This document shows, piece after piece, positions 1 to 64,000 of a stretch of 64,000 nucleotides of DNA. The first letter of the stretch is position 1; every line of letters begins with the position of its first letter. The notes beneath the pieces were generated by a model. That model was not told the DNA's origin. It saw nothing but the letters and a program-made list of their open reading frames with translations, and searched no databases. The stretch lies in the IMG/VR virus record IMGVR_UViG_3300027985_000843, positions 248,001 to 312,000 of that record; one strand, given 5' to 3'. The translations under genes were made by a program, and so were the position numbers.

Positions 1-51
1 AAGGGACAACAGTTTTTGAAACTGCCGCGTCTGCCATTTCGCCACCTGAGC
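1..51 (-). tRNA. tRNA-Leu(CAA), 3' end outside window
   Basis: rc GCTCAGGTGGCGAAATGGCAGACGCGGCAGTTTCAAAAACTGT; Leu-type D arm, loop TTCAAAA. Confidence 0.8.
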
Positions 52-139
52 AAATGTCCGCCGACCGAAGTGCCGGCAGACTGGGGGCCAAGTTTCCCTG
101 GCACCTTCCACCACTTCCTGACCCGAGGGTCGGGGAAGA

Positions 140-370
140 TCAGAACCTTATATCATGAACCCTACACCACTCGGCATAGTTGACCCACACAAATCGGTCA
201 TGCTTGCAGTTCGGGCATGGCCTCTTGCTGGGCCTGGACCGCCATGTGTGGCCGCAGCTACAGCACTTGTAGACAGCACAACCACTGCACTGACATTCCG
301 TACGCCACGAGCCGGACCCGGGGAACCCTTCCTCGACGGTCGTTCTCGTGATTGTCCTGCGCTTATTCAC
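140..370 (-). CDS. small Cys-rich (Zn-ribbon-like) hypothetical protein
   Basis: 76 aa ORF with several CxxC pairs, between tRNAs. Confidence 0.55.
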   Translation of the reverse strand: MNKRRTITRTTVEEGFPGSGSWRTECQCSGCAVYKCCSCGHTWRSRPSKRPCPNCKHDRFVWVNYAEWCRVHDIRF

Positions 371-446
371 GGTGCGTCCCCCCGGATTTGAACCGAGACA
401 CGCCCAGTTATGAGCTGGGGGCTCTGACCTATTGAGCTAGGGACGC
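371..446 (-). tRNA. tRNA-Met/Ile2(CAT)
   Basis: full cloverleaf, anticodon loop CTCATAA, T loop TTCAAAT. Confidence 0.9.
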
Positions 447-628
447 GCACACTCCGCACACCGAGCCTTCTCTTTGGGCGCTTCTCCACGATACACCTTC
501 TGGTGGCCGCATTCCAGCGTCACCGTGATGATGTCGATCCCTCGACGCCAGCTGAACGCGCCACCCCGAACCGACGTGCGATCCGGTTCCTTCTCGACCT
601 TGCGGCCTACAATCGCTCGGTATGTCAT
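437..628 (-). CDS. hypothetical protein (LECGH...CAEC)
   Basis: ORF MTYRAIVG..., ATG 10 nt after GGTGTA motif. Confidence 0.55.
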   Translation of the reverse strand: MTYRAIVGRKVEKEPDRTSVRGGAFSWRRGIDIITVTLECGHQKVYRGEAPKEKARCAECARP

Positions 629-646
629 GGGAGGACCATACACCGC

Positions 647-865
647 TCAGTCGAGCGGTACCCCCTCCAGCGTCCTGTGGATGGTCCGTATGGCCCACCC
701 CACCGCATCTTTCAAGGGGACTCGATGGAACTCCTTGCCACACTCCGTACACTGACGGAAAAACTCTCTCGTCTTGAGGTCGACATGATTCCACAAGACG
801 CCCTTACATCCCGGGTCCTCACAAGGAGGGCCTACGGGCTCGAACTGGGGGATATTTGTTGTCAT
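647..865 (-). CDS. Zn-finger-like hypothetical protein
   Basis: MTTNIPQF...CEDPGC...CTECG; the ATG shares its A with the CCA of tRNA-Leu(TAA). Confidence 0.6.
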   Translation of the reverse strand: MTTNIPQFEPVGPPCEDPGCKGVLWNHVDLKTREFFRQCTECGKEFHRVPLKDAVGWAIRTIHRTLEGVPLD

Positions 866-951
866 GGTGGCCCTCCCGGGACTCGAACCCGGACACCCAC
901 GAGGGGTAGCGGGGTTTAAGCCCGCCGCGTCTGCCATTTCACCAGAGAGCC
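865..951 (-). tRNA. tRNA-Leu(TAA)
   Basis: cloverleaf with long variable arm, loop CTTAAAC, encoded CCA. Confidence 0.95.
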
Positions 952-952
952 G

Positions 953-1028
953 TGGTAGCCGGTGCGAGGATCGAACTCGCCTAGAACTGCTTGTAAAACA
1001 GCCACCGTCGCCAGACGGTTCACCGGCC
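953..1028 (-). tRNA. tRNA-Val(TAC), atypical D arm
   Basis: acceptor GGCCGGT/ACCGGCT, loop TTTACAA, T loop TTCGATC, CCA. Confidence 0.8.
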
Positions 1029-1550
1029 GTGAAGCACCTCCTGCACCCACAAGGTGTTGAGGCGGAGAATCTCCTCCCCGATGCGACGATTGATCTCTCG
1101 GTGGGCCTCGTACATACGGGGCGTAAACTTCCTGTATCGCAAGTGATCCATAGCGGTGCAATCATTCTTGACCCTAGCCCACCCCCACTTGGCGTCAACC
1201 TTCTGACCCCACAACAGAAGAGGCACCGCTTCATACCCGTCGTAGACGTAGTACGGGACGGGTTCGGGGATGCCCTTGAACGCCCGTCGACGGCCAATTT
1301 TACGGGCGATCCACCGAACGACGCAGAAGCCATACTCGCGATCCCGGCCACCAGCTCCATACTCGAAGCCGATACGGCACTTCCCACGGTCGTACACCAG
1401 CTCCTTCTCGGTGAGAGGGCCGTGGATGCCGGAGGTCTCCCAGCTCAAGCCCATGAAGGTGTGAAAGGGTCGGTAGTTCAGGCTCAAGAACTCGACCATC
1501 CTGGCCTGAGCCTTGCGACTCCGGCAGGGCACTGCGATGGCGTAGCCCAT
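1020..1550 (-). CDS. hypothetical protein
   Basis: 176 aa ORF, coupled to upstream gene. Confidence 0.6.
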   Translation of the reverse strand: MGYAIAVPCRSRKAQARMVEFLSLNYRPFHTFMGLSWETSGIHGPLTEKELVYDRGKCRIGFEYGAGGRDREYGFCVVRWIARKIGRRRAFKGIPEPVPYYVYDGYEAVPLLLWGQKVDAKWGWARVKNDCTAMDHLRYRKFTPRMYEAHREINRRIGEEILRLNTLWVQEVLHGR

Positions 1551-1551
1551 G

Positions 1552-1830
1552 CTAGTCCTCGTTCAAGGTGCCCTTGTTGAGGATCAAAAGGCTCATAATC
1601 ACGAACCCCTCTTCAAGACCAGGGAACTCCCCGTGCTTCAAGAGGTGCGTCACCTTCGCGACCACATGTCGACCGGTGAACTTCTTCGTGATGGGGTTCC
1701 ATTCATGCAGGTCCAACAGAGACCCGACCTCGAAGCCACGGTCATCCTTCCGCAGCTCGTAGGTCTTGATACCGTCCCAGACAGCCATGAAAGCCGAGGG
1801 CCATGTCTTGAGCCTATGTAGCTTCTGCAT
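1552..1830 (-). CDS. DUF3850/ASCH (PUA-like) protein
   Basis: HRLKTWP..F..V..G.KTYELRKDDRGFEVG..L.L.EW pattern. Confidence 0.8.
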   Translation of the reverse strand: MQKLHRLKTWPSAFMAVWDGIKTYELRKDDRGFEVGSLLDLHEWNPITKKFTGRHVVAKVTHLLKHGEFPGLEEGFVIMSLLILNKGTLNED

Positions 1831-1848
1831 GACCCTAAGATACACCAC

Positions 1849-1935
1849 TGGTCGGCACGGGGGGAATTGAACCCCCACGGTCGCGAGGACCACCAGGGCC
1901 TAAACCTGGCGCGGCTGCCATTACGCCACGTGCCG
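1849..1935 (-). tRNA. tRNA-Leu(TAG)
   Basis: cloverleaf, loop TTTAGGC, long variable arm, CCA. Confidence 0.95.
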
Positions 1936-2008
1936 GTGCACGGCGCGGGAATCGAACCCGCCTATGCCATCGCGTGAAGATGGTGCCCTCCCAGAGTGCT
2001 AGCCGTGC
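1935..2008 (-). tRNA. tRNA-Val(CAC)
   Basis: acceptor GCACGGC/GCCGTGC, loop TTCACGC. Confidence 0.85.
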
Positions 2009-2010
2009 GT

Positions 2011-2086
2011 TGGATGGGGAGACGGGATTCGAACCCGTAACGGCCTGGGTCAAAGCCAGGTGCTCTACCGATTGAACTACTCCCCA
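2011..2086 (-). tRNA. tRNA-Gln(TTG)
   Basis: T1-A72 acceptor, loop CTTTGAC, CCA. Confidence 0.95.
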
Positions 2087-2087
2087 A

Positions 2088-2160
2088 TGGTCGCGATGAA
2101 GGGACTCGGACCCTTGCGGTCACGGTTATGAGCCGAGCCGGTCACCTTGACGCACCGCGA
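2088..2160 (-). tRNA. tRNA-Met(CAT)-like, atypical
   Basis: acceptor TCGCGGT/ATCGCGA, loop CTCATAA, T loop TCCGAGT (not TTC), mismatch in anticodon stem. Confidence 0.65.
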
Positions 2161-2265
2161 ATTTATCCCATTGTGCCCCAACCATCATTGGGAACACGAC
2201 CATCCATGAGGGGCGCCTCCCGCCTCGGGACATCGTGAATGCACTTGTGGTTCATATCACTTGAA

Positions 2266-3270
2266 ATGCAACGAATTCTGCTAGTAGAAGACAGCCCGTC
2301 GGACAGAGAAATCTTGAAGTACCTGCTCGAAGAGCAGTTCAAGAAGGAGGTCGTTCTACACGAAGCTCCGTCACTGTCCAAGGCAGTAGAGATTCTCGAC
2401 AAAGAGGGTATCGATTGTGTCGTGCTTGACCTTCAGCTGCCGGACTCCGCAGGTAAAGAGACGTTCCAAAAGCTGTACGCCAGGTACTCACACATCCCGT
2501 TCATCGTGATGACCAACAATAAGGACCGCTTGCTGGCCGTCGAGATGATCCAGCTCGGAGCCGCAGACTTCGTCCTGAAGAATTACACCGACGAGGAAGA
2601 CATCTTCCGACGCATCGTGTTCGCGATCGAAAAGCACAAGAGGAGCGTTCGGGTGGACCCTACTGAAGCGGACAGCTTCCGGCGCGTGTCGAGCGCCAAT
2701 TTCAGGTTGGTGCAAGCTCAGGAGGACGACGCTAGCCCCAGCACCATTCGGAACATCCAAGTCGAGACGACAGCAGCTGTTGCGGATCTGTCCCGCAAAA
2801 CGTTCGCGGCTCTCCAGGAGATCAACATCAGCTTCGCGAAGAACAACATGCAGTGGAGCGAGGTCGCGAAGACAGTTGCCATCCTCGACAAGGAGCTTCT
2901 CAGGGGGCATTCCAACAGGCCCAGCATGCGGTCGCAGATGGACCTGATGGACCATCGCATTCAGGTTCTCGAAGGCGAGGTCAACGGCTTGCAAGAAGAC
3001 GTCACCGAGACGAACATCACAGCCATCAAAGAGAACAACCAGACGGCTCGCACCAAACTGTCCATGTGGACCAAGCTGCTGATCGCGCTCCTGACCCTGC
3101 TCGGTGTTCTCGCCACCGCCGCCGCCACCTACTTCGCCGCCGCTGCCAACGCCAGCAAGAAGGAATACGAGTCCCTGAAGGACTACGACGCCTTGAGGGC
3201 GGCATCCACCGCTGCGGCACCGAAGAAAGCCCCGGCAACCCTAGACCCAAATCCAAAGAGTAGCAAATGA
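2266..3270 (+). CDS. response-regulator receiver fused to coiled coil and C-terminal TM segment
   Basis: ILLVEDS, VVLDLQLPDS (phospho-Asp), GAADFVLK; hydrophobic LLIALLTLLGVLATAAATYF. Confidence 0.85.
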   Translation: MQRILLVEDSPSDREILKYLLEEQFKKEVVLHEAPSLSKAVEILDKEGIDCVVLDLQLPDSAGKETFQKLYARYSHIPFIVMTNNKDRLLAVEMIQLGAADFVLKNYTDEEDIFRRIVFAIEKHKRSVRVDPTEADSFRRVSSANFRLVQAQEDDASPSTIRNIQVETTAAVADLSRKTFAALQEINISFAKNNMQWSEVAKTVAILDKELLRGHSNRPSMRSQMDLMDHRIQVLEGEVNGLQEDVTETNITAIKENNQTARTKLSMWTKLLIALLTLLGVLATAAATYFAAAANASKKEYESLKDYDALRAASTAAAPKKAPATLDPNPKSSK

Positions 3271-4418
3271 CTGACACCACGAGGCCCGTTCCGGAACCCC
3301 TCCCGGAATGCGACTACGACTATCAGTGCCCGCGAAGAGAGATTCTCAGCCGGCTGTACGGGATCATGAAGGCCATCCCCGATTCTGTGTTCGAGATCGA
3401 CAGAGAGGGGCGGCATCTGTTCGTGCATGCCAACGGGGATACCCCTACGGACCCAAGACGGATCAAGGGGATGACCCTTCAGGAGCTGCTACCCGAAGAC
3501 ATTGTCGAGCCCACCATGCAGGCCATTCAACAAGTCCTGGAGACGGGGCAAAACATGACCCTGGACTACTCCATCCCACCCGCCGAAGGCAGCGGCGGTC
3601 CGGTGAGGCACCTCCAGGCGCACCTAGGCCGAACGCCCAACATGACCGTCGTGGCGATCGTCCGAAATGTGTCTGACCTGGTCGAACACCAGAAGAAGCT
3701 CCTCGAAGCAAACCAAGCCCTCACCCAATTCACATCCCTCGTCTCCCACGACCTGCGAGAACCCCTCACCGGGATTGCAGGCTTCGCTACCCTGTTGCAA
3801 AACCGCTACGAGGGCGATCTCGACGAACGAGGCCAACACTTCCTGGACCGGATCGTGGAGGTGTCGAAGCAAATGGAGAAAAAGCTGGACGACCTTCTCG
3901 CTTTTTCAAAGGCCGGAAAGGAGACGCCCTTCGAGCCCTTCCCCTTCGGAGCCGCCGTAGAGGAGGCAAAACGAGCCCTAGTACGAAAAATCGCTACCAC
4001 TGGAACGCGCATCGAGATCGTCGGAGAGTTGCCAATCGTGCACGGGGATCGAAGTCTTATCGCTCAAGTCTTGCAGAATCTGTTTTCGAACTCGATCAAG
4101 TACAGACGGAAAGACGAGACGCCCCACATTACGATCGAGGTAACCTCTCACGACCTTCCCTTCTGGAAAGTTGCCGTGAAGGACAATGGTATCGGCTTCG
4201 ATATGCGACACCGGGACAAGATTTTTGGAGTTTTCCAGCGCCTGTACACGGTCGAGCAGTACCCTGGAACAGGAATCGGCCTCGCTATCGCACGCCGTAT
4301 CATCGAGCGCCATGGGGGAGACATCTGGCCTTGGTCCGAACCAGGAGCCGGAGCCACATTCTACTTCACTCTACCCAAACCGACGGTCGACGATCATGGT
4401 GGATATCCTGCTGGTTGA
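3267..4418 (+). CDS. PAS-domain sensor histidine kinase (HisKA + HATPase)
   Basis: SHDLREPL H-box, QNLFSNSIKY N-box, DNGIGF G1, GTGIGL G2. Confidence 0.95.
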   Translation: MTDTTRPVPEPLPECDYDYQCPRREILSRLYGIMKAIPDSVFEIDREGRHLFVHANGDTPTDPRRIKGMTLQELLPEDIVEPTMQAIQQVLETGQNMTLDYSIPPAEGSGGPVRHLQAHLGRTPNMTVVAIVRNVSDLVEHQKKLLEANQALTQFTSLVSHDLREPLTGIAGFATLLQNRYEGDLDERGQHFLDRIVEVSKQMEKKLDDLLAFSKAGKETPFEPFPFGAAVEEAKRALVRKIATTGTRIEIVGELPIVHGDRSLIAQVLQNLFSNSIKYRRKDETPHITIEVTSHDLPFWKVAVKDNGIGFDMRHRDKIFGVFQRLYTVEQYPGTGIGLAIARRIIERHGGDIWPWSEPGAGATFYFTLPKPTVDDHGGYPAG

Positions 4419-4836
4419 AGACAATTCCGTAGACGCCGAGCTGTTCATCGAGGCGTTTAGCGATGCATGCAAGTGTGATCCGGTCATCAGTGTCGTATCA
4501 GACGGAGAAGAGGCCCTCAAGGCCATCCACGAGGGCCCTAGGCCGACCTTCGTCCTGCTCGACCTGAACCTACCCAAGATGGGGGGCCTGGACGTCCTGA
4601 AGGCCATCAGGCTCGATGACGATCCCGAGGTCAACCTGATGCCGGTGATCATTCTCACCAACTCCAAGTTGCCCCAGGACGTACGAAGGGCCTACCGACA
4701 CAGGTGCAATGCCTTCGTCCAAAAGCCCATTGGGTACCCACAGCTATTGGACATGGCACGCAAACTCAACCACTTCTGGTGCCAGTGCGCCATCCTACCG
4801 AACCAACGGAACACCCCCGTTCCGCCTTCCATCTAG
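4396..4836 (+). CDS. single-domain response regulator (Rcp1-like)
   Basis: ILLVEDN, VLLDLNLPKMGG, ILTNS, AFVQKP. Confidence 0.9.
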   Translation: MVDILLVEDNSVDAELFIEAFSDACKCDPVISVVSDGEEALKAIHEGPRPTFVLLDLNLPKMGGLDVLKAIRLDDDPEVNLMPVIILTNSKLPQDVRRAYRHRCNAFVQKPIGYPQLLDMARKLNHFWCQCAILPNQRNTPVPPSI

Positions 4837-4840
4837 CCTA

Positions 4841-4914
4841 GCCTCCCCGGCTGGGCTCGAACCAGCATCTTGACCTTCGGAGGGTCACGTGATTTCCTTT
4901 TCACTACGAGGAGA
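4841..4914 (-). tRNA. tRNA-Arg(CCG)
   Basis: cloverleaf, loop CTCCGAA, no encoded CCA. Confidence 0.85.
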
Positions 4915-4921
4915 TACACAC

Positions 4922-4997
4922 TGGAGTCCACGGAGGGATTCGAACCCTCAACCTTTGGCTTCGAAGGCCACTGCACTATCCATTGTGCTACGCGGAC
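4922..4997 (-). tRNA. tRNA-Arg(TCG)
   Basis: cloverleaf, loop CTTCGAA, CCA. Confidence 0.95.
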
Positions 4998-5051
4998 ACA
5001 ACGCCACAACCCGTGGTATACAATAGCGTCAAGTTTTTTTTTTCAAATCCT

Positions 5052-5080
5052 CCGAACCTTCATCGTCGAGGGGCGTAGTA
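5052..5080 (+). promoter_or_regulatory. ECF-type promoter-like motif CCGAAC-N16-CGTAGTA
   Basis: one of 9 copies; ATG 5 nt downstream. Confidence 0.75.
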
Positions 5081-5085
5081 CGATC

Positions 5086-7500
5086 ATGAAAGCGACAACA
5101 ATCGCACTAGCAATAGTGGCGACGACTATCCTGGGGTGTGGAAACCCCGTAGACGTGTTCGGGGATCCCCTCAACGTTGACAGTGACAGCGCGGTCGACG
5201 GAGGGCAGGACGAGGGTACTGACATCACCCCAGATGTAGATTCGGCCACCCCAGATGTGGGTGAAGATACCGATGCTGGCACGGACAGCGACGTTCCCGA
5301 TGAATATGTCCCTGACGGAGACGCCCAAGAGGATGTTGTCGAGGAGCCTGATGCGGCGCCTGTTTGCACCCCCGACACCACCCGCTGCACTGGCCTCGCG
5401 GTCGAAACCTGCAATGCCGACGGTACAGCATGGGAAATGACCAAGACATGTCCCTATCTGTGCGATGAGGGAGCCTGCTCCGGGGAGTGTCAACCAGGTT
5501 CCAGTCAATGTGCCTGGAACGACCTCCAGATATGCGACACCCAAGGATCGTGGACGACCACAGTGGTGTGCCCTTACGTCTGCTCAAACGGGGCATGCGC
5601 CGGAGAGTGTGTCCCTGGCAGCAAGAAGTGCGATGGCCTCGTCCCGCAACTCTGTGAAGCCGACGGGCACTGGGTCAACTTCACAGCGTGCTCTCAGATG
5701 TGCACGGCCGGGGAATGTGCCTTTGGTTGCTCGACGGGCGAGACCATATGCAACGGCCTCCAGGTCCAGGTCTGCAACGCCAACCATGCGTGGGAAGTCA
5801 CGCAGACGTGCCCCTACGCCTGCTCGGGCGGGGCATGCACGGGCCTGTGCGTGCCCGGAGCCACACAGTGCTCCGGCGATTCCGTCCAGATGTGCAGCAC
5901 CCAAGGCCAATGGAGCATGGAGACATCCTGTCCCAACACATGTCTCAACGGGACCTGTGTGAACTGTACCCCCGGCGAGCGAGTCTGCGATGGCACGGGC
6001 TACAAGGAGTGCGGCTCCACGGGCATGTGGGGCGCGGTTGTCCCGTGTGCGGGCGACGCGAACGCGAGCCCGACTTGCACGGGGGCCGGCGTGTGCGGGT
6101 GGACCTGCAACCCGGGCTACGCCGACTGCACGAGCGGGGCCGGATGCGAGAGCAACCTGAATGACCCATCGACTTGCGGTTCGTGCTCGAACTCCTGTGA
6201 TGGGACCAACGGAACCCCAACGTGCACGAGCGGGACGTGCGGCATCACGTGCAACCCAGGATGGGCCAACTGTGGGAGCGGGGCCGGGTGCGAGACACCT
6301 CTGGGTACGATGACCAACTGCCAGGCATGCGGCGACTCCTGTGGGTCATCATCGCTTCCGAACTCGGAGGTGACCTGTGAGCCCACGGAGGGGTGCGTAA
6401 CGTCCTGTGAGCAAACATGGGGCGACTGCGATGGCATCGTATCCAACGGGTGCGAGCACAACGTGTGGAGCGACCCCGACAACTGCGGAGCGTGCGGGGT
6501 GACTTGCTACGGAGGGACCTGCTCGGCCGGCGTGTGCAGCCAGGACCTTGAGGTGGTGTCGGTGAGTCCTGCGAAGATCAACGCAGTCGACATCGACGCA
6601 ACACACGTCTACTGGTCGACCACGGGAGCAACGGGACCCTTCTACATCTACCGGGCCCCGAAGGCGGGCGGCCCAGCAGAGCTTCTCACGACCACCGCAG
6701 GCCAGGCGTACCCCATCGTTGTCGTTGGGTCGTACGTCGTCTTTCACGACAGCTCCACCCACGCTATCAACCGGATTCCCAAGACGGGCGGAAGCATCTC
6801 CACCATCACGAGCCCTGGCTACGCCCTCTGGGACATCGCGACGGACGGGACCAACATCTTCTGGACCGACGCAGATGGGATCCCATGCAACTGCTCGAAT
6901 CCGAGCCCTGACCACGTATATCGAATGCCCGTGACAGGCGGGGTCCAGGAGACAGTCGCGACCTACAAGTACGAGCTGACGGGGTGGATCGAAGCCGACG
7001 CTGACCGACTCTACGTGACCAGTCGAGGCATCTGGTACCCGAGCATCAGCCAATACCAGGGAGGGCTGTACTACGCCGGCACGGTCTCCACGAACCTGGT
7101 CATGAACTCGGGGCCGACGGTGAGCACCGTCTACGACCTCGGGCAAGGGCAATACTTCGAGCAGGTCGGTGACGTGGCGGTCAACGACACCCACGCGTTC
7201 TTCTACGTCCAGCCCAACTACTCGGGTTCGATGGTGGTCCGAGTCCAGAAGGGAGCTGCGGTCACGGAGAAGGTTGCCGAAGGGGCTTCGAGCTACGGCT
7301 TCAAGGCCGACACCTCCAACTTCTACTGGACCGAAAGCACCATGATCCACAGGACTTCCGTGAACGGAAGCACAACTGAGACCTTCGTCTCGGGGCAACT
7401 TGGGACGAATCAGATCCGCCTCGACGACACCCACGCCTACTGGAAGGTGGCGGGATATACCGGAACGTCAGTTTACGCCATCATGAGGGCGGAAAAATAG
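5086..7500 (+). CDS. large Cys-rich repeat lipoprotein with C-terminal beta-propeller-like domain
   Basis: signal peptide ending ILGC, acidic linker, repeated C..G..W.....C...C..G.C units, YWT/YWS blade repeats; myxobacterial-style surface protein. Confidence 0.85.
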   Translation: MKATTIALAIVATTILGCGNPVDVFGDPLNVDSDSAVDGGQDEGTDITPDVDSATPDVGEDTDAGTDSDVPDEYVPDGDAQEDVVEEPDAAPVCTPDTTRCTGLAVETCNADGTAWEMTKTCPYLCDEGACSGECQPGSSQCAWNDLQICDTQGSWTTTVVCPYVCSNGACAGECVPGSKKCDGLVPQLCEADGHWVNFTACSQMCTAGECAFGCSTGETICNGLQVQVCNANHAWEVTQTCPYACSGGACTGLCVPGATQCSGDSVQMCSTQGQWSMETSCPNTCLNGTCVNCTPGERVCDGTGYKECGSTGMWGAVVPCAGDANASPTCTGAGVCGWTCNPGYADCTSGAGCESNLNDPSTCGSCSNSCDGTNGTPTCTSGTCGITCNPGWANCGSGAGCETPLGTMTNCQACGDSCGSSSLPNSEVTCEPTEGCVTSCEQTWGDCDGIVSNGCEHNVWSDPDNCGACGVTCYGGTCSAGVCSQDLEVVSVSPAKINAVDIDATHVYWSTTGATGPFYIYRAPKAGGPAELLTTTAGQAYPIVVVGSYVVFHDSSTHAINRIPKTGGSISTITSPGYALWDIATDGTNIFWTDADGIPCNCSNPSPDHVYRMPVTGGVQETVATYKYELTGWIEADADRLYVTSRGIWYPSISQYQGGLYYAGTVSTNLVMNSGPTVSTVYDLGQGQYFEQVGDVAVNDTHAFFYVQPNYSGSMVVRVQKGAAVTEKVAEGASSYGFKADTSNFYWTESTMIHRTSVNGSTTETFVSGQLGTNQIRLDDTHAYWKVAGYTGTSVYAIMRAEK

Positions 7501-7536
7501 TCTTGACCTGAACAGGCGATGGTGTAGGATAGTGTC

Positions 7537-7704
7537 ATGAACCCTACTACATCAGAATGGTTTGCGTCTTTGGCGCCGAAAGAACGGAAGGGTCTGGTGT
7601 GCCTCCTCTTCGGCATTCGAGGCGAGCTTGAACTGCGACCGAGGTACCCTCTCTTCCTGGAGTTCATTCGGGTCCTCGACAATGAGTATCACAGCCTGAA
7701 GTAG
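7537..7704 (+). CDS. small hypothetical protein (55 aa, below ORF-track cutoff)
   Basis: MNPTTSEWFASLAPKERKGLVCLLFG...; ATG 10 nt after GGTGTA. Confidence 0.5.
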   Translation: MNPTTSEWFASLAPKERKGLVCLLFGIRGELELRPRYPLFLEFIRVLDNEYHSLK

Positions 7705-7780
7705 TGGCATCCCCGGAGGGATTCGAACCCTCACCGAACGGCTTAGAAGGCCGCTGCCCTATCCGTTGGGCGACGGGGAC
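7705..7780 (-). tRNA. tRNA-Arg(TCT)
   Basis: cloverleaf, loop CTTCTAA, CCA. Confidence 0.95.
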
Positions 7781-7781
7781 A

Positions 7782-7856
7782 TGGAGGCGACGGTGGGAAT
7801 CGAACCCACGAATGACTGTTTTGCAGACAGCTCCCTTACCACTTGGGTACGTCGCC
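7782..7856 (-). tRNA. tRNA-Cys(GCA)
   Basis: cloverleaf, loop CTGCAAA, U73, CCA. Confidence 0.95.
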
Positions 7857-7882
7857 ATTTTACCTATGGATATGCAAGGGGC

Positions 7883-8167
7883 ATGGAACCCATTGTCGCA
7901 CGCATCGTCCAACGGTACCTGAGGACCGTGGAAGCTTTCAAGTACCAGCCCCAAGAGAAGAAAAAGACCAAGGTCGACCGGATCAAGAAGCTCATCCGGG
8001 ACGAGACCGGCCTCCCCAATAGTGCTGCTGAAGGCATCGCAGACGCTCTCGTGCGAGGTCGGGACCTCGACGCCCTGGCGGTACAGAAGGACTGGCCTAT
8101 CGAGAACGGGACCATTGAGGGTCCCAAGGGCTCTCTTTCGGTCAAGAAAGTGAAGGACAGTCTGTGA
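7883..8167 (+). CDS. hypothetical protein with IVARIVQRYL leader
   Basis: 94 aa ORF, overlaps next start (GTGA). Confidence 0.7.
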   Translation: MEPIVARIVQRYLRTVEAFKYQPQEKKKTKVDRIKKLIRDETGLPNSAAEGIADALVRGRDLDALAVQKDWPIENGTIEGPKGSLSVKKVKDSL

Positions 8168-8637
8168 AAATCCTGATCGTCGAGGATAGCCTGGCCGATC
8201 GTGAACTTCTGGTCTTCGCCCTTCAAGAGAACTTCAAGACCGAAGCCAAGTTCCGAGAGGCCGACAGCCTGAAGTCCGCCCACGACTACCTGAGGCGCGG
8301 CGGCTTCGACTGTGTCATCCTCGACCTTCATCTGCCCGACTCATCAGGCATCGACACCTTTCTGCTGCTTCACGACGCCTACCCTGATGTTCCGATCGTG
8401 GTCGTGAGCAACACCAACGACTTCCGGCTGGCTCTCAGGATGATCCGGCTCGGGGCCGACGACTTCATCGTCAAGAACTTCACCGACCCCGACATGGTCT
8501 TTCGGAGGGTGGCTTTCGCCATCGAGAGGAACAGCCGTGACCGGCCACCCCCGAGCATCCTTTCGGATATCGGTGACCTTGGGGACCTCGATGACGATCC
8601 CCCGCCTGACACTCTACCGTCAAGAGCAGACCCATGA
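8164..8637 (+). CDS. response regulator receiver protein
   Basis: ILIVEDS, VILDLHLPDS, GADDFIVK. Confidence 0.9.
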   Translation: MKILIVEDSLADRELLVFALQENFKTEAKFREADSLKSAHDYLRRGGFDCVILDLHLPDSSGIDTFLLLHDAYPDVPIVVVSNTNDFRLALRMIRLGADDFIVKNFTDPDMVFRRVAFAIERNSRDRPPPSILSDIGDLGDLDDDPPPDTLPSRADP

Positions 8638-9347
8638 TCCACGACTACGACAGATCCAAGCCTTCGTACGATTACGACCGAACCTTTCTGACGTACGATC
8701 GTAGTAGAGACATGAGCCACACCGCGTCCGACATCCCTGAAGGCTACGATGCCGACGAATGGGACGACATGGACGAGGACGAGCGAGGTCGGGCTCTCAC
8801 GGAACTCACAACTCAACAGAGCAAGACACACGCAAGCATTCGATCTTGGATCAACAGATCCAAAGTCCGGGCACCCAACCCGGTCCCCAAGTATCGTACG
8901 ATCACGACCTTTGCCACGATCGACAACGACATCCGAGATGATGAGCATGGTGTTGTCATCGGGTTTGAAGCCAACACCAGCGATGGGAGCCTCGGAGACG
9001 ACGATCAGGGGCAAGGGTTTCTCACGGTCGAACACGACAATGCCCGGTACAGCAGCGTCCACGGAAACAAGACCTTCGACCTCTCGAAGGGGGCGGATGC
9101 GTTGGTCGACTTCCTCGCTGACCGGCAGAAGGTTTTCACCGTGAAGCTAAAGGTCTTGGCTGCCTTGTTCAAGCATACGCACATGACAGACAGTGACTTG
9201 GGCAGCGACGAGACCCTTTATCAAATCGGCTTGTGGGAACCCGGCAAAGACCCGACGAAGTTCCTCAAGCAGTTCATTAAAGACACAGGTACAGACCCGG
9301 CCACGCTCCCCGAGTTGGTCAAGGTCGTCAAGAAGGTACGATCATGA
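8634..9347 (+). CDS. hypothetical protein with triple (Y)DYDR leader
   Basis: MIHDYDRSKPSYDYDRTFLTYDRS; coupled ATGA overlaps. Confidence 0.75.
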   Translation: MIHDYDRSKPSYDYDRTFLTYDRSRDMSHTASDIPEGYDADEWDDMDEDERGRALTELTTQQSKTHASIRSWINRSKVRAPNPVPKYRTITTFATIDNDIRDDEHGVVIGFEANTSDGSLGDDDQGQGFLTVEHDNARYSSVHGNKTFDLSKGADALVDFLADRQKVFTVKLKVLAALFKHTHMTDSDLGSDETLYQIGLWEPGKDPTKFLKQFIKDTGTDPATLPELVKVVKKVRS

Positions 9348-10021
9348 ACATCTACGACTACGACCGAACCGCTGCGGCCACCCCCATGAGCGCTGAGGAG
9401 TTCAAGCGGGAGGTCGAGAAGCACCTGAACATCGGCGACCGTCAGGTGAGCGTGCGAGTGGACACGAGCTTCGGGACCGTCGGCGTGTACATCAACCTTG
9501 TCAACCTCCCGAAGGGTGTGGGCGGGGCCGGGGGCGGGGCGGAAGCCGAAAACAATCGGATGATGTTCTCGGTGAGGTTCCCAGACAATCCTGCCGACAA
9601 GGTCAAGGTGGAACAGACCGTCTCCAGGATGGATCGCAAGTACAAGATGCGAGCGAAGTCCGGCCACCCGGCACAGGTGGCGAAGTACGTCGCCGACTTC
9701 ATCAACAAGGTGGTGAAAGAAGTCGAGCCGAAGTTCACCCACACCAAGCAAGCCTACGACTACGATCGGTCGGGGAGCTACGACCGCTCTCGGAACGAAG
9801 TGAATCCAGGCGAACACGGAGTGTTGCAAACCATCTTCAAGTACCGTGATCGCAGCTTCGGGTACGCTACGTTGGCGAAACACCTCACCCCATTTCAACG
9901 AGGACTTGTCGACAAGCTCGTGAAAGAAGGCTACGTGAGGGAGGCAAAGAGCGACGAAGGCACAACCTACAAGCTCACATCAGACGGTGAGCGAGCCCTC
10001 AACAACTACAGGGGAACTTGA
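9344..10021 (+). CDS. hypothetical protein with N-terminal and internal YDYDR motifs; possible C-terminal winged helix
   Basis: MNIYDYDRTAAA...AYDYDRSGSYDRS...LVKEGYV...YKLTSDG. Confidence 0.75.
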   Translation: MNIYDYDRTAAATPMSAEEFKREVEKHLNIGDRQVSVRVDTSFGTVGVYINLVNLPKGVGGAGGGAEAENNRMMFSVRFPDNPADKVKVEQTVSRMDRKYKMRAKSGHPAQVAKYVADFINKVVKEVEPKFTHTKQAYDYDRSGSYDRSRNEVNPGEHGVLQTIFKYRDRSFGYATLAKHLTPFQRGLVDKLVKEGYVREAKSDEGTTYKLTSDGERALNNYRGT

Positions 10022-10093
10022 GCGGACGACGGGACTCGAACCCGCAACCCTCGACATGGGAAGCCGAAGCTCTACCAATTGAGCCACGTCCGC
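10021..10093 (-). tRNA. tRNA-Gly(CCC)
   Basis: cloverleaf, loop TTCCCAT, U73. Confidence 0.9.
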
Positions 10094-10096
10094 GAA

Positions 10097-10170
10097 TGGA
10101 GCGGGTAGTCGGACTCGAACCGACATTCCGAGGGTGGAAACCTCGTGCCCTGCCTTTGGACGATACCCGC
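10097..10170 (-). tRNA. tRNA-Gly(TCC)
   Basis: cloverleaf, loop TTTCCAC, CCA. Confidence 0.95.
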
Positions 10171-10195
10171 AAGACGGGCTTGCCCTCGAAGCCCC

Positions 10196-10270
10196 GGAGC
10201 CGGTGATGGGAATCGAACCCACAACTTCGTCCTTACCGAGGACGTGCTCTTCCAAATGAGCTTCACCGGC
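10196..10270 (-). tRNA. tRNA-Thr(GGT)
   Basis: cloverleaf, loop TCGGTAA. Confidence 0.9.
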
Positions 10271-10892
10271 GTAATTTATCCCAACGTTCGGCGGCATCCT
10301 CCCTGACCGTCATCTTCGACCTTCGACCTCGTACTTCGTCGAAAGTGAACACGTAGGCCGTGTCACTTTCGAAATCGTACCCTACGATGAAATCGAAGTC
10401 CGAAGCATCCAAGGGTCTAACACCCCACGCACCATCAGCACAGGTCACCTTGAACTCCGGCAACCCTCTGAGAGGGGCTGCCCACCGAACCTGCAACTTC
10501 TTCAAGCCTTTTGGGGTGCCCACCAACCAATCCACCCTGTCCCCATCGAACTCCGCTCGATAGACGTCAAAATCAAAAACAGCCAGTCTGAATAGCACTG
10601 CTGCCTCGGCGATCTTCATCTTCCGGCGTCTCTCGGAAGGGGACACTGATACAATCTGGGAAAACCCGGAAGGAGTCTCGCGGGCCTTTCTTCGAGTGCC
10701 CCCAGCTTTCAAGCTGCCCCGAACGATCTTTTCTCGTTTGAGATCGGTCGGCAACGGGAGGTCACGGAGCCAGCCACTCAGAGTCGCCTTAGGCACCCCA
10801 AGCAACCGATGGATTTCATTCAATGACAGGTGTTCATCTCGACGAAGCTCAACAGCTTTTGGCTTTAGGTGTAGGTAAGCGGCTTTTGGCAT
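10263..10892 (-). CDS. free-standing HTH + PD-(D/E)xK endonuclease (homing-endonuclease-like)
   Basis: SLNEIHRLLGVPKATLSGW HTH; RVDWLV...KKLQVR nuclease core; stop codon lies in 5' end of tRNA-Thr. Confidence 0.75.
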   Translation of the reverse strand: MPKAAYLHLKPKAVELRRDEHLSLNEIHRLLGVPKATLSGWLRDLPLPTDLKREKIVRGSLKAGGTRRKARETPSGFSQIVSVSPSERRRKMKIAEAAVLFRLAVFDFDVYRAEFDGDRVDWLVGTPKGLKKLQVRWAAPLRGLPEFKVTCADGAWGVRPLDASDFDFIVGYDFESDTAYVFTFDEVRGRRSKMTVREDAAERWDKLRR

Positions 10893-10953
10893 ACCCTCAA
10901 CCTAGCACCACGGAACCCCAAAGACAACCAGAACGTTTGAACTTGGGGTACGA

Positions 10954-11028
10954 TGGAGCCGACGACAGGAATTGAACCTGCAATGTCCGGTTTACAAAAC
11001 CGGTGCTCTGCCATTGAGCGACGTCGGC
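10954..11028 (-). tRNA. tRNA-Thr(TGT)
   Basis: cloverleaf, loop TTTGTAA, CCA. Confidence 0.95.
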
Positions 11029-11033
11029 ATCAG

Positions 11034-11105
11034 TGGAACCGAAGGGATTCGAACCCTCAACTTCCGGCTTGCAAAGCCAGCACTCTCCCATTGAGTTACG
11101 GTCCC
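11034..11105 (-). tRNA. tRNA-Ala(TGC)
   Basis: G3-U70, loop TTTGCAA. Confidence 0.9.
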
Positions 11106-11130
11106 AAATTACTTGTAAATCAACACCAAC

Positions 11131-11859
11131 ATGAACCTGACCGAACGCGTCGTAGCCAGATATCTCCAAGCGGCCAGACCGGGGCCTTTGCTTCAGAAGG
11201 TCCTGAGTGTTCTGCCTGTGTGGGCACGACACCTTTCCGATAAGACCTATCACACGTTCACGCCAGAGAAGCCCAAGCCTGTGAAGCAACGGGGGCGCAG
11301 TGGCTTTCAAGTTGTCCTCACGTCACAGTACAGCTCGGACGACAATCTCACGGCTGTGTTCGTTTCCAGAGACGACGGCGGCCTCGACCTGACTGTCAAG
11401 CATCGCAAGAACACCCACTCCTACGAAGACGTGCGGCCCGACAGACTCCCTGAGGACCAGCTGATCCGCGATCTCAAGATCGACCTCGGACCCGAGACCC
11501 CTGTGTGGTACGGGGTCGGAGTCACCGAGGTCACCACCGTGGGCCTGGACTACAAAGTCGTCGACGACATGCTGGAAGGCGAGGCCGAAGGGGTCATCGA
11601 TGACCGTTTGGCCGAGGTCATGTCGAACGAGCGGGAAGCATCCGAGCTGATCAGCTACGGGCCCAACCCCTTCGAAGACTTCTGGGATCTGTGGGACGCA
11701 CGAGATCCCCAGGTGAAGAAGTTCCTTCGAGAAAAGCTTGAGACGCTTGTCATAGCGGACCGCCCCACGAAGAAGACGCTCGTGGACGCTGTGAGCCCTC
11801 GAAGGGTCGAGGAAGCCATCCGCGACATCCGAACGATGGGCTACTTCCGGTATGGTTGA
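11131..11859 (+). CDS. hypothetical protein with ERVVARYL leader
   Basis: 242 aa ORF antisense to tRNA array. Confidence 0.75.
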   Translation: MNLTERVVARYLQAARPGPLLQKVLSVLPVWARHLSDKTYHTFTPEKPKPVKQRGRSGFQVVLTSQYSSDDNLTAVFVSRDDGGLDLTVKHRKNTHSYEDVRPDRLPEDQLIRDLKIDLGPETPVWYGVGVTEVTTVGLDYKVVDDMLEGEAEGVIDDRLAEVMSNEREASELISYGPNPFEDFWDLWDARDPQVKKFLREKLETLVIADRPTKKTLVDAVSPRRVEEAIRDIRTMGYFRYG

Positions 11860-11864
11860 TGTAG

Positions 11865-11937
11865 TGGAGCTGGGGGGACTCGAACCCCCCGCCTACAGAC
11901 TGCCAGTCTGTCGCTCTCCCAGATGAGCTACAGCCCC
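11865..11937 (-). tRNA. tRNA-Ala(GGC)
   Basis: G3-U70, loop CTGGCAG. Confidence 0.95.
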
Positions 11938-11938
11938 A

Positions 11939-12013
11939 TGGTGGACCCGGGGGGAATCGAACCCCCATTTCTGCCGTGCGAAAGCAGTGTGTTCCCGTTA
12001 TCACTACGAGCCC
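11939..12013 (-). tRNA. tRNA-Ala(CGC)
   Basis: G3-U70, loop TTCGCAC, CCA. Confidence 0.9.
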
Positions 12014-12117
12014 AGTCGGCACGTCGGGCTGTGTACCTACCTCTCGTGCCTCGGTCTTGCCGTCGGGGACTCGAACCCCTTGGACGTCCTACCCCTGCCG
12101 GGGGCGGCTCGACCTTG

Positions 12118-12190
12118 TGGGCGCATCAAGAATTGAACTTGAATCTCACGGGTATCAGCCGTGCGTGGAGAACCACCCTACTATACGCCC
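12118..12190 (-). tRNA. tRNA-Ile(GAT), atypical D arm
   Basis: acceptor GGGCGTA/TGCGCCC, loop CTGATAC, T loop TTCAATT. Confidence 0.75.
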
Positions 12191-12217
12191 GAATTGTTTT
12201 GGTGTATCCATTCAGCA

Positions 12218-12751
12218 ATGGGACACCTTGAAGTCATCGCCGGCTCGATGTTCAGCGGCAAGACCGAAGAACTCGTCCGGAGGGTTCGCCGAGCTGTAAT
12301 CGCTCGGCAAAAAGTGCAAGCATTCAAACCTGTCGTTGACAATCGATACGACAAGGAGAGGATCGTCAGCCACTCAGGAGTCGCCATCGACGCGGTGCCC
12401 GTCCCCAATGCAGCAGCCATCGTTGGCCTGGTGGACAAGGACACGAAGGTCATCGCCATGGACGAGGTCCAGTTCTTCGATGCCGGTATCGTTGTCGTGG
12501 CGACCGAGCTAGCCGACAAGGACTACAGGGTCATCATGGCGGGCCTGGACCAAGACTACCTAGGGAATCCCTTTGGCTCGGTGCCCATCCTCATGGCCCT
12601 CGCAGAGAGAGTCACGAAGGTCCAAGCAATATGCTCTTGCTGCGGCCAGGAGGCGTCTAGAACGCAGAGAGTCGTCAATGAGGGTTCCACGGTCCTGGTC
12701 GGGGGCAAAGAGGCATACGAGGCCCGTTGCCGGGCTTGCCACAAGCCCTAG
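12218..12751 (+). CDS. tdk: thymidine kinase
   Basis: GSMFSGKT Walker A, IAMDEVQF, AGLDQDY, CSCC...YEARCRAC zinc site. Confidence 0.95.
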   Translation: MGHLEVIAGSMFSGKTEELVRRVRRAVIARQKVQAFKPVVDNRYDKERIVSHSGVAIDAVPVPNAAAIVGLVDKDTKVIAMDEVQFFDAGIVVVATELADKDYRVIMAGLDQDYLGNPFGSVPILMALAERVTKVQAICSCCGQEASRTQRVVNEGSTVLVGGKEAYEARCRACHKP

Positions 12752-12975
12752 GGATGCACCATCTGCACAAGGCCGTCTCGAAAGACGACTTCCAGTGTGA
12801 CGAGACAGAGCCCGAAGTCCACCCCGGTGGGATGCCGAGAGCCATCGTTCACGTGGACGAAGACGCCCTTGCCATCCTCATCTTCCAGACGGAACGGGAC
12901 ACCAGGGTCCAGAGGATGCGTTTCGAGCGTGCGTTGAAAGTCTACGGCCTCGAACGTCTTCTTGAGTAGATCCAT
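12748..12975 (-). CDS. hypothetical protein
   Basis: MDLLKKTF..., ATG 10 nt after GGTGTA. Confidence 0.55.
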   Translation of the reverse strand: MDLLKKTFEAVDFQRTLETHPLDPGVPFRLEDEDGKGVFVHVNDGSRHPTGVDFGLCLVTLEVVFRDGLVQMVHP

Positions 12976-12993
12976 GCTCTCAACATACACCGT

Positions 12994-13072
12994 TGGTGCG
13001 ACCGATGGGACTCGAACCCACATGAAAACTCGGGCCACAACCGAGTGCCTTATCCTTTAGGCTACGGCCGCC
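12994..13072 (-). tRNA. tRNA-His(GTG)
   Basis: cloverleaf, loop TTGTGGC, G-1 present, discriminator A rather than C. Confidence 0.85.
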
Positions 13073-13102
13073 ACGAGGGGAGGGCTGGGCCCTCCCCGTC
13101 AC

Positions 13103-14269
<1,167 letters not shown>

Positions 14270-14357
14270 GTTCCTTACCTTGGGTTGCCAGCCCTATGTC
14301 GTCTCATGTCTCCTTACTGTTGACCCCGCCGGACCATCCGACTCCAGGGGCGTAACA

Positions 14358-14435
14358 TGGCGGTCCTGACGAGATTTGAACTCGCGGTCTTCATCGTGAC
14401 AGGATGACGGGGACTCCAGGCTCCCCTACAGGACC
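14358..14435 (-). tRNA. tRNA-Asp(GTC)
   Basis: cloverleaf, loop CTGTCAC, G73, CCA. Confidence 0.95.
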
Positions 14436-14454
14436 AAATTCCCGTGGCTTCCGA

Positions 14455-14541
14455 CCAGCATTGCGGGGCTCGAACCCGCCCACCCGGTTTGGAATGACAG
14501 CTTACGCTTGCCGGTGCTCTCCCAACTGAGCTATCCGCTGG
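14455..14541 (-). ncRNA. tRNA-like RNA with ~16-nt insertion in the anticodon loop and mismatched acceptor
   Basis: canonical D arm GCTCAGTTGGGAGAGC and T arm GCGGG-TTCGAGC-CCCGC; CCGG/CCGG stem encloses CAAGCGTAAGCTGTCATTCCAAA. Confidence 0.7.
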
Positions 14542-14675
14542 CCCTCCCCCACGGGCGTCACCACTTCCGCACGAACTTCCTCAGCACAGCCTGTCCGGGC
14601 CTTCCCCCGGCTCACGTTTTTAAAGCGTAGAGCTGTCGTTACCGTGCTGGATCCGTCCGAGCCTCCATGGCTACT

Positions 14676-14750
14676 TGGCACTCCCAAGGGGACTCGAACC
14701 CCTGTTATCCGATAGAGAGTCGGATGTCCTGGCCGCTAGACGATGGGAGC
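14676..14750 (-). tRNA. tRNA-Glu(CTC)
   Basis: cloverleaf, loop CTCTCTA, CCA. Confidence 0.9.
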
Positions 14751-14751
14751 A

Positions 14752-14828
14752 TGGTCGGCGAGGCGGGACTTGAACCCGCGATTTCCGGCTTGTCGAGCCG
14801 GCGTCTTAGCCATCTGGACCACTCGCCG
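14752..14828 (-). tRNA. tRNA-Val(GAC)
   Basis: cloverleaf, loop TCGACAA, CCA. Confidence 0.9.
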
Positions 14829-14853
14829 TTTTTTCTTGTGAGATAGGATAGGC

Positions 14854-15180
14854 ATGAAGAAGATCGCCTCCCCCATGGAACTACAGGCTGAGCTGGTCAG
14901 CCTTCAAGAGTACATCTACAGCTTCACAGGCAAGCCCGACCGAGAGGTTCTTGCCTCGAAACTGCGGGACCTTGCTGAACGGGTGGCCTCCGACAAGACC
15001 GAATCCAAGTTCAAGAAGGGTCAGAAGGTGACCTACAAGGGCAAGCCCGCGACCATCGTCGAGGTGGCCGGCAACGGCAAGGTCACGATCAAGGCCCAAG
15101 GTGGGGCTGCCGTCAAGACGTTCTCCCCGGACGAAGCCGAGAAGTCTCTCAAGACCGCCTCCTCCCCCGACTACTACTGA
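14854..15180 (+). CDS. hypothetical protein, possible SH3/KOW-like domain
   Basis: MKKIASP...ERVAS...FKKGQKVTYKGKPATIVEV. Confidence 0.7.
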   Translation: MKKIASPMELQAELVSLQEYIYSFTGKPDREVLASKLRDLAERVASDKTESKFKKGQKVTYKGKPATIVEVAGNGKVTIKAQGGAAVKTFSPDEAEKSLKTASSPDYY

Positions 15181-15181
15181 G

Positions 15182-15254
15182 CGTCCCCGGCTGGATTCGA
15201 ACCAGCGACCGCCTGTTTAGGAAACAGGTGCACTATCCGCTGTGCTACAGGGAC
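15182..15254 (-). tRNA. tRNA-Arg(CCT)
   Basis: cloverleaf, loop TTCCTAA. Confidence 0.95.
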
Positions 15255-15442
15255 ACGCCCTTCTTTTTCCGGAAGGGTGGGAGGCCCGCAAACAGGCGGC
15301 AAAGAATCTCACCCCTGCTGCCCTCAGGAAACTGATCGGCCGCCCGAGCACAGCCAGCTTGCATAGCCCGACGAAGTTGTTCTCGCCCCTGAGGCGTCCT
15401 CAGGTACGAAGCCGTGTCGCGGTCGTTCTCTTGCTTATCCAT
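15245..15442 (-). CDS. hypothetical protein
   Basis: 65 aa ORF filling the spacer between two tRNAs. Confidence 0.45.
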   Translation of the reverse strand: MDKQENDRDTASYLRTPQGREQLRRAMQAGCARAADQFPEGSRGEILCRLFAGLPPFRKKKGVSL

Positions 15443-15444
15443 AG

Positions 15445-15529
15445 CGGAAGACGGGAGAGTCGAACTCCATACCTTGCGGTACGCATTGATTAGCAGTCAA
15501 GCTTGGTTCCACAACCAATTCTGTCCTCC
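15445..15529 (-). tRNA. tRNA-Ser(GCT), atypical D arm
   Basis: GGAGGAC/GTCTTCC, G73, loop CTGCTAA, long variable arm. Confidence 0.85.
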
Positions 15530-15534
15530 AGTAG

Positions 15535-15621
15535 CGGAAGGAGGGAGAGTCGAACTCCCAAGGCCATTTCAGGCTCAACCGGGTTCGAGCCGGTCCCCAT
15601 CGCCCATTGGGTTGCCCTTCC
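15535..15621 (-). tRNA. tRNA-Ser(CGA)
   Basis: G73, loop CTCGAAC, long variable arm. Confidence 0.9.
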
Positions 15622-15713
15622 TTGGCACACGGACGGAGGCGACCCGTTTCGGTCATCTGCTTTCGGACGCCATTCCCGAACGCAGGTGACCTGGGAACCG
15701 TGTGTCCCCAGGG

Positions 15714-15794
15714 CGGAGGGAGTAGGATTCGAACCCGACCTTTCGGCAACCAGTGTTCAAAGCTGGCGTGGCGACCAACACCACCTCACCCTCC
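15714..15794 (-). tRNA. tRNA-Ser(TGA)
   Basis: G73, loop TTTGAAC, variable arm with GAAA loop. Confidence 0.85.
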
Positions 15795-15798
15795 TAGT

Positions 15799-15820
15799 GC
15801 CGGTCTATCCCGGCCGTCAC
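15799..15820 (-). ncRNA. GTGACRGC-hairpin motif copy 1 (3' end of a ~185-nt structured spacer)
   Basis: GTGACG-GCCGG-GATAGA-CCGGC, 4 nt before tRNA-Ser(TGA). Confidence 0.6.
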
Positions 15821-15988
15821 GGGCACCGCATACCCAGATTGAATTCTCTCCAGACATGGGTGTGTTGGGTGTGGGCTCGCTCCCGTCCTGAGCACCTGGT
15901 CTCTTCCCAACTGAGGGCTTCGGCATTTTGGGCTTTCCTAGGCCAGCATCGATTTTACGTCTGTCGACACCCCACGATGCAAACACGA

Positions 15989-16078
15989 TGGCGGAGAAAG
16001 GCGGAATCGAACCGCTGCCGCTTTCGCGACCTCCCGCGTTCCAGACGGGCCTGGCTCCCAACGCCAGCTCTGTTCTCC
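15989..16078 (-). tRNA. tRNA-Ser(GGA)
   Basis: G73, loop CTGGAAC, long variable arm, CCA. Confidence 0.9.
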
Positions 16079-16280
16079 AAGGTCGGGGGTGTCGAGTGAT
16101 CAAATCGAACCCCCTAGGACTCGCCCGGGTAAACCAGTCCCGGAGTGAGGAATCGAGGAGACGTCCGCGTAGGCCGAACGCCGCATGACCCCACCGTTTT
16201 TGAGCTTTCACTCGGGTGTTTAGCGATCTCAACAGGTGCTTACCTACAGCAAAGAACACCTGTCTCGAATGAGTCCCTAG

Positions 16281-16352
16281 TCGGGGTGACTGGAATTGAA
16301 CCAGCCGACGCTCGGTCCCGAACCGAGTGGCCCACCATGAGCCTTCACCCCG
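16281..16352 (-). tRNA. tRNA-Pro(CGG)
   Basis: C1-G72, loop TTCGGGA. Confidence 0.9.
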
Positions 16353-16528
16353 AGACGCCCGGTGATAGAGGGCAGGCGTATTCACCGGACTCACCTGACT
16401 CGGACAGAGGGTGTCACCAGGGCTGCCATGGAGGGTCTCGACTCCCCTCCGTACACCTTGACCTTGTCTACCAGTGCTCTCCACCAAAGTTGCCGAGGCG
16501 AATCACTCCTCAACAGGTCTCTGGTTTC

Positions 16529-16602
16529 GGTTGCGGGAGTAGGAATCGAACCTACGAAGCCGAGCGTATGAAACTTGGTTGGGAGCCAACACCCTTCCCA
16601 CA
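16529..16602 (-). tRNA. tRNA-Met(CAT)-like, atypical
   Basis: TGTGGGA/TCCCGCA acceptor, loop TTCATAC, weak anticodon stem. Confidence 0.65.
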
Positions 16603-16682
16603 CATCTGCTGCCCCTAGGAGGGGCCGTAAAGCGACTTTCATCGTCCTCAGGTCCTAGGTGACCTGAGCCTTGCGAAGACTC

Positions 16683-16758
16683 GGTAACGGGAGCTGGATT
16701 TGAACCAGCGACCTTCGGGTTATGGGCCCGACGAGCTTCCAGACTGCTCCATCCCGCT
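16683..16758 (-). tRNA. initiator tRNA-fMet(CAT)
   Basis: three G-C pairs TCGGG/CCCGA in anticodon stem, loop CCCATAA. Confidence 0.9.
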
Positions 16759-16782
16759 ATGGGTCCTGCCTAAGCAGAACCT

Positions 16783-16945
16783 GAGAGCCAGTGTGCTGTC
16801 ACGCCAAAGACTCAGGTAAATCCGGTGCTTATGGCTGCCCGTCTTCCAACGGGTCCGCTTCCGGTCAGGACGTGAGGTCGCTTTCGCTCACCCCCGAGTC
16901 ACTCTTTATAGGATGGCTGCCTCTAAGCCTACCTCCTGGACTCTC
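16783..16945 (-). ncRNA. stand-alone mimic of the 23S rRNA GTPase-associated centre (H43-H44) with ~95-nt insertion
   Basis: rc CCAGGAGGTAGGCTTAGAGGCAGCCATCCTATAAAGAGTG-[insert]-CGTGACAGCACACTGG, closed by non-rRNA GAGAG/CTCTC helix. Confidence 0.85.
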
Positions 16946-16946
16946 T

Positions 16947-17022
16947 TGGTCGGGATGGTCGGACTCGAACCGACGATCTCCTGTCCCCCAGACAGGCGCC
17001 CTTGCCGCTAGGCTACACCCCG
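16947..17022 (-). tRNA. tRNA-Pro(GGG)
   Basis: cloverleaf, loop CTGGGGG, CCA. Confidence 0.95.
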
Positions 17023-17246
17023 TGGACCACGATGACCTTCCGACCTTCACCGGTCTTGCCTCCAGCCGGGAGAGCTAACGCCGTCGTGGCGGCGACCCAT
17101 CCGGGTCGGGATCTATCTTGATCCAGGGGGTTTGCCCTGAGGGGAAGGCCCCTGGAACGTGCGGCAACCAACCGCTTCTTCGTGAGGAGATCACGCCTCA
17201 CTAGCCACTGGTCAGGTGGCACGTTGTATTCGCCCCGAAGGGAGAA

Positions 17247-17389
17247 GGTCGGCCGTCCCGGAGTCGAACCGGATGCTTGTAAGGGTCGAAGGAGCTGCTT
17301 CCCTTGCGAGAAGCGAGGTACGACACTGGAAAGAGCTTTTGGCTCCAGCTCCTAAATGCTGGCGGGGGACCCTCCCCCTATGACGGCCA
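17247..17389 (-). ncRNA. tRNA-like RNA A with ~70-nt variable-arm domain (8-nt loop ATTTAGGA)
   Basis: acceptor, D hairpin, CCAGC/GCTGG arm, insert ending CTTACAAGC, T loop TTCGACT. Confidence 0.85.
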
Positions 17390-17444
17390 AGGGGCTTCGA
17401 CGTGTGATCCCACTCAACCCTGAAGTCAAATGCACGCCGAAGCT

Positions 17445-17555
17445 TGGTGGACCGCCCTGGAATTGAACCAGGTGTGCTTGTGAGAACCGCCGAGCAGCAT
17501 TGCCGAAGCAACGCGAGGTGGTGGTGCTGGTAAGTGGAATCCTATCCAGCGGCCC
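17445..17555 (-). ncRNA. tRNA-like RNA B: acceptor + T arm + family domain, no anticodon arm, encoded ACCA
   Basis: GGGCCGC/GCGGTCC-ACCA, UUCG-capped helix, CTCACAAGC, T loop TTCAATT. Confidence 0.8.
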
Positions 17556-17558
17556 ATT

Positions 17559-17580
17559 GCCCGTCTTTCCGGGCTGTCAC
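17559..17580 (-). ncRNA. GTGACRGC-hairpin motif copy 2
   Basis: GTGACA-GCCCG-GAAAGA-CGGGC, 3 nt before RNA B. Confidence 0.6.
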
Positions 17581-17674
17581 CTCAATCCCTCTGAATCTGC
17601 CAGGACTTCGAGGGTCGTCGAGGTTACGAGTTGGTGGTCCCCGTTACCACGCCATACCCACGTGCGAGAACCAG

Positions 17675-17814
17675 CGGGCCGCCCTGGATTCGAACCAGGT
17701 GTTGCTTGTAAGAGTCGTGAGGCAGCTCCCCTTTCAAGGAGCGAGGTACGACGCTGGAAAGAGCGTTGTGCTCCAGCTTAAGAGGCTGGTGGTCTGCCAT
17801 TGACCGTGCGGCCC
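17675..17814 (-). ncRNA. tRNA-like RNA C (anticodon CTT, Lys) with ~70-nt variable-arm domain
   Basis: GGGCCGC/GCGGCCC, D arm GGTC-AATGGCA-GACC, CCAGC-CTCTTAA-GCTGG, insert, CCTGG-TTCGAAT-CCAGG. Confidence 0.9.
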
Positions 17815-17922
17815 AAACGCCCCATTCTCTCGGCTCAGTCCCATGGCACCGTTTGTGGTCCGATGGCTACCTCGCCAAGACAGCGTGAGGCACGCTGTAG
17901 GAGTCGCGATCTCCTAAATTTT

Positions 17923-18085
17923 GAAGCACTCGATGGATACGCCTGGGTAGCTTTGATGCTTGCGCCTAATGCAAGTGCCTGTACCAGTTCGGCTACTCCG
18001 CCATTGAGCGGGCCTCGCGGCCCTGGTGGCGGAGGTGGGATTCGAACCCACATATGCGTGTAAGACGAGTCGAGCTGAGTGCTTC
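17923..18085 (-). ncRNA. circularly permuted family member P1 (Leu-TAG-like)
   Basis: order: GAAGCACTC...CTTACACGC, T arm, CTCCGCC-ACCA, 21-nt linker, GGCGGAG, D arm, CTTGC-ATTAGGC-GCAAG, ...GAGTGCTTC. Confidence 0.85.
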
Positions 18086-18228
18086 GGAGGGCCATCCTGG
18101 AGTTGAACCAGAGAGCTTGTAAGGGCTGCGTGGCAGCTCCCCGTGAAGGGAGCGAGGTGCAACACTGGGTGAGCGTTGTATGCTCCTCCGTGGAAGGGAG
18201 GTGAGGAACCGATCCTCTGTGATGGCCC
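18086..18228 (-). ncRNA. tRNA-like RNA D (anticodon TCC, Gly) with variable-arm domain
   Basis: GGGCCAT/ATGGCCC, CCTCC-CTTCCAC-GGAGG, insert ending CTTACAAGC, T loop TTCAACT. Confidence 0.85.
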
Positions 18229-18231
18229 GAA

Positions 18232-18253
18232 GCTCGTCTCTCCGAGCTGTCAC
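18232..18253 (-). ncRNA. GTGACRGC-hairpin motif copy 3
   Basis: GTGACA-GCTCG-GAGAGA-CGAGC, 3 nt before RNA D. Confidence 0.6.
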
Positions 18254-18396
18254 CCCGTCACGAAACTCGACCAAAGGTACACGCAGGTTTCCAATCTGCA
18301 TTGTCCTGGTGCCCCAGGACTGAACCAGAAGCAGAGTTAACTCGACACCGAGGTTGTGAGAAAGTGGAGGCGTTCGAGGCGAAGTGCTGGATTTTG

Positions 18397-18469
18397 ATGC
18401 TAGAGACAGGAATCGAACCTGTAACCAACGGCTTGATAGGCCGTAGCTCTACCTATGAGCTACTTTAGC
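18397..18469 (-). tRNA. tRNA with ATC anticodon (nominally Asp, A34) on a non-Asp body
   Basis: GCTAAAG/CTCTAGC, A73, ACGGC-CTATCAA-GCCGT, canonical D and T arms. Confidence 0.8.
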
Positions 18470-18499
18470 GTGTGAGCACGTCTGGGCTGAACGCCTTAG

Positions 18500-18640
18500 A
18501 GGGGAAGTCTGGAGTCGAACCAGATTTGGCTTGTAAGGGCTGCTTGGCTGTCTCCCTTTCGAGAGACGATGCGCAACACTGGAAGAGCTGTTTAGCTCCC
18601 GCTTTCCTGGCGGGTGGGGCACCGTGCCCCTAACTTCCCC
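18500..18640 (-). ncRNA. tRNA-like RNA E (loop CAGGAAA, A33) with variable-arm domain
   Basis: GGGGAAG/CTTCCCC, CCCGC/GCGGG arm, GAAA-capped helix, CTTACAAGC, T loop TTCGACT. Confidence 0.85.
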
Positions 18641-18748
18641 CGTGAGTCTTCGCTTTTCAGAGAACCTGGGGTTGTCACCAACCCGCACTCACTCTCTACA
18701 CCGGTCGAGCGAAGACGCTGTCAAAAATCGACCGGCGAGAGAAAAAAG

Positions 18749-19327
18749 TCAGAGGCGGCTCGCCCCGTTCTTGTGGGCGTAGAAGCCTACCTGTCGACCA
18801 TCCTCGATGAACTGCTGTACCGAGAAGGCCATGTAGCTCGATACGAGGGCAATGAACGGTAGGAACTCGCCACCCTCACAGGTAGCAGCCCCAGCCACGT
18901 CCTCGTCATCGATCTCGAAGTTGGCGTCCCACACGACCTGGCCGAACGTACCGTCGGGCGCGAGGGCACCATGCAGGCAGGGGGTGCCCGCCTTGCGGAC
19001 GAACTTCTGAACGGTTCGGCGAGCCTCCCCATTGTCCAAGCAGTCGAGCACAAGGTCAGCTCCACCAAGAAGCGCCTCGACGTTGTCTGAGACCATCTTG
19101 TGGGGATTCGTCTTGATCTTGAGCCCGAACAGGAACTGGAGACTCTGTGCGAGACCTAGGACCTTGTTCTTGCCCACCGACGGTTTGCCGTGGAACTGGG
19201 ACTTGACGTTCTTCTGCTCCACCCGGTCGAAGTCGATCAGGGTGAAGTCGGCGTCAAAGTTGCGAGCGAACTGCATGAAGTGGGATCCAAGGGCCCCGAC
19301 TCCTACCACAACGATCTTCATCTTCAT
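18749..19327 (-). CDS. ThiF/MoeB-family E1-like adenylating enzyme
   Basis: VGVGALGS, DFDRVEQKN, LDCLDN, candidate catalytic Cys in ATCEG. Confidence 0.9.
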   Translation of the reverse strand: MKMKIVVVGVGALGSHFMQFARNFDADFTLIDFDRVEQKNVKSQFHGKPSVGKNKVLGLAQSLQFLFGLKIKTNPHKMVSDNVEALLGGADLVLDCLDNGEARRTVQKFVRKAGTPCLHGALAPDGTFGQVVWDANFEIDDEDVAGAATCEGGEFLPFIALVSSYMAFSVQQFIEDGRQVGFYAHKNGASRL

Positions 19328-20268
19328 CCTTCCAAGTCCTTGTAAGACCTGCGACTGATAATTCTACCCATAGCAGAATCAGTGATTCCAAACTTTCGGG
19401 CCAGAGAGGCTTTTGTCCAACCTTCAGCAAAAAGACCACGTGCTTCCAATACTTGGTCGTCGGACAGCTTCCTGGATGGCTTCCAATTTGGCTCCCGAAC
19501 AAACCTTAACTTGTATAAACAACAAGCCGGGAGATGGTTCTCTACCAGGGACTTGAGCTTCACGGCCTCAGCTTTTGTGTTCACAGCTATCTTGAACTGT
19601 CCTGGTCGAACAGAGCTTTCCCGAACTACAGTACGTACACCCAGCGAGCCTAGCTTCTCGGAGAGTCGAGAGACACAACCCTCAGAAAAACCATCTGTGC
19701 AGAAAAATAACTGACCTTGTCGATCATAGGTACCGTCGCCTGCAAACCACTGAGCAACAGACAAGGGTGTCAAGACAAGGTCAGAGGGAACTATCTTCAC
19801 ACCCCTGGGGTACCACCTAGCCCGCTGAGTTTTGAACTCACTGTAACAAGGTGTATACAGCAAACGACCGCCCCGCCCATGAATGACACGATCACCCAAG
19901 CACTTGGACCGAGGTGGGACGGGAATGATGGCGGATTCACAACCGTGTTCTACAAGCAGCACAGTCAAAGAGTCCAACCAACCCAACCGAACACGGCCCT
20001 GCTCCAATCGAAGACTCCCCTTAGGGTCCAAGGAGCCATCCCCCAAAAGGACGCCTTCTAAGACCTGCGACACAAGGTCCCAGTCGGCTCGGTGCTCTCG
20101 ATCACCTAGATACCTTGCATTCTGTTCCTTAGAGGAACGTACGAGAACACCCGTCTTCTTCAAACGATTGAGAACATTCCATGTAGAGCAACCAAGTCGG
20201 CGAGCGATAGAGGACGCGCTCTCGCCCGACAGATAGGCTTCGGTCAAAGCTTGGTGATCCATGATCAA
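19324..20268 (-). CDS. free-standing LAGLIDADG homing endonuclease with terminal HTHs
   Basis: LEGVLLGDGSL and AQWFAGDG motifs; inserted between Ubl and E1. Confidence 0.85.
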   Translation of the reverse strand: MIMDHQALTEAYLSGESASSIARRLGCSTWNVLNRLKKTGVLVRSSKEQNARYLGDREHRADWDLVSQVLEGVLLGDGSLDPKGSLRLEQGRVRLGWLDSLTVLLVEHGCESAIIPVPPRSKCLGDRVIHGRGGRLLYTPCYSEFKTQRARWYPRGVKIVPSDLVLTPLSVAQWFAGDGTYDRQGQLFFCTDGFSEGCVSRLSEKLGSLGVRTVVRESSVRPGQFKIAVNTKAEAVKLKSLVENHLPACCLYKLRFVREPNWKPSRKLSDDQVLEARGLFAEGWTKASLARKFGITDSAMGRIISRRSYKDLEG

Positions 20269-20293
20269 AGCCTACCAAACGGTTTATTCGGTG

Positions 20294-20533
20294 TCAACCA
20301 AAAGGTGTTTTGGGCCTGACCATGATCCTGTTGGGCAGGTCCTCGGTCGCCGAGAACCGCTGGACCACGAAGTCCTTGAACTCGACGTCATCCGCAGCCG
20401 TGATGCCCTGGACGTCGCCGCCCGTGACTGCCTCTTGGGCCCACGCAAGGATCTGCGCGTCCGAAGCGTCGAATTCGACCTCGTCCTTCAGGTCACCGTT
20501 CTGACCGTTCCAAGTGATGTTGAGCAGTGCCAT
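20294..20533 (-). CDS. ubiquitin-like (beta-grasp) protein ending in Gly
   Basis: 79 aa, C-terminus RIMVRPKTPFG-stop, next to JAB and E1. Confidence 0.7.
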   Translation of the reverse strand: MALLNITWNGQNGDLKDEVEFDASDAQILAWAQEAVTGGDVQGITAADDVEFKDFVVQRFSATEDLPNRIMVRPKTPFG

Positions 20534-20569
20534 GTTGAGTTCTCCCTTCTCTGGTTCTACATCTCGTCC

Positions 20570-20938
20570 CTAGTACAGGGACAGCTCGTGAAGCTTCGCG
20601 GTCCAAGGAGGCCGCATGATCACGGGCAAGGACTTGTACGAGAGTCGATCACGACCGACCCAGTAAGTGTGGATGAAGACACTGTCTGCCCAGATCCACC
20701 AGTCAAGCCGGCGACCGAGGCCAGACTCAATCGCCGCAAAGGTTGTGATGTCCGTGAAGGATGGGCTCCCGAAGCCACTGGGATGACTATGAGCGAACCC
20801 TGATAGGTTGTCCCGGTTCGCCCAGATGATGTCCCAAAGGTCTTGCGAGTCAGGCAGGGCTCCCCCGGATCGATCGTTCGGGGTATGCCAGAAGAGAGGC
20901 TCTCCCCGAAGGTCAAGAAGTACGCCTGCTTCCCTCAT
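20570..20938 (-). CDS. JAB/MPN (JAMM) metallopeptidase, DUB-like
   Basis: N-terminal Glu, HSHP, PSFTD. Confidence 0.85.
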   Translation of the reverse strand: MREAGVLLDLRGEPLFWHTPNDRSGGALPDSQDLWDIIWANRDNLSGFAHSHPSGFGSPSFTDITTFAAIESGLGRRLDWWIWADSVFIHTYWVGRDRLSYKSLPVIMRPPWTAKLHELSLY

Positions 20939-21138
20939 GACGGTAGTTGTTCCGAGTTCGGCTGCTTGGACTTGATCCAGGCATAGGCAATGTCGCCCAC
21001 CGGAGGCTGGTCACGAGCCCACTGCTTGAGTGAGATCCTGCCGCCTGTCTCGGCCTTCCACTTGCGGATCATCCGACGCCTATCGGAGCGACCCACGCCT
21101 GTGTACTTCTCTTCCATCTTCATCTCCTCAGTGAACAT
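20935..21138 (-). CDS. small basic hypothetical protein
   Basis: 67 aa, overlaps both neighbours in the operon. Confidence 0.55.
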   Translation of the reverse strand: MFTEEMKMEEKYTGVGRSDRRRMIRKWKAETGGRISLKQWARDQPPVGDIAYAWIKSKQPNSEQLPS

Positions 21139-22069
21139 GACGGAACACCACGAGGGCGTTCGTGTCCTGCGCTTCCAGGATGACTGAGGGCAGAGACTCT
21201 AGAGTGAACCAAGTGTCTCCCCTTGTCCCCCTGTTAAAGTCCCTGCTGTCGTATTCAGCAGTCAGGCAGATGCCGGAGTCGATGATCCGAAGGGAGCTAT
21301 CGCAAGTGCATTCGAACCGTCGACCGTTGAGGCGAAAACGAACGATGTGCTCGTTGGCGTTGTACCCGTTGCGGTGGTCGATAAGCTGGGCACCACCAAC
21401 AGCCAAAGCTGCCCGGACACCCTCCTCGAAATCCTCAAACGCCAAGAGTCGTCGACCCTCACTCGTGCCAATCCGTTCGATGGCCCGCTGACGGCGCTCT
21501 TCCGCCTCCCGACGCTTGCGGTCTTCTTCCCGACGCCTCACTTCCTCGGCCCGCCACCAGCATTCAACCTGGAAGGTGGCATCAAGGGCAGGGGTAACCC
21601 CCGGGATGTCGTTCACGCTCTTGGACTCGTCCAGGAACGCCTGTAGAACGGCCTCCTCAGGCCCCGTAGGAAACTCTTGGTTCTCGAAGATGAACGGGCC
21701 ATCCTCGTAGAACTGTCCCACGGACACACGCACGAACTTGTCTAGGCCGGGCTCTACGAGATGAGCCCGACGAAAGTTCTTGACGATGGCCTCGATCTTG
21801 GGCTCAACACGAGCTGCATTCTCGGGAACGAACAAGTCCCCGACGAGGTAGCCCCTCTGGGTGTTCCGAAGAGCACCCATGGGGGCTTCCACCGACTTCT
21901 CCCAAGTGGCCTTGCGGCCTTCGAGGCGGAACTGGTGCCACCCGTGTTCGGGTGGCCGACGCCCCTTGAGCTTCCAGGTGCGATCGAAGGTACGGATGGA
22001 CCCCTCGCCTACCCACGGTGTGACAAGCGAGCTGTCCTCATTGGTCTGCAAGAGGTCCTTCCAACCCAT
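21128..22069 (-). CDS. hypothetical protein, C-terminal domain possibly E2-like
   Basis: 313 aa; charged helix then ...IIDSGICL... resembling the E2 G.ICL active-site segment (function inferred). Confidence 0.7.
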   Translation of the reverse strand: MGWKDLLQTNEDSSLVTPWVGEGSIRTFDRTWKLKGRRPPEHGWHQFRLEGRKATWEKSVEAPMGALRNTQRGYLVGDLFVPENAARVEPKIEAIVKNFRRAHLVEPGLDKFVRVSVGQFYEDGPFIFENQEFPTGPEEAVLQAFLDESKSVNDIPGVTPALDATFQVECWWRAEEVRRREEDRKRREAEERRQRAIERIGTSEGRRLLAFEDFEEGVRAALAVGGAQLIDHRNGYNANEHIVRFRLNGRRFECTCDSSLRIIDSGICLTAEYDSRDFNRGTRGDTWFTLESLPSVILEAQDTNALVVFRHVH

Positions 22070-22077
22070 GTATCACC

Positions 22078-23952
22078 TCACGCCGCAATGGCCCATGCAG
22101 GCTTGCGGAGGATCTCCGTGTTGAGGATCTGTTCCACGAGGCTGACACGCGGGGCGGCCTTGGGAACTCCACCTGTCACCTGGCCCACCGGAGTGGCAGC
22201 GATGAGTGCGCGGACGGTACGCGGGATTGCGTATGGGTCCTTGAACACCTCTTCGTCGACACGGAAGCACGGAATGTTAAGTGCGGCTGCCGCTTCCTGT
22301 ACCACGTGATAGCCGCTGTTGCCCAGGCGAAGCAATCCGAAGGCCGTCGGGTTGATGCCCGATGTCTGAACCGCGTTGACCAGCTGAGTAGGGCCACCGA
22401 AGTCCTCTTCGTCTCCGATGAAGATGAAGATCGCGTCAGTGCCGTCAGCAGGCTTGATCTTGCTCAGGGCCTTGACGCCGGCCGCGTACGAAGTACCGCC
22501 TCCGGCACGGATGCCGAAGAAGGCTTGACGCACACCCGCAGACGATGCCTTCTTGATTGCGATCTCGCGACCGACGGTGTTGAAGATCGCGACGTGGATC
22601 TTGTCGAGCGGAAAGCTGCCGACGAACTTCTCGACATACTGCTTGGCGGCCTCGATGGCAGGGCCCATCGAGCTGGAGACGTCGACGAAGAAGTAAGGCT
22701 CGATACCCTTGACCTCTTCCTCGACAGCCTTCTGAGCTGCCGCGTCAGCCGCGTTTTCGAGCTGTTCCTTCAGTTCCTTCGACTTGACGTTGCGGGCCAG
22801 ATTCGCAGCACGCTGGTCCTCCGCCTGCTTCGTCGCCGTCTCCCACCGCTGCCGGATGTCCTGGACCTTGAGCAGGCCCAACTCTTCGAGCGTTGGAGTG
22901 AGGATGATCAAGTCCTTGTCGGACACGCTCTTGGCCTCGATGGCCGCCGCCATGATGGCACGGGTCAGACCCATGTTCTTCGGGAGGCGCCCCGTGAGGA
23001 GCTTGAAGCTCGGCTTGCCTTGGATGATCTTCTCGCACACTTGCTCTTCGGTCAGGCCCTCCCAAGAGTCTTCCTTGGAGAAGTCCTCGCCGATGCCGAT
23101 GGTCCGACGACCATCGTCAGCTTGCTTCTGCGTCCAGCCCAGGATCTCGTAGAACTTCGAGGTCGACGGCTTGTAGCCCGAGCACTTGGCGAGCTTGATG
23201 ACCGTCTTCTTGAAGCCGGCCTTGGCGAGCCCCTCCAGCAAGGGAAGATTGTCCTCCCGATGCTTGAGCCACTGCCGAACCACCTTCGACCAACGACCGA
23301 GGAACGGCTTGCGAGCGGAACGCCCGAACCCGAGTTCGCGGTTGATCTTCGCAATCCCGTCCAAGCACAGAACGTCGTGGATGCGCATGAGGAGCTTGGC
23401 GTCCAGATGCCGACGGTCCTTGCGGATGTGCAGGCACATGGCCTCACCAACCTCGCGGAAGTCCTCATCGAGGAACGTCTCGTCCTCGTCGCGGATGGGG
23501 TCTCCCTTACGGCTCTGGACCAGCATGAAGGCCGCGAGGATGACCTTCAGGTCCTTGTGCTCCTGAGGGTAGGCGAACGACGCCCAGCGGGCCGCGAATT
23601 CGTTGTCCAAGGCCCACACGTCAGCCACCTGCTGGTACATCCACGTGGCGACCTCCGGGAAGATGCCAGGCTTCTGGTATCGTCCGAGCTTCCGGCGGTC
23701 GTCGCTCCGAACCGTGCCATCCTCCCAGAGCTGACCGACCTTCTGGTTGGCCTTGCCCTTGGTCACGAGGTAGACGACCTTTTTGCCGTCCTCCACCTTG
23801 TGCGTGCAATACTGCCACTTCACACCCACCACCGAACTCGCGTCGGTGGACACGAACCCAGGACGGTTGTGGACCGCGTGGCCGGAGTAGTTGATGAGGG
23901 TGTTGATGACCTTCTCAGCAGGTCCCAGTGTCTCGTTGGCTACCATTTTCAT
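22078..23952 (-). CDS. TROVE-like helical domain + vWA domain (divergent Ro60/Rsr-like)
   Basis: vWA MIDAS FFVDVSSSM, GGGT, FIFIGDEE; upstream helical region with GRWSKVVRQW resembling the Ro60 segment (TROVE call moderate). Confidence 0.75.
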   Translation of the reverse strand: MKMVANETLGPAEKVINTLINYSGHAVHNRPGFVSTDASSVVGVKWQYCTHKVEDGKKVVYLVTKGKANQKVGQLWEDGTVRSDDRRKLGRYQKPGIFPEVATWMYQQVADVWALDNEFAARWASFAYPQEHKDLKVILAAFMLVQSRKGDPIRDEDETFLDEDFREVGEAMCLHIRKDRRHLDAKLLMRIHDVLCLDGIAKINRELGFGRSARKPFLGRWSKVVRQWLKHREDNLPLLEGLAKAGFKKTVIKLAKCSGYKPSTSKFYEILGWTQKQADDGRRTIGIGEDFSKEDSWEGLTEEQVCEKIIQGKPSFKLLTGRLPKNMGLTRAIMAAAIEAKSVSDKDLIILTPTLEELGLLKVQDIRQRWETATKQAEDQRAANLARNVKSKELKEQLENAADAAAQKAVEEEVKGIEPYFFVDVSSSMGPAIEAAKQYVEKFVGSFPLDKIHVAIFNTVGREIAIKKASSAGVRQAFFGIRAGGGTSYAAGVKALSKIKPADGTDAIFIFIGDEEDFGGPTQLVNAVQTSGINPTAFGLLRLGNSGYHVVQEAAAALNIPCFRVDEEVFKDPYAIPRTVRALIAATPVGQVTGGVPKAAPRVSLVEQILNTEILRKPAWAIAA

Positions 23953-24048
23953 CTATCCTTTCAAGCACTTGTGCTGTCCCCACTGTGAGGACGATGTGTG
24001 CCGTCTGGAGAAAACCTTCAAGCATGGATGGATCTCGTAGAAAAAGAA

Positions 24049-24113
24049 TGGTCGGGATGACCGGAATCGAACCGGCATGACCTTCGACCCAAACGAAGTG
24101 GGTTCCCGTTACC

Positions 24114-24123
<10 letters not shown>
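24049..24123 (-). tRNA. tRNA-Pro(TGG)
   Basis: cloverleaf, loop TTTGGGT, CCA. Confidence 0.9.
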
Positions 24124-24335
<212 letters not shown>

Positions 24336-24378
24336 AGAGGGGACTCTACACCGAATCCTACATTATCATAGACAGACC

Positions 24379-24456
24379 GGCGGGACCAATGGGATTTGAA
24401 CCCACGATTTCTACGGTGACAGCGTAGCGAGGACAGCCTGACTCCTCTATGGCCCC
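24379..24456 (-). tRNA. tRNA-Asp(GTC), second copy
   Basis: cloverleaf, loop CTGTCAC, G73. Confidence 0.9.
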
Positions 24457-24461
24457 GTGTT

Positions 24462-24529
24462 TGGAAGGATGGGATGTGAGCCCACCTGCCACCATGTTGA
24501 TCGGACATGTGGCACCCGACCAGGCTTCC
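24462..24529 (-). pseudogene. degenerate tRNA-like sequence (GAT loop)
   Basis: GGAAG/CTTCC, CATGT-CCGATCA-ACATG, T-arm-like GTGGG-CTCACAT-CCCAT. Confidence 0.4.
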
Positions 24530-24604
24530 GGCAGAGGTCGTGAGAATCGAACTCACCTCACGCGGTTTTGGAGACCGCATCGCCACCTTGGAACATGGAC
24601 CCCT
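24530..24604 (-). tRNA. tRNA-Trp(CCA)
   Basis: AGGGGTC/GACCTCT, G73, loop CTCCAAA. Confidence 0.9.
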
Positions 24605-24608
24605 ATAG

Positions 24609-24680
24609 TGACCCCAGGGGGAGTTGAACCCTCCATTGACTGGTTGAAAGCCAGGTCTCCTACCGTTAGAGGATGGGGCC
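24609..24680 (-). tRNA. tRNA-Glu(TTC)
   Basis: cloverleaf, loop CTTTCAA. Confidence 0.9.
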
Positions 24681-24691
24681 GTCACACAAAT

Positions 24692-24768
24692 TGGCATCCC
24701 TGGTAGGAGTCGAACCTACATAAACCTGGCTTCGTAGACCAGTGCCTTATCCATTAGGCCACAGGGAC
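24692..24768 (-). tRNA. tRNA-Arg(ACG)
   Basis: cloverleaf, loop CTACGAA, CCA. Confidence 0.95.
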
Positions 24769-24777
24769 ATAGATTAG

Positions 24778-24848
24778 AGCCCACAGCCAGAATTGAACTG
24801 GCATCTCCGCATTACGAAAGCGGCGACCTGCCATTGGCCGATGCGGGC
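24778..24848 (-). tRNA. tRNA-Thr(CGT)
   Basis: cloverleaf, loop TTCGTAA. Confidence 0.85.
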
Positions 24849-24871
24849 ATCGACGGTGTATATTACAAAAT

Positions 24872-25114
24872 GTGAACAGAGCGAAGAAGCTGAGCAAAGC
24901 AGTTGGTAAGCCGTATCTATGGTGTCAAGAATTCCTCGTGGATTTCGGGGACTTTTCCCTTGCCGTAGCCAAGACACTCAACCTGAACCACAGAGTGACC
25001 GACCGAAACATCGCCCGATCGATTGACGCAGTCCGACTCAGAGAAGGTGCCGTAAACGACCCCGACGAAGACGACCTCGCGGAAGTCTTCGGGAGCGCCG
25101 TCGGGAACCACTGA
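24872..25114 (+). CDS. hypothetical protein
   Basis: GTG start 11 nt after GGTGTA; 80 aa. Confidence 0.55.
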   Translation: MNRAKKLSKAVGKPYLWCQEFLVDFGDFSLAVAKTLNLNHRVTDRNIARSIDAVRLREGAVNDPDEDDLAEVFGSAVGNH

Positions 25115-25202
25115 TGGTGCGGTCGGAGGGAATTGAACCCTCACGGGGACTATGCCCCACTAGCCCCTCAAGCTAGCGCGTCTGCCATTTCGCCACGACC
25201 GC
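25115..25202 (-). tRNA. tRNA-Leu(GAG)
   Basis: loop TTGAGGG, long variable arm, CCA. Confidence 0.95.
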
Positions 25203-25203
25203 G

Positions 25204-25557
25204 TTACCGCCGGCTGACACCGTTGCCAGCCCGAACCTTTCCTTTGATGTCTCCACACGTCACGCTGTTGCCAGCTCGAACGTTCCCCTGAACGTTCCCG
25301 CACGTGACGCTGTTGCCACCATGAACGTCTCCCGAGACGTCCCCACACTCGACAGAGCCGCCGGCCTCCAGGGAGGCTAGAGGGCCCTCCCAGACGACCT
25401 TGACGACCCCTTGCAGACCGTCTGTGACCTTAGCACCGTTCACGTAGAGGGTGTCGTTGGTGATGGTCACGCTACTGCCCGCAGGGGCCTCGTAGACCTT
25501 GCCGTTGATAGTGATGCGGTTCGCCCGGATGCCCGGCTTACGAAAGGGATTTTCCAT
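25204..25557 (-). CDS. Gly-rich beta-helix-type repeat protein
   Basis: repeated G.V..GNSVTCG units. Confidence 0.75.
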   Translation of the reverse strand: MENPFRKPGIRANRITINGKVYEAPAGSSVTITNDTLYVNGAKVTDGLQGVVKVVWEGPLASLEAGGSVECGDVSGDVHGGNSVTCGNVQGNVRAGNSVTCGDIKGKVRAGNGVSRR

Positions 25558-25575
25558 CCCACCAACATACACCAG

Positions 25576-25646
25576 AGCGGGTGACGGGAATCGAACCCGC
25601 ACCTGGAGATTGGCAACCTCCTGCTCGACCTTCGAGCTACACCCGC
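25576..25646 (-). tRNA. tRNA-Gly(GCC)
   Basis: cloverleaf, loop TTGCCAA, U73. Confidence 0.95.
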
Positions 25647-25652
25647 AATTCG

Positions 25653-25796
25653 AGGCATCCGAGAAGAAGGGCTGTGAGTGCTTACGCACGGATTTTCTGT
25701 CCGCTGCTCATCCGATTGAGCTGTCTCCCCATAAGTGGCGGGGAGAGTAGGAGTCGAACCTACAATTGCTTGTGAGACCTTCACGGCTGGATGCCT
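25653..25796 (-). ncRNA. circularly permuted family member P2 (Phe-GAA-like, A33)
   Basis: AGGCATCC...GAAGG-TCTCACAAGC, T arm, TCTCCCC-GCCA, CTTAT linker, GGGGAGA, D arm, GCGGA-CAGAAAA-TCCGT, ...CCTTC-TTCTC-GGATGCCT. Confidence 0.85.
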
Positions 25797-25884
25797 TGGT
25801 GCCGGGAGGGGGATTCGAACCCCCACGCCCACTATGGAGCACCAGTTCCTGAAACTGGCGTGTCTACCATTCCACCACCCCGGC
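25797..25884 (-). tRNA. tRNA-Leu(CAG)
   Basis: loop TTCAGGA, long variable arm, CCA. Confidence 0.95.
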
Positions 25885-25889
25885 AGGGG

Positions 25890-26705
25890 TTACTTGGCCG
25901 CGTCTAGCACGGCCTTCAATTCAGGATGGATCTTCTTGCCCATGACGTACATGGCGAAAGCATCTGCGAAGTTCTCTTCAGGGTTGGTGCTTCCGTAGGA
26001 GGACACCGACAACCCTTCCGCCGAGAGGGCCCAGAACTTGTCCTTGAGATCCTTCGAGAGAAACTTGTTGCGGTACCGGTGACCAAGCTCGTGGACGATG
26101 GTGAACACATCGCCCTCTCGCTTCTTCGCATTCACGTCGACATACACCTTGTCGGACGACCAGGCATACTGTGCGGCTGCCACACCACCTATCTTCTTGG
26201 ACAGGTAGATGTCCCCGTAGATGACCTTCGGGAACCTGGCCTTCAACTTGACGGCCGCCGCACCAATGGCCTCAAGAGGCGCCTTCTGCTTGGCTGCGGG
26301 GATACCAGGAAGGGTTATCACCTTGAACCCGTGAACTTCTACGGCTCGATCGGGATCATCCGCCTTGACAGCAGTGTCCAGGGTCTTGAGCCTTTTGCCC
26401 CACGCTTCAAGAAGTCCCGCCACGTAGCTTCGTTGACGGTCTGAGGAAACATCCAACAACTGTCGGAGTTTCCTGCCTTGGCTGTCCAAGTAGACCACGT
26501 TCTTCCGCTGAGAGGGGCCTAAGCCATGGAACCATGCGGGTGGCTTCCCACCGGGTGGTAGCGTGATGCCCAGAACCTTCTCGACGAACTCTTGCATCGC
26601 GGGGATGTCGCCGGCCCTGTACCTGTCCAGGACATCTTGGAACTCCACGGTCAGACTTCCCGCAGCAGTCAAGTACCTGTGGACCACTCTGTCAACGACG
26701 CTCAT
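25890..26705 (-). CDS. zincin-like metallopeptidase with DRVVHRYL leader
   Basis: VHELGH and YG.TNPEENFADAF motifs. Confidence 0.75.
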   Translation of the reverse strand: MSVVDRVVHRYLTAAGSLTVEFQDVLDRYRAGDIPAMQEFVEKVLGITLPPGGKPPAWFHGLGPSQRKNVVYLDSQGRKLRQLLDVSSDRQRSYVAGLLEAWGKRLKTLDTAVKADDPDRAVEVHGFKVITLPGIPAAKQKAPLEAIGAAAVKLKARFPKVIYGDIYLSKKIGGVAAAQYAWSSDKVYVDVNAKKREGDVFTIVHELGHRYRNKFLSKDLKDKFWALSAEGLSVSSYGSTNPEENFADAFAMYVMGKKIHPELKAVLDAAK

Positions 26706-26779
26706 ACAACAACCACAGGATAAAAGGGTTCCGACGTCCGATGGGAAGAGCTGGTTGCGTATTAACGAGATAGGCTCAG

Positions 26780-26861
26780 AGCCGGGTGTGGGACTCGAAC
26801 CCACGATGTGTTTCCACGGCTGGTTAACAGCCAGCTGCCTTGGCCACTAGGCTAACCCGGC
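26780..26861 (-). tRNA. tRNA-Asn(GTT) with long variable arm
   Basis: loop CTGTTAA; variable region CGTGGAAACACATC; U73. Confidence 0.85.
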
Positions 26862-27084
26862 AAAGTGAGGGTGGGACCAAGCGGGGAGCCAGGCCCCACC
26901 CTCGAAAAAACGAACAAGCCAGGAGAGGTTCATGCTTTCCTTCCACCGTGGCAGGTGCCGGGCGGGGCCGCTTCCTTGTGAGGCTGCGACTGCTCCGGGC
27001 CACCTCCACTGTTTCCGGCTTCATTCCGGGCGTGGCGGAGGTGCGTTTTTCCAACCCCACGCGGGGGTCGGGGGACTGCATGTC

Positions 27085-27588
27085 CTAGTCCTGTCGGGTT
27101 GTCAAAGGTCGCGTGGTAGATCCCTCTACCAGGAAAAACTTCTTCAAGGGTCGCCGACGATACTTCTTCTTGATGTTCCGTCCAGCGAAGGTTGTGGTCT
27201 GAGAGTGACAGTTCGGGCAAAGAAGTCGCAGGTTCTCAATCCTATTGTCTCGACGATCTCCGTTCATGTGGTCGATCTGAAGCACCAGCGACTTACCAAG
27301 CCACTCTGTCAAACCGCACTGACTGCACTGGTCTTCGACTTTGCCTGTCTTCAAGAGGCGTTTCTTGAGCCAAACACCACTGACCACCGGCCCGACTACA
27401 AAAACCTCCTCATCCTTATATAGCCGCAGTTTTCGACACTTCAGGTCGCCTCTCTCTACTGCGGCATCCCATTGACCTCTCGTGAGTGAGAAAGCAGTTG
27501 CTGTGGCTCGACTGGAGTAACCCTCATCGTAATGCCTTTGGACAGCTTCCCAGTCCACATCCCTTGACTTGATCTCCACGTTCGCCAT
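27085..27588 (-). CDS. free-standing HNH homing endonuclease
   Basis: CSQC...LQIDHMNGDRRDNRIENLRLLCPNCH. Confidence 0.9.
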   Translation of the reverse strand: MANVEIKSRDVDWEAVQRHYDEGYSSRATATAFSLTRGQWDAAVERGDLKCRKLRLYKDEEVFVVGPVVSGVWLKKRLLKTGKVEDQCSQCGLTEWLGKSLVLQIDHMNGDRRDNRIENLRLLCPNCHSQTTTFAGRNIKKKYRRRPLKKFFLVEGSTTRPLTTRQD

Positions 27589-27627
27589 TTCCTGTTGAGT
27601 TCTGATAAACAGATCAGGAAACGGTAG

Positions 27628-27700
27628 ATGGGACGGTGGGATTCGAACCCACAACCGCCTGGATCAGAGCCAGGTGCACAGCCAATTGTGCTACGTCCCA
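27628..27700 (-). tRNA. tRNA-Gln(CTG)
   Basis: T1-A72, loop CTCTGAT. Confidence 0.95.
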
Positions 27701-27750
27701 ATGTCACTGCCCGAGGGGGCATCATACGCAAAGCTTCATCTTCATCTTCG

Positions 27751-27824
27751 TGGTGGGTCGCCGGGGAATCGAACCCCGCCCTGCCGGGTAAGAGCCGGAT
27801 GCTCCGCCTTGGAGCTAACAACCC
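27751..27824 (-). tRNA. tRNA-Lys(CTT)
   Basis: loop CTCTTAC, CCA. Confidence 0.9.
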
Positions 27825-27831
27825 GTTTCAG

Positions 27832-27903
27832 TGGGAGGCACGGGAATCGAACCCGCCTCTCTCGGATTAAAAGTCCGCTGCTTCACCTTGAAGCCAACCT
27901 CCC
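27832..27903 (-). tRNA. tRNA-Lys(TTT)
   Basis: loop CTTTTAA. Confidence 0.85.
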
Positions 27904-27953
27904 GTAGTAGGGGATGCGAACCTGTTTGAGTCGTGCCTTCATCTTCTTCTCAG

Positions 27954-28034
27954 TCCGGGAGGAGGGATTCGAACCCCCAGTACCCGAAGGCGTCGCGTTT
28001 ACAGCGCGGTGAGCAACCGTTGCTCAACTCCCGG
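27954..28034 (-). tRNA. tRNA-Tyr(GTA)
   Basis: loop CTGTAAA, long variable arm, atypical D arm. Confidence 0.85.
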
Positions 28035-28468
28035 TCACATCGTGGACGTGAGCGAGAGATATCCGTATTGGGATACTTGCGTACCCATCATCGTGTCCCC
28101 TTTCCAGGAGTCTCGACCCCTGAAACGACTGAAGGCCGCCGTGGCTTACCAGGGCGACCTTCTTTTCCTCTTGGAGGTAGGTTGGTCGCCCTATGTACCC
28201 ACCTCCGGCTTGGCGATCAGGTTGGAGGTGGGAAGCGCAAATCCAGCATAATCGCGGCGGTTCTGGGCTTCCTGATCACTCAAGACGCAGACGCACCACG
28301 ATGCCTGGACCATATGGCCTCTGGCATTCGTTGGTTGGGGTTTGCGTGTTGAGGAAGTCATCACCTTGTCCTGTGCCTTGAATCTACACCACTCAGACGT
28401 GTGGTCAACAGAAAAAGTTCAAGCAAAGATCACTTTTTTGCTGACCCTAGGAAAAACGCGGGGTTACG

Positions 28469-29497
28469 TCATACGGATTCGGATAGCTGGGCAGCCACCA
28501 CCGTCCCATTGAACTCCGCATCCCCAAGGGGCGTGCCTGCAAGGACCAGGTACATGGGCACGAAGTGCGTCCATGCGGTTGTCGGATCCGTAGCCCAGTC
28601 TGCCCCGGGGATAGCCTCCCCATTCACCACGAGGGACACGTGTCGCGTGCCGTCCACGGTGTTCGCCACGTCCCACTTCATCTGTACGTGTGCAAGCACA
28701 TTCTCCCCCACGGCCGTGTAACTCGGGGTGACAGCTGCTTGAGTCGTGGTCGTGCCGGCGCCTCCCGAAAGCACGGCACCTCCCCAGCTTGCGTTTGCAG
28801 CTGTCGTAGTGGTCGTGATCGTGTTGCCGGAAGTGCCCAGCGTCTTGGCTGTCACCACCATCGTGTTGCCAGCCCCGCGAGCTGCCGTGACCGAGGGGTG
28901 AACCGTCGTCGCAGCAGCGTAGAGTGTGCTGGCCCCGTATTCGAGGTTGATCGCAGCCACGAGGTTGTTGAGGGTCGCACCGACAGTACCGCCCTTGAGC
29001 ACGTGACCGTCCACGTTCGTGAGCACGTTCTCGATCGTGTAGGTCTTACCGCCGATGACAACGGTTTCCGTGTCCGTGAGATCCCCGGTCGCCGTAAGAG
29101 TCCCGGTTGCCGCCGACAGGGGTGTGGTCTCCTGCTGAAAGTCCACGAGAGGTCGGTTCGACGCATCGATCTTGATGGCGATGAAGTTCGATAGGCGGGA
29201 CGGATTGTCCGTGAGATACGCCACGGTTCGAGCCGTGCCGTTCGATCCGGTTCGGATCCACAGGTCGAAGGTACCACGTTGACCCGAGATGCGTGGGCCG
29301 CGAGGGAACCGGTCCGAGCCCACAAGGCTGAATACACCTCGACCACGAGCATCGAAGCACATCCCAGGGATAAGAGGCACCGACGTGTTCGGGAGCATGG
29401 CTTGCCCCTTCCAGGTAGGGGTGATACCGACCCCAGCTGTGGGGGTTGCCATGTTGGTTCGGACGTAACGGGCGGACCCGGGCATGTCGTTAGGCAT
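28469..29497 (-). CDS. Thr/Gly-rich probable virion structural protein
   Basis: TGTLTATGDLTDTETVVIGGKTYT...LVAAIN segment typical of tail/structural proteins (inferred). Confidence 0.65.
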   Translation of the reverse strand: MPNDMPGSARYVRTNMATPTAGVGITPTWKGQAMLPNTSVPLIPGMCFDARGRGVFSLVGSDRFPRGPRISGQRGTFDLWIRTGSNGTARTVAYLTDNPSRLSNFIAIKIDASNRPLVDFQQETTPLSAATGTLTATGDLTDTETVVIGGKTYTIENVLTNVDGHVLKGGTVGATLNNLVAAINLEYGASTLYAAATTVHPSVTAARGAGNTMVVTAKTLGTSGNTITTTTTAANASWGGAVLSGGAGTTTTQAAVTPSYTAVGENVLAHVQMKWDVANTVDGTRHVSLVVNGEAIPGADWATDPTTAWTHFVPMYLVLAGTPLGDAEFNGTVVAAQLSESV

Positions 29498-29555
29498 ATG
29501 CTGTGTCTCCTACGAGAGGGTGTGGCAAAAGAAGTTCTTGTGTCCGTCGAAAGGT

Positions 29556-29825
29556 ATGAGCATCTACGATTACGATCGCACAGCTGCTGCGGGGTCCCCT
29601 ACGGACAAGGTGAAGAAGATCGCGGCGAAGCTCGACAACGCCCAGTCCAGTGCGAATGCAGCCGTCAACTCGCTCAAGAGGCGGGAAGAGGGAGGTTTTA
29701 AGACTTGGGACAGCTTGAGCGGTTCGGACAAGGGCAAGATCGAGTCGGCCGTGTCTGAACTCGAAAAAGCTGCGAACGAAGCCTACCAGGCCAGCCGCAA
29801 GCTCTGGTCCCTTCTGGAACGGTAA
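29556..29825 (+). CDS. small helical protein with YDYDR leader
   Basis: MSIYDYDRTAAAG. Confidence 0.7.
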   Translation: MSIYDYDRTAAAGSPTDKVKKIAAKLDNAQSSANAAVNSLKRREEGGFKTWDSLSGSDKGKIESAVSELEKAANEAYQASRKLWSLLER

Positions 29826-29827
29826 CC

Positions 29828-30463
29828 ATGCCACTACCCAAAGACGTCCAGAAGCAACTCGACGATGCCTCCAAACGGCTATCCTTCGGGTCCCGAACCG
29901 CCTCATACCCGATGAGCTTCGAGTGCAACGTGTGCGGAAACCAATGGGATCGGTTCATCGAGCAAGCCGCCGCCAGATGCTACGCCTTCATCGGTGAGTG
30001 CCTCGGGCCCTTCCAAATGGAGCCCCAGCCCGTCATCCTGGGCATTGAGGATCCCTTTCACGCGGCAGGGGCCAACGCGAGCTTCCAACCATCCAACGGA
30101 CAGATCCGCGTGTGCAGGGACTATGTCGAAGGCCGGCCCGGAACCACCCTTGAGAAGGTCTGCCACGAGCTGACCCATGCCTCACTGAACGACTTCCCCG
30201 AGGGGGATCCATTCTACGAAGAGGGTGTGGTCGATTATTCCGTCTGGTGCATGGCCCACGCGCCCTACTGGGGCCAGTATCGAGACGACATGATCGAAGC
30301 TGCGGCTCACAACATCGCGATGCGACGGGATAGGGCCATGAGAGACCTGTCCGACTACGATCGCAAGCGATGGGCCGGGGGCTTGTTCTGCTCCACCGCC
30401 CACGGTCCGTGGATTCTGTCCAAGCTCCGGATGCGGAAGGCAGAGGGCAACCTCACGTGGTGA
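29828..30463 (+). CDS. HEXXH metallopeptidase-like protein
   Basis: CNVC, VCHELTHA, YEEG. Confidence 0.7.
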   Translation: MPLPKDVQKQLDDASKRLSFGSRTASYPMSFECNVCGNQWDRFIEQAAARCYAFIGECLGPFQMEPQPVILGIEDPFHAAGANASFQPSNGQIRVCRDYVEGRPGTTLEKVCHELTHASLNDFPEGDPFYEEGVVDYSVWCMAHAPYWGQYRDDMIEAAAHNIAMRRDRAMRDLSDYDRKRWAGGLFCSTAHGPWILSKLRMRKAEGNLTW

Positions 30464-30466
30464 CCC

Positions 30467-30715
30467 ATGACCTGGGGTGTCTACATCATCCAAAGCGAGA
30501 AGACGGGGCACCTGTACACAGGCGTGACCAATGACATGGTCCGGAGGCTCAAGGCCCACAACGACGGCTCAGGGGCCCGTAGGACGCGCGGGCAGGGTCC
30601 GTGGTGTCTCGTGTACTGGGAAGCTCAAAAGGACCACGTAGAGGCCCTCAGGCGGGAGAGGCTGGTCAAACGAATGAGTCGGACGGCGAAGCTTCGACTC
30701 ATAGGCCATCCATGA
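30467..30715 (+). CDS. small GIY-YIG nuclease (YhbQ-like)
   Basis: GVYIIQ...LYTGVTNDMVRRLKAHN...ALRRE. Confidence 0.85.
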   Translation: MTWGVYIIQSEKTGHLYTGVTNDMVRRLKAHNDGSGARRTRGQGPWCLVYWEAQKDHVEALRRERLVKRMSRTAKLRLIGHP

Positions 30716-31322
30716 CTATGTCGAACATCTCCTCGGGGCTGAGGGTATGCTGGCCGAGGGTGCCGGTCTCGGGAGTTTCCTCGGGAGGCTCCTGAGTCTT
30801 CACCGGTTCGGCTTCCTTTGTCAGGTCGAACTCGACGGATGCCTCGACCCCCTTGTCGTACCCCATGAGCACTGCACGCCGGCCTGGTTCAGCCAAGCCA
30901 AGACACGGCATGTGTGCCGCCGTAGTCTTCGCGTCCCACAGCTCGATGGTGTCCTTCGTGTGGATCTGGAGGACGGTGGCGAGCATATGGAGCTGGAGAA
31001 GCATATACCTACCGCTCGGGAACCTGAGCAGCCCCACGCTTCCCTTGGTGGTCCACTCCTGGAGCTTGGCGACAGACACCAGATACGGGTCCACCTTGTG
31101 ACACTGGATGTAGTTGAGGATCATGTTGAGAGTGTCGCCAGCCCCCTTCCACCGGCCGTAAACAGCCTTGCCCTCTACAGCCACGAGCCATACCCGATTT
31201 GTCGCCACGTTCCAGACGTTACCAGCCACGTCGACAACGGAGAACGGCTTGCCGTATGCCTGCAAGCCCCCAGGGTCCCCCTCGGTCGTGAATACGAACG
31301 GCGACAGATCTAGTTTGCCCAT
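30699..31322 (-). CDS. hypothetical protein
   Basis: 207 aa, start overlaps MTase stop. Confidence 0.6.
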   Translation of the reverse strand: MGKLDLSPFVFTTEGDPGGLQAYGKPFSVVDVAGNVWNVATNRVWLVAVEGKAVYGRWKGAGDTLNMILNYIQCHKVDPYLVSVAKLQEWTTKGSVGLLRFPSGRYMLLQLHMLATVLQIHTKDTIELWDAKTTAAHMPCLGLAEPGRRAVLMGYDKGVEASVEFDLTKEAEPVKTQEPPEETPETGTLGQHTLSPEEMFDIVMDGL

Positions 31323-34030
31323 CAATCCAGCTCCATCATGAAGTCGAAGAGGCTCATCTGTTCTTGCCGGACCTTCTCCCGACCCAGAACGATGTCCATC
31401 CGTTTGGTGGCAATGTCGCAAGCATGCGGGTCCTTGTCGATGCCGATGTAGTTTACACCTTCCAGACAGGCAGCATGCAGAGTCGATCCCGAACCACAGT
31501 AGGGGTCGAGAACGGTGCCGCCCTTGACACACACGAGACGAACGAGCCATCTCATGAGTTCGAGGGGCTTCTTGGTTGGATGGTCGTTCTCGATCAACCC
31601 TTCCAAGGTGAACTCCTTGGGCGATGGCTTGGCGACGTACCGAAAAGGAGCATCAGGCTCTTGGAACTGGCCGTAGAAGCGGGAGGCCCCTCCGGAGTCC
31701 TTGGTGCAGGTCGAGGGAATTGTACCATCAGCATCATCAGAGGATGCTCCGTGGTACCCCATACCTTTATTCTGAGCCCCTGAATACCCTGCCCTGAGTT
31801 CTCCACTCTGCTCATCCAGTTCCTTGACCGGGCACCCATCGACGCACTCCCACACGGGGATCTCTTCCTGCCCGTTTTCGTCCCCCGTCTGCGTCGACGT
31901 GTACTCGTGACCGGCCCCGCCGCCGAACGGCTTGGCCCCATCGTCGAACCGGTTGATGACGGGAGCGTCGACCTTCCTATGGCCGACGACCTTGCAGTCC
32001 GGATGGTGCGTCAGGGCCGCGTTGGGGGGCCACCGACCCTCGGGTGTGTCATCGCCCTCGAACTGAGGGTAGAACCTGGAGGCCCCGCCCTCGTCTGCGT
32101 AGACACGACTCAGATGCTCACGGTCCTCACCGAGAAACGTCGATTTGGAAGACTTGTCCGTCCCAGGGTGATCATGCACCTGGTTCGGATCGGCCCGGCC
32201 CGTGAGCGTTGAAGGACGATCCCCGCTCTGCTCATCGAGGGCAGCTACGGGGCAGCCGGGAACACACTCCCAGGCTTCGACCGTTTCGGTACCGTCTTCG
32301 TCAGCATGGCCCACCAAGGATCTGGTTTGAAACTTCCCGTACGCGTACTTGGTAGTGTCTGACTCAATCTTGTTGCCAGGATTGTTGGAAAGAACCTTCT
32401 TCGTCCCCACCTTCCGGCAATCCGGGTGATGAGCAAGCACGCCGTTCGTAGGCCATCGGCCTGCCTCGGTCACTTCACTGGCCCCGCTCAGGTCAGAGGC
32501 GTTCTTCCACGAATTGCCTCGTACCCCGCCCTTGGCCCGAACCGCCTCGACCTGGGCCTTGTGCGCTTCGAAGTCTTCCTTGCTCGCATGCTTGATGCGG
32601 CACGCATCAATGTTCAGGGCGCCGGTACCGTACTTCAGCACATTGTCTGTGACAGTGCCCTCGCAAGGCTTCCGGAAGACGAGAATTGGTTCCCAGCAGG
32701 GCTTGAGCCCCGTACCCTTGCCATCGTGAAGCTTGGCTTCTGCCGTGGCTGGCTCCGTGACCTCTCGTGTGTCCTCGGCTGCCCTGGGGAGGTCGCCGGG
32801 GGACATCGCCCGCGAGTGCTTGTTGGCCCGAGCAGCGTACGGGCTCTTACCAAGCACCTTCCGCTTCGCCCCGGCCTTCTTGTCGATTTGTTTCGAAATG
32901 TTCGTGCTCTTGGGCATGCCCGAGTTACCCGTCACAAAAATCAAATCTCCTCGACGGGCAACGAAAGCTCCCGTGGGGACAGTCACGCACCAAACAGGGC
33001 CTTGGTAGGGAACTCGTCCGAACCTCGCCAAATGGGGAGAGGCGAACCGTGATGCTCCTCTGTCCACGCAACACGGCCCTTGTGTCCGTGCTTCGCCCAC
33101 TCTCTGCCGCGAACCACCCCGTTGCACTTGCTCGAACAGAATACCTGACGAATTCCCTTCCGAACCCAACATCTCTGACGATAAAACGGACGGCCGCACT
33201 GAGAACAAGTCAGAAGAACTTTCCCCTTGTGTTCCGAGGCAGGCTTCTTCGTAGTTTTCCGAGCCCTGGATACAAGTTCGTAGTGACATTGAGGCGAGCA
33301 AGTCTCCCGACGTGCTTCCTTGGCATCGAGCACTTTGAAGGGTGTCGAGCAAACCTTGCAAGTCTTCGATAAGGGGTACTTCCGCTTGGGCATGGACTTC
33401 CTGGGCTGAGACGATCTTCCACTCCCCACCATGAAGCATCACCACACGGTGATCTGGTGTCACGTCGTAGCATCCTTGGTCCGGCAGTTCAACCCTGACC
33501 ATAGGCCCACTGTGATGGTGAGCATGAACTTCTCGGACAGGCTGCCAGTCAAAGCTACCGTCTTTCGGGTCGAAGCCCAACAGACGAATTCCCGAACGCA
33601 CTTCTTCAGAAAACACCCAACCAGAGGGTGTCAGCACCTGTACATCCGGAGTCAGGCACCCGTAGTTCCAGGCGAGGCCCGGGTACAAGTCCTCGATGGA
33701 ATCTCGATTTTCGAAACCGGCCGCTCGAAGGCCCATGCTGATGATGTCCCACGTTCGAGTGCCACCGAAAGACAGTACGTGGCCTCCGGGCTTGAGGACG
33801 CGGTAGCCTTCCTTCCACACGAGAACGGAAGGGATCTCCCAGTTGGCGCCCATGAAGTCACCACCGGTGTCAAGGTCAGCTCCCTGCAAATACGCAATGA
33901 GCTGTTCCAACGTGATCTTCTTGTTCCCGAGGCCATAAGGCACGTCGGTCACAATGGCATCAACGGAGTTGTCGGGGAGGGTTCTGAGGACTTCGAGAGA
34001 GGTCCCGCAAAGGATAGTGTTGAGTTCCAC
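31322..34030 (-). CDS. N6A/N4C DNA methyltransferase (beta type) with intein and duplicated Cys/His module
   Basis: VTDVPY motif IV, VLDPYCGSGST motif I, HPTKKP. Confidence 0.9.
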   Translation of the reverse strand: MELNTILCGTSLEVLRTLPDNSVDAIVTDVPYGLGNKKITLEQLIAYLQGADLDTGGDFMGANWEIPSVLVWKEGYRVLKPGGHVLSFGGTRTWDIISMGLRAAGFENRDSIEDLYPGLAWNYGCLTPDVQVLTPSGWVFSEEVRSGIRLLGFDPKDGSFDWQPVREVHAHHHSGPMVRVELPDQGCYDVTPDHRVVMLHGGEWKIVSAQEVHAQAEVPLIEDLQGLLDTLQSARCQGSTSGDLLASMSLRTCIQGSENYEEACLGTQGESSSDLFSVRPSVLSSEMLGSEGNSSGILFEQVQRGGSRQRVGEARTQGPCCVDRGASRFASPHLARFGRVPYQGPVWCVTVPTGAFVARRGDLIFVTGNSGMPKSTNISKQIDKKAGAKRKVLGKSPYAARANKHSRAMSPGDLPRAAEDTREVTEPATAEAKLHDGKGTGLKPCWEPILVFRKPCEGTVTDNVLKYGTGALNIDACRIKHASKEDFEAHKAQVEAVRAKGGVRGNSWKNASDLSGASEVTEAGRWPTNGVLAHHPDCRKVGTKKVLSNNPGNKIESDTTKYAYGKFQTRSLVGHADEDGTETVEAWECVPGCPVAALDEQSGDRPSTLTGRADPNQVHDHPGTDKSSKSTFLGEDREHLSRVYADEGGASRFYPQFEGDDTPEGRWPPNAALTHHPDCKVVGHRKVDAPVINRFDDGAKPFGGGAGHEYTSTQTGDENGQEEIPVWECVDGCPVKELDEQSGELRAGYSGAQNKGMGYHGASSDDADGTIPSTCTKDSGGASRFYGQFQEPDAPFRYVAKPSPKEFTLEGLIENDHPTKKPLELMRWLVRLVCVKGGTVLDPYCGSGSTLHAACLEGVNYIGIDKDPHACDIATKRMDIVLGREKVRQEQMSLFDFMMELD
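32924..33658 (-). mobile_element. intein (245 aa) in the methyltransferase
   Basis: starts CLTPDVQVLT, block B VTPDHRV, ends VWCVTVPTGAFVARRGDLIFVTGN then +1 Ser. Confidence 0.85.
32983..33393 (-). CDS. alternate-frame Zn-finger ORF nested in the intein
   Basis: MPKRKY..CKVC...CSPQC...CSQC...FCSSKC. Confidence 0.55.
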   Translation of the reverse strand: MPKRKYPLSKTCKVCSTPFKVLDAKEARRETCSPQCHYELVSRARKTTKKPASEHKGKVLLTCSQCGRPFYRQRCWVRKGIRQVFCSSKCNGVVRGREWAKHGHKGRVAWTEEHHGSPLPIWRGSDEFPTKALFGA

Positions 34031-34039
34031 GCAGGGAAC

Positions 34040-34900
34040 TTACACCGCTTCGCTCATGCGCCAAACGTATTTGTCGAAAACCTTCTTGATTTCCGGCAGA
34101 TACTTCCGAACCCAGTCGGCCATCGATCCCTTGTTGACCTTCACGTCCGGCCACCACTCGTCAGCGATCTGCTGGTTGGTGTACCCGTCGGCCTTGAACT
34201 GGACGTACTGGACCGCGCGGTCGGGATTGCGAGGATCCACTCTCTTGAGGTCCCGGATGAATGCGGCCTCGTCGCCCATCGCATCCAGGCGGTTCACGAT
34301 CCAGGACATGCTGCGAGGGTCCTCGAACTCCATCTTCGGCTGCTCGTCATCCGAGCCCGAGCCGCCGGGGTCCATCGACACCTCTCGCCTCTGCCTTCGG
34401 CCCTGGGCTCTGAGGAAGTCGATGAGCCGGTAGGCGACGAACTTCGCCACATAGGACTCAGCGCTCTTGAGACTGTCTGCGTCGCTGCCGTCGATGTGCA
34501 GCTTGTTGCCCTCAGCGAGCATGAGCATCAGCTCCCCGACGAACTCCTCGGTGAGGTCCTCGGTCTGAAGCTTCTTCCGGATCATGCCGAAGAGCTTGCG
34601 AGCGTATTGGCCGCCGTAGCCTTTGGGGATGAGCTTCCAGGCGTTCCGTCCAGCCCTGACAGCCTTCTCCTGGAGTTCCTCCCCAGGCTGCCCGTTGATG
34701 ACCATGCCGGGGACACCTGCCTTCAGGAACTCGGAGTAGATGATCCGAGCGATCATGTCCTTCGTGCCGTCGTATGCATCGGAGAAGTGTTCCAGCATCA
34801 CACCGAAGCGATACTCGAAGGGCAGGGATGCGTAGATCTTTCGGGCCGTGAGGCTGGCCTGGCTGGCGAGCTTGAGCTGGTTGGCTGACAGTTTCCGCAT
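34040..34900 (-). CDS. ECF-like sigma factor with long N-terminal extension
   Basis: sigma2-like YVAKFVAYRLIDFLR; sigma4-like DGYTNQQIADE. Confidence 0.65.
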   Translation of the reverse strand: MRKLSANQLKLASQASLTARKIYASLPFEYRFGVMLEHFSDAYDGTKDMIARIIYSEFLKAGVPGMVINGQPGEELQEKAVRAGRNAWKLIPKGYGGQYARKLFGMIRKKLQTEDLTEEFVGELMLMLAEGNKLHIDGSDADSLKSAESYVAKFVAYRLIDFLRAQGRRQRREVSMDPGGSGSDDEQPKMEFEDPRSMSWIVNRLDAMGDEAAFIRDLKRVDPRNPDRAVQYVQFKADGYTNQQIADEWWPDVKVNKGSMADWVRKYLPEIKKVFDKYVWRMSEAV

Positions 34901-34947
34901 GAGGTTCCTCTATGCTCCGAGAGGCATAGAAGAACTATAGCCGATCG

Positions 34948-35859
34948 TCAGCCAAACGCAGCCTGTTGTTGCCTCTTCAGACGCTCTTTCGACTTGGCCT
35001 GGGCCTTCTTCACCGCTTCGGTGAGGGAGTAGCCCTGACCTATCAGCGTCAAGGTGTCGATGTTCCGCTGCGGTCCGTCGTTGCAAGATTTGCCCTGCTT
35101 GACGAGAAGGTCCAGCACCTCAGCGCCCTGCTCCGATCCGAGGTCGATGTTCGCCTTCTGGATCTGTCGAGCCAGGTCGATGATGTCCTCACGGTCGAGG
35201 GTCATTGCCTCGGTAATGCTGTCCTCCCAACACGTCTGGTTCTCCAGATCGGCCGAACGGCGATACTCACCAGCAGAGGTCGGGACGAGGCCGGTCGTGT
35301 GAGCGATCGGGTGGTCCCTGTGCTTGCGATTCCGTGTCCGACAGAAGTTCGCAAAGGCGTTGTGGACAGCCTGTTCCAGATACGCCTTGAAGCCCTTGGC
35401 TGTCATTCGAGGGCGGACTCGTTCTGATCGAGTCTTGTCCCCGAGGTAATCCAAGTCCAAGTCGAGGATGTCGACCGTCCAGAAGACAGCGGTGCGCCCA
35501 AACTTCTTGCCAGCAATGGGGTCGATGCAGTGCGGAAACCGGAAGAGCGTGCCCTTCCAAACCCCCTCGGTAATCCCCAAGAACGAGAGTGCTTCCACAG
35601 TGGTCATTGTCATCGGCAGCTTGACAGACCCGGAGGTGTGGAACTTGTTGAGAACATCCGCTGCCATGAGCTTGGTCCAGACGTCTTGGACCAAGTCCTC
35701 GAAGTTACCCTCCACTCGGTTGTAGTTTCGTACCTTCGCGGCCACAAAGGTGCCGTACTGCTCGTACAGTGCCTTGTAGTCCTCCGGCACATCCAGAGGC
35801 TTCTCCGACGTGTACGGAGCCGGTCCCAAAAGGGCCTCATCCCATTCAACATACGCCAT
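34948..35859 (-). CDS. ECF-like sigma factor (sigma2 split by an insertion)
   Basis: FEDLVQDVWTKL and FKAYLEQAVHNAFANFCR; C-terminal GYSLTEAV. Confidence 0.7.
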   Translation of the reverse strand: MAYVEWDEALLGPAPYTSEKPLDVPEDYKALYEQYGTFVAAKVRNYNRVEGNFEDLVQDVWTKLMAADVLNKFHTSGSVKLPMTMTTVEALSFLGITEGVWKGTLFRFPHCIDPIAGKKFGRTAVFWTVDILDLDLDYLGDKTRSERVRPRMTAKGFKAYLEQAVHNAFANFCRTRNRKHRDHPIAHTTGLVPTSAGEYRRSADLENQTCWEDSITEAMTLDREDIIDLARQIQKANIDLGSEQGAEVLDLLVKQGKSCNDGPQRNIDTLTLIGQGYSLTEAVKKAQAKSKERLKRQQQAAFG

Positions 35860-35898
35860 AACACCACCCTCTCACTCGGAGTCTGTTTCTCGTGCTCG

Positions 35899-35927
35899 TA
35901 CTACGACAGGGACTCGAAACAGTTCGG
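35899..35927 (-). promoter_or_regulatory. ECF-type promoter-like motif upstream of the sigma genes
   Basis: CCGAAC-N16-CGTAGTA. Confidence 0.75.
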
Positions 35928-36085
35928 TAGATTTTTCCCCTACCCCGAGTCTCACTGTCCTAGCCCACCGACGGCCCCAGAGTCAAAGCATTTTTTCTGC
36001 CCGTGTCACTTTTTTGGGGACCCTGGAAAAACCAATTGGGTTTCGGATGCTTGCGTAACCCGTTCACCTGCTGTACACAAAAGAG

Positions 36086-36601
36086 GTGAATTTCGAGCGA
36101 ATTCTCACAGAAACTGAGGCCCTGTCGGCAGCGGCTTCTTTCCTCCGAGGTGACGAAGATCTAGATGTGGTGAGACACCACACACGTAGGTCTCTTCAGC
36201 ACCATGGAGGGCGCACATTCCCTGACGAAGTCACTCGCTACGCAATGCATAGGATCCTCGGGGAGGCCATTCCCTCTCCATCCGCCAGGATCCCAACCAG
36301 CCCACTACCGAAACACACACTCTACCGAGCTATCCGGGCATGGCTCACTTGGTGTAACCAAGAGGACCTGGCTCCTGCTCTTGAGGACCTCGACCAGCTG
36401 GGCCGGATGATCACCAAGAAGTCCCGGAAGGACAATCTCCGTATGCTCACCCTGCGGCCCTGGGTTCAAGCCATCGAGGCTCTTCTGTCAGATCAGACCG
36501 AGAAGTCGCAGCTTCTGTTCCGCCGATCTGTTGAGCTGGGAAGCCAGTATGGCACCGAGCCCGTCACCCAGTGGATCTACGTCGCTTCTTTCATTCGCTG
36601 A
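36086..36601 (+). CDS. hypothetical helical protein
   Basis: 171 aa, GTG start. Confidence 0.6.
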   Translation: MNFERILTETEALSAAASFLRGDEDLDVVRHHTRRSLQHHGGRTFPDEVTRYAMHRILGEAIPSPSARIPTSPLPKHTLYRAIRAWLTWCNQEDLAPALEDLDQLGRMITKKSRKDNLRMLTLRPWVQAIEALLSDQTEKSQLLFRRSVELGSQYGTEPVTQWIYVASFIR

Positions 36602-37140
36602 ATTCGTGTTCGTGTTCGTGTCATCTACTACTATGTGATTCGCATCGTTCTCACTGTCGTTCGTACGATTGCTGGGGTTGTTGTTTTTGGCTTGGGTATT
36701 GGTATTTGGGGTTCCAGGTTTCGGAAAGATCTTCCAAATGACCTCTTCTCCTAAAGAGAAGAGGTCTAGATCAAGATCACTTGATCCAAGTTCCATTTGG
36801 AGCGAGAGAGCAGAGGAGGCTGTCTCACGCATTCCCTTACTTCGTCCGCCACCCTCATGGGGTGTAGAGAACGACAGACCGATCCTGTCTGTCGATCCTC
36901 GCCGGTCCATTGGCCCCTTGGCTCCAGAACGGGGGTACAGATCGTCGGCACGGCATCCAGAGCCGAAGCTCTGGCCTGGACAGTTGGACTGCTTACGCAG
37001 AACGCCCTGAAGCTTGCTCTCGGCAGCGTTCTGGCTCCCTCTTCGGGAGATATGGCGAGTCCTGGCAACCACGATCGTGCACCATACACCAACGCGACCG
37101 GTGTATGGTTAAATTTGTTGTCGACCTTCTCGGAGGAAGC

Positions 37141-37461
37141 ATGCTCAGCGTAGTAAAGCTGCTGGAAGTAAAGGGCGAGCCCCGAATCAAATTGGACCTG
37201 CCGGATTCCCTGCGAGTCGGCGATCCACTGGCATTGAAGTTCAGGGTGGTCAGAACCAATGAAGGTGGCCGGACCGAGGAGCTTCAAGTGGACACTCGGT
37301 TCCGGGTCAAGGCCATCGGCGTAGATGCCTCTGAGGGGCCCTCAAGGCGGCTCCTGAGCGTCGAACCCATCGAGGGGGTACCCAAGTGGCGGTCGGTCAA
37401 GAAAACGCCGCCTGAGGGCCGTAGGCTGCCTCCATCGAAGTTCCCTAGGACGCCCGTATGA
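37141..37461 (+). CDS. hypothetical protein
   Basis: GGAGG SD, GGTGTATGGT upstream. Confidence 0.6.
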   Translation: MLSVVKLLEVKGEPRIKLDLPDSLRVGDPLALKFRVVRTNEGGRTEELQVDTRFRVKAIGVDASEGPSRRLLSVEPIEGVPKWRSVKKTPPEGRRLPPSKFPRTPV

Positions 37462-37772
37462 TGTTCGAACCCGAGCGGACCGTCGAGCTGAACCCTGATG
37501 AGCCTCTGTCGATCTGGATGCCGGCTCGATACCAGACGACCATCCCGGACTCGTATCGAGGCACACCCCTGGAGATCGTCCAGCAGATGGCCGACAACAT
37601 GCGGCCCGGGCTCGGCATCCACGAAGCCATCAATCTGATCACGAACAGCCTGGCCGAAAGACAGATCGCCCTCCCGGACACGCGTAGGCTGCCGTCCGAA
37701 AAAATCCGAGCTACTGCCTTCGTGGTGACCTTGCTCCTCTTGGGAGTCGCAAGGCACACTCCGAAAGCTTAG
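37458..37772 (+). CDS. hypothetical protein
   Basis: 104 aa, coupled. Confidence 0.55.
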   Translation: MMFEPERTVELNPDEPLSIWMPARYQTTIPDSYRGTPLEIVQQMADNMRPGLGIHEAINLITNSLAERQIALPDTRRLPSEKIRATAFVVTLLLLGVARHTPKA

Positions 37773-38236
37773 GCTTTCCCGCCCTGCATGACCTGCAACT
37801 CTGGCTGATCCATGGCAGCGGCCACCATCTTCGCGGCCTCTTCCTCGTCTTGACGAATCTGCTGGTAGAAGTTGTCGCCCGTCCCGAGGATATAGTTTGC
37901 CACGGCACCAAAATCGCCGAAATCGAAACTGTGATCAGGGCGCATATCGCGGACGCTCATCTGGTTCTCTTCCACCGGATGCGGACCCACCCAGGTTTCC
38001 ACGAAGATGTTCTGCTTTTCGTATTCTTCGGACATCTGGAAGTGCAGGCAGCGGTGCTTCCAGTCTGGGTGGAACATACGTAAGAGAGCCTTGCCGTCGT
38101 GGACCTCCGTCTCGACGTCGAAGACGTAGCGGTCACCGTCGAAGTCTGCGAAGAGGGGCTCGATTGTTCCTAGGAACCGGACGAGATTCAGTATCTGTTG
38201 GGGCAGCCCGAAGGTCGGGTCAGCACACGCTTGCAT
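37769..38236 (-). CDS. hypothetical protein
   Basis: AAGGAG SD and ECF-type motif upstream. Confidence 0.65.
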   Translation of the reverse strand: MQACADPTFGLPQQILNLVRFLGTIEPLFADFDGDRYVFDVETEVHDGKALLRMFHPDWKHRCLHFQMSEEYEKQNIFVETWVGPHPVEENQMSVRDMRPDHSFDFGDFGAVANYILGTGDNFYQQIRQDEEEAAKMVAAAMDQPELQVMQGGKA

Positions 38237-38257
38237 GGATGTCTCCTTTCCTGCCTG

Positions 38258-38287
38258 TACTACGACACCACCGGGGGCAATGTTCGG
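38258..38287 (-). promoter_or_regulatory. ECF-type promoter-like motif
   Basis: CCGAAC-N17-CGTAGTA. Confidence 0.7.
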
Positions 38288-38701
38288 TCAGGGTCGGACG
38301 AAAACCACTCGGCGCACGTTGTAGGTTCTTGTGGCGGATGTGCCCGGGCCGTAATAGGACGTGGTCGTGCCCGTGGCGGTCGTGTAGGCGGCCGTGTAGC
38401 TTCCGACGATCACCACCGTCTGGATGGGCCTCTGGACGGGCGGTTGCATTTGCAGCTCCTTCACCTTGGCGGCGAGGAGCCCGAGGATCTTGAATTTCTC
38501 CTCGGCGGTCGGATCGTCTTGGTTGTGGTCCGGATGGTACTTGAGGGCCAGCTTGCGGAACTGCTTGCGGACGTCCTCTTTGAGCTGCTCCAGGGCCTTG
38601 CACGCGGCCGGGTAGGGCAGCCGTTGGATACCAAGCAACCTCTCAGGGGTGGCGCCCAGCTCTATCTGAATCTGGTGAATGAGACTCGGGTCCATCACCA
38701 A
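38288..38701 (-). CDS. J-domain (DnaJ-like) protein
   Basis: [10 protein letters not shown]...AEEKFK. Confidence 0.85.
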
Positions 38702-38719
38702 GAGGGTAGCACAAGTGAG

Positions 38720-39430
38720 TCAGTGCTTGAGAACCTCTGTGCCCCCGCTCGAATCGTAGCGGCCCCCATCGAAGGGATTCAGCTTCGGCTTCTTCTCGTG
38801 GACGTCGTCCGCTGAGAACCCACTGGTACGAATCTCGGAGGACACAGGGCCCGATGCCCGGTCGCCCGTGTAGTGACCCTCGTACAGGTCGGGCTTGCCC
38901 GTGATCTCGTGGAAACGGATCTGGCAAATGCGCATGCCGGGGTAGAGGCGGACAGGAAACCGGCTCGTCACCTCCAGGGTGTACTGTCCGTCGAACCCAG
39001 GGTCGCCGAAACCGGCCGTCTCATGGATGCTCACGAACAGACGTCCGACGGATGACTTGCCGTCGACAATGGGCGTGTAGTAGTCCGTGCGAACACGCTC
39101 ACGCGTGTGCATCAGATAGCCAACCCCCGGCTGGATGACCCACCCCTTCTTGGGGTCGATCTCAAACTCTCGGACCTCGTACTTCTCTCGTACGTCGAGG
39201 GCTCGCATGACCATGACTTGCAGTGTCGACCCGTCGAAGGGGCCGAGCGACTTGTCTCTTGCCCATGCGTCGGCGCCGTCGAGGAATGTCCAGTCCTTGT
39301 AGACGGACACCTTCGAGCCAAGCGTGAGGTCGAGGGACGTGGGGTTGATGTGCCTGGGGTCGAAGGGGTCCACGAAGATGCGGCCCGCGTCGATCTCCCG
39401 CCTGATCGTCGTACCTGCCAATATCGCCAT
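38720..39430 (-). CDS. dcd: dCTP deaminase
   Basis: INPTSLDLTLG, GKSSVGRL, AGFGDPGFDGQYTLE, GMRICQ. Confidence 0.9.
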   Translation of the reverse strand: MAILAGTTIRREIDAGRIFVDPFDPRHINPTSLDLTLGSKVSVYKDWTFLDGADAWARDKSLGPFDGSTLQVMVMRALDVREKYEVREFEIDPKKGWVIQPGVGYLMHTRERVRTDYYTPIVDGKSSVGRLFVSIHETAGFGDPGFDGQYTLEVTSRFPVRLYPGMRICQIRFHEITGKPDLYEGHYTGDRASGPVSSEIRTSGFSADDVHEKKPKLNPFDGGRYDSSGGTEVLKH

Positions 39431-39479
39431 ACCGTGAAGGTTACACCGGAAGAATATCGACCGGTGTATGGTGGTCGGC

Positions 39480-39794
39480 ATGTCCAAGCATTCGAAGCAT
39501 TCGAAGGTCAAGCATCAGAACAAGCATCGCGAGAAGAAGTTCTTGGCCGCCATCAAAAGGTGGCAGGAACTAGACGCCGAACTGGACGAGGTCCAGTTGG
39601 CCTATGACGAGGACGCGGCTCAAAAGTTCGCGGCTGTCCGGTGCGAGTTCCCTGACTACGGGGAGAGCATGATTCGGCTAATCGTGAACACCCGAATCAA
39701 CAAGGACCTCAAGCGGAAGCTTCACCGTTGCAACCGTGTGACGGAGGTTGCCCGGATGACAGCCCTCCACTACGTCTACGGTCGCGGCCTCTAG
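39480..39794 (+). CDS. hypothetical protein
   Basis: ATG 11 nt after GGTGTA. Confidence 0.55.
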   Translation: MSKHSKHSKVKHQNKHREKKFLAAIKRWQELDAELDEVQLAYDEDAAQKFAAVRCEFPDYGESMIRLIVNTRINKDLKRKLHRCNRVTEVARMTALHYVYGRGL

Positions 39795-40333
39795 CCCCGT
39801 CGGCAGTGCTGGGCCCAGAACAGGATTGACTTGGCGAACTGCTCCGCCGTGAAGGTCGCCTGGGTCCCACCCTCCAGGTGAAGGAAATTGCGGGCCATGG
39901 TCATGGGGTCCATGGGCTCCTCTTCTTCCATGACACGGGCATTGACGCTGATGATCTCCCACTCGGAGTCACAGGACGCCTCCCCGTCCTCGGCGAGGAC
40001 ATCGTGGCGGTACAGGACGATGTCCACGCCCTTCGCGGGGGTCTTGGGGCAGTCGACCGCGACCACCTGCACGAAGGGCTCCTCACCCTCCCTACGGGCC
40101 GCAAATGTGGCCTTCAGAGGCGTACCCTCTTCCAGCTTCATCGTACCCGCCATGAACCGTTCCGGCGGCACAGGCACGAGGATGACGCCGTCTCGGTACC
40201 CGGGCTTGGCTTGGCCGAGGTGGTCTTCTGTGAGCCGCTCCAGCTCCTCCCACGTTCCCTTGAAATGAGAGAAGGGTATCGTGGGGAGGTGGCGGCCTTG
40301 GGCGAAGGGGCTGGTCTGGATTTGCTTGGTCAT
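39791..40333 (-). CDS. DUF3228-family protein
   Basis: PGYRDGVILVPV, VDIVLY, EPMDPMTMARN..GGT. Confidence 0.75.
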   Translation of the reverse strand: MTKQIQTSPFAQGRHLPTIPFSHFKGTWEELERLTEDHLGQAKPGYRDGVILVPVPPERFMAGTMKLEEGTPLKATFAARREGEEPFVQVVAVDCPKTPAKGVDIVLYRHDVLAEDGEASCDSEWEIISVNARVMEEEEPMDPMTMARNFLHLEGGTQATFTAEQFAKSILFWAQHCRRG

Positions 40334-40388
40334 GCCTCACAGACGCGGGTCGGTTCCACTATCTGACGCGGGCGGTGTAGAAATAGAC

Positions 40389-40568
40389 ATGGGCAATCCA
40401 AGACTACCGAAGGTCCCCAAGAATCCGCCAGTGAGCAAGACCGTCCGGATGTCCGAGGAGTTATGGAACACGTTTCAGGGAGAGGCTAGGCTTCGCGGGA
40501 TATCCGTGACGGCCGCCTTCACCGAGGCTGTGGAGCTGTGGCTGAAGAAGGGGGTCACGTCAGGGTGA
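40389..40568 (+). CDS. ribbon-helix-helix DNA-binding protein
   Basis: KTVRMSEELW...F..EA...GIS...AF.EAV. Confidence 0.65.
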   Translation: MGNPRLPKVPKNPPVSKTVRMSEELWNTFQGEARLRGISVTAAFTEAVELWLKKGVTSG

Positions 40569-41778
40569 CAACTAAGGACTTGTCGGGGTCGGCTGGATCG
40601 GTCAAGACGAAGTCCTTGCCCTTCTTGTTCAGGGTCAAGTAGAGCACGTTTCGCAGAACACGCAGCTTCAGGACCTCTCGGGCATTACCGCCTCGAAGCA
40701 CCTCCAGCTGCAATCCCTTCTTGAGGGTGTCCGGCCACTCACCCCGCTTGCTCTTTACAACCAAGGTCGACTTGTCGGGGACAAGGTCACCCCGGGTGGG
40801 TTCTGTCTCGCCTGTCCAATTGATCAGCTGGCCGGCTTGGTCCACGAGCCGGCCAAAGCTCCCGCGAACCAACTCCTCTGCGGACTGGCTAAACACGATC
40901 TTCGTCTGATATTCGTAGTAGTCCATGTGGGAGAACTCCTCGGACTCTCGACGTTCTTCGCTCACCTCATCCTTGCCACCCATGTACTTGGCGAACTTTC
41001 GGATGTCTTCATCCACGAAAGCGTCGTCCTCTGGGACTTCGACATATGAATCCACGTCTTCCGGGTCATAGAACGATTCCGAATCCTCGTCTGTGCCATA
41101 TCGGGAGAAAGCCGGACCGGAGATAGTCATCTCAAGGACAAGCTTGCGTTTGAAGCTGAAGCTAGGGGACCGAAAATCTTCGATCTGTGCTTCTGTGTAG
41201 CCGTTTGCCCGCCGAAGAGCTTCGTAGCACCAGCTGGACAAGTCGACTTTCCGAGCTTCTTCCGTCAGCTTGTCGAGAAGGGTGTCAGCCATCCCCTGAC
41301 GGTAAAATGTGTCCTTGTCCCAGCGGGAGTGCTCGTCCGTGTCGTAGTTGTGTTCGATGGCCTTCTGGATCCACGCTACCCCGCCGGATTGTTTGACGAG
41401 GTAGTTGAGCATGGCGAAGATACCCGAGACAGCTGCGACCTTGGACCGGTCGTAGTTGTGGCAGCCCATCCGGAGATACCATCCGGTCTGCTTCTCGAAT
41501 AGCTCGGCGAGCTGGTCGGCATAGACCATCTCGAATTCTTTGACCTTCTTCGCACCCGAGCCCGACATGTTGAAGAACGTCATGTCGTAGGTGTCATCCG
41601 GTCGAAGCTCAATCTTGCAGGCGTTGCCCTTGCTTCGCTGCTTGTTGGGCCACTTGAAGGTCAGGCTGTTGGCCGTCGTGTTGATGATAGAGCCGCCCAG
41701 CATGACGAGGGCTCGCCGGCCCCCCAGCTGTTGCAGGATGGTGTCAGCGACGCTTGCAGTTCGGTCGTAGTCGGCCAT
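40555..41778 (-). CDS. multi-domain hypothetical protein with DYDR leader and internal NYDRS
   Basis: MADYDRTAS...CHNYDRSKVAA. Confidence 0.75.
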   Translation of the reverse strand: MADYDRTASVADTILQQLGGRRALVMLGGSIINTTANSLTFKWPNKQRSKGNACKIELRPDDTYDMTFFNMSGSGAKKVKEFEMVYADQLAELFEKQTGWYLRMGCHNYDRSKVAAVSGIFAMLNYLVKQSGGVAWIQKAIEHNYDTDEHSRWDKDTFYRQGMADTLLDKLTEEARKVDLSSWCYEALRRANGYTEAQIEDFRSPSFSFKRKLVLEMTISGPAFSRYGTDEDSESFYDPEDVDSYVEVPEDDAFVDEDIRKFAKYMGGKDEVSEERRESEEFSHMDYYEYQTKIVFSQSAEELVRGSFGRLVDQAGQLINWTGETEPTRGDLVPDKSTLVVKSKRGEWPDTLKKGLQLEVLRGGNAREVLKLRVLRNVLYLTLNKKGKDFVLTDPADPDKSLVVTLT

Positions 41779-41781
41779 GGT

Positions 41782-42171
41782 TCACCCCAACAGAGACTGG
41801 AGGGACTTGAGGCACGCCTGCCCGATCTCCATGGCAGCGCTGTCCTCGTCGAAGGTCTTTTCGATCCGCTTCGTCCCCCTCATGGGGTGGGCCAGGGTAA
41901 TCTCGGCCCTGAGGGTGTCCTTCCGCCACGCCAGTTCGATGGTGGCGTTCCAGGCGAAGTCGGATTTGTCGATGCCGTCGATCGTGAGCGTGGGGAACAC
42001 GCCCATGTTGTGGTGCATCGCACCTGCGCCGGGCAGGTGGTTCGCGAGTTCACTCACAGCGGTGATGACGTCATGAGCCCACTGTACCTTGATCTGCCAC
42101 ACGGTCATGTGCTGAAGGTTCAGTGACTTGGTTGCTGTCTTGCCGGAGGTTCTGTCGTAATCGTAGGGCAT
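41782..42171 (-). CDS. hypothetical protein with YDYDR leader
   Basis: MPYDYDRTSGKTA. Confidence 0.7.
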   Translation of the reverse strand: MPYDYDRTSGKTATKSLNLQHMTVWQIKVQWAHDVITAVSELANHLPGAGAMHHNMGVFPTLTIDGIDKSDFAWNATIELAWRKDTLRAEITLAHPMRGTKRIEKTFDEDSAAMEIGQACLKSLQSLLG

Positions 42172-42218
42172 GATCTTCCTCGGTGCTTGTATTACGCCGT
42201 GAGCGGGCGAAAGTTCGG

Positions 42219-43061
42219 CTAGTGATAGTCGTATTTGACCCGGAGCTTGCTCCACAGGTCCCTGAGGGCGTGGATGTCCATCTTCGTGACCGACGTTTCG
42301 TTTTCCATGAGCCAGGCGTAGAAAATGGCCGCGCTCTTCTTGTCCGAGGACCAATAGGAGGTGTCTTGGCGGGCGTGCACCTTGCCGGTCGCCTTGGACT
42401 TCAGGGGTATCGAGCTGGTGACCTGGAACTCCAGGTTGGTCGCTGTCATGTCCAGCTCGTTCTCGCCCACCTTCCACCGCTTCTCGATCTTTCGAATGTC
42501 GCCGGGGCGGACATCGATACCGCGCTCGGCGCTCTCTTCGATGCGGAACCCGTCGACGTCCTCGAAGTATCGCTTGATCGAGTCGTAGCCCCCGCTCGCG
42601 TTGAGCACCACGTACTTGCTGTTGTGCTCCAGCAAATCAGCTTCCTCGACCATTGAATACGTGGTGGTCAGGAGGTGCATGACCCGGACCTTCTTGCCCC
42701 GCTTGCCGGCGTTGGTGAGGTCCCACACTTTGAAGCTGTTGCTGAACCTGTGCACCCGAACCTTGCCGTTTTCCCATGTCTTGCCGAGAGGAATGCCGGA
42801 TGCAGCCTTGCGGAGGAAGATGTCAACAACTTGGTGGGCACTGGCTTCTTTGGTCATCTTGCGAACTTTCAGGAGCGTGAGTGTCTTGGTCTGCCCCTTC
42901 TTGGGCTGACCATCCTTGTCTAGAGGCTGGACCTCAATGGTTGGGTCGCCCTTCTCGTTGGTCCCGAAGCCAATGATCTTGCCCTTGGCGTTCTTGAATT
43001 TCCCGTACAGGACGATGTCTCCGACATTCAGGTAGCCTCCGTGCCGGTCTTGGTGTGCCAT
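42219..43061 (-). CDS. two-domain hypothetical protein (SH3-like N-terminus)
   Basis: 280 aa; internal HQVVDIFLRKAAS linker. Confidence 0.7.
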   Translation of the reverse strand: MAHQDRHGGYLNVGDIVLYGKFKNAKGKIIGFGTNEKGDPTIEVQPLDKDGQPKKGQTKTLTLLKVRKMTKEASAHQVVDIFLRKAASGIPLGKTWENGKVRVHRFSNSFKVWDLTNAGKRGKKVRVMHLLTTTYSMVEEADLLEHNSKYVVLNASGGYDSIKRYFEDVDGFRIEESAERGIDVRPGDIRKIEKRWKVGENELDMTATNLEFQVTSSIPLKSKATGKVHARQDTSYWSSDKKSAAIFYAWLMENETSVTKMDIHALRDLWSKLRVKYDYH

Positions 43062-43064
43062 CTC

Positions 43065-43093
43065 TACTACGCTCGTCCTGTCAGAAGGTTCGG
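43065..43093 (-). promoter_or_regulatory. ECF-type promoter-like motif
   Basis: CCGAAC-N16-CGTAGTA, ATG 3 nt downstream. Confidence 0.75.
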
Positions 43094-43095
43094 GG

Positions 43096-43926
43096 TTATT
43101 TGAACTCGCGGCCTCGGGTCGGAACCCAAATGTCTTGAGTCACATTCCACGTGAGGTAATCCGGGGTCATGATGCAGAAGCCGCCGTCGCCCCAGTCGGT
43201 CCCCCACGAGTTCTTGATGATGAACCCGATCCCTGTCAGGTAGCCAACGATGATCATCGCGTGCCCCCCTACCGTTGCGGATGCATTCGGCCGACTGACG
43301 GGGCCCTCAGTCCGCAAGTTCGTGAAGGCTTCGGTCACACGCGTCCCGAAGACCACCGGGTGATTCGATCGCAGGGCAGAAAGGATCTCGTTGAGCCGAT
43401 CGTCTCCCGTTGCTGTGATTCGATAATAGCTGTGGATCTTGTGTCCGACTGCCCGCCGCATCGCCTTGAGGGTGGGCAGCACGTGCAAGTTCTCAGGCTT
43501 CCCCCACCCATCGAGGTCGTAGGGCCAGAGGCTTTCCTCGCAAATTCCGAACTTGCTCAGGACCTCGAAGCACAGGCGAATGTATGTGCCGTTGTCCTTG
43601 TCGATGTCGCTGCGACCGTCCAGGTCCTCGTCCATGAAGTTGCGGGCGAGGGTGTACACGAACAGGCGGGACAGCTCCACGTGGGGCTTGCCCTCGATGG
43701 AGTTCAGAACTTCGATGGAGTCCGCCGTAGCGTTCCCCGCACACGAGCCCGCCTTGTACTGGTTGGTCGAGGTTGTGTGCCTCCGCAAGTCCACGTCACC
43801 TGAATGGACAGCTGTGAGCCTTGGTTGAAGCTGCGTCTTGAATTCGAAATCCGGCTTTTCCCCAGGCTTTTTCGGGGGGTCTGGCCGGTATCCGAAGGGC
43901 CCGACATGGAGGACTGGAGTAGTCAT
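43096..43926 (-). CDS. papain-like (C1) cysteine peptidase
   Basis: Q...GSCAGNA, GGHAMIIVGY, IKNSWG. Confidence 0.9.
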   Translation of the reverse strand: MTTPVLHVGPFGYRPDPPKKPGEKPDFEFKTQLQPRLTAVHSGDVDLRRHTTSTNQYKAGSCAGNATADSIEVLNSIEGKPHVELSRLFVYTLARNFMDEDLDGRSDIDKDNGTYIRLCFEVLSKFGICEESLWPYDLDGWGKPENLHVLPTLKAMRRAVGHKIHSYYRITATGDDRLNEILSALRSNHPVVFGTRVTEAFTNLRTEGPVSRPNASATVGGHAMIIVGYLTGIGFIIKNSWGTDWGDGGFCIMTPDYLTWNVTQDIWVPTRGREFK

Positions 43927-43985
43927 GCCTTTTGCAAGCGACAAGAAGATCCGCGATTCCTCCGATACCGGTGTATGTCAGGACC

Positions 43986-44360
43986 ATGAGATCACCAGCC
44001 CTCTTGTTTGCCCTCGCCGTTCTCTTGACCGGGTGCCCTCCAACCAAGGTGAAGGCACCACCGACGCCCCCGCCCGACTCCGACTGGTGCGACGACATGT
44101 GCTACTGGATCGGGCCCGATCATCTCAACTGCGAAGAAGGGCAGAAGGTCTACAACTCCGACCTCCCCGGCCCCGATGGCGTGCCCAATCAGGAATGTGT
44201 GGACTGGTGTCACGAATTGCAGGACCCTGAGCACCTGTACTTCGTCAACCCCAAGTGCGTGAGCGAAGTCACGAGTTGCAGCCAAATCGAAGAGGCTCGC
44301 AAGCGAGACTACACGACGTGCGCGGGCAAGCCCATGCCGGAGCCGGCAGTAGCGCCGTGA
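43986..44360 (+). CDS. Cys-rich lipoprotein
   Basis: lipobox LLTGC. Confidence 0.7.
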   Translation: MRSPALLFALAVLLTGCPPTKVKAPPTPPPDSDWCDDMCYWIGPDHLNCEEGQKVYNSDLPGPDGVPNQECVDWCHELQDPEHLYFVNPKCVSEVTSCSQIEEARKRDYTTCAGKPMPEPAVAP

Positions 44361-44593
44361 TCAAGCAGGGATTCGTGCGAGCTTGCCATTGGTGCGGGCA
44401 GCTCATCAACGTGAGCGTTCAGGACCCTGTCATCGCTCACGCAGACGGACCCTATCACACGGAGTGTTCCAAGCTGAGATACCTGGAGATCAGCGAGGGT
44501 AAGCCCAGAACCCCCAAGGGGGAAGGACGGCGGCCGAAGCAGGCGAAGCCTGTACCCTCAAGGCCGACCCAGTACACTATCCCTGGCCTGTGA
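44357..44593 (+). CDS. small Zn-binding hypothetical protein
   Basis: CHWC...HTEC. Confidence 0.5.
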   Translation: MIKQGFVRACHWCGQLINVSVQDPVIAHADGPYHTECSKLRYLEISEGKPRTPKGEGRRPKQAKPVPSRPTQYTIPGL

Positions 44594-45047
44594 GATTGTC
44601 CAGGGCCCGAGCGAACTCATCGTTGGACAGGGGGATCATCCCGTTCACCGAGCCCCGATTCGCCCTCACCGTCTGAATGCACTGGCTCCCAGGCCAACCG
44701 TACAACATGTGCAGCGCGATGCTCGTCACGAGCCCAGATCTGTTCAGACCGGCGGCACACGTCACGAGTACCTTCTTCCCCTCTTGGACAGCCGAGGCCA
44801 CTCTGCGAGCTGCGGAAATGGCCGTCTGAAGCTTGTTTTTGGTCAGGTGTCCGAAGGCTGGGTGATCGTCGTTGGGAGCGTGAATTACCTGGACGTCCGG
44901 GAAGTACACGCTCGGCGGTTGGATTTCACGAGCGCACAGCACGAGAACGTCGAACCCGCCCTCAGCTACCGCAGTTCCGTACGGGGGAGCCCCTCCCTGC
45001 CACAGGTTGGGGGCGATCTCATGTGCATCTAGTGTCGGATGTTTCAC
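44577..45047 (-). CDS. dual-specificity protein phosphatase
   Basis: VLVTCAAGLNRSG (CX5R). Confidence 0.85.
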   Translation of the reverse strand: MKHPTLDAHEIAPNLWQGGAPPYGTAVAEGGFDVLVLCAREIQPPSVYFPDVQVIHAPNDDHPAFGHLTKNKLQTAISAARRVASAVQEGKKVLVTCAAGLNRSGLVTSIALHMLYGWPGSQCIQTVRANRGSVNGMIPLSNDEFARALDNLTGQG

Positions 45048-45075
45048 GCTAAAGACGAGGCATCGAAAGTTTTTT

Positions 45076-45104
45076 CCGAACTGTTCCCGAGCCCCGTCGT
45101 AGTA
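45076..45104 (+). promoter_or_regulatory. ECF-type promoter-like motif
   Basis: CCGAAC-N16-CGTAGTA, ATG 5 nt downstream. Confidence 0.75.
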
Positions 45105-45109
45105 CGGGC

Positions 45110-45469
45110 ATGCAAGCCACCATCATCTACAGCAAGTCAGACCTTCCCGAAGACGACAGCAACGATCCTCGCAACGAGTGGGCAACCCGCGACGGGCAGA
45201 AGTTCCGCCCTTCCACGGCGACTTTCATTCGATCTGTTGGGGGTGTTCGCCCGGACCGCCCGGACCTCTACGAAGTCGTGACCACCGTCGAGTTGGACGC
45301 GGATACCGAGGAGCAGGCCGCTGGCAAGCTCTTCGAGCAGTTCAACATCGGTGACCGGGCTGGCTGCCGCTGCCGTTCGATGTCGGTCGGCGACGTGATC
45401 AAGTTCGACACTGGCAAGTCCCTTGTGGTCAAGGGTGTCGGTTGGGGCGAGGTCGAGAGCCCTCTGTGA
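45110..45469 (+). CDS. YodL-like hypothetical protein
   Basis: LFEQFN...RSMSVGDVI. Confidence 0.6.
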   Translation: MQATIIYSKSDLPEDDSNDPRNEWATRDGQKFRPSTATFIRSVGGVRPDRPDLYEVVTTVELDADTEEQAAGKLFEQFNIGDRAGCRCRSMSVGDVIKFDTGKSLVVKGVGWGEVESPL

Positions 45470-45482
45470 GGGGAGGAACTGC

Positions 45483-45692
45483 ATGGATGCACAGATGAAG
45501 AAGCTGGTCAAGACGGCCAAAGAGCAGGGTTGGCTTATCGAGAAGACGGAGAACAATCACTGGATGTTCGTCCCCCCTGACGGGGGTCGGATCATATACA
45601 CGGGAAGTACGCCTTCCGACTCTCGGTCTCGACGCAACCTGATTGCAGACCTTCGGCGCGGGGGTCTGAAGACTGACAAGAGGTTCTCATGA
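45483..45692 (+). CDS. HicA-like dsRBD-fold small protein
   Basis: GW......NHW.F.......GSTPSD...RNL.ADLRR. Confidence 0.65.
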   Translation: MDAQMKKLVKTAKEQGWLIEKTENNHWMFVPPDGGRIIYTGSTPSDSRSRRNLIADLRRGGLKTDKRFS

Positions 45693-47128
45693 CGCACGCA
45701 CTGGTAGTCGACAAGGCAGGGTTGGCGAAGAAGCTCGCCAACAAGCCCAAGGCGCATCTCATCTTCGAGTTGATTCAGAATGCGTGGGATGAGGACGTGA
45801 GCCGGGTGGAGGTCTCCATGGAAATGCTCCCCGGCCGCCCAGTATGCCGCGTCTGTGTGGAAGACGACAACCCTGAGGGGTTCGAGGATCTGGCGAGCGT
45901 TTACACGCTCTTCAAGGACTCGAAGAAGGCCGCCGACCCCACGAAGCGTGGCCGGTTCGAGATTGGTGAAAAGCTCGTGGCCGCCATAGCCATTCGCATG
46001 GAGGTCGTGACCACGAAGGGGTGTGTCGTCATCGAAGGCAACGAGCGAAAGACCGCTCGCAACAAGCTCAAGGCAGGGTCCGCCGTGATGGTCGACCTTC
46101 GTATGACCCGGGAAGAGTTCCGGGAGGTCGAGGCCCAGATCTACCGGCTCATCCCGCCGATCGGCATCACGACGATCTTCCAGGGAGAAGAGCTGTCGGT
46201 GCGTAAGCCTCTGCGGACCTTCACTACGACGCTCCAGACCATTCGGAGCGACGCGGATGGGAACCTTCGGCCCACGTCTCGCAAGACGGAGGTCAGCGTG
46301 TATGAGCCACTTGCGGGTGAGGTCCCCAGCATCTACGAGATGGGCATCCCCATCACCGAGACTGGCGACAAGTGGCACTACGATGTGCAGCAGCGCGTGC
46401 CGATAAATTGGGAACGGGACCGTGTGCCTCCGAGCTACCTGCGGACTCTCCGGGTCGAGGTCCTCAATGCCATGCACGAGCAAATCCTGAAGGAATCCTC
46501 CGACGCCCTCTGGGTTACGGAAGGTCTCCAGGACGAGCGGTGCACGCAGGAAGCCGTGAAAGACATCAAGGTCAAGCGGTTCGGGGAGAAGACTGTCATC
46601 CAAGACCCAAGCGACCCTGAGGCAAACAAGGAAGCCACTGCACACGGCTACACAGTCATCCCCGGTGCCGCCCTCCCAAAGGGTGCCTGGAACAACCTAC
46701 GCAGCATCGTGAAGCCGGCCGGTCAAGTGTTCCCGACGCCGCCGGTGTATGACGAGAATGGGAAGAGTGAGAAGCTCATCCCGCCCGAGGAGCGGACGAA
46801 GGACATGACCCGTGTTGCCATCTTCGCCTCTCGTCTCTTTCGGGAACTCGTGGGCGAGCACCTCGTGGTTCACATCGCCAACGAGCCCCGCATCTGGTGG
46901 ACTGCCAACTGCGGGCCCCGAGGCATCCTGACCCTGAACTACGGCAAGCTCGGAGCCCACTGGTTTGGACGGCCGAACCGGAGCGAGGAGATTCTGGATC
47001 TGCTCATCCACGAGTTTGCTCACTACACGGAGCCCGATCACCTCAGCAAGGGCTATCACAAGGCATTGACACGCCTTGCCGCCAAGCTCGCCAACCTCTG
47101 CCTCGACGACCCGGAGTTGTTCCAATGA
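45689..47128 (+). CDS. GHKL ATPase with C-terminal HEXXH
   Basis: ELIQNAWD, EDDNPEG, RGRFEIGEK; LIHEFAH. Confidence 0.8.
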   Translation: MTHALVVDKAGLAKKLANKPKAHLIFELIQNAWDEDVSRVEVSMEMLPGRPVCRVCVEDDNPEGFEDLASVYTLFKDSKKAADPTKRGRFEIGEKLVAAIAIRMEVVTTKGCVVIEGNERKTARNKLKAGSAVMVDLRMTREEFREVEAQIYRLIPPIGITTIFQGEELSVRKPLRTFTTTLQTIRSDADGNLRPTSRKTEVSVYEPLAGEVPSIYEMGIPITETGDKWHYDVQQRVPINWERDRVPPSYLRTLRVEVLNAMHEQILKESSDALWVTEGLQDERCTQEAVKDIKVKRFGEKTVIQDPSDPEANKEATAHGYTVIPGAALPKGAWNNLRSIVKPAGQVFPTPPVYDENGKSEKLIPPEERTKDMTRVAIFASRLFRELVGEHLVVHIANEPRIWWTANCGPRGILTLNYGKLGAHWFGRPNRSEEILDLLIHEFAHYTEPDHLSKGYHKALTRLAAKLANLCLDDPELFQ

Positions 47129-47451
47129 AGGCTGTTCCCGAAGATCGGGTTGTGTGCCCGCACTGCAAGAAGAGGCTCATAGAGCCTCACTACAAGACTT
47201 TCTCTGGAATGCGCTTGATTCGAGAGGTCAACGGAAAGAACCTGTACGAAGTCAGGTGCCACCTCTGCGGGTGCGTGTTCGACGTCGCCCCAAGCAAGCC
47301 CAGGTCCAAGAAGCCGGTGCGACACATGGTCACCAACTTCGTCGGGGGTTACGGCAAGACGAAGTGCGGCATCTACTCGACCGAGGTGGTGGCGTACAGC
47401 CACGAGGTCACCTGTAAACGGTGCCGCAAGGCACTAGGACTCCCGGTGTAG
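47125..47451 (+). CDS. Zn-binding hypothetical protein
   Basis: CPHC, CHLC, CKRC. Confidence 0.5.
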   Translation: MKAVPEDRVVCPHCKKRLIEPHYKTFSGMRLIREVNGKNLYEVRCHLCGCVFDVAPSKPRSKKPVRHMVTNFVGGYGKTKCGIYSTEVVAYSHEVTCKRCRKALGLPV

Positions 47452-47460
47452 GTTCCAGCC

Positions 47461-48408
47461 ATGCATACCCCTGCAACCCTCACCGGGCTGGCCGTAGGCG
47501 ATGCTCTCGGCATGCCCTTCGAGACCAAATATTCGGAGGACCCGACCCTGCTGAACTGGGACGGGTCCTTCCAGGCGGGCCGGTTCAAGGCAGGCCAATA
47601 CACAGACGACACCCAGATGGCTTCGGCCCTGACGCAAAGCCTGCTCGCCAACGGGGTCTACTCCCCTGTCGACGTGGCTGCCCGCTACAGGAGGCTGTTC
47701 ATCAGCGACACCGACCCGATCAGGGGGCCGGGGGAGACCACTCGCAAAGCGATGAATAACCTCGGCATGCTCCCGTGGATTCAATCGGGCATCACCAACG
47801 CCGAGGGAAACGGCACGGCTATGCGAATCGCTCCTCTCGGTCTCTTCTACTATAACAACATCGAAGCCGCCGTGGCCTTCGCAAAGCTCGATGCCAACAT
47901 CACGCACAACAGCCACGAGGCCCGAACTGGTTCCGCTGCTGTTGTGATCGCTATTGCTGGAATGCTCCAGGGCAAGCTCGACAAATCCAATCTGATCTAC
48001 CGTGTAGCCGATTGGCTCCCCGAGTCAAGGATTCAGACTGCCCTCCGCACGTACGCGGCCAAAGTCGACGAAGGTGTTCCCCAAAGGAAGGGGCGAACCA
48101 TCGAGAACACCGGGCCTTGGGCGTGCTACACAGTACCCGCCGCCTTCGTAGCTTTCTGTGCCACTGACAGCTTTCAAAGCGCAGTCGAGATGGCTGTTCG
48201 GTCAGGCGGGGACACCGATACCGTTGCCGCCATCACCGGAGCCTTGGCTGGAACCTATTACGGGTGGGAGCAGGTGGAACCGTATGTTCTCAATCCGCGC
48301 GAGGTCGGGCTTGAGGACGGTTGGCGTCTTCGAGACATGGAGAGGGAGCTTTTCGACAAGGCTCCTTCGGTGTATGGACAGGTCGACCTTCCGTTGCGAA
48401 AGCCCTGA
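47461..48408 (+). CDS. ADP-ribosylglycohydrolase (ARH/DraG family)
   Basis: GDALG, YTDDTQM, GNGTAMR, GGDTDT. Confidence 0.9.
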   Translation: MHTPATLTGLAVGDALGMPFETKYSEDPTLLNWDGSFQAGRFKAGQYTDDTQMASALTQSLLANGVYSPVDVAARYRRLFISDTDPIRGPGETTRKAMNNLGMLPWIQSGITNAEGNGTAMRIAPLGLFYYNNIEAAVAFAKLDANITHNSHEARTGSAAVVIAIAGMLQGKLDKSNLIYRVADWLPESRIQTALRTYAAKVDEGVPQRKGRTIENTGPWACYTVPAAFVAFCATDSFQSAVEMAVRSGGDTDTVAAITGALAGTYYGWEQVEPYVLNPREVGLEDGWRLRDMERELFDKAPSVYGQVDLPLRKP

Positions 48409-48436
48409 TGTAGGGTGAGCACCAAAGGAGAAGATC

Positions 48437-48931
48437 ATGTCTCTTGTCGAAATCAAAGGCGACGCCACGAAACCCGCCGGCTCCGGGCCGAAGATCATCA
48501 TGCATTGCTGCAATGACCTAGGTCGTTGGGGCGCAGGGTTCACGGGATCCTTGAACAAGCTGTCCGAAAAGCCCATGGCTGCCTACCTCGCTTGGTACAA
48601 TCGGCAAGACATGCCCGAGGGTGTCGAGATGACCGGGGCCATGGGGCTCGGAGAATCCCAGCTGGTCCAGGTCGCCGATGACTTGTGGGTCGCCAACATC
48701 ATCGGTCAGCACGGTGTGGGGATGGGCTCGGGAGGCCGGGCTCCCATCCGATACGACGCCCTCCGAAAGGGCCTCGTCGCGGTACACCGGTGGGCTGGCA
48801 TTCACAAGGCATCTGTCCACGCCCCTCGCATTGGGGCCGGGCTTGCTGGAGGGCACTGGGGAAACATCAAGGCCCTGATCCAGACCGAGATTTCGGGACG
48901 CGGGGTCCCCGTCAACATCTACATTCTGTGA
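48437..48931 (+). CDS. macrodomain protein
   Basis: GDAT, HCCNDLGRWGAGF, PRIGAGLAGG. Confidence 0.9.
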   Translation: MSLVEIKGDATKPAGSGPKIIMHCCNDLGRWGAGFTGSLNKLSEKPMAAYLAWYNRQDMPEGVEMTGAMGLGESQLVQVADDLWVANIIGQHGVGMGSGGRAPIRYDALRKGLVAVHRWAGIHKASVHAPRIGAGLAGGHWGNIKALIQTEISGRGVPVNIYIL

Positions 48932-48938
48932 GCAATCC

Positions 48939-49199
48939 ATGTGCCGACAGTACCGAGAAGATGGCGTTCCGCAACGCCGAGCTGACGGAATACTCGTCTG
49001 GAGAACAGACGGGGTCGACTGTTCCGTCAAGCCCTTCTGCACTCAGAACGGCGAGCCTTTCGAATGGCTGTGTGTACTGGGCACCATAGGACCGCAGGGT
49101 CAGATACGAGTCACAGGCTCCGCCAAGACAGAGGACGAGGCCATACGAAAGGCCGACAAGTACGCAGAAGCTATCCATCGAGTGTACTACGAAGCATGA
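48939..49199 (+). CDS. hypothetical protein
   Basis: 86 aa, coupled to next gene. Confidence 0.5.
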   Translation: MCRQYREDGVPQRRADGILVWRTDGVDCSVKPFCTQNGEPFEWLCVLGTIGPQGQIRVTGSAKTEDEAIRKADKYAEAIHRVYYEA

Positions 49200-50146
49200 A
49201 GAAGAACCTGCGCATCGGCATCATCGTAGGCACGGCCATCGGAGCCCTTGTCGGAGCCTCCGCTGTTGCCCGTCATACCCGGCCTCAGCCGGAAGCCTCA
49301 CTGCCGCCACCAGAAGCCCCCTCAGCGGTCGTTTCGGTTCCGGTAGTGGCACCGACAGCCTCCGAGGCGCCCAAGCCATCCAAGAGGCTCCTGGGGCAGT
49401 ACACGACCGTCTACAAGACGGACATGAAGGACGCCCGGGTGACGAACATCGAGCTGTCAGCAAGCAAGCTCGACAACAGCGTCATTGAACCGGGCAAAGC
49501 ATGGAGCTTCAACAAGACGGTCGGCCCCCGAACCAAGGAATTGGGGTTCGATGACGCCCCCACCCTTCTGATGGGCGAAGTCATCCCTGGAGTTGGTGGG
49601 GGCGTGTGCCAGGTCAGCTCGACCCTGTTCGCAGCTGCCCTGCACATTGGGCTCGACCCAGTTCGGCGCGTTCCTCACAGTCGGCCGTCGAGCTACGTAC
49701 CAAAAGGGCTCGATGCTGCGGTGAACTACCCGGAGCAGTGTTGGAAGAGTCAGCAAGATCAGAACATCTGCTTCGATTTGCAGCTCAAGAACCCCTACAG
49801 CTTCCCGGTCGAAGTCCGAACGACAACCACCACGACTTCACCCACGACGCGAGAACTCACCGTCATGCTGTTCGGTGACGGTGATGTTGCCAAGGTCGAA
49901 ACCAAGTGGATCCAGTATGACACGCCTGGATTCAAACGGGTGTGGCGGAGGAACATCTGGAAGGCTGGCACCTGGAAGCGGAAGAAGCAAAAGGGCGAGG
50001 CCGGCCTCACAGGGGCACGTATCATCGACACCTTGTGGCCTGACGGTCACAAGACACACGAAATCCTGGTGAGCCGCTACCGGCCTCAGAACGAAGTGTG
50101 GTGGGTTGGCAAAGACTGGGACGGCGGTGACCCTTGGGGTCAGTAA
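49196..50146 (+). CDS. membrane-anchored VanW-like protein
   Basis: R..NI, WSFNKTVGPR, GGGVCQVSSTL, HS..S.Y...GLDAAV. Confidence 0.85.
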   Translation: MKKNLRIGIIVGTAIGALVGASAVARHTRPQPEASLPPPEAPSAVVSVPVVAPTASEAPKPSKRLLGQYTTVYKTDMKDARVTNIELSASKLDNSVIEPGKAWSFNKTVGPRTKELGFDDAPTLLMGEVIPGVGGGVCQVSSTLFAAALHIGLDPVRRVPHSRPSSYVPKGLDAAVNYPEQCWKSQQDQNICFDLQLKNPYSFPVEVRTTTTTTSPTTRELTVMLFGDGDVAKVETKWIQYDTPGFKRVWRRNIWKAGTWKRKKQKGEAGLTGARIIDTLWPDGHKTHEILVSRYRPQNEVWWVGKDWDGGDPWGQ

Positions 50147-50214
50147 CTTACGACATAGTTACCAAAGCACTGTGCTTTGGTCGATAGAGGAGCCTGAGGG
50201 CTCGGGAGGTTAGT

Positions 50215-51405
50215 ATGGTGAAGTTTCGAGCATTTTCCGTGCTGTTGTTCCTGCTGGCGTTGATTGGTTGTTCGGTGGAAGCGGGCCCACCGGAGGAATC
50301 CACCGGTCAGACGGCGTCCCAGCTGCCGGGGTTCTTCGAGGACTGGGATCAGACAAACAGCTTCCAGTTCGGCACCTATCGCGGCGTCACGGTTTTCCCG
50401 ACCAGCATCCAGTACCTGACGCGAATCCACATGGTGGCGATCGACAGCAGTGGCTACCTGTACTGGGCCGCCTTCGACGAGGAGGGAGACGACCTGGATA
50501 CGGCTACGGGGCATGGCTGGAACATCGTGCCCGGCCAGTCCAGCACCACAGCGATCAAGTCGACGAGCGTGCCTGCCGTCATGCGGTGTGGTACCGTGTA
50601 CTACATCTACACGATTCGCGCGAACGGCACTCCTCAGTATGTGATCTACGACCTCACGGACACGGCAGTCCCGCCAGACCCCGCCCTACAGTACGGCGTG
50701 TGGGGCACGTGGACTGCTATGCCTATCGGCTACAAGCTGACCTACGATCACGTGGCCGCGACGGACAATTGCACATCCATGCTGACGCTCAAGATGTCTG
50801 GCGGGTCTCCCGTGTACGCTCTGGGCTCCTACACCTCGTGGGCGGGACCCTACGCCATGGACACGTTGCCGACCGGCAGCACCGGGATGCTTAGCACGGC
50901 TGAGTGGAACGGCGGGCGTCAAGCCTTCGTCGAGGCCAATGGCAAGTTCTACGTCAGCACCTACGACGCAGGGAGCTGCTCCACGCAGGGGTCGCACTGC
51001 TGGAACGGATGGACGCAACTTCCGGCCTTGAGCACCTACGGCGTGAGTAAGCCCATGCTTACCGCCAACAACATCCTCAACCCGATGGACAATTCCGACG
51101 GTCAGCTGTGCCTCACAGTGGCACACAGGTTGAAGAACTTGCAGTTCGGATTCCTTGGGCCTTGGGGTGTGTTCGAGCGTTGTACGATCGACGACAGTTG
51201 GGAAAGCTGGCATAGCCTGGGCACCTACAACAACACCGTAGACTTCACCAACGAGAACGTCCCTGCGACCTACTCGAAGGATACCTACTACGACTATCAG
51301 GGCGTGGGAGCCTACCACGGCTCTCGGTGGGTTTACGATGTCAACAACTGGACCTATGGCACCACGTGCCAGGTCAAGTACAACTACAGCATGTGGGATT
51401 ACTAG
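50215..51405 (+). CDS. secreted/lipoprotein, beta-rich
   Basis: signal peptide ending LIGC, AGGAGG-like SD, Trp/Tyr-rich. Confidence 0.7.
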   Translation: MVKFRAFSVLLFLLALIGCSVEAGPPEESTGQTASQLPGFFEDWDQTNSFQFGTYRGVTVFPTSIQYLTRIHMVAIDSSGYLYWAAFDEEGDDLDTATGHGWNIVPGQSSTTAIKSTSVPAVMRCGTVYYIYTIRANGTPQYVIYDLTDTAVPPDPALQYGVWGTWTAMPIGYKLTYDHVAATDNCTSMLTLKMSGGSPVYALGSYTSWAGPYAMDTLPTGSTGMLSTAEWNGGRQAFVEANGKFYVSTYDAGSCSTQGSHCWNGWTQLPALSTYGVSKPMLTANNILNPMDNSDGQLCLTVAHRLKNLQFGFLGPWGVFERCTIDDSWESWHSLGTYNNTVDFTNENVPATYSKDTYYDYQGVGAYHGSRWVYDVNNWTYGTTCQVKYNYSMWDY

Positions 51406-51408
51406 GCC

Positions 51409-51609
51409 GTGGAAACGATAACCCTCGAAGTCGACGGTGAGCCTCAGCTCGGGACTCTCGTCAAGGTTGTCTACGAGGGGCTTACCCTTGCTTGTGTCGT
51501 CACAGACAAGAGCGAGACGCACATCGAGGTTCGGAAGCAAGGTCACATGCTGGACACGCCCTTCATCTTCGACATGGCCGGCAAGTTCGATCGGTTCGGG
51601 TTCCTCTGA
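51409..51609 (+). CDS. hypothetical protein
   Basis: 66 aa, GTG start. Confidence 0.5.
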   Translation: METITLEVDGEPQLGTLVKVVYEGLTLACVVTDKSETHIEVRKQGHMLDTPFIFDMAGKFDRFGFL

Positions 51610-51624
51610 TACCCCACTGGGGGT

Positions 51625-51852
51625 ATGAGCGAAGCTCCCAAATTCATGCACGACTGTCAGAGCTGCGTCTTTCTCGGGCATCACGAGAAGCACGACCTGT
51701 ACTTCTGCCCGAAAGAACAAACCATCACGGCCCGGTTCGATCACGATGACTCGGACTGTGTCATTGCCCTCGCGGAAGAGCCCGTGGATCCTCTTCTGCG
51801 AGAAGCCTTCATTCGAGCCTGTGATCGGGGATTGATCCGCACAGATCGGTGA
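51625..51852 (+). CDS. small Cys/His-rich hypothetical protein
   Basis: HDCQSC.FLG....DLYFC. Confidence 0.6.
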   Translation: MSEAPKFMHDCQSCVFLGHHEKHDLYFCPKEQTITARFDHDDSDCVIALAEEPVDPLLREAFIRACDRGLIRTDR

Positions 51853-51873
51853 GGCTCGGTGTATGTAGAGCCT

Positions 51874-52506
51874 ATGACGAAATTCAGTGACATTAATCTG
51901 CTCGACGTAGGCAACACCATCCAGCTTGTCGGGGCCGTCTGGCAAGGCCCGGATGAGGTATATCTCTGCATGTTCCCAGAGAACCATGGTTTTCTTGAGG
52001 ACGCCTCAGCTCGTTTTATTGACGCCAACGAGGTCGCCACGTTCGTGAGTACACTGAACATGGACGTCGCAGAGTGGGAGCAGTTCATTCGGCAGACGGA
52101 CTTGCTGGAGACAGAGGTCCTCGCCAAGGCCGGAGACGGCAAACTCTCTAAGATCATCATCCGCAAGAGCGGACGACAGATCGCCCAAGAAGTTTCGTGG
52201 GAGGTCTATCATCGGGACGACTTCAAGTGCCGTTATTGCGGGGCCGGCCCGGGCATCCCCCTGACCATCGACCATCTGGTCCTCTGGGAGGAAGGGGGCC
52301 CAAGCACAGCAGCCAACTTGGTGGCTGCTGATAAAACCTGCAATCGTAAACGGGGCAACTTACCATACGATCAATGGCTGGAACACCCGTATTACAAGAA
52401 GGTGTCTGCAAACCTGACCGAGGAACAACGCGAAGCGAACCGGCGGCTGGCAGACACTCTGAAGGACATCCCGAGGATGGTCCACAAGCCGGGCAAGCGA
52501 AAGTAG
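51874..52506 (+). CDS. HNH nuclease domain protein
   Basis: CRYCG...TIDH...GG.....NLV......CN..RG. Confidence 0.8.
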   Translation: MTKFSDINLLDVGNTIQLVGAVWQGPDEVYLCMFPENHGFLEDASARFIDANEVATFVSTLNMDVAEWEQFIRQTDLLETEVLAKAGDGKLSKIIIRKSGRQIAQEVSWEVYHRDDFKCRYCGAGPGIPLTIDHLVLWEEGGPSTAANLVAADKTCNRKRGNLPYDQWLEHPYYKKVSANLTEEQREANRRLADTLKDIPRMVHKPGKRK

Positions 52507-52637
52507 TCTGCACCAAGTGTTGTACCCCGAAAGTTCGCACGGACTTCTCCCCGTCACTTAGAGTGCCGAGAGGCTCATACAGAAGCCGAGCGGCAGCGGC
52601 GAAAGTCCAAGAATGGCGGCCAAGCAAGGGCTTCAAG

Positions 52638-52877
52638 ATGAACATCTACTTGCACGACGATCCGAACGCTCCCGATTGGAAGCCGGGTCCTGATCCGCAA
52701 GGACCGACTCACATGGGCACAGTATGTGTGGAGTATGAATACCAAGCGGAAGAGTGGGTCAAGGACATCGAAGGTGGCGTACCCATGTGTGTGCGAGTGC
52801 ACGTCCCCGCCTTAGGTCGAGAGTGGGTTCGGATCAACGGCAAGATGGTTGAGCAGCCAAGGGTCCATCCGGTGTAA
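52638..52877 (+). CDS. hypothetical protein
   Basis: 79 aa. Confidence 0.45.
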   Translation: MNIYLHDDPNAPDWKPGPDPQGPTHMGTVCVEYEYQAEEWVKDIEGGVPMCVRVHVPALGREWVRINGKMVEQPRVHPV

Positions 52878-52885
52878 CTCCCAGG

Positions 52886-53212
52886 ATGGACTTCAACACA
52901 TACGAACAGCACGCGGCGTCAACGGCCATCTATCCGAACAGAGGCAGCAACCTCCCCTACGCAGTCCTTGGGTTGGCAGGGGAGACCGGCGAGGTCGCCG
53001 AGAAGGTCAAGAAGCTGCTCAGAGGTGACAGGGTGATGGACGATGACTACAGGCAGCTCATCAAGAAAGAGCTTGGTGACGTCTTGTGGTACATCGCTGC
53101 CGTGTGCCACGAAACTGGATTGAGCATGGACGAGGTCGCTGAAGCGAACGTCCGGAAATTGGCGTCCCGCAAAGAGCGCGGGCTGCTGCACGGAGAAGGA
53201 GACAACAGATGA
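52886..53212 (+). CDS. MazG-like nucleotide pyrophosphohydrolase
   Basis: GLAGETGEVAEKVKK...KELGDVLWY. Confidence 0.9.
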   Translation: MDFNTYEQHAASTAIYPNRGSNLPYAVLGLAGETGEVAEKVKKLLRGDRVMDDDYRQLIKKELGDVLWYIAAVCHETGLSMDEVAEANVRKLASRKERGLLHGEGDNR

Positions 53213-53499
53213 ATGCGAAGCCCCTCTATGACAAGATCGTTGTTCGACGCGATGAGGCCGAGAGCGTCACGGCCGGCGGCATCTTCCTCCCCGAGATCGC
53301 CAAACGCAAGACCCGTCACGGTAGGGTCCTGGCCGTGGGCAACGGCCAAGTGTTGCCGAACGGGAAAGTCCGACCCCTCGACGTCTCCGTGGGCGACACG
53401 GTCTACTTCCGTGGAACCGCCGGTCAAGAGATCAAGATCGACGATGAGACCCTGCTGATGCTTCGAGAGGATGAGGTCGAAGCCGTCGGTCGAGAGTAG
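53209..53499 (+). CDS. groES: co-chaperonin GroES
   Basis: KPLYDKIVV, TAGGIFLP, VLAVGNG, VGDTV, LMLREDEV. Confidence 0.95.
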   Translation: MNAKPLYDKIVVRRDEAESVTAGGIFLPEIAKRKTRHGRVLAVGNGQVLPNGKVRPLDVSVGDTVYFRGTAGQEIKIDDETLLMLREDEVEAVGRE

Positions 53500-53512
53500 C
53501 AACGAGGTTGGG

Positions 53513-54373
53513 ATGTTCAACAACAGCACCATGGTGGATCGTATCTTCCGCACCCCTGTGCTCGACCCAGCACGCGTGGAAGAGTACCTTCAGGGCCTCG
53601 TAGCTGAGGCTGCCCCTGTTGAGGACCCTAGCATCGATCTTCGAGAGTTGCTGGATCGCCTCAACAGGTACGTCCACAATGACGACGTCCACCACAGCGG
53701 TGAGACAATCCTCGAACACATTCGATGGGTGGTCGAGGATGTGCCGAAAGTCCTGGCCGATCCGAGCATCTCCGCCGTGGGTGCCGAACCAATCGTGCTC
53801 AACTTTGCGGCACTCCTGCACGACCTGGGGAAGGCGTACACCTACGAGCTGATCGACGGCAGGCACACCTTCCGCAAGCATGCCAACGTGAGCGTCAAGA
53901 TCGCCAGGGCCATCCTTTGGGACATCCGCGAGGTGGCCTTGTTCGACATGATTCTCGACGTTGTCGAGCAGCACGACGCATTCATGAAGCTCATCGAAGC
54001 TCGACGAGGCAGCCAGGGCAAGACCAAGTACGTCAACAAGTTCTTGCGATCACGCATGGCTGACCACATGGACGACCTCATCGCGTTCTCCATCGCAGAC
54101 GGCTACCGAGCACAGCGGATTGGGGAAACACGAACAGAGATGCTCGGGGTCCTGTTGGACATGCTGCTGGTGTCGAACAGGCGGCAGGAAGAAGCCGAGA
54201 GGCAAGCTCGGCGGGCCAATCCCCCTCCGGAACTCCTGGAGGACGTCAAGGCCCTGTTGAGGCAAGAGACGCCCCATCTCGTGGACCTTCTGCCGGACCT
54301 ACTGGCCGTCAAGAAGGCTCTGTCCGCCGACAAGCGCTACAGTCTTCTCCAGAAGATCTCCGCCCTCGAATAA
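53513..54373 (+). CDS. HD-domain phosphohydrolase
   Basis: HH...ILEH, ALLHDLGK, QHD, IADG. Confidence 0.8.
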   Translation: MFNNSTMVDRIFRTPVLDPARVEEYLQGLVAEAAPVEDPSIDLRELLDRLNRYVHNDDVHHSGETILEHIRWVVEDVPKVLADPSISAVGAEPIVLNFAALLHDLGKAYTYELIDGRHTFRKHANVSVKIARAILWDIREVALFDMILDVVEQHDAFMKLIEARRGSQGKTKYVNKFLRSRMADHMDDLIAFSIADGYRAQRIGETRTEMLGVLLDMLLVSNRRQEEAERQARRANPPPELLEDVKALLRQETPHLVDLLPDLLAVKKALSADKRYSLLQKISALE

Positions 54374-54677
54374 TCGACGTCCCTCTGTCGATTTCGGTTG
54401 CACAGACATCATGCTTGTGAGAGAAAGGTCGGGTTCCAGGCAACCACCCAGGAATGCGGGCCCCGCAAAGCACCAGCTAGCGGGGCTTCGTCTATTTGGG
54501 ATACACCACGTAGAAACGCCGGCCTGACGGTGGCCGGCGCTCCTGAACCCTGCGTGAGGGACCCTCGACTTCCTCAGGCGCCGCACGCTCGAAAGAGTGC
54601 AGCTCGGAAATCAGGGTCAGCCGGAAGCTAACACTGGTCCAAGGGTCGGGCAAGTAAAATTCAACGAAATCGGGTAT

Positions 54678-55034
54678 CTAGCCGGTGATGGTCTCGACAG
54701 CAATACCGGCCTTCGTGGATCGCTCTCGCATATCGTTGGTGCCGCTGCCTCCCATATCGAAAGCGATCACGAGATCGATCGGCTCTTCGGGAGTGTGCTC
54801 ACGGTCCAGCATGTGTTGGTTGCGGATGTGGCCCGCCCCGTTCCCGTACTTTTCCCACTGGGCTGGATAGGGCCGTACGGGGAAGCCGAGTATTTCGGCT
54901 ACGAAGCCAGCAATGTTGTCCGCCCCTTTGCACGCCCCGTGAATGATGGTGGTGCCGGGAGGGAGCTGGCTGAGGCGGTCTTGTATGGGCCTTTGGTTCA
55001 GCCAAAACCTGGATCCGCAGACGAGGACTTTCAT
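54678..55034 (-). CDS. SLOG/DUF2493-family protein
   Basis: VLVCGSR, IIHGACKGAD, GAGHIRNQHM, GSGGT. Confidence 0.85.
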   Translation of the reverse strand: MKVLVCGSRFWLNQRPIQDRLSQLPPGTTIIHGACKGADNIAGFVAEILGFPVRPYPAQWEKYGNGAGHIRNQHMLDREHTPEEPIDLVIAFDMGGSGTNDMRERSTKAGIAVETITG

Positions 55035-55225
55035 GACGGCTGCGTCGGCCCTGGTTGCGCCGTCTTCAAGGCCGTCAACGCTTGGTACAGGGAAATCCGC
55101 GTCAGCATCAACATGCCGCGACACTTGGATACAGAATCGCCTCGCTGCCACGAATCGATCGCACAGTCGTATGCGAGTTTGGCGTCTTCCATGTACTTGA
55201 CGAACTCAGCGGGCAGTGCCATCAC
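55031..55225 (-). CDS. hypothetical protein
   Basis: 64 aa, coupled. Confidence 0.45.
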   Translation of the reverse strand: MMALPAEFVKYMEDAKLAYDCAIDSWQRGDSVSKCRGMLMLTRISLYQALTALKTAQPGPTQPS

Positions 55226-55503
55226 GGAGTCCTTTTGAACTTGGTGAGCTTGCCGTCGTCGTCGAACTCAGCACAGACGTAACCCACGCCCCGCTCGTCG
55301 GCCCCAAGTACGCCATTGAGGACGCCCAGGAAGCCCACCACGGGCTTTCCGTCCTCTTCCCGCACCTGGATGGTCGGATGGTTCGACAGCTCGGTGTTGC
55401 AGGGGTAGCGCGTCTCTACCAGCCGGTACGCGGCCTCGGGGTCGAGATGCACCATGTCGTTGAGCACGTGGATCACGTCATCGATATTCACGGTCTGGTT
55501 CAT
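55222..55503 (-). CDS. hypothetical protein
   Basis: ATG 10 nt after GGTGTA; HPTIQV...VGFLGVLNG. Confidence 0.65.
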   Translation of the reverse strand: MNQTVNIDDVIHVLNDMVHLDPEAAYRLVETRYPCNTELSNHPTIQVREEDGKPVVGFLGVLNGVLGADERGVGYVCAEFDDDGKLTKFKRTP

Positions 55504-55564
55504 GCTCCCACCATACACCAAGGCATGTGCGCGTTGTCACAAATCGGTGTATCTCTTGGACATG
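55501..55564. promoter_or_regulatory. back-to-back GGTG-TAnnn motifs, each 10 nt from an ATG (divergent leaderless-type promoters)
   Basis: TACACC at 55514-19 and GGTGTA at 55546-51; representative of ~20 copies. Confidence 0.7.
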
Positions 55565-57013
55565 CCATCCAGTCATCCTGCTATCGGCGAGACGTGGGAG
55601 ACCCCTGACGTCCAGACCGGGCAGATAGCTCAAGCGGTCGTCACGGAGTCGGACGATCAAACCGTCGTTCTCACAAGCAGACAAGGCCACACCTTCAGAG
55701 TCCCAGTAAGATCTTTCCTGTTGACGTGGAAGCTCGTCAGAGAAGCCGTGCCCCAAAGATGCCATCATCCGGGTTGTGACTCTCCGGCCATTTTCCAGAT
55801 CGACGACCTGGGCACTTGGGTGTGGGTCTGCTCAGAGCACAGACCCGCGTGGGCGATGCCCATGCTCCCTACCGACACTCCCGAGGACCCCACCATCATC
55901 GATCAGTGCCCGTCTTGTCGGGCAGCTACAGAGAACTCAATTCAGCAAGAGGCAGAGGGGCTCACTGTCCACCACTGCGCAACGTGCCGAACCTATTGGG
56001 TCGTGGACCACCTACACGATGTCGATGAGGCCGAAAGGGCCATCCTCGTGGGGGAGCACACCCAAGCGTATGCTCAGATCCTCGAAGAGAACTTCGGCCT
56101 CAAGGTCAAGATCGTGGCGGGGTCCGACGTGTGGGACATCTACAGGCGCCTCGCTGGAGAACCCAAGAACGGGGCCATCCACCTCACGGGCGTCGAGGTC
56201 CGTCTAGACACCAGATTGTTGGCTGAAGAGATGTTTTTCCTCGGGGAAGTCCCCCGAACTGGTATCCAGAGACTCGGCGGCCAACCCGTGAGGAGTCACC
56301 CGGACGAAAGAGTGTGGACCCCGACCAAGGTCGAAGAGGCTGACGACACTCTTCCTAGCGACGGGTCTGTGTGGTCTGACGGCACCACGTTCTACCGGGT
56401 TCTCGGCTCCGGCATTCACCATGACAGCCACCTTGGGCGCCGCTTGTCTGTCCATGTGATGGCCTTGTATTCATATGACGAATCAGTGACCCCGGGCTTG
56501 AGTAAGTACGTGTGGGTGCCTCACTTTCTCGACTATACCAAGGCCGATGATATCTGGCAGGGGGAGGTCGGGCCCAGACCCACCGGCCACCACGTCGAGC
56601 CGAAAGTCGGCGAGACATGGTGGTCGAAAGATCTGTACGCCATGGTCGAAGTGACCTCGATACAAGCCACCCTTGAGGGCCGGCCCTGGGTTGTCTTCAC
56701 TGATGCGTCAGAGCCTTCTCCCTACGACACACCGGACCCCTATGTGGCCTCAGTCCCCCACGCATTCTTCTCGGCGCACTTCTCTCGCGAACGTCCCGAA
56801 CCACCCTGTAAGCCGGGGGAGGAGTGGGAACGGATGGTTGACCAGGCCCTTGTGACAGTCATCAGCGTCACAGACGGCCACGTCGAATACGTCAACCTGG
56901 AGGGCGTGGAGCACAGAGGCAGAATCCCCTCATTCCTTCGAAAATACAGGCCATCCAAGCGCAAGTCTGCCATGGCTCGCCTCTTGGACGAAGACTTGTT
57001 CGAGCCAGTGTGA
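55562..57013 (+). CDS. multi-domain hypothetical protein (Zn fingers, repeated small GE.W domains)
   Basis: CHHPGC, CPSC, CATC; repeated PxxGExW modules. Confidence 0.7.
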   Translation: MPSSHPAIGETWETPDVQTGQIAQAVVTESDDQTVVLTSRQGHTFRVPVRSFLLTWKLVREAVPQRCHHPGCDSPAIFQIDDLGTWVWVCSEHRPAWAMPMLPTDTPEDPTIIDQCPSCRAATENSIQQEAEGLTVHHCATCRTYWVVDHLHDVDEAERAILVGEHTQAYAQILEENFGLKVKIVAGSDVWDIYRRLAGEPKNGAIHLTGVEVRLDTRLLAEEMFFLGEVPRTGIQRLGGQPVRSHPDERVWTPTKVEEADDTLPSDGSVWSDGTTFYRVLGSGIHHDSHLGRRLSVHVMALYSYDESVTPGLSKYVWVPHFLDYTKADDIWQGEVGPRPTGHHVEPKVGETWWSKDLYAMVEVTSIQATLEGRPWVVFTDASEPSPYDTPDPYVASVPHAFFSAHFSRERPEPPCKPGEEWERMVDQALVTVISVTDGHVEYVNLEGVEHRGRIPSFLRKYRPSKRKSAMARLLDEDLFEPV

Positions 57014-57073
57014 CTTCCCGGTGTATGATCCGAACCTCGTTCTCCTGTTCTGGCTGCACATCTTCCTTACCTT

Positions 57074-57105
57074 AGCCCCGGTTCGTCTCGCCGGGGTTTT
57101 CTTTT
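57074..57105 (+). terminator. intrinsic terminator
   Basis: AGCCCCGG/CCGGGGTT hairpin followed by TTCTTTT. Confidence 0.7.
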
Positions 57106-57121
57106 GGTGTATGTAGGGAGC

Positions 57122-57694
57122 ATGCCTGACATTCGACACATGGACTTCAGCCTGAATGTTAACCTTCGAAAGACAGTGGCAGCCAAGTGCAGTGAGTACC
57201 TCGTCGAGTTCTGCAAAGCTGTTCGCGACCCACGCACCATGAGAAAACTCGAAGAAGCCTTTCTTCTGAGCGTCTCGGACTACGCAGACTACGCCCTTCT
57301 CGGCAGTGACCGCAGTGCGAACAAGCACGCCGTCGAAATCCAATCACTCATCGATCGGGCCAAGGAGCTGTCCCGGAAGGAAGCCCTCAAGGGAGACACT
57401 TATCTGTCGCAGGAGGAGGTCTACATCCTCTTCCATCTCCTGTGGAAGCGGGGGAGCCATTGCGTCATGGGGGACCCATCACGCCTGGTCCAGCTGGGAT
57501 ACCTCCAGAAGGTGGGCCCTCAGGGAGAGACCTATCAAGTCACCGTGAAGGGTCGCGACCGCCTCAGCCCTATGACGAGAGCTGCTGCCAAGCGGCCGAC
57601 GAACTTCCACGAGCTGCCTCCTAACGAGCAGTTCGTGCTCAACAAGAAGCTCGGCATCCTCGGGTGGGAGAGTCCGACGTCCGTAGCTCCCTGA
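57122..57694 (+). CDS. hypothetical protein with winged-helix-like C-terminus
   Basis: LVQLGYL...YQVT.KG. Confidence 0.6.
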   Translation: MPDIRHMDFSLNVNLRKTVAAKCSEYLVEFCKAVRDPRTMRKLEEAFLLSVSDYADYALLGSDRSANKHAVEIQSLIDRAKELSRKEALKGDTYLSQEEVYILFHLLWKRGSHCVMGDPSRLVQLGYLQKVGPQGETYQVTVKGRDRLSPMTRAAAKRPTNFHELPPNEQFVLNKKLGILGWESPTSVAP

Positions 57695-57701
57695 CTTTTT
57701 T

Positions 57702-57730
57702 CCGAACTCCAGCGTGCTCGTGACGTAGTA
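57702..57730 (+). promoter_or_regulatory. ECF-type promoter-like motif
   Basis: CCGAAC-N16-CGTAGTA, ATG 5 nt downstream. Confidence 0.75.
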
Positions 57731-57735
57731 CGGGC

Positions 57736-58212
57736 ATGACCAGCCAAGTTTTCGAAGCCATCGTCACTGCCATCGTAGTCCTTCTGCGGAAGGTTCCCTG
57801 CATCTCTGATCGCGAGAACAGCGGATGGTACACTGTGCGCATTCCTCACGTGGGGGACGTCGAGGTTCACAGGGTCGACACGACCCTCGACATCTTCAAG
57901 ACGGTCAACGAGGTCTGGGTGCGCGTCGGGGAGGAGACTCTTCGTGGTTCGGCTGAGACAGTAGCCAAGGAACTCGCCCACCGTCGACGGGCACCGTCCA
58001 AGGCAGTCGCCAAGGTTGCCAACGCCATCGAAGCCAAGTGGTTCACCTTGAACCCGGCCCGCCACTGCGGTTTCAGTCATCTCAAAGAGCCCGAGATCGC
58101 TGCGTGGCTCGGACTCGACGAAGAGCTGACCTTCAAGGCGATGGACCACTTGGAAAAGAAGGGATACGCCGTTCGAAATGAGGTCGGCGAGTGGATTCGT
58201 CTTTCCGGCTAA
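57736..58212 (+). CDS. hypothetical protein, C-terminal winged helix
   Basis: EIAAWLGL...AMDHLEKKGY. Confidence 0.65.
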   Translation: MTSQVFEAIVTAIVVLLRKVPCISDRENSGWYTVRIPHVGDVEVHRVDTTLDIFKTVNEVWVRVGEETLRGSAETVAKELAHRRRAPSKAVAKVANAIEAKWFTLNPARHCGFSHLKEPEIAAWLGLDEELTFKAMDHLEKKGYAVRNEVGEWIRLSG

Positions 58213-58246
58213 CCGGCCGGTGTAGAGTAAACAGGCGCCTAGGAGG

Positions 58247-59101
58247 TTGCCTGTGGTAGACGAAGACGAAGACATTGAGGATGACGAGGACGATGTCGAG
58301 GTTCCAGCTGAACCTGATCACCTGTCCGGTGATGAGAAGGTGCGGCTCAGGCACATCACCCGCCGACTCAACATGCGAAAAGCAGGCTTAACCCCTACTC
58401 TCAACCGTGACGATTTCGAGGAGTGGGCCTGTGATGACATTGACTTCCTGGTGGACCTCATCAACAAGGACAACAACAACCTGGTCAGGAAGGCTAGCTA
58501 CATAGCGACCTCCGTCAAGGATACCGCGCAGAACGTGTCCAATTCCATAGGGGCCATTCCAGAGGAGCTTAAAAAGTCGGAGGCCATGCTGTCGATCTTG
58601 CTGTCTGAGCTGGACAAGCTGAAGATCAAGACACGCGCGTGCCGTCACGACATGACGGTCATATGGGGACAAGTGGGGATGTTCGTGGATCCAGACGACA
58701 ACATCGCCCTGTCTGTAGCTCGAAGGAAAATCCAGGATCTGACGGAGGACCTGCGAAGACTACGTGCGACCTCTACAGACACGAACAACCAGCTTCGCCA
58801 GAAGGTGAGCGCCCTTGAGAAAAGCAACTACCAGTTGAAGTCCGAGGTGAATAAGCTGACGTCGAAGCTAGACGCGGTGCCTCCCACGTACCTTCAAAGG
58901 CTTCTCACCAAAGAAGACACCTTCCCCAGCTGGGTTGTGCCGGGGGCGAAGGTGAAGATGATCCAGAAGGAGCTAGTCGGAGAGGTCGTCAAGCTCGACG
59001 CTACTGAGGTAACAATCCGAAATCCTCTTGGAGACTTGATCGTAGGGGTGTCAGCTTTCCTACGAGAGTGGTCAAGAATGACGGTGCCAGATGACAAATA
59101 A
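58247..59101 (+). CDS. coiled-coil protein
   Basis: acidic N-terminus, heptad region, AGGAGG SD. Confidence 0.65.
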   Translation: MPVVDEDEDIEDDEDDVEVPAEPDHLSGDEKVRLRHITRRLNMRKAGLTPTLNRDDFEEWACDDIDFLVDLINKDNNNLVRKASYIATSVKDTAQNVSNSIGAIPEELKKSEAMLSILLSELDKLKIKTRACRHDMTVIWGQVGMFVDPDDNIALSVARRKIQDLTEDLRRLRATSTDTNNQLRQKVSALEKSNYQLKSEVNKLTSKLDAVPPTYLQRLLTKEDTFPSWVVPGAKVKMIQKELVGEVVKLDATEVTIRNPLGDLIVGVSAFLREWSRMTVPDDK

Positions 59102-59525
59102 CAGGCCCCTCGTCGGGGTTGCAGTGATACTTCGCAGGTGCGCCAAACGAGGCGAGGTTCCAGATTCTGTCCTGATGGGCCTGCGAAAGGGGTCCCATGG
59201 CGCAGGTACGTGGAGCCTTCCGGGCGGGCACATGGAGTTCGGCGAGACTGAGATGCAAACAGCTCAGAGGGAACTGGAGGAGGAAACAGGCATCCGTCTG
59301 CCGTTGGACAGGTTCCACCGAAGCACATACACCAACGACTTCTTTGAGGCCGAAGGGAAGCACTACGTCACGATCTATGTCACGGCTCGGTGGTATCCGT
59401 CGGATGGTGAACCACAGCAGAAAGAACCGGACAAGTGCGCTGAGTGGCGTTGGACGCAGAAGCCCATTGAGCCAATGTTCACGTGCATTCGGAACCTGGT
59501 CGACGCCGGCTGGTGGCCCGTCTAG
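59091..59525 (+). CDS. Nudix hydrolase (MutT-like)
   Basis: GGHMEFGETEMQTAQRELEEETG; EPDKCAEWRW. Confidence 0.9.
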   Translation: MTNNRPLVGVAVILRRCAKRGEVPDSVLMGLRKGSHGAGTWSLPGGHMEFGETEMQTAQRELEEETGIRLPLDRFHRSTYTNDFFEAEGKHYVTIYVTARWYPSDGEPQQKEPDKCAEWRWTQKPIEPMFTCIRNLVDAGWWPV

Positions 59526-59526
59526 G

Positions 59527-60219
59527 CTACTGGTCGCCGGCTGGACCCTTGTCTCCAGTAGGACCCTTGTCTCCGGTTGGTCCTTGGTCCCCTCGGACGC
59601 CCTTCGGCCCCTGAGGCCCCGTGTCACCCTTGTCTCCAGTAGGGCCCTTGTCTCCGGCCGGTCCCTTCTCTCCGCGAGGGCCGCGCTCCCCGCGTTCCCC
59701 ACGCTGTCCTTTGAGCCTCTCGGTGATTCCAGGGTCCACCTTCATTGCGTTGGTCAGGACCTCTCGGAACTCGCTGTCCTTGCGAATCTTGTCGATCAAG
59801 AGCAGACGAGTGGCCTCGTTCTCGACGATCTGGTTCACAAGCGCAGTCACGCGATCCTTGTCGGACTCCTTGATTGCTGTCCGGGCCTCACTCTTCGACC
59901 ACTCCTCGACATCCCCTCGAAACTGTCCGTTGTTTCGAACATCGTCTACGAACTTGGCCTGAACCTCTCGGTCGTTGACGACTTCCCGAGCCCATTTCTT
60001 GACGAGGTCCTCCGATTTGAAGGCCGCGCCTCCGATGACGATGCACAGGAGAACGAACACGTAAGCAGAGCTTCGCTGAAAGCTCTGCTGCAACCGGTCG
60101 AGCCACGATCTGGGAGGCTCGGCAGGGGGCCTGTCAGATGGCCTTGGGGGCGGTATTACCGGCACCTTGGGGGCGGCGGGTATCTCGATTGAGTCGGTCA
60201 TACAGATCGGGCCGCACAA
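59527..60219 (-). CDS. membrane protein with collagen-like G-X-Y tail
   Basis: TM VFVLLCIVIGGAAF; about 20 G-X-Y triplets to the stop. Confidence 0.8.
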   Translation of the reverse strand: MCGPICMTDSIEIPAAPKVPVIPPPRPSDRPPAEPPRSWLDRLQQSFQRSSAYVFVLLCIVIGGAAFKSEDLVKKWAREVVNDREVQAKFVDDVRNNGQFRGDVEEWSKSEARTAIKESDKDRVTALVNQIVENEATRLLLIDKIRKDSEFREVLTNAMKVDPGITERLKGQRGERGERGPRGEKGPAGDKGPTGDKGDTGPQGPKGVRGDQGPTGDKGPTGDKGPAGDQ

Positions 60220-60248
60220 GAAGATCCACTTGTGAAACGGCCTTATCG

Positions 60249-60518
60249 ATGAGCGATAGAACCCTAGCGAATCGCGTTGTGGATCGCTTCCTCGGTAAAG
60301 GAAAGGTTGTGATCCCTACGCCGGGCCTGAGCATGCGGGGTGTGGGGAAGCGCGTGCGTAACGGACAACCCGAATACTACTGTCTTCTCGACAATGGAGG
60401 AGCCCTTGTAAGCCCTTCCCGAGAGGGCTTTCGATTCACCCTCCAGTGCAATTCCGTACCTTCTGCCCGCGCCCTTGAGCTAATCAACAAGCTGGATCTG
60501 TTCCACCTGTCGAGCTAG
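60249..60518 (+). CDS. hypothetical protein with NRVVDRFL leader
   Basis: 89 aa. Confidence 0.6.
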   Translation: MSDRTLANRVVDRFLGKGKVVIPTPGLSMRGVGKRVRNGQPEYYCLLDNGGALVSPSREGFRFTLQCNSVPSARALELINKLDLFHLSS

Positions 60519-60793
60519 TCTTCTCGTGCATGGTTACCGCGAGCCGATGCTTGCAACGACTTGCGCGGTCTTTGCAGGTACAAGTGGACTTGCGGGCTTG
60601 CCGGAAAACACGGATGGTGTACCAGTTGTCGGGGTTCGTCTCGGATCGCACCTTGTAGACATCCGGGTCCGACGTGGGGTCCACGCGTAGGAAGATCGCC
60701 CTCTCCAGGCGAGTTTTCAGCTTCGGGTGCATCTTCGACCATTTTCGCATCCATTCGAGCTTGGCCTGGAAGCGATCGTATGAGACCATGCAT
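60515..60793 (-). CDS. SWIM zinc-finger protein
   Basis: Y.V.S......Y.......CTCKD....CKH. Confidence 0.75.
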   Translation of the reverse strand: MHGLIRSLPGQARMDAKMVEDAPEAENSPGEGDLPTRGPHVGPGCLQGAIRDEPRQLVHHPCFPASPQVHLYLQRPRKSLQASARGNHARED

Positions 60794-60941
60794 GTACTAC
60801 GACCGCTGTCGCCGATGGTTCGGTTCTCTGCTAATCTTTGGGCTACCCGTAGAGGGAGGCCAATCCCTCCCCGCACCCGAGCGCGGGGTCATTGCAGGGA
60901 GAGCGTTTGGTCAGCCTCTCCCGAAAGGCTCGGGAGACCAA

Positions 60942-60970
60942 GGGCCGCCTTCGGGCGGTCCTTCTTTTTT
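60942..60970 (+). terminator. intrinsic terminator
   Basis: GGGCCGCC-TTCG-GGCGGTCC then TTCTTTTTT. Confidence 0.75.
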
Positions 60971-60999
60971 CCGAACTCTTCCCGAGCCCCGACGTAGTA
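60971..60999 (+). promoter_or_regulatory. ECF-type promoter-like motif
   Basis: CCGAAC-N16-CGTAGTA, ATG 5 nt downstream. Confidence 0.75.
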
Positions 61000-61004
61000 G
61001 GGGC

Positions 61005-61244
61005 ATGAGCATCCAGTGGAACAAGCCGGTCGGGGACGAATGGGGTGAGGGTCTGGTTCGCACGAGCAAATGCGGCCGATACCGCATCATCAAGCGGCAA
61101 GTGTGTGCCTACTTCAATGGCTGCTACCGCCCCTCCTACGAGCTGGAAGTGACGCGGAATGGTGAGACGGAGAAGCATGACGAGCTGGACACTCTCCGGG
61201 ACGCGAAGGAATGGGCCAAACAGGACGCCGAAGACAACGGCTGA
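61005..61244 (+). CDS. hypothetical protein
   Basis: MSIQWNKP..., directly after promoter motif. Confidence 0.65.
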   Translation: MSIQWNKPVGDEWGEGLVRTSKCGRYRIIKRQVCAYFNGCYRPSYELEVTRNGETEKHDELDTLRDAKEWAKQDAEDNG

Positions 61245-61256
61245 AGGGACACGACC

Positions 61257-61607
61257 ATGAACGCCACCTACTCCAACCAAGAAAACCTGACCGACTGGGA
61301 CCTCATCGTTGCGTGCCTTTCCCCCACGAAGGGCACCATCACGATCCACACTGCTGCCGACAGGCAAGCTCGCCTCCTGTGCGATGGGATGGGCAAGCTC
61401 TCTGTGGCGGACCTCCCGGCCGACCTCTACCCTCTGTATGACTGGTCGCACGTCCGCGACTCGTCCGAAGCAGCCGTGACCGAGTGTGCCAAGTTCCTTC
61501 GACAGTACCTCCGCCTGTCCGACTTGGCCCTCAAGGCCAATGACGCCCTGAGCCGGGGCGACACGGCCACCTACAATGAAGCCTTGGAAGCTTTGAAGGC
61601 ATCCTGA
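61257..61607 (+). CDS. hypothetical protein
   Basis: 116 aa. Confidence 0.6.
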   Translation: MNATYSNQENLTDWDLIVACLSPTKGTITIHTAADRQARLLCDGMGKLSVADLPADLYPLYDWSHVRDSSEAAVTECAKFLRQYLRLSDLALKANDALSRGDTATYNEALEALKAS

Positions 61608-61612
61608 TTTCT

Positions 61613-61641
61613 CCGAACCTTCGTCGACCTGTGTCGTAGTA
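61613..61641 (+). promoter_or_regulatory. ECF-type promoter-like motif
   Basis: CCGAAC-N16-CGTAGTA, ATG 5 nt downstream. Confidence 0.75.
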
Positions 61642-61646
61642 AGACC

Positions 61647-61847
61647 ATGAAGAAGCCTCAGACCTCAGAGCAGCCCCGACCCATCACCGCTTTCAACCGT
61701 GACAATGAACTCGTTTACATCAAGGAGTCCATGGATAGCCTGAATCAAAAGAGCCCCGACAGCTTCGTCAAGTGCAGCTACAAGCTTCGCGGGGGGTGCA
61801 CGTTCACCACCCAAAAACGGCTTCTCCGAGACATCTGCGAAGGCTGA
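61647..61847 (+). CDS. hypothetical protein
   Basis: 66 aa directly after promoter motif. Confidence 0.6.
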   Translation: MKKPQTSEQPRPITAFNRDNELVYIKESMDSLNQKSPDSFVKCSYKLRGGCTFTTQKRLLRDICEG

Positions 61848-61856
61848 CACTTTTCT

Positions 61857-61885
61857 CCGAACCTTCGTCGACTTACATCGTAGTA
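61857..61885 (+). promoter_or_regulatory. ECF-type promoter-like motif (near-duplicate of 61613)
   Basis: TTTCTCCGAACCTTCGTCGAC....TCGTAGTAAGACCATGAA shared. Confidence 0.75.
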
Positions 61886-61890
61886 AGACC

Positions 61891-62040
61891 ATGAACACTC
61901 CCCGTAACATCATCATGGCTGCTGTGGCGGCCAACGACCCTACCCGCTTTCACTCTCGCACCGTCCAGCCCACCAAGGGCAAGGGACGCAAGTCCCGCCC
62001 CCGCAGCTCCAACAGAAGCCGCCGTGAGTGGGGTGTCTGA
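61891..62040 (+). CDS. 49-aa basic peptide (below ORF-track cutoff)
   Basis: MNTPRNIIMAAVAANDPTRFHSRTVQPTKGKGRKSRPRSSNRSRREWGV. Confidence 0.5.
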   Translation: MNTPRNIIMAAVAANDPTRFHSRTVQPTKGKGRKSRPRSSNRSRREWGV

Positions 62041-62097
62041 TTTTGGTAGCGGTCGGTCTCTCAGTGGTGTATCTAGTCTGCATAACACCACTGGTGA

Positions 62098-62147
62098 ACG
62101 CCGACTGCCGTCTAGCCCCCCCCCCAACAGCAGTCGGCGTTTCTTTT
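62098..62147 (+). terminator. terminator-like hairpin with poly-C loop
   Basis: ACGCCGACTGC/GCAGTCGGCGT then TTCTTTT. Confidence 0.6.
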
Positions 62148-62161
62148 CCATGGTGTAGGTC

Positions 62162-62386
62162 ATGTGGCACATTGAAGTGTGGTCGAAGACACTCCACAAG
62201 TGGGTGGAGGTAGGGACCGACGAAGACTCGACTTTCGTCGAGGAAGGGATCCAGTCCCTCGCGGTCGTGCATCATACGGCTCGGGCGTGGCGAGAGTCCG
62301 GAGAGGGCTGGACGGGCATGCAAGCCAGCCTGTACCGAGGATTCTGTCGATGGACGGGATCCGGCGGCCTTGTTCGGTGTATCTAG
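62162..62386 (+). CDS. hypothetical protein
   Basis: 74 aa, Trp-rich. Confidence 0.5.
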   Translation: MWHIEVWSKTLHKWVEVGTDEDSTFVEEGIQSLAVVHHTARAWRESGEGWTGMQASLYRGFCRWTGSGGLVRCI

Positions 62387-62392
62387 TTGTTC

Positions 62393-62728
62393 ATGTCCCG
62401 TGAACAGGCTCGATCCTTGATCAAGGCCCTTGGCCTACCTGTGGCAGACGCTTCCGTCGAAGATCTTGAGGAAGCCCTGTCAGATGAACCCACGTCGAGG
62501 TTCGCGCTCTTTGACCCCGATCGTCTCATATCCGAGGAAATGAGCCCCGGGGGAATCATCCTACCTGGGAAGGAGTTGTCATGCTCATTCAAATCTCCAC
62601 GCCTCGCCCCTTGTTCGACCACTCCAGACACCCTGAATACGTCCACATCCATACAATCGCCAAGACAGGGGTGTCAGAAGGTCAGGTGCTATTCACCGGC
62701 CCAACCGACCCAGAACACGGGACGGTAG
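62393..62728 (+). CDS. hypothetical protein (3' part overlaps next ORF)
   Basis: ATG 11 nt after GGTGTA; long overlap makes the extent doubtful. Confidence 0.4.
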   Translation: MSREQARSLIKALGLPVADASVEDLEEALSDEPTSRFALFDPDRLISEEMSPGGIILPGKELSCSFKSPRLAPCSTTPDTLNTSTSIQSPRQGCQKVRCYSPAQPTQNTGR

Positions 62729-63252
62729 GGACACGGAACCTCGAACCTTACATGAGGGTTCCCATCGACGGTGAAGAGGGCTTCGAAGCTCTCATCTACG
62801 TGCTGCCCTTCTGGGAGTTGTTCAAGGAGGGGAAGAATCGATCCATGCACGACGGGGAGATTGTAAGGTCCGCTCCCATTGCCCTCGTCCGATACTGCAC
62901 GGCAGGCTTCAAGGTGACGGCCCATTCGGCCTTCCGAACCGGCCCTCAGGAGTATCAAGGACGAGCTGTTGGGTTCACCATCATGACGGCCGCCACCGGC
63001 GGAGGCGTTCTGCGCCTTGCCGATTGGCCGGTTGATGTTGCCAACCCGACCTTCGACCCGTGGGCCCTGCATCCCGCCGCCCTCACGACGGGGCAGCAGC
63101 AGGACCTGTCGGTCGTGTACAACCGAACCCACCGGCTCTCGCGTGGTGGAGCTGCCGATCTCCGAGCCCAACGCATCGCCTCCGTCGAGGCCAGCATGGC
63201 AAAGGAAGGTCGGGCTCTACCGAGTAACCGGGCACTTCCAGAGAAAACATGA
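62581..63252 (+). CDS. hypothetical protein
   Basis: 223 aa, coupled to next gene. Confidence 0.6.
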   Translation: MLIQISTPRPLFDHSRHPEYVHIHTIAKTGVSEGQVLFTGPTDPEHGTVGTRNLEPYMRVPIDGEEGFEALIYVLPFWELFKEGKNRSMHDGEIVRSAPIALVRYCTAGFKVTAHSAFRTGPQEYQGRAVGFTIMTAATGGGVLRLADWPVDVANPTFDPWALHPAALTTGQQQDLSVVYNRTHRLSRGGAADLRAQRIASVEASMAKEGRALPSNRALPEKT

Positions 63253-63848
63253 AATCATACCCATCCATTACATCCACCGTTACTTACGATACGAAGGTTC
63301 ACGTCTTCAACAAGATCGACGGTTCCCAGATTCGGGCAGAGTGGTCCCGTAAGCGCGGCTTCTACAAGCTGGGGTCCAGGAGGCAGCTCATTGACGAGGA
63401 CACCGTTCTAGGGGCCGCCAAGGGGCTGCTAGAGGTATCCTTCGTCGAACCCCTCGGCCGGATCTTCACCGACAAGAAGTTGGAGCGAGCTGTGTGCTTC
63501 TTCGAGATCTCGGGGGACCAGTCCTTCGCGGGCCGACATGTCCCCGGGGATCCCCTCAGGCTCACTCTGTTCGACGTGGCGCCCTACAAGAAGGGCATCA
63601 TGCTCCCCGAGGATTTCCTGGACGTCTTCGGGCACTTGAATGTCCCGGCCTGCATCTTCAAAGGAATGCTCACCGAGGATTTCGTCGAAGACATCCGATC
63701 CAGCACCACCCTCGACGAGGGTGTTGTGTGCAAGGGGTCGCATCGCAATAACCAGGTTCTCATGTTCAAGATCAAGACCCGGGCGTGGATTCGCAAGTTG
63801 CGGGCCTTGTGTGGTGAAGATGAAGCCCGGTTCAAGGAGCTGTTGTGA
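63249..63848 (+). CDS. ATP-dependent RNA-ligase-like nucleotidyltransferase
   Basis: motif I KIDGS, III FFE, IIIa LFDV, IV EGVVCK, V FKIK. Confidence 0.75.
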   Translation: MKSYPSITSTVTYDTKVHVFNKIDGSQIRAEWSRKRGFYKLGSRRQLIDEDTVLGAAKGLLEVSFVEPLGRIFTDKKLERAVCFFEISGDQSFAGRHVPGDPLRLTLFDVAPYKKGIMLPEDFLDVFGHLNVPACIFKGMLTEDFVEDIRSSTTLDEGVVCKGSHRNNQVLMFKIKTRAWIRKLRALCGEDEARFKELL

Positions 63849-64000
63849 CATGGCCGAAGGAAGCCGCTGACCTCATTGCCCTTCTTGTTGGGCAGCTTGC
63901 TGACGTGCCCGTTCAGAACAATCACGCGGGCGCCGCCCCCGTCGTCGACATCGTCGAGGATGGTCGTGTAGGTCGTGTAGTCAGCCGTATGGGCTTCCTA

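What the first reader, a model, noticed from the sequence alone, without database searches (positions are those of the whole stretch)
25653..25796. Second, independent circularly permuted member P2 (Phe-GAA-like) on the other side of the TROVE operon
SEEN: AGGCATCC-AGCCGT-GAAGG-TCTCACAAGC-AATT, T arm GTAGG-TTCGACT-CCTAC, TCTCCCC-GCCA, 5-nt linker CTTAT, GGGGAGA, canonical D arm, GCGGA-CAGAAAA-TCCGT, GCGTAAGCA-CTCACAG-C-CCTTC-TTCTC-GGATGCCT. The terminal 8-bp helix, internal loop, inner GAAGG/CCTTC helix and CTCACAAGC match the family consensus. The tRNA body is unrelated to P1 (Phe vs Leu; A33). INFERENCE: permutation at the same point on two different tRNA bodies argues for a selected architecture, not a one-off rearrangement.
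Basis: partly seen in the sequence, partly recalled or inferred. Interest (0 to 1): 0.88.

Follow-up and report, generated by a model that had tools for sequence, protein, structure and literature searches.

The report
Permuted tRNA-like RNA in jumbo phage
This 144-base stretch is a real, conserved non-coding RNA gene shaped like a tRNA whose two halves are encoded in swapped order, one of a large unrecorded family sitting beside a VWA-domain protein operon in giant phages; it resembles bacterial YrlA "Y RNAs" but differs in how it is built.

Summary

It is not a one-off. A covariance model built only from 13 relatives in other phage contigs hits exactly 25653-25796 at 92.2 bits (E 5e-21). Fifty-eight members pair at 96% of helix positions, with compensatory changes in 26 of 28 pairs. 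All of these lie on the strand of a conserved 624-aa VWA-domain gene. That gene heads a conserved operon: VWA, 313-aa protein, JAB-like protein, small ORF, E1-like protein. A non-permuted sibling family carries the same CUCG/ACAAGC helix module in its variable region (74 copies outside the window).

The closest known kind is YrlA, the circularly permuted tRNA-like Y RNA beside Ro60. P2 fails YrlA membership: Rfam 23 bits against a cut-off of 69, no GNCGAA motif, and it keeps a full anticodon arm. The "TROVE" label for the protein is unproven: VWA only by sequence, and the fold evidence is ambiguous.

Most likely P2 is a protein-handle-plus-tRNA-mimic RNA cut out of the tRNA polycistron. RNase P probably opens its acceptor loop. 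I rate it a new variant of a known kind.

The parts
25653..25796 (-). P2: whole permuted tRNA-like RNA (144 nt)
   Evidence: R1 covariance model (built without window sequences) 92.2 bits, E 4.9e-21, model 1-148; MFE fold z -3.4
25789..25796 (-). 5' strand of terminal helix AGGCAUCC
   Evidence: Pairs with 25653-25660. All 8 pairs of this helix show compensatory changes in 58 sequences. The orthologue has CGGCAUCC/GGAUGCCG.
25783..25788 (-). Internal loop, 5' strand AGCCGU
   Evidence: Unpaired in the family consensus. Shorter than in most members (6/5 nt against about 8/8).
25778..25782 (-). Inner helix 5' strand GAAGG
   Evidence: Pairs with CCUUC at 25666-25670; inner-helix pairs covary
25768..25777 (-). 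UCUCACAAGC, conserved single-stranded motif before the T arm (variable-region position)
   Evidence: ACAHGY present in 58 of 58 permuted members. ACAAGC also conserved in 74 non-permuted members.
25747..25763 (-). T arm GUAGG-UUCGACU-CCUAC
   Evidence: aligned to the YrlA T arm by Rfam; covariation
25736..25746 (-). Acceptor 3' strand UCUCCCC + discriminator G + CCA
   Evidence: 7 of 7 pairs with 25724-25730. N73-CCA encoded in 22 of 58 members and C74 in 46 of 58.
25731..25735 (-). 5-nt linker CUUAU closing the acceptor stem (candidate RNase P leader, U at -1)
   Evidence: Family linkers run 2-51 nt, and the separate member L084:758-1022 carries a whole tRNA-Pro in its linker. U(-1) in 28 of 58, G+1 in 53 of 57.
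25724..25730 (-). Acceptor 5' strand GGGGAGA
   Evidence: all 7 acceptor pairs covary
25706..25721 (-). D arm GCUC-AAUCGGAU-GAGC (G18 G19 present)
   Evidence: D stem conserved or covarying
25688..25704 (-). Anticodon-like arm GCGGA-CAGAAAA-UCCGU (GAA, A33)
   Evidence: Closest to window tRNA-Phe(gaa). A 5-bp stem with a 7-nt loop at this place in 37 of 58 members, with R37 in 37 of 37.
25678..25687 (-). Small hairpin GCGUAAGCAC
   Evidence: MFE; an equivalent small hairpin in most members
25661..25677 (-). 3' strand of the module: UCACAG-C-CCUUC (inner helix) and UUCUC (internal loop; CUCG motif runs into the terminal helix)
   Evidence: CUCG invariant in the 24-sequence alignment and conserved in both topologies
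25653..25660 (-). 3' strand of terminal helix GGAUGCCU
25797..25884 (-). tRNA-Leu(CAG), 3' end abuts the P2 5' end (0-nt gap)
   Evidence: ARAGORN and Rfam. The same wedging between tRNAs is seen for 10 of 58 members.
25575..25646 (-). tRNA-Gly(GCC), 5' end 6 nt after the P2 3' end
22078..23952 (-).
   Evidence: Pfam VWA_2 only. 68 IMG/VR and 27 genome loci. RNA family on its strand in most loci.
18749..22069 (-). Rest of the conserved operon: 313-aa protein (21128-22069), JAB-like (20570-20938), 79-aa ORF (20294-20533), inserted LAGLIDADG ORF (19324-20268), E1/ThiF-like (18749-19327)
   Evidence: tblastn finds them in 59-62 of 67 loci, same order and strand; Pfam and PADLOC
17924..18084 (-). 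P1, the other permuted member in the window
   Evidence: R1 90.7 bits, E 1.2e-20
17246..18640 (-). Array of five non-permuted siblings (18497-18640, 18085-18228, 17672-17814, 17445-17555, 17246-17389) carrying the same module in the variable region
   Evidence: Model R2 finds more than 100 relatives. 74 relatives outside the window pair at 95.5%.

Best explanation
P2 is a functional non-coding RNA gene of a conserved family of permuted tRNA-like RNAs.

Shown:
- Its order is terminal-helix 5' strand, ACAAGC motif, T arm, acceptor 3' strand-GCCA, 5-nt linker, acceptor 5' strand, D arm, anticodon-like arm, small hairpin, terminal-helix 3' strand.
- Every helix is kept by compensatory changes in dozens of phage and MAG contigs.
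- It lies on the strand of, and close to, a conserved VWA-domain protein operon.
- A non-permuted sibling family carries the same helix module as a giant variable arm.

Inferred mechanism:
(1) P2 is transcribed within the tRNA polycistron. Its ends are made by the enzymes that trim the abutting tRNA-Leu 3' end and tRNA-Gly 5' end.
(2) The bipartite helix with the invariant CUCG and ACAAGC motifs is a protein handle. The adjacent 624-aa VWA protein is the most likely partner. That protein has a helical-repeat region followed by a vWA/MIDAS domain, which is the domain layout of Ro60.
(3) The L-shaped tRNA-like domain is a tRNA mimic presented to tRNA-binding factors.
(4) The acceptor loop (7 bp, G1-C72, U-1, G73-CCA) is opened by RNase P and 3' trimming, as shown experimentally for M. 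smegmatis YrlA. This gives a two-piece RNA with a free CCA end, the same shape as the non-permuted siblings.

In short, it works like a YrlA-type Y RNA but is built differently.
For: Structure and family:
- Independent covariance model: 92.2 bits, full length, exact coordinates.
- 58 members: 96.2% of cells paired against 68.2% in shuffles (0 of 500 reach it); 26 of 28 pairs with compensatory changes; slid controls 34-47%.
- Orthologue L130:8587-8751 sits 1.25 kb upstream of the VWA gene between tRNA-Asn and tRNA-Leu(cag), with an A-U to C-G swap in the terminal helix.

Association with the operon:
- About 55 hits of at least 50 bits in about 37 of 68 IMG/VR loci, all on the VWA strand. The same holds in Myxococcota-type MAG contigs.
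- Reverse search from the RNA motif returned 31 contigs, 17 of them already known VWA loci.
- Operon conserved in 59-62 of 67 loci.

Same module in the non-permuted form.

Processing:
- P2 abuts tRNA-Leu (0 nt) and precedes tRNA-Gly by 6 nt. 10 of 58 members are wedged the same way.
- NCCA in 22 of 58 against about 1.6% by chance; G+1 in 53 of 57; C72 in 52 of 57.
- A complete tRNA-Pro sits inside the acceptor linker of L084:758-1022, so that linker must be cut when the tRNA is matured.

Precedent:
- YrlA has the T-AS-D order beside Ro60, and the 7-bp acceptor stem of M. smegmatis YrlA is cut by RNase P and gains CCA (PMC4201824).
- YrlAs 'resemble circularly permuted tRNAs' (10.1101/312249).
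- A phage Ro60 binds phage-encoded Y-like RNAs (PMC12135203).

Protein:
- VWA with invariant DxSxS.
- Full-length Foldseek top hits are TROVE 9kop and Ro60 1yvr.
- 56 of the 100 nearest ESM-Atlas clusters are TROVE families.
Against: - No expression, end-mapping or binding data exist.
- The protein is not demonstrably TROVE: no sequence hit anywhere. The helical domain alone gives Rsr only at E 0.9, TM 0.34, and nothing in BFVD.
- The YrlA Ro-binding motif GNCGAAN0-1G is absent in 58 of 58.
- Rfam YrlA scores 23.4 bits against a cut-off of 69.
- The partner could equally be the 313-aa, JAB-like or E1-like product.
- Some linkers are only 2-4 nt, so cleavage may not be universal.
- P2 has C8 and A33, so it deviates from a perfect tRNA core.
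- Several genuine members found by motif had no operon within the few kb fetched.
Confidence: 0.6

Rival explanations
1. P2 is a free-standing tRNA mimic or decoy. Its anticodon-like arm copies tRNA-Phe and soaks up or senses a host tRNA-directed factor such as an anticodon nuclease, a modification enzyme or a synthetase. The helix module only stabilises the RNA or sets its ends, and the VWA protein is not its partner.
For: The D/anticodon-arm region is near-identical to the phage's own tRNA-Phe(GAA), with U33 changed to A. Relative L030:1084-1243 also keeps GAAAA in a distorted 9-nt loop. Across the family the arm has tRNA geometry, with R37 in 37 of 37 and U33 in 25 of 37 seven-nt loops, and diverse anticodons that duplicate canonical tRNAs of the same genome. 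The elements sit inside very large phage tRNA arrays.
Against: The anticodon is not conserved between positional orthologues: GAA in P2, CCA in L130. The strongest sequence conservation lies in the helix module (CUCG, ACAAGC), not in the loop. The tight same-strand linkage to the VWA operon needs an explanation.
Confidence: 0.2
2. The RNAs serve the neighbouring E1-like / JAB-like / small-protein cassette rather than the VWA protein. For example, they could act as a tRNA-like acceptor or donor with a CCA end, or as a scaffold for a ubiquitin-like conjugation reaction.
For: The E1-like, JAB-like and 79-85-aa ORFs are as conserved as the VWA gene and lie between it and the main RNA array. The E1 piece matches Cap2-type 'E1-E2' models. 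CCA-like ends are enriched. The window also encodes an EF-Tu.
Against: The 79-aa ORF has no recognisable Ubl domain, and the JAB match is below Pfam's cut-off. No known E1 system uses such an RNA. This is inference from adjacency alone.
Confidence: 0.1
3. P2 is a true permuted tRNA-Phe gene. Like the permuted tRNAs of Cyanidioschyzon merolae, it would be circularised through its terminal helix, opened at the acceptor, and used in translation.
For: The 3' half lies upstream of the 5' half and the acceptor is joined by a short linker after an encoded GCCA. ARAGORN calls the de-permuted core tRNA-Phe(gaa).
Against: A33 replaces the universal U33. The 'leader' helix is not a bulge-helix-bulge motif but a conserved 8-bp / loop / 5-bp module with invariant motifs. 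The non-permuted siblings keep this module intact as an arm, so it is not removed like an intron. A normal tRNA-Phe(GAA) lies 1.5 kb away. 21 of 58 members lack a 7-nt loop. No splicing endonuclease or RtcB was seen among the ORFs scanned, though the window was not exhaustively annotated.
Confidence: 0.04
4. P2 is a chance juxtaposition or a decayed tandem tRNA pair: the T arm of one pseudogene and the D arm of the next. This is the known false positive of YrlA searches. Alternatively it is part of a protein-coding ORF.
For: It lies in a dense tRNA array. R1 gives 25-37-bit partial hits on real tandem tRNAs. ORFs 25467-25832 and 25204-25689 formally overlap it.
Against: The acceptor strands on either side of the linker are perfectly complementary and covary in the family. 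The terminal and inner helices covary. P2 scores 92 bits against 37 or less for tandem tRNAs. A scan for T arm followed by a closed acceptor found 74 sites against 1-7 in shuffles. The overlapping ORFs also span tRNA genes. The PHROG match of ORF 25204-25689 starts only at residue 55, downstream of tRNA-Gly.
Confidence: 0.02

Closest known systems
YrlA (Y RNA-like A; Rfam RF02553), the tRNA-like Y RNA encoded beside bacterial and phage Ro60/Rsr
   Same: Same gene order: T arm, acceptor stem closed by a loop, UA-type joint, D arm, with the 5' and 3' ends paired in a long helix. YrlA is described as resembling a circularly permuted tRNA (10.1101/312249). Both are encoded within a few kb of, and on the strand of, a helical-repeat + vWA protein. 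YrlA also occurs in phages (PMC4201824, PMC12135203). M. smegmatis YrlA, with a 7-bp acceptor stem, is cut by RNase P and gains CCA, which is the fate proposed for P2. Rfam's only non-tRNA hit on P2 is YrlA, covering the T-AS-D core.
   Different: P2 scores 23.4 bits against a gathering score of 69, and no family member in six loci reaches it. The GNCGAAN0-1G motif is absent in 58 of 58. P2 keeps a complete anticodon-like hairpin. The end-to-end helix leaves from the variable-region position, whereas in YrlA the ends form the anticodon stem and there is no anticodon loop. P2 has its own invariant motifs (CUCG, ACAAGC). Non-permuted siblings exist. P2 is embedded in tRNA arrays. The partner protein has no detectable TROVE signature.
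Permuted tRNA genes of Cyanidioschyzon merolae and other algae or archaea (Soma et al. 2007; as summarised in 10.1101/312249)
   Different: No bulge-helix-bulge splice motif. The terminal helix is a conserved functional module rather than a discarded leader. The anticodon loop is non-canonical (A33). The junction lies in the variable region. The setting is bacterial or phage, with no known splicing endonuclease.
Class II tRNAs and tRNA-like RNAs with extra arms (tRNA-Leu/Ser/Sec; tmRNA tRNA-like domain)
   Same: An L-shape core with G18G19 / T-loop elbow. An extra helix emerges between the anticodon and T arms, most obviously in the non-permuted siblings. Encoded CCA. Processed with tRNAs.
   Different: The arm is about 65 nt with an internal loop and invariant motifs, far beyond any class II variable arm. 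P2 is permuted. There is no evidence of aminoacylation or decoding.
Thermus phage phiLo Ro60 with Yrl1/Yrl2 (PMC12135203)
   Same: Phage-encoded small RNAs beside a phage helical-repeat + vWA protein. A 5'-3' stem flanks an internal loop proposed as the protein-binding site.
   Different: phiLo Yrls carry a CGAA bulge motif and are not described as tRNA-like with an anticodon arm. phiLo Ro60 is a recognisable TROVE protein, and the protein here is not.

Membership tests
YrlA (Rfam RF02553) | Score at or above Rfam's gathering threshold (69 bits) | tested here: not met
   23.4 bits, model positions 29-81 only. No YrlA hit at gathering in the window or in six loci with the best family members.
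YrlA (Rfam RF02553) | Order T arm, closed acceptor-like stem, D arm, with tRNA elbow nucleotides | tested here: met
   GG in the D loop and UUCGACU in the T loop.
YrlA (Rfam RF02553) | GNCGAAN0-1G motif near the 5' end (proposed Ro60 contact; PMC4201824) | tested here: not met
   0 of 58 family members, P2 included
YrlA (Rfam RF02553) | 5' and 3' ends form the anticodon-stem equivalent; no anticodon loop (10.1101/312249) | tested here: not met
   P2 has a 5-bp/7-nt hairpin directly after the D arm. The end-to-end helix joins at the variable-region position.
YrlA (Rfam RF02553) | Encoded within about 4 kb of, and on the strand of, a Ro60 (TROVE) orthologue | tested here: inconclusive
   P2 is 1.7 kb upstream of, and on the strand of, the 624-aa VWA gene, but that gene's TROVE identity is unproven.
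YrlA (Rfam RF02553) | Bound by Ro60/Rsr in vivo | not testable with these tools
   Needs immunoprecipitation or EMSA
Ro60 / TROVE protein family (for ORF 22078-23952) | Pfam TROVE (PF05731) or sequence similarity to solved Ro60 | tested here: not met
   No hit in the query, 36 relatives, or 10 distant homologues. PDB phmmer and hmmsearch give VWA proteins only.
Ro60 / TROVE protein family (for ORF 22078-23952) | C-terminal vWA domain with MIDAS | tested here: met
   VWA_2 at residues 421-512; invariant D424, S426, S428
Ro60 / TROVE protein family (for ORF 22078-23952) | HEAT-repeat ring fold | tested here: inconclusive
   Full-length model: top Foldseek hits are 9kop and 1yvr (E 2e-6, about 529 columns, TM 0.17-0.26), only marginally better than VWA-only hits. 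Helical domain alone: generic helical repeats, with Rsr 2nvo at E 0.9, prob 0.63, TM 0.34. ESM-Atlas features 0.89-0.92 to TROVE clusters.
Permuted tRNA genes (C. merolae type) | 3' half upstream of 5' half, acceptor strands joined by a linker | tested here: met
Permuted tRNA genes (C. merolae type) | Bulge-helix-bulge motif at the paired termini, removed on maturation | tested here: not met
   The termini form an 8-bp helix, a 6/5-nt internal loop and a 5-bp helix. The same module persists as an intact arm in 74 non-permuted siblings.
Permuted tRNA genes (C. merolae type) | Canonical anticodon loop (U33, R37) giving a decoding tRNA | tested here: not met
   The P2 loop is CAGAAAA, with A33
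tRNA (RF00005) | Cloverleaf in linear order detected by tRNA models | tested here: not met
   No Rfam tRNA or ARAGORN call on 25653-25796. Only an in-silico de-permuted core with a short variable loop is called tRNA-Phe.
VWA-operon-associated permuted tRNA-like RNAs (family defined here, model R1) | Full-length match to a model built from independent members; all six helices; CUCG and ACAHGY motifs; same strand as the VWA gene | tested here: met
   92.2 bits, E 4.9e-21, positions 1-148; motifs present; strand and distance

The most novel reading that the evidence does not exclude
P2 and its siblings may be the RNA half of an undescribed jumbo-phage ribonucleoprotein system. One tRNA-shaped adaptor with a conserved protein handle would be made in two gene topologies: one-piece with a giant variable arm, or permuted and then split by RNase P. 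Both would end in a free CCA-bearing acceptor. They would work with a Ro60-unrelated or barely related VWA protein and an E1/JAB cassette, for example to bait, tag or neutralise host tRNA-directed defences or to be charged with an amino acid. This would be more than a Y RNA variant.
Probability: 0.2. Interest if true: 0.85.

Novelty: new variant of a known kind. Interest (0 to 1): 0.64.

Why it matters
- tRNA-like Y RNAs are known, but their tRNA-mimic domain has no assigned function. This family gives many natural variants: more than 55 permuted and more than 100 non-permuted copies were detected at the search thresholds used. The same protein-handle module is attached to a tRNA body in two topologies, with the anticodon arm kept.
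- That makes three questions directly testable. Does the mimic need a free CCA end? Which protein reads the handle? Is the anticodon arm read by anything?
- It adds an unrecorded RNA family (absent from Rfam 15) and a conserved VWA / JAB-like / E1-like operon to the biology of jumbo phages that carry near-complete tRNA sets.
- It warns annotators that such elements are missed by tRNA finders, or mistaken for tandem tRNAs.

Tried and rejected
- Megablast of the region against INPHARED phages found no match. tblastn of the VWA protein found one uncultured record only, KX853510.1.
- Sequence routes to TROVE all came back negative: Pfam, PHROGs, PADLOC, PDB phmmer and profile searches, Pfam on 36 relatives and 10 distant homologues, and a profile search of a sister family.
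- Domain-only structure search was inconclusive against PDB and BFVD.
- The promoter and terminator scan around P2 showed nothing above shuffles.
- MAFFT mis-registered the terminal helix in the 24-sequence alignments, so RNAalifold missed it. A 13-sequence subset with flush ends, followed by model-based realignment, solved this.
- I first took the E1-like gene to be split by the LAGLIDADG ORF. I rejected this because in L025 and L130 the 79-120-aa ORF and the roughly 190-217-aa ThiF ORF are separate genes. The LAGLIDADG ORF in the window and an HNH ORF in L025 are free-standing insertions.
- The alternative pairing of GGGGAGA with the downstream UCUUCUC is possible in P2 (7 of 7 with G-U) but occurs in only 7 of 57 members, so it is not conserved.
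- Permuted hits could in principle be artefacts of reading across two identical tandem non-permuted units. I rejected this because P2 is flanked by ordinary tRNAs and P1's acceptor differs from its neighbours'.
- The motif scan of IMG/VR also returned chance matches with no model hit: L103, L108, L110, L113, L117, L125.
Full report
**1. What is in the sequence**

An unconstrained RNA fold gives -53.2 kcal/mol (z = -3.4; 1 of 200 shuffles as good). It draws the following elements:
- the 8-bp terminal helix AGGCAUCC/GGAUGCCU
- the inner helix GAAGG/CCUUC
- the T arm GUAGG-UUCGACU-CCUAC
- a 7-bp acceptor stem UCUCCCC/GGGGAGA closed by G-CCA-CUUAU
- a D arm with GG in its loop
- an anticodon-like arm, drawn with only 3 of its 5 stem pairs
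- a small hairpin

Neither ARAGORN nor the Rfam tRNA model calls it. The only non-tRNA Rfam signal is a sub-threshold YrlA match over the T arm / closed acceptor / D arm core: 23.4 bits against a gathering score of 69.

P2 is wedged in a 45-gene tRNA array. Its first base follows the last base of tRNA-Leu(CAG) at 25797-25884, and tRNA-Gly(GCC) at 25575-25646 starts 6 nt after its last base.

**2. It is more than chance**

The window is part of IMG/VR contig UViG_3300027985_000843 (371,739 bp). I collected 68 viral loci that encode relatives of the neighbouring 624-aa protein.

A simple scan for 'T arm, 7 nt, short linker, perfect complement' found 74 sites in 1.4 Mb, against 1-7 in shuffles. 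Nearly all were on the protein's strand.

Thirteen of these, none from the window, gave an RNAalifold consensus with the terminal helix, inner helix, T arm, closed acceptor and D arm. 22 of 28 pairs had compensatory changes.

The covariance model built from them (R1) finds 25653-25796 at 92.2 bits, E 4.9e-21, model positions 1-148. It finds P1 (17924-18084) at 90.7 bits. The next hits, at 37 bits or less, are tandem tRNAs.

Over 41 sources, 58 members with E of 1e-10 or better align to the model:
- 96.2% of cells form standard pairs, against 68.2% in shuffles (0 of 500 reach the observed value)
- 26 of 28 pairs carry changes on both sides
- sliding the partners drops pairing to 34-47%

That alignment is fitted to the model, which favours pairing, but the margin is very large. 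The seed consensus was obtained without a model.

**3. The family and its surroundings**

All hits of at least 50 bits in the viral loci lie on the strand of the 624-aa gene. The same holds in 27 genome-collection loci, mostly Myxococcota MAG contigs.

The gene heads a conserved operon found in 59-62 of 67 loci: a 624-aa VWA protein, a 313-aa protein of unknown fold, a JAB-like protein, a 79-aa ORF and a short E1/ThiF-like protein. Homing-endonuclease ORFs are inserted in some genomes: LAGLIDADG at 19324-20268 here, HNH in L025.

Downstream of the operon most phages carry an array of tRNA-like RNAs. Five of these in the window (17246-18640) are not permuted. They run acceptor / D-like arm / anticodon arm / about 65-nt arm / T arm / acceptor. 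A model of them (R2) finds more than 100 copies in about 50 loci. Seventy-four copies outside the window pair at 95.5%, against 60% in shuffles, with 35 of 36 pairs compensatory.

The consensus of both kinds shares the invariant CUCG on the 3' strand of the internal loop and ACAAGC just before the T arm. So the permuted RNAs are the same design opened at the tip of the long arm and closed at the acceptor.

P2 is not an artefact of reading across two tandem units. It is flanked by ordinary tRNAs, and P1's acceptor differs from its neighbours'.

A reverse search from the RNA motif alone returned 31 contigs. Seventeen were already known VWA loci, and one more showed the operon in the stretch fetched. 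Several other genuine members had no operon within the few kb fetched, so the linkage is strong but not shown to be absolute.

**4. Orthologue**

In the closest relative with a long contig (VWA protein 67% identical), L130:8587-8751 scores 85.9 bits. It lies 1.25 kb upstream of the VWA gene, where P2 lies 1.7 kb upstream. It sits between tRNA-Asn and tRNA-Leu(CAG) with 1- and 10-nt gaps.

Its terminal helix is CGGCAUCC/GGAUGCCG, a compensatory A-U to C-G change relative to P2. Its linker is 26 nt with a hairpin. Its anticodon loop is CUCCAAA: anticodon CCA with U33 present.

The Phe-like identity of P2 is real. 54 of 71 core positions match the window's tRNA-Phe(GAA), the arm reads GCAGCGGAC[U to A]GAAAAUCCG, and ARAGORN calls the de-permuted core tRNA-Phe. 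But this identity is not conserved. L030:1084-1243, the most similar member elsewhere, keeps GAAAA in a 9-nt loop.

**5. How it probably works (inference)**

(a) Biogenesis. There is no promoter or terminator signal of its own. Ten of 58 members have a canonical tRNA within 15 nt of their 5' end and ten within 15 nt of their 3' end, with gaps of at most 4 nt (5') and 3-12 nt (3'); eight have both. So the ends are most simply made by tRNA 3' and 5' processing.

(b) Acceptor opening. Several features are those of an RNase P substrate:
- G+1 in 53 of 57
- C72 in 52 of 57
- U-1 in 28 of 58
- N73-CCA encoded in 22 of 58 (about 1.6% expected by chance)
- 7-bp stems

Linkers range from 2 to 51 nt in the 58-member alignment. 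In a further member, L084:758-1022, the linker holds a complete tRNA-Pro(UGG), whose own maturation must cut it. M. smegmatis YrlA, the one YrlA with a 7-bp stem, is cut by RNase P and CCA-tailed in vivo (PMC4201824). After such cutting P2 would be a two-piece RNA with the same shape as its non-permuted siblings.

(c) Handle. The best-conserved bases lie in the bipartite helix, which suggests a protein site. The adjacent VWA protein is the obvious candidate, by analogy with Ro60 and Y RNA.

(d) Mimic. The arm after the D stem has tRNA geometry in 37 of 58 members (5-bp stem, 7-nt loop), and within those R37 is present in 37 of 37 and U33 in 25 of 37. Anticodons are diverse and duplicate canonical tRNAs of the same genomes. 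That fits a mimic of tRNAs rather than a decoder. P2 itself has A33 and C8.

**6. The protein**

By sequence the protein has only a C-terminal VWA/MIDAS domain, with D424, S426 and S428 invariant. TROVE is not detected by any of the following:
- Pfam on the query, 36 relatives or 10 distant homologues
- phmmer or profile search of PDB sequences
- a sister-family profile search

An AlphaFold model (pLDDT 81) shows a short beta domain, about 320 residues of helical repeats, then the vWA domain. That layout resembles Ro60.

Foldseek's top PDB hits are the phage phiLo TROVE domain (9kop) and Xenopus Ro60 (1yvr), at E about 2e-6 over about 529 columns. TM is only 0.17-0.26, and VWA-only hits score almost as well.

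The helical domain modelled alone (pLDDT 80) matches only generic helical repeats. D. radiodurans Rsr has the best TM (0.34) but E 0.9. BFVD gives nothing. Language-model features place 56 of the 100 nearest clusters in TROVE families at 0.89-0.92.

I therefore treat 'TROVE' as plausible but unproven.

**7. Comparison with what is known**

The closest known kind is YrlA. It shares the T / closed acceptor / D order, paired ends, a position beside a helical-repeat + vWA protein, presence in phages, and RNase P cutting in one species (PMC4201824; 10.1101/312249; PMC12135203).

P2 fails YrlA membership on three tested features: the Rfam score, the GNCGAAN0-1G motif (0 of 58) and the absence of an anticodon loop. 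In YrlA the ends form the anticodon stem. Here a full anticodon arm is kept and the end-to-end helix leaves from the variable-region position.

P2 is not a C. merolae-type permuted tRNA gene. It has no bulge-helix-bulge motif, the 'leader' is a conserved module retained in the non-permuted siblings, and it has A33.

I found no description of this family or of the operon in the literature searches. A survey of jumbo phages mentions TROVE proteins with a tRNA-like partner only in passing.

**8. Verdict**

The claim of a selected, permuted architecture is strongly supported. 'Independent' permutation and 'TROVE' are not shown.

P2 is a new variant of the known YrlA-type tRNA-mimic RNAs. It belongs to a large family that Rfam 15 lacks. 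Its function is inferred, not shown.

Noticed in passing
window 17246-18640 (-): Array of five non-permuted tRNA-like RNAs with an arm of about 65 nt in the variable region, plus the permuted P1 at 17924-18084. A canonical-looking tRNA-Asp with the unusual anticodon AUC (18398-18469) sits inside the array. The Rfam tRNA model reads 17675-17814 as a 140-nt tRNA (43 bits).
   Followed up: yes
L084:758-1022: A permuted family member whose acceptor linker contains a complete tRNA-Pro(UGG) gene (840-911). Maturing the nested tRNA must split the host RNA.
   Followed up: partly
window 18749-23952 (-) and 59-62 of 67 related loci: Conserved operon: VWA protein, 313-aa unknown protein, JAB-like protein, 79-aa ORF, short E1/ThiF-like protein. 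This resembles a ubiquitin-like conjugation cassette joined to a VWA protein. The 313-aa protein has no recognisable fold (ESM-Atlas pLDDT 0.47).
   Followed up: partly
window 19324-20268 (-); L025:12818-13390: Free-standing homing-endonuclease ORFs (LAGLIDADG here, HNH in L025) are inserted at different places in the same operon. A further HNH ORF lies at window 27085-27654 among the tRNAs.
   Followed up: partly
L039:7441-7593, L047:2779-2930, L025:9043-9181: A third subtype upstream of the VWA gene. It has a 12-bp terminal helix, UCACAAGCA, an extra hairpin, a T arm and an acceptor closed by GCCAYUUAU (the same linker as P2). It has a reduced D arm and no anticodon arm, so it is closer to the classical YrlA layout. 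R1 matches only its core (36-43 bits).
   Followed up: partly
window 13103-14269 (-): A full-length EF-Tu gene (all three Pfam domains, E 6e-52) lies inside the phage tRNA array.
   Followed up: no
window 2239-4418 (+): A response regulator and a PAS-HisKA-HATPase histidine kinase are encoded side by side on the opposite strand to the tRNAs. This is an unusual cargo for a phage.
   Followed up: no
L025:15904-15996; L030:19469-19831: Related phages encode a small SRP RNA (57.7 bits), directly after a permuted tRNA-like RNA, and a tmRNA (109 bits).
   Followed up: no
L069-L095 (genome contigs): Relatives of the VWA gene with the same RNAs occur almost only in Myxococcota-type MAG contigs (Polyangia, Kofleriaceae, Myxococcales). 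This hints at the host range of these phages. One isolate genome also has the gene (Paraliomyxa miuraensis, 799-kb contig, L091), but neither RNA model hits there.
   Followed up: partly
window 953-1042, 12080, 14479, 15469, 16016 (-): ARAGORN's 'tRNA-???' call and four T-arm-like sites are not assigned to any called tRNA. They may be further degenerate or unusual tRNA-like elements.
   Followed up: no
window 25204-25689 and 25467-25832 (-): Mechanical ORFs overlap P2. The first matches PHROG 3163 only from residue 55, so the real gene probably starts below about 25530. The second spans two tRNAs and P2 and is spurious.
   Followed up: partly
window 25890-26804 (-): A 304-aa ORF between tRNA-Asn and tRNA-Leu has a weak metalloprotease-like match: Pfam ATLF at E 8e-5, below the cut-off, and PHROG 87 'metallo-protease' at E 6e-3.
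   Followed up: no
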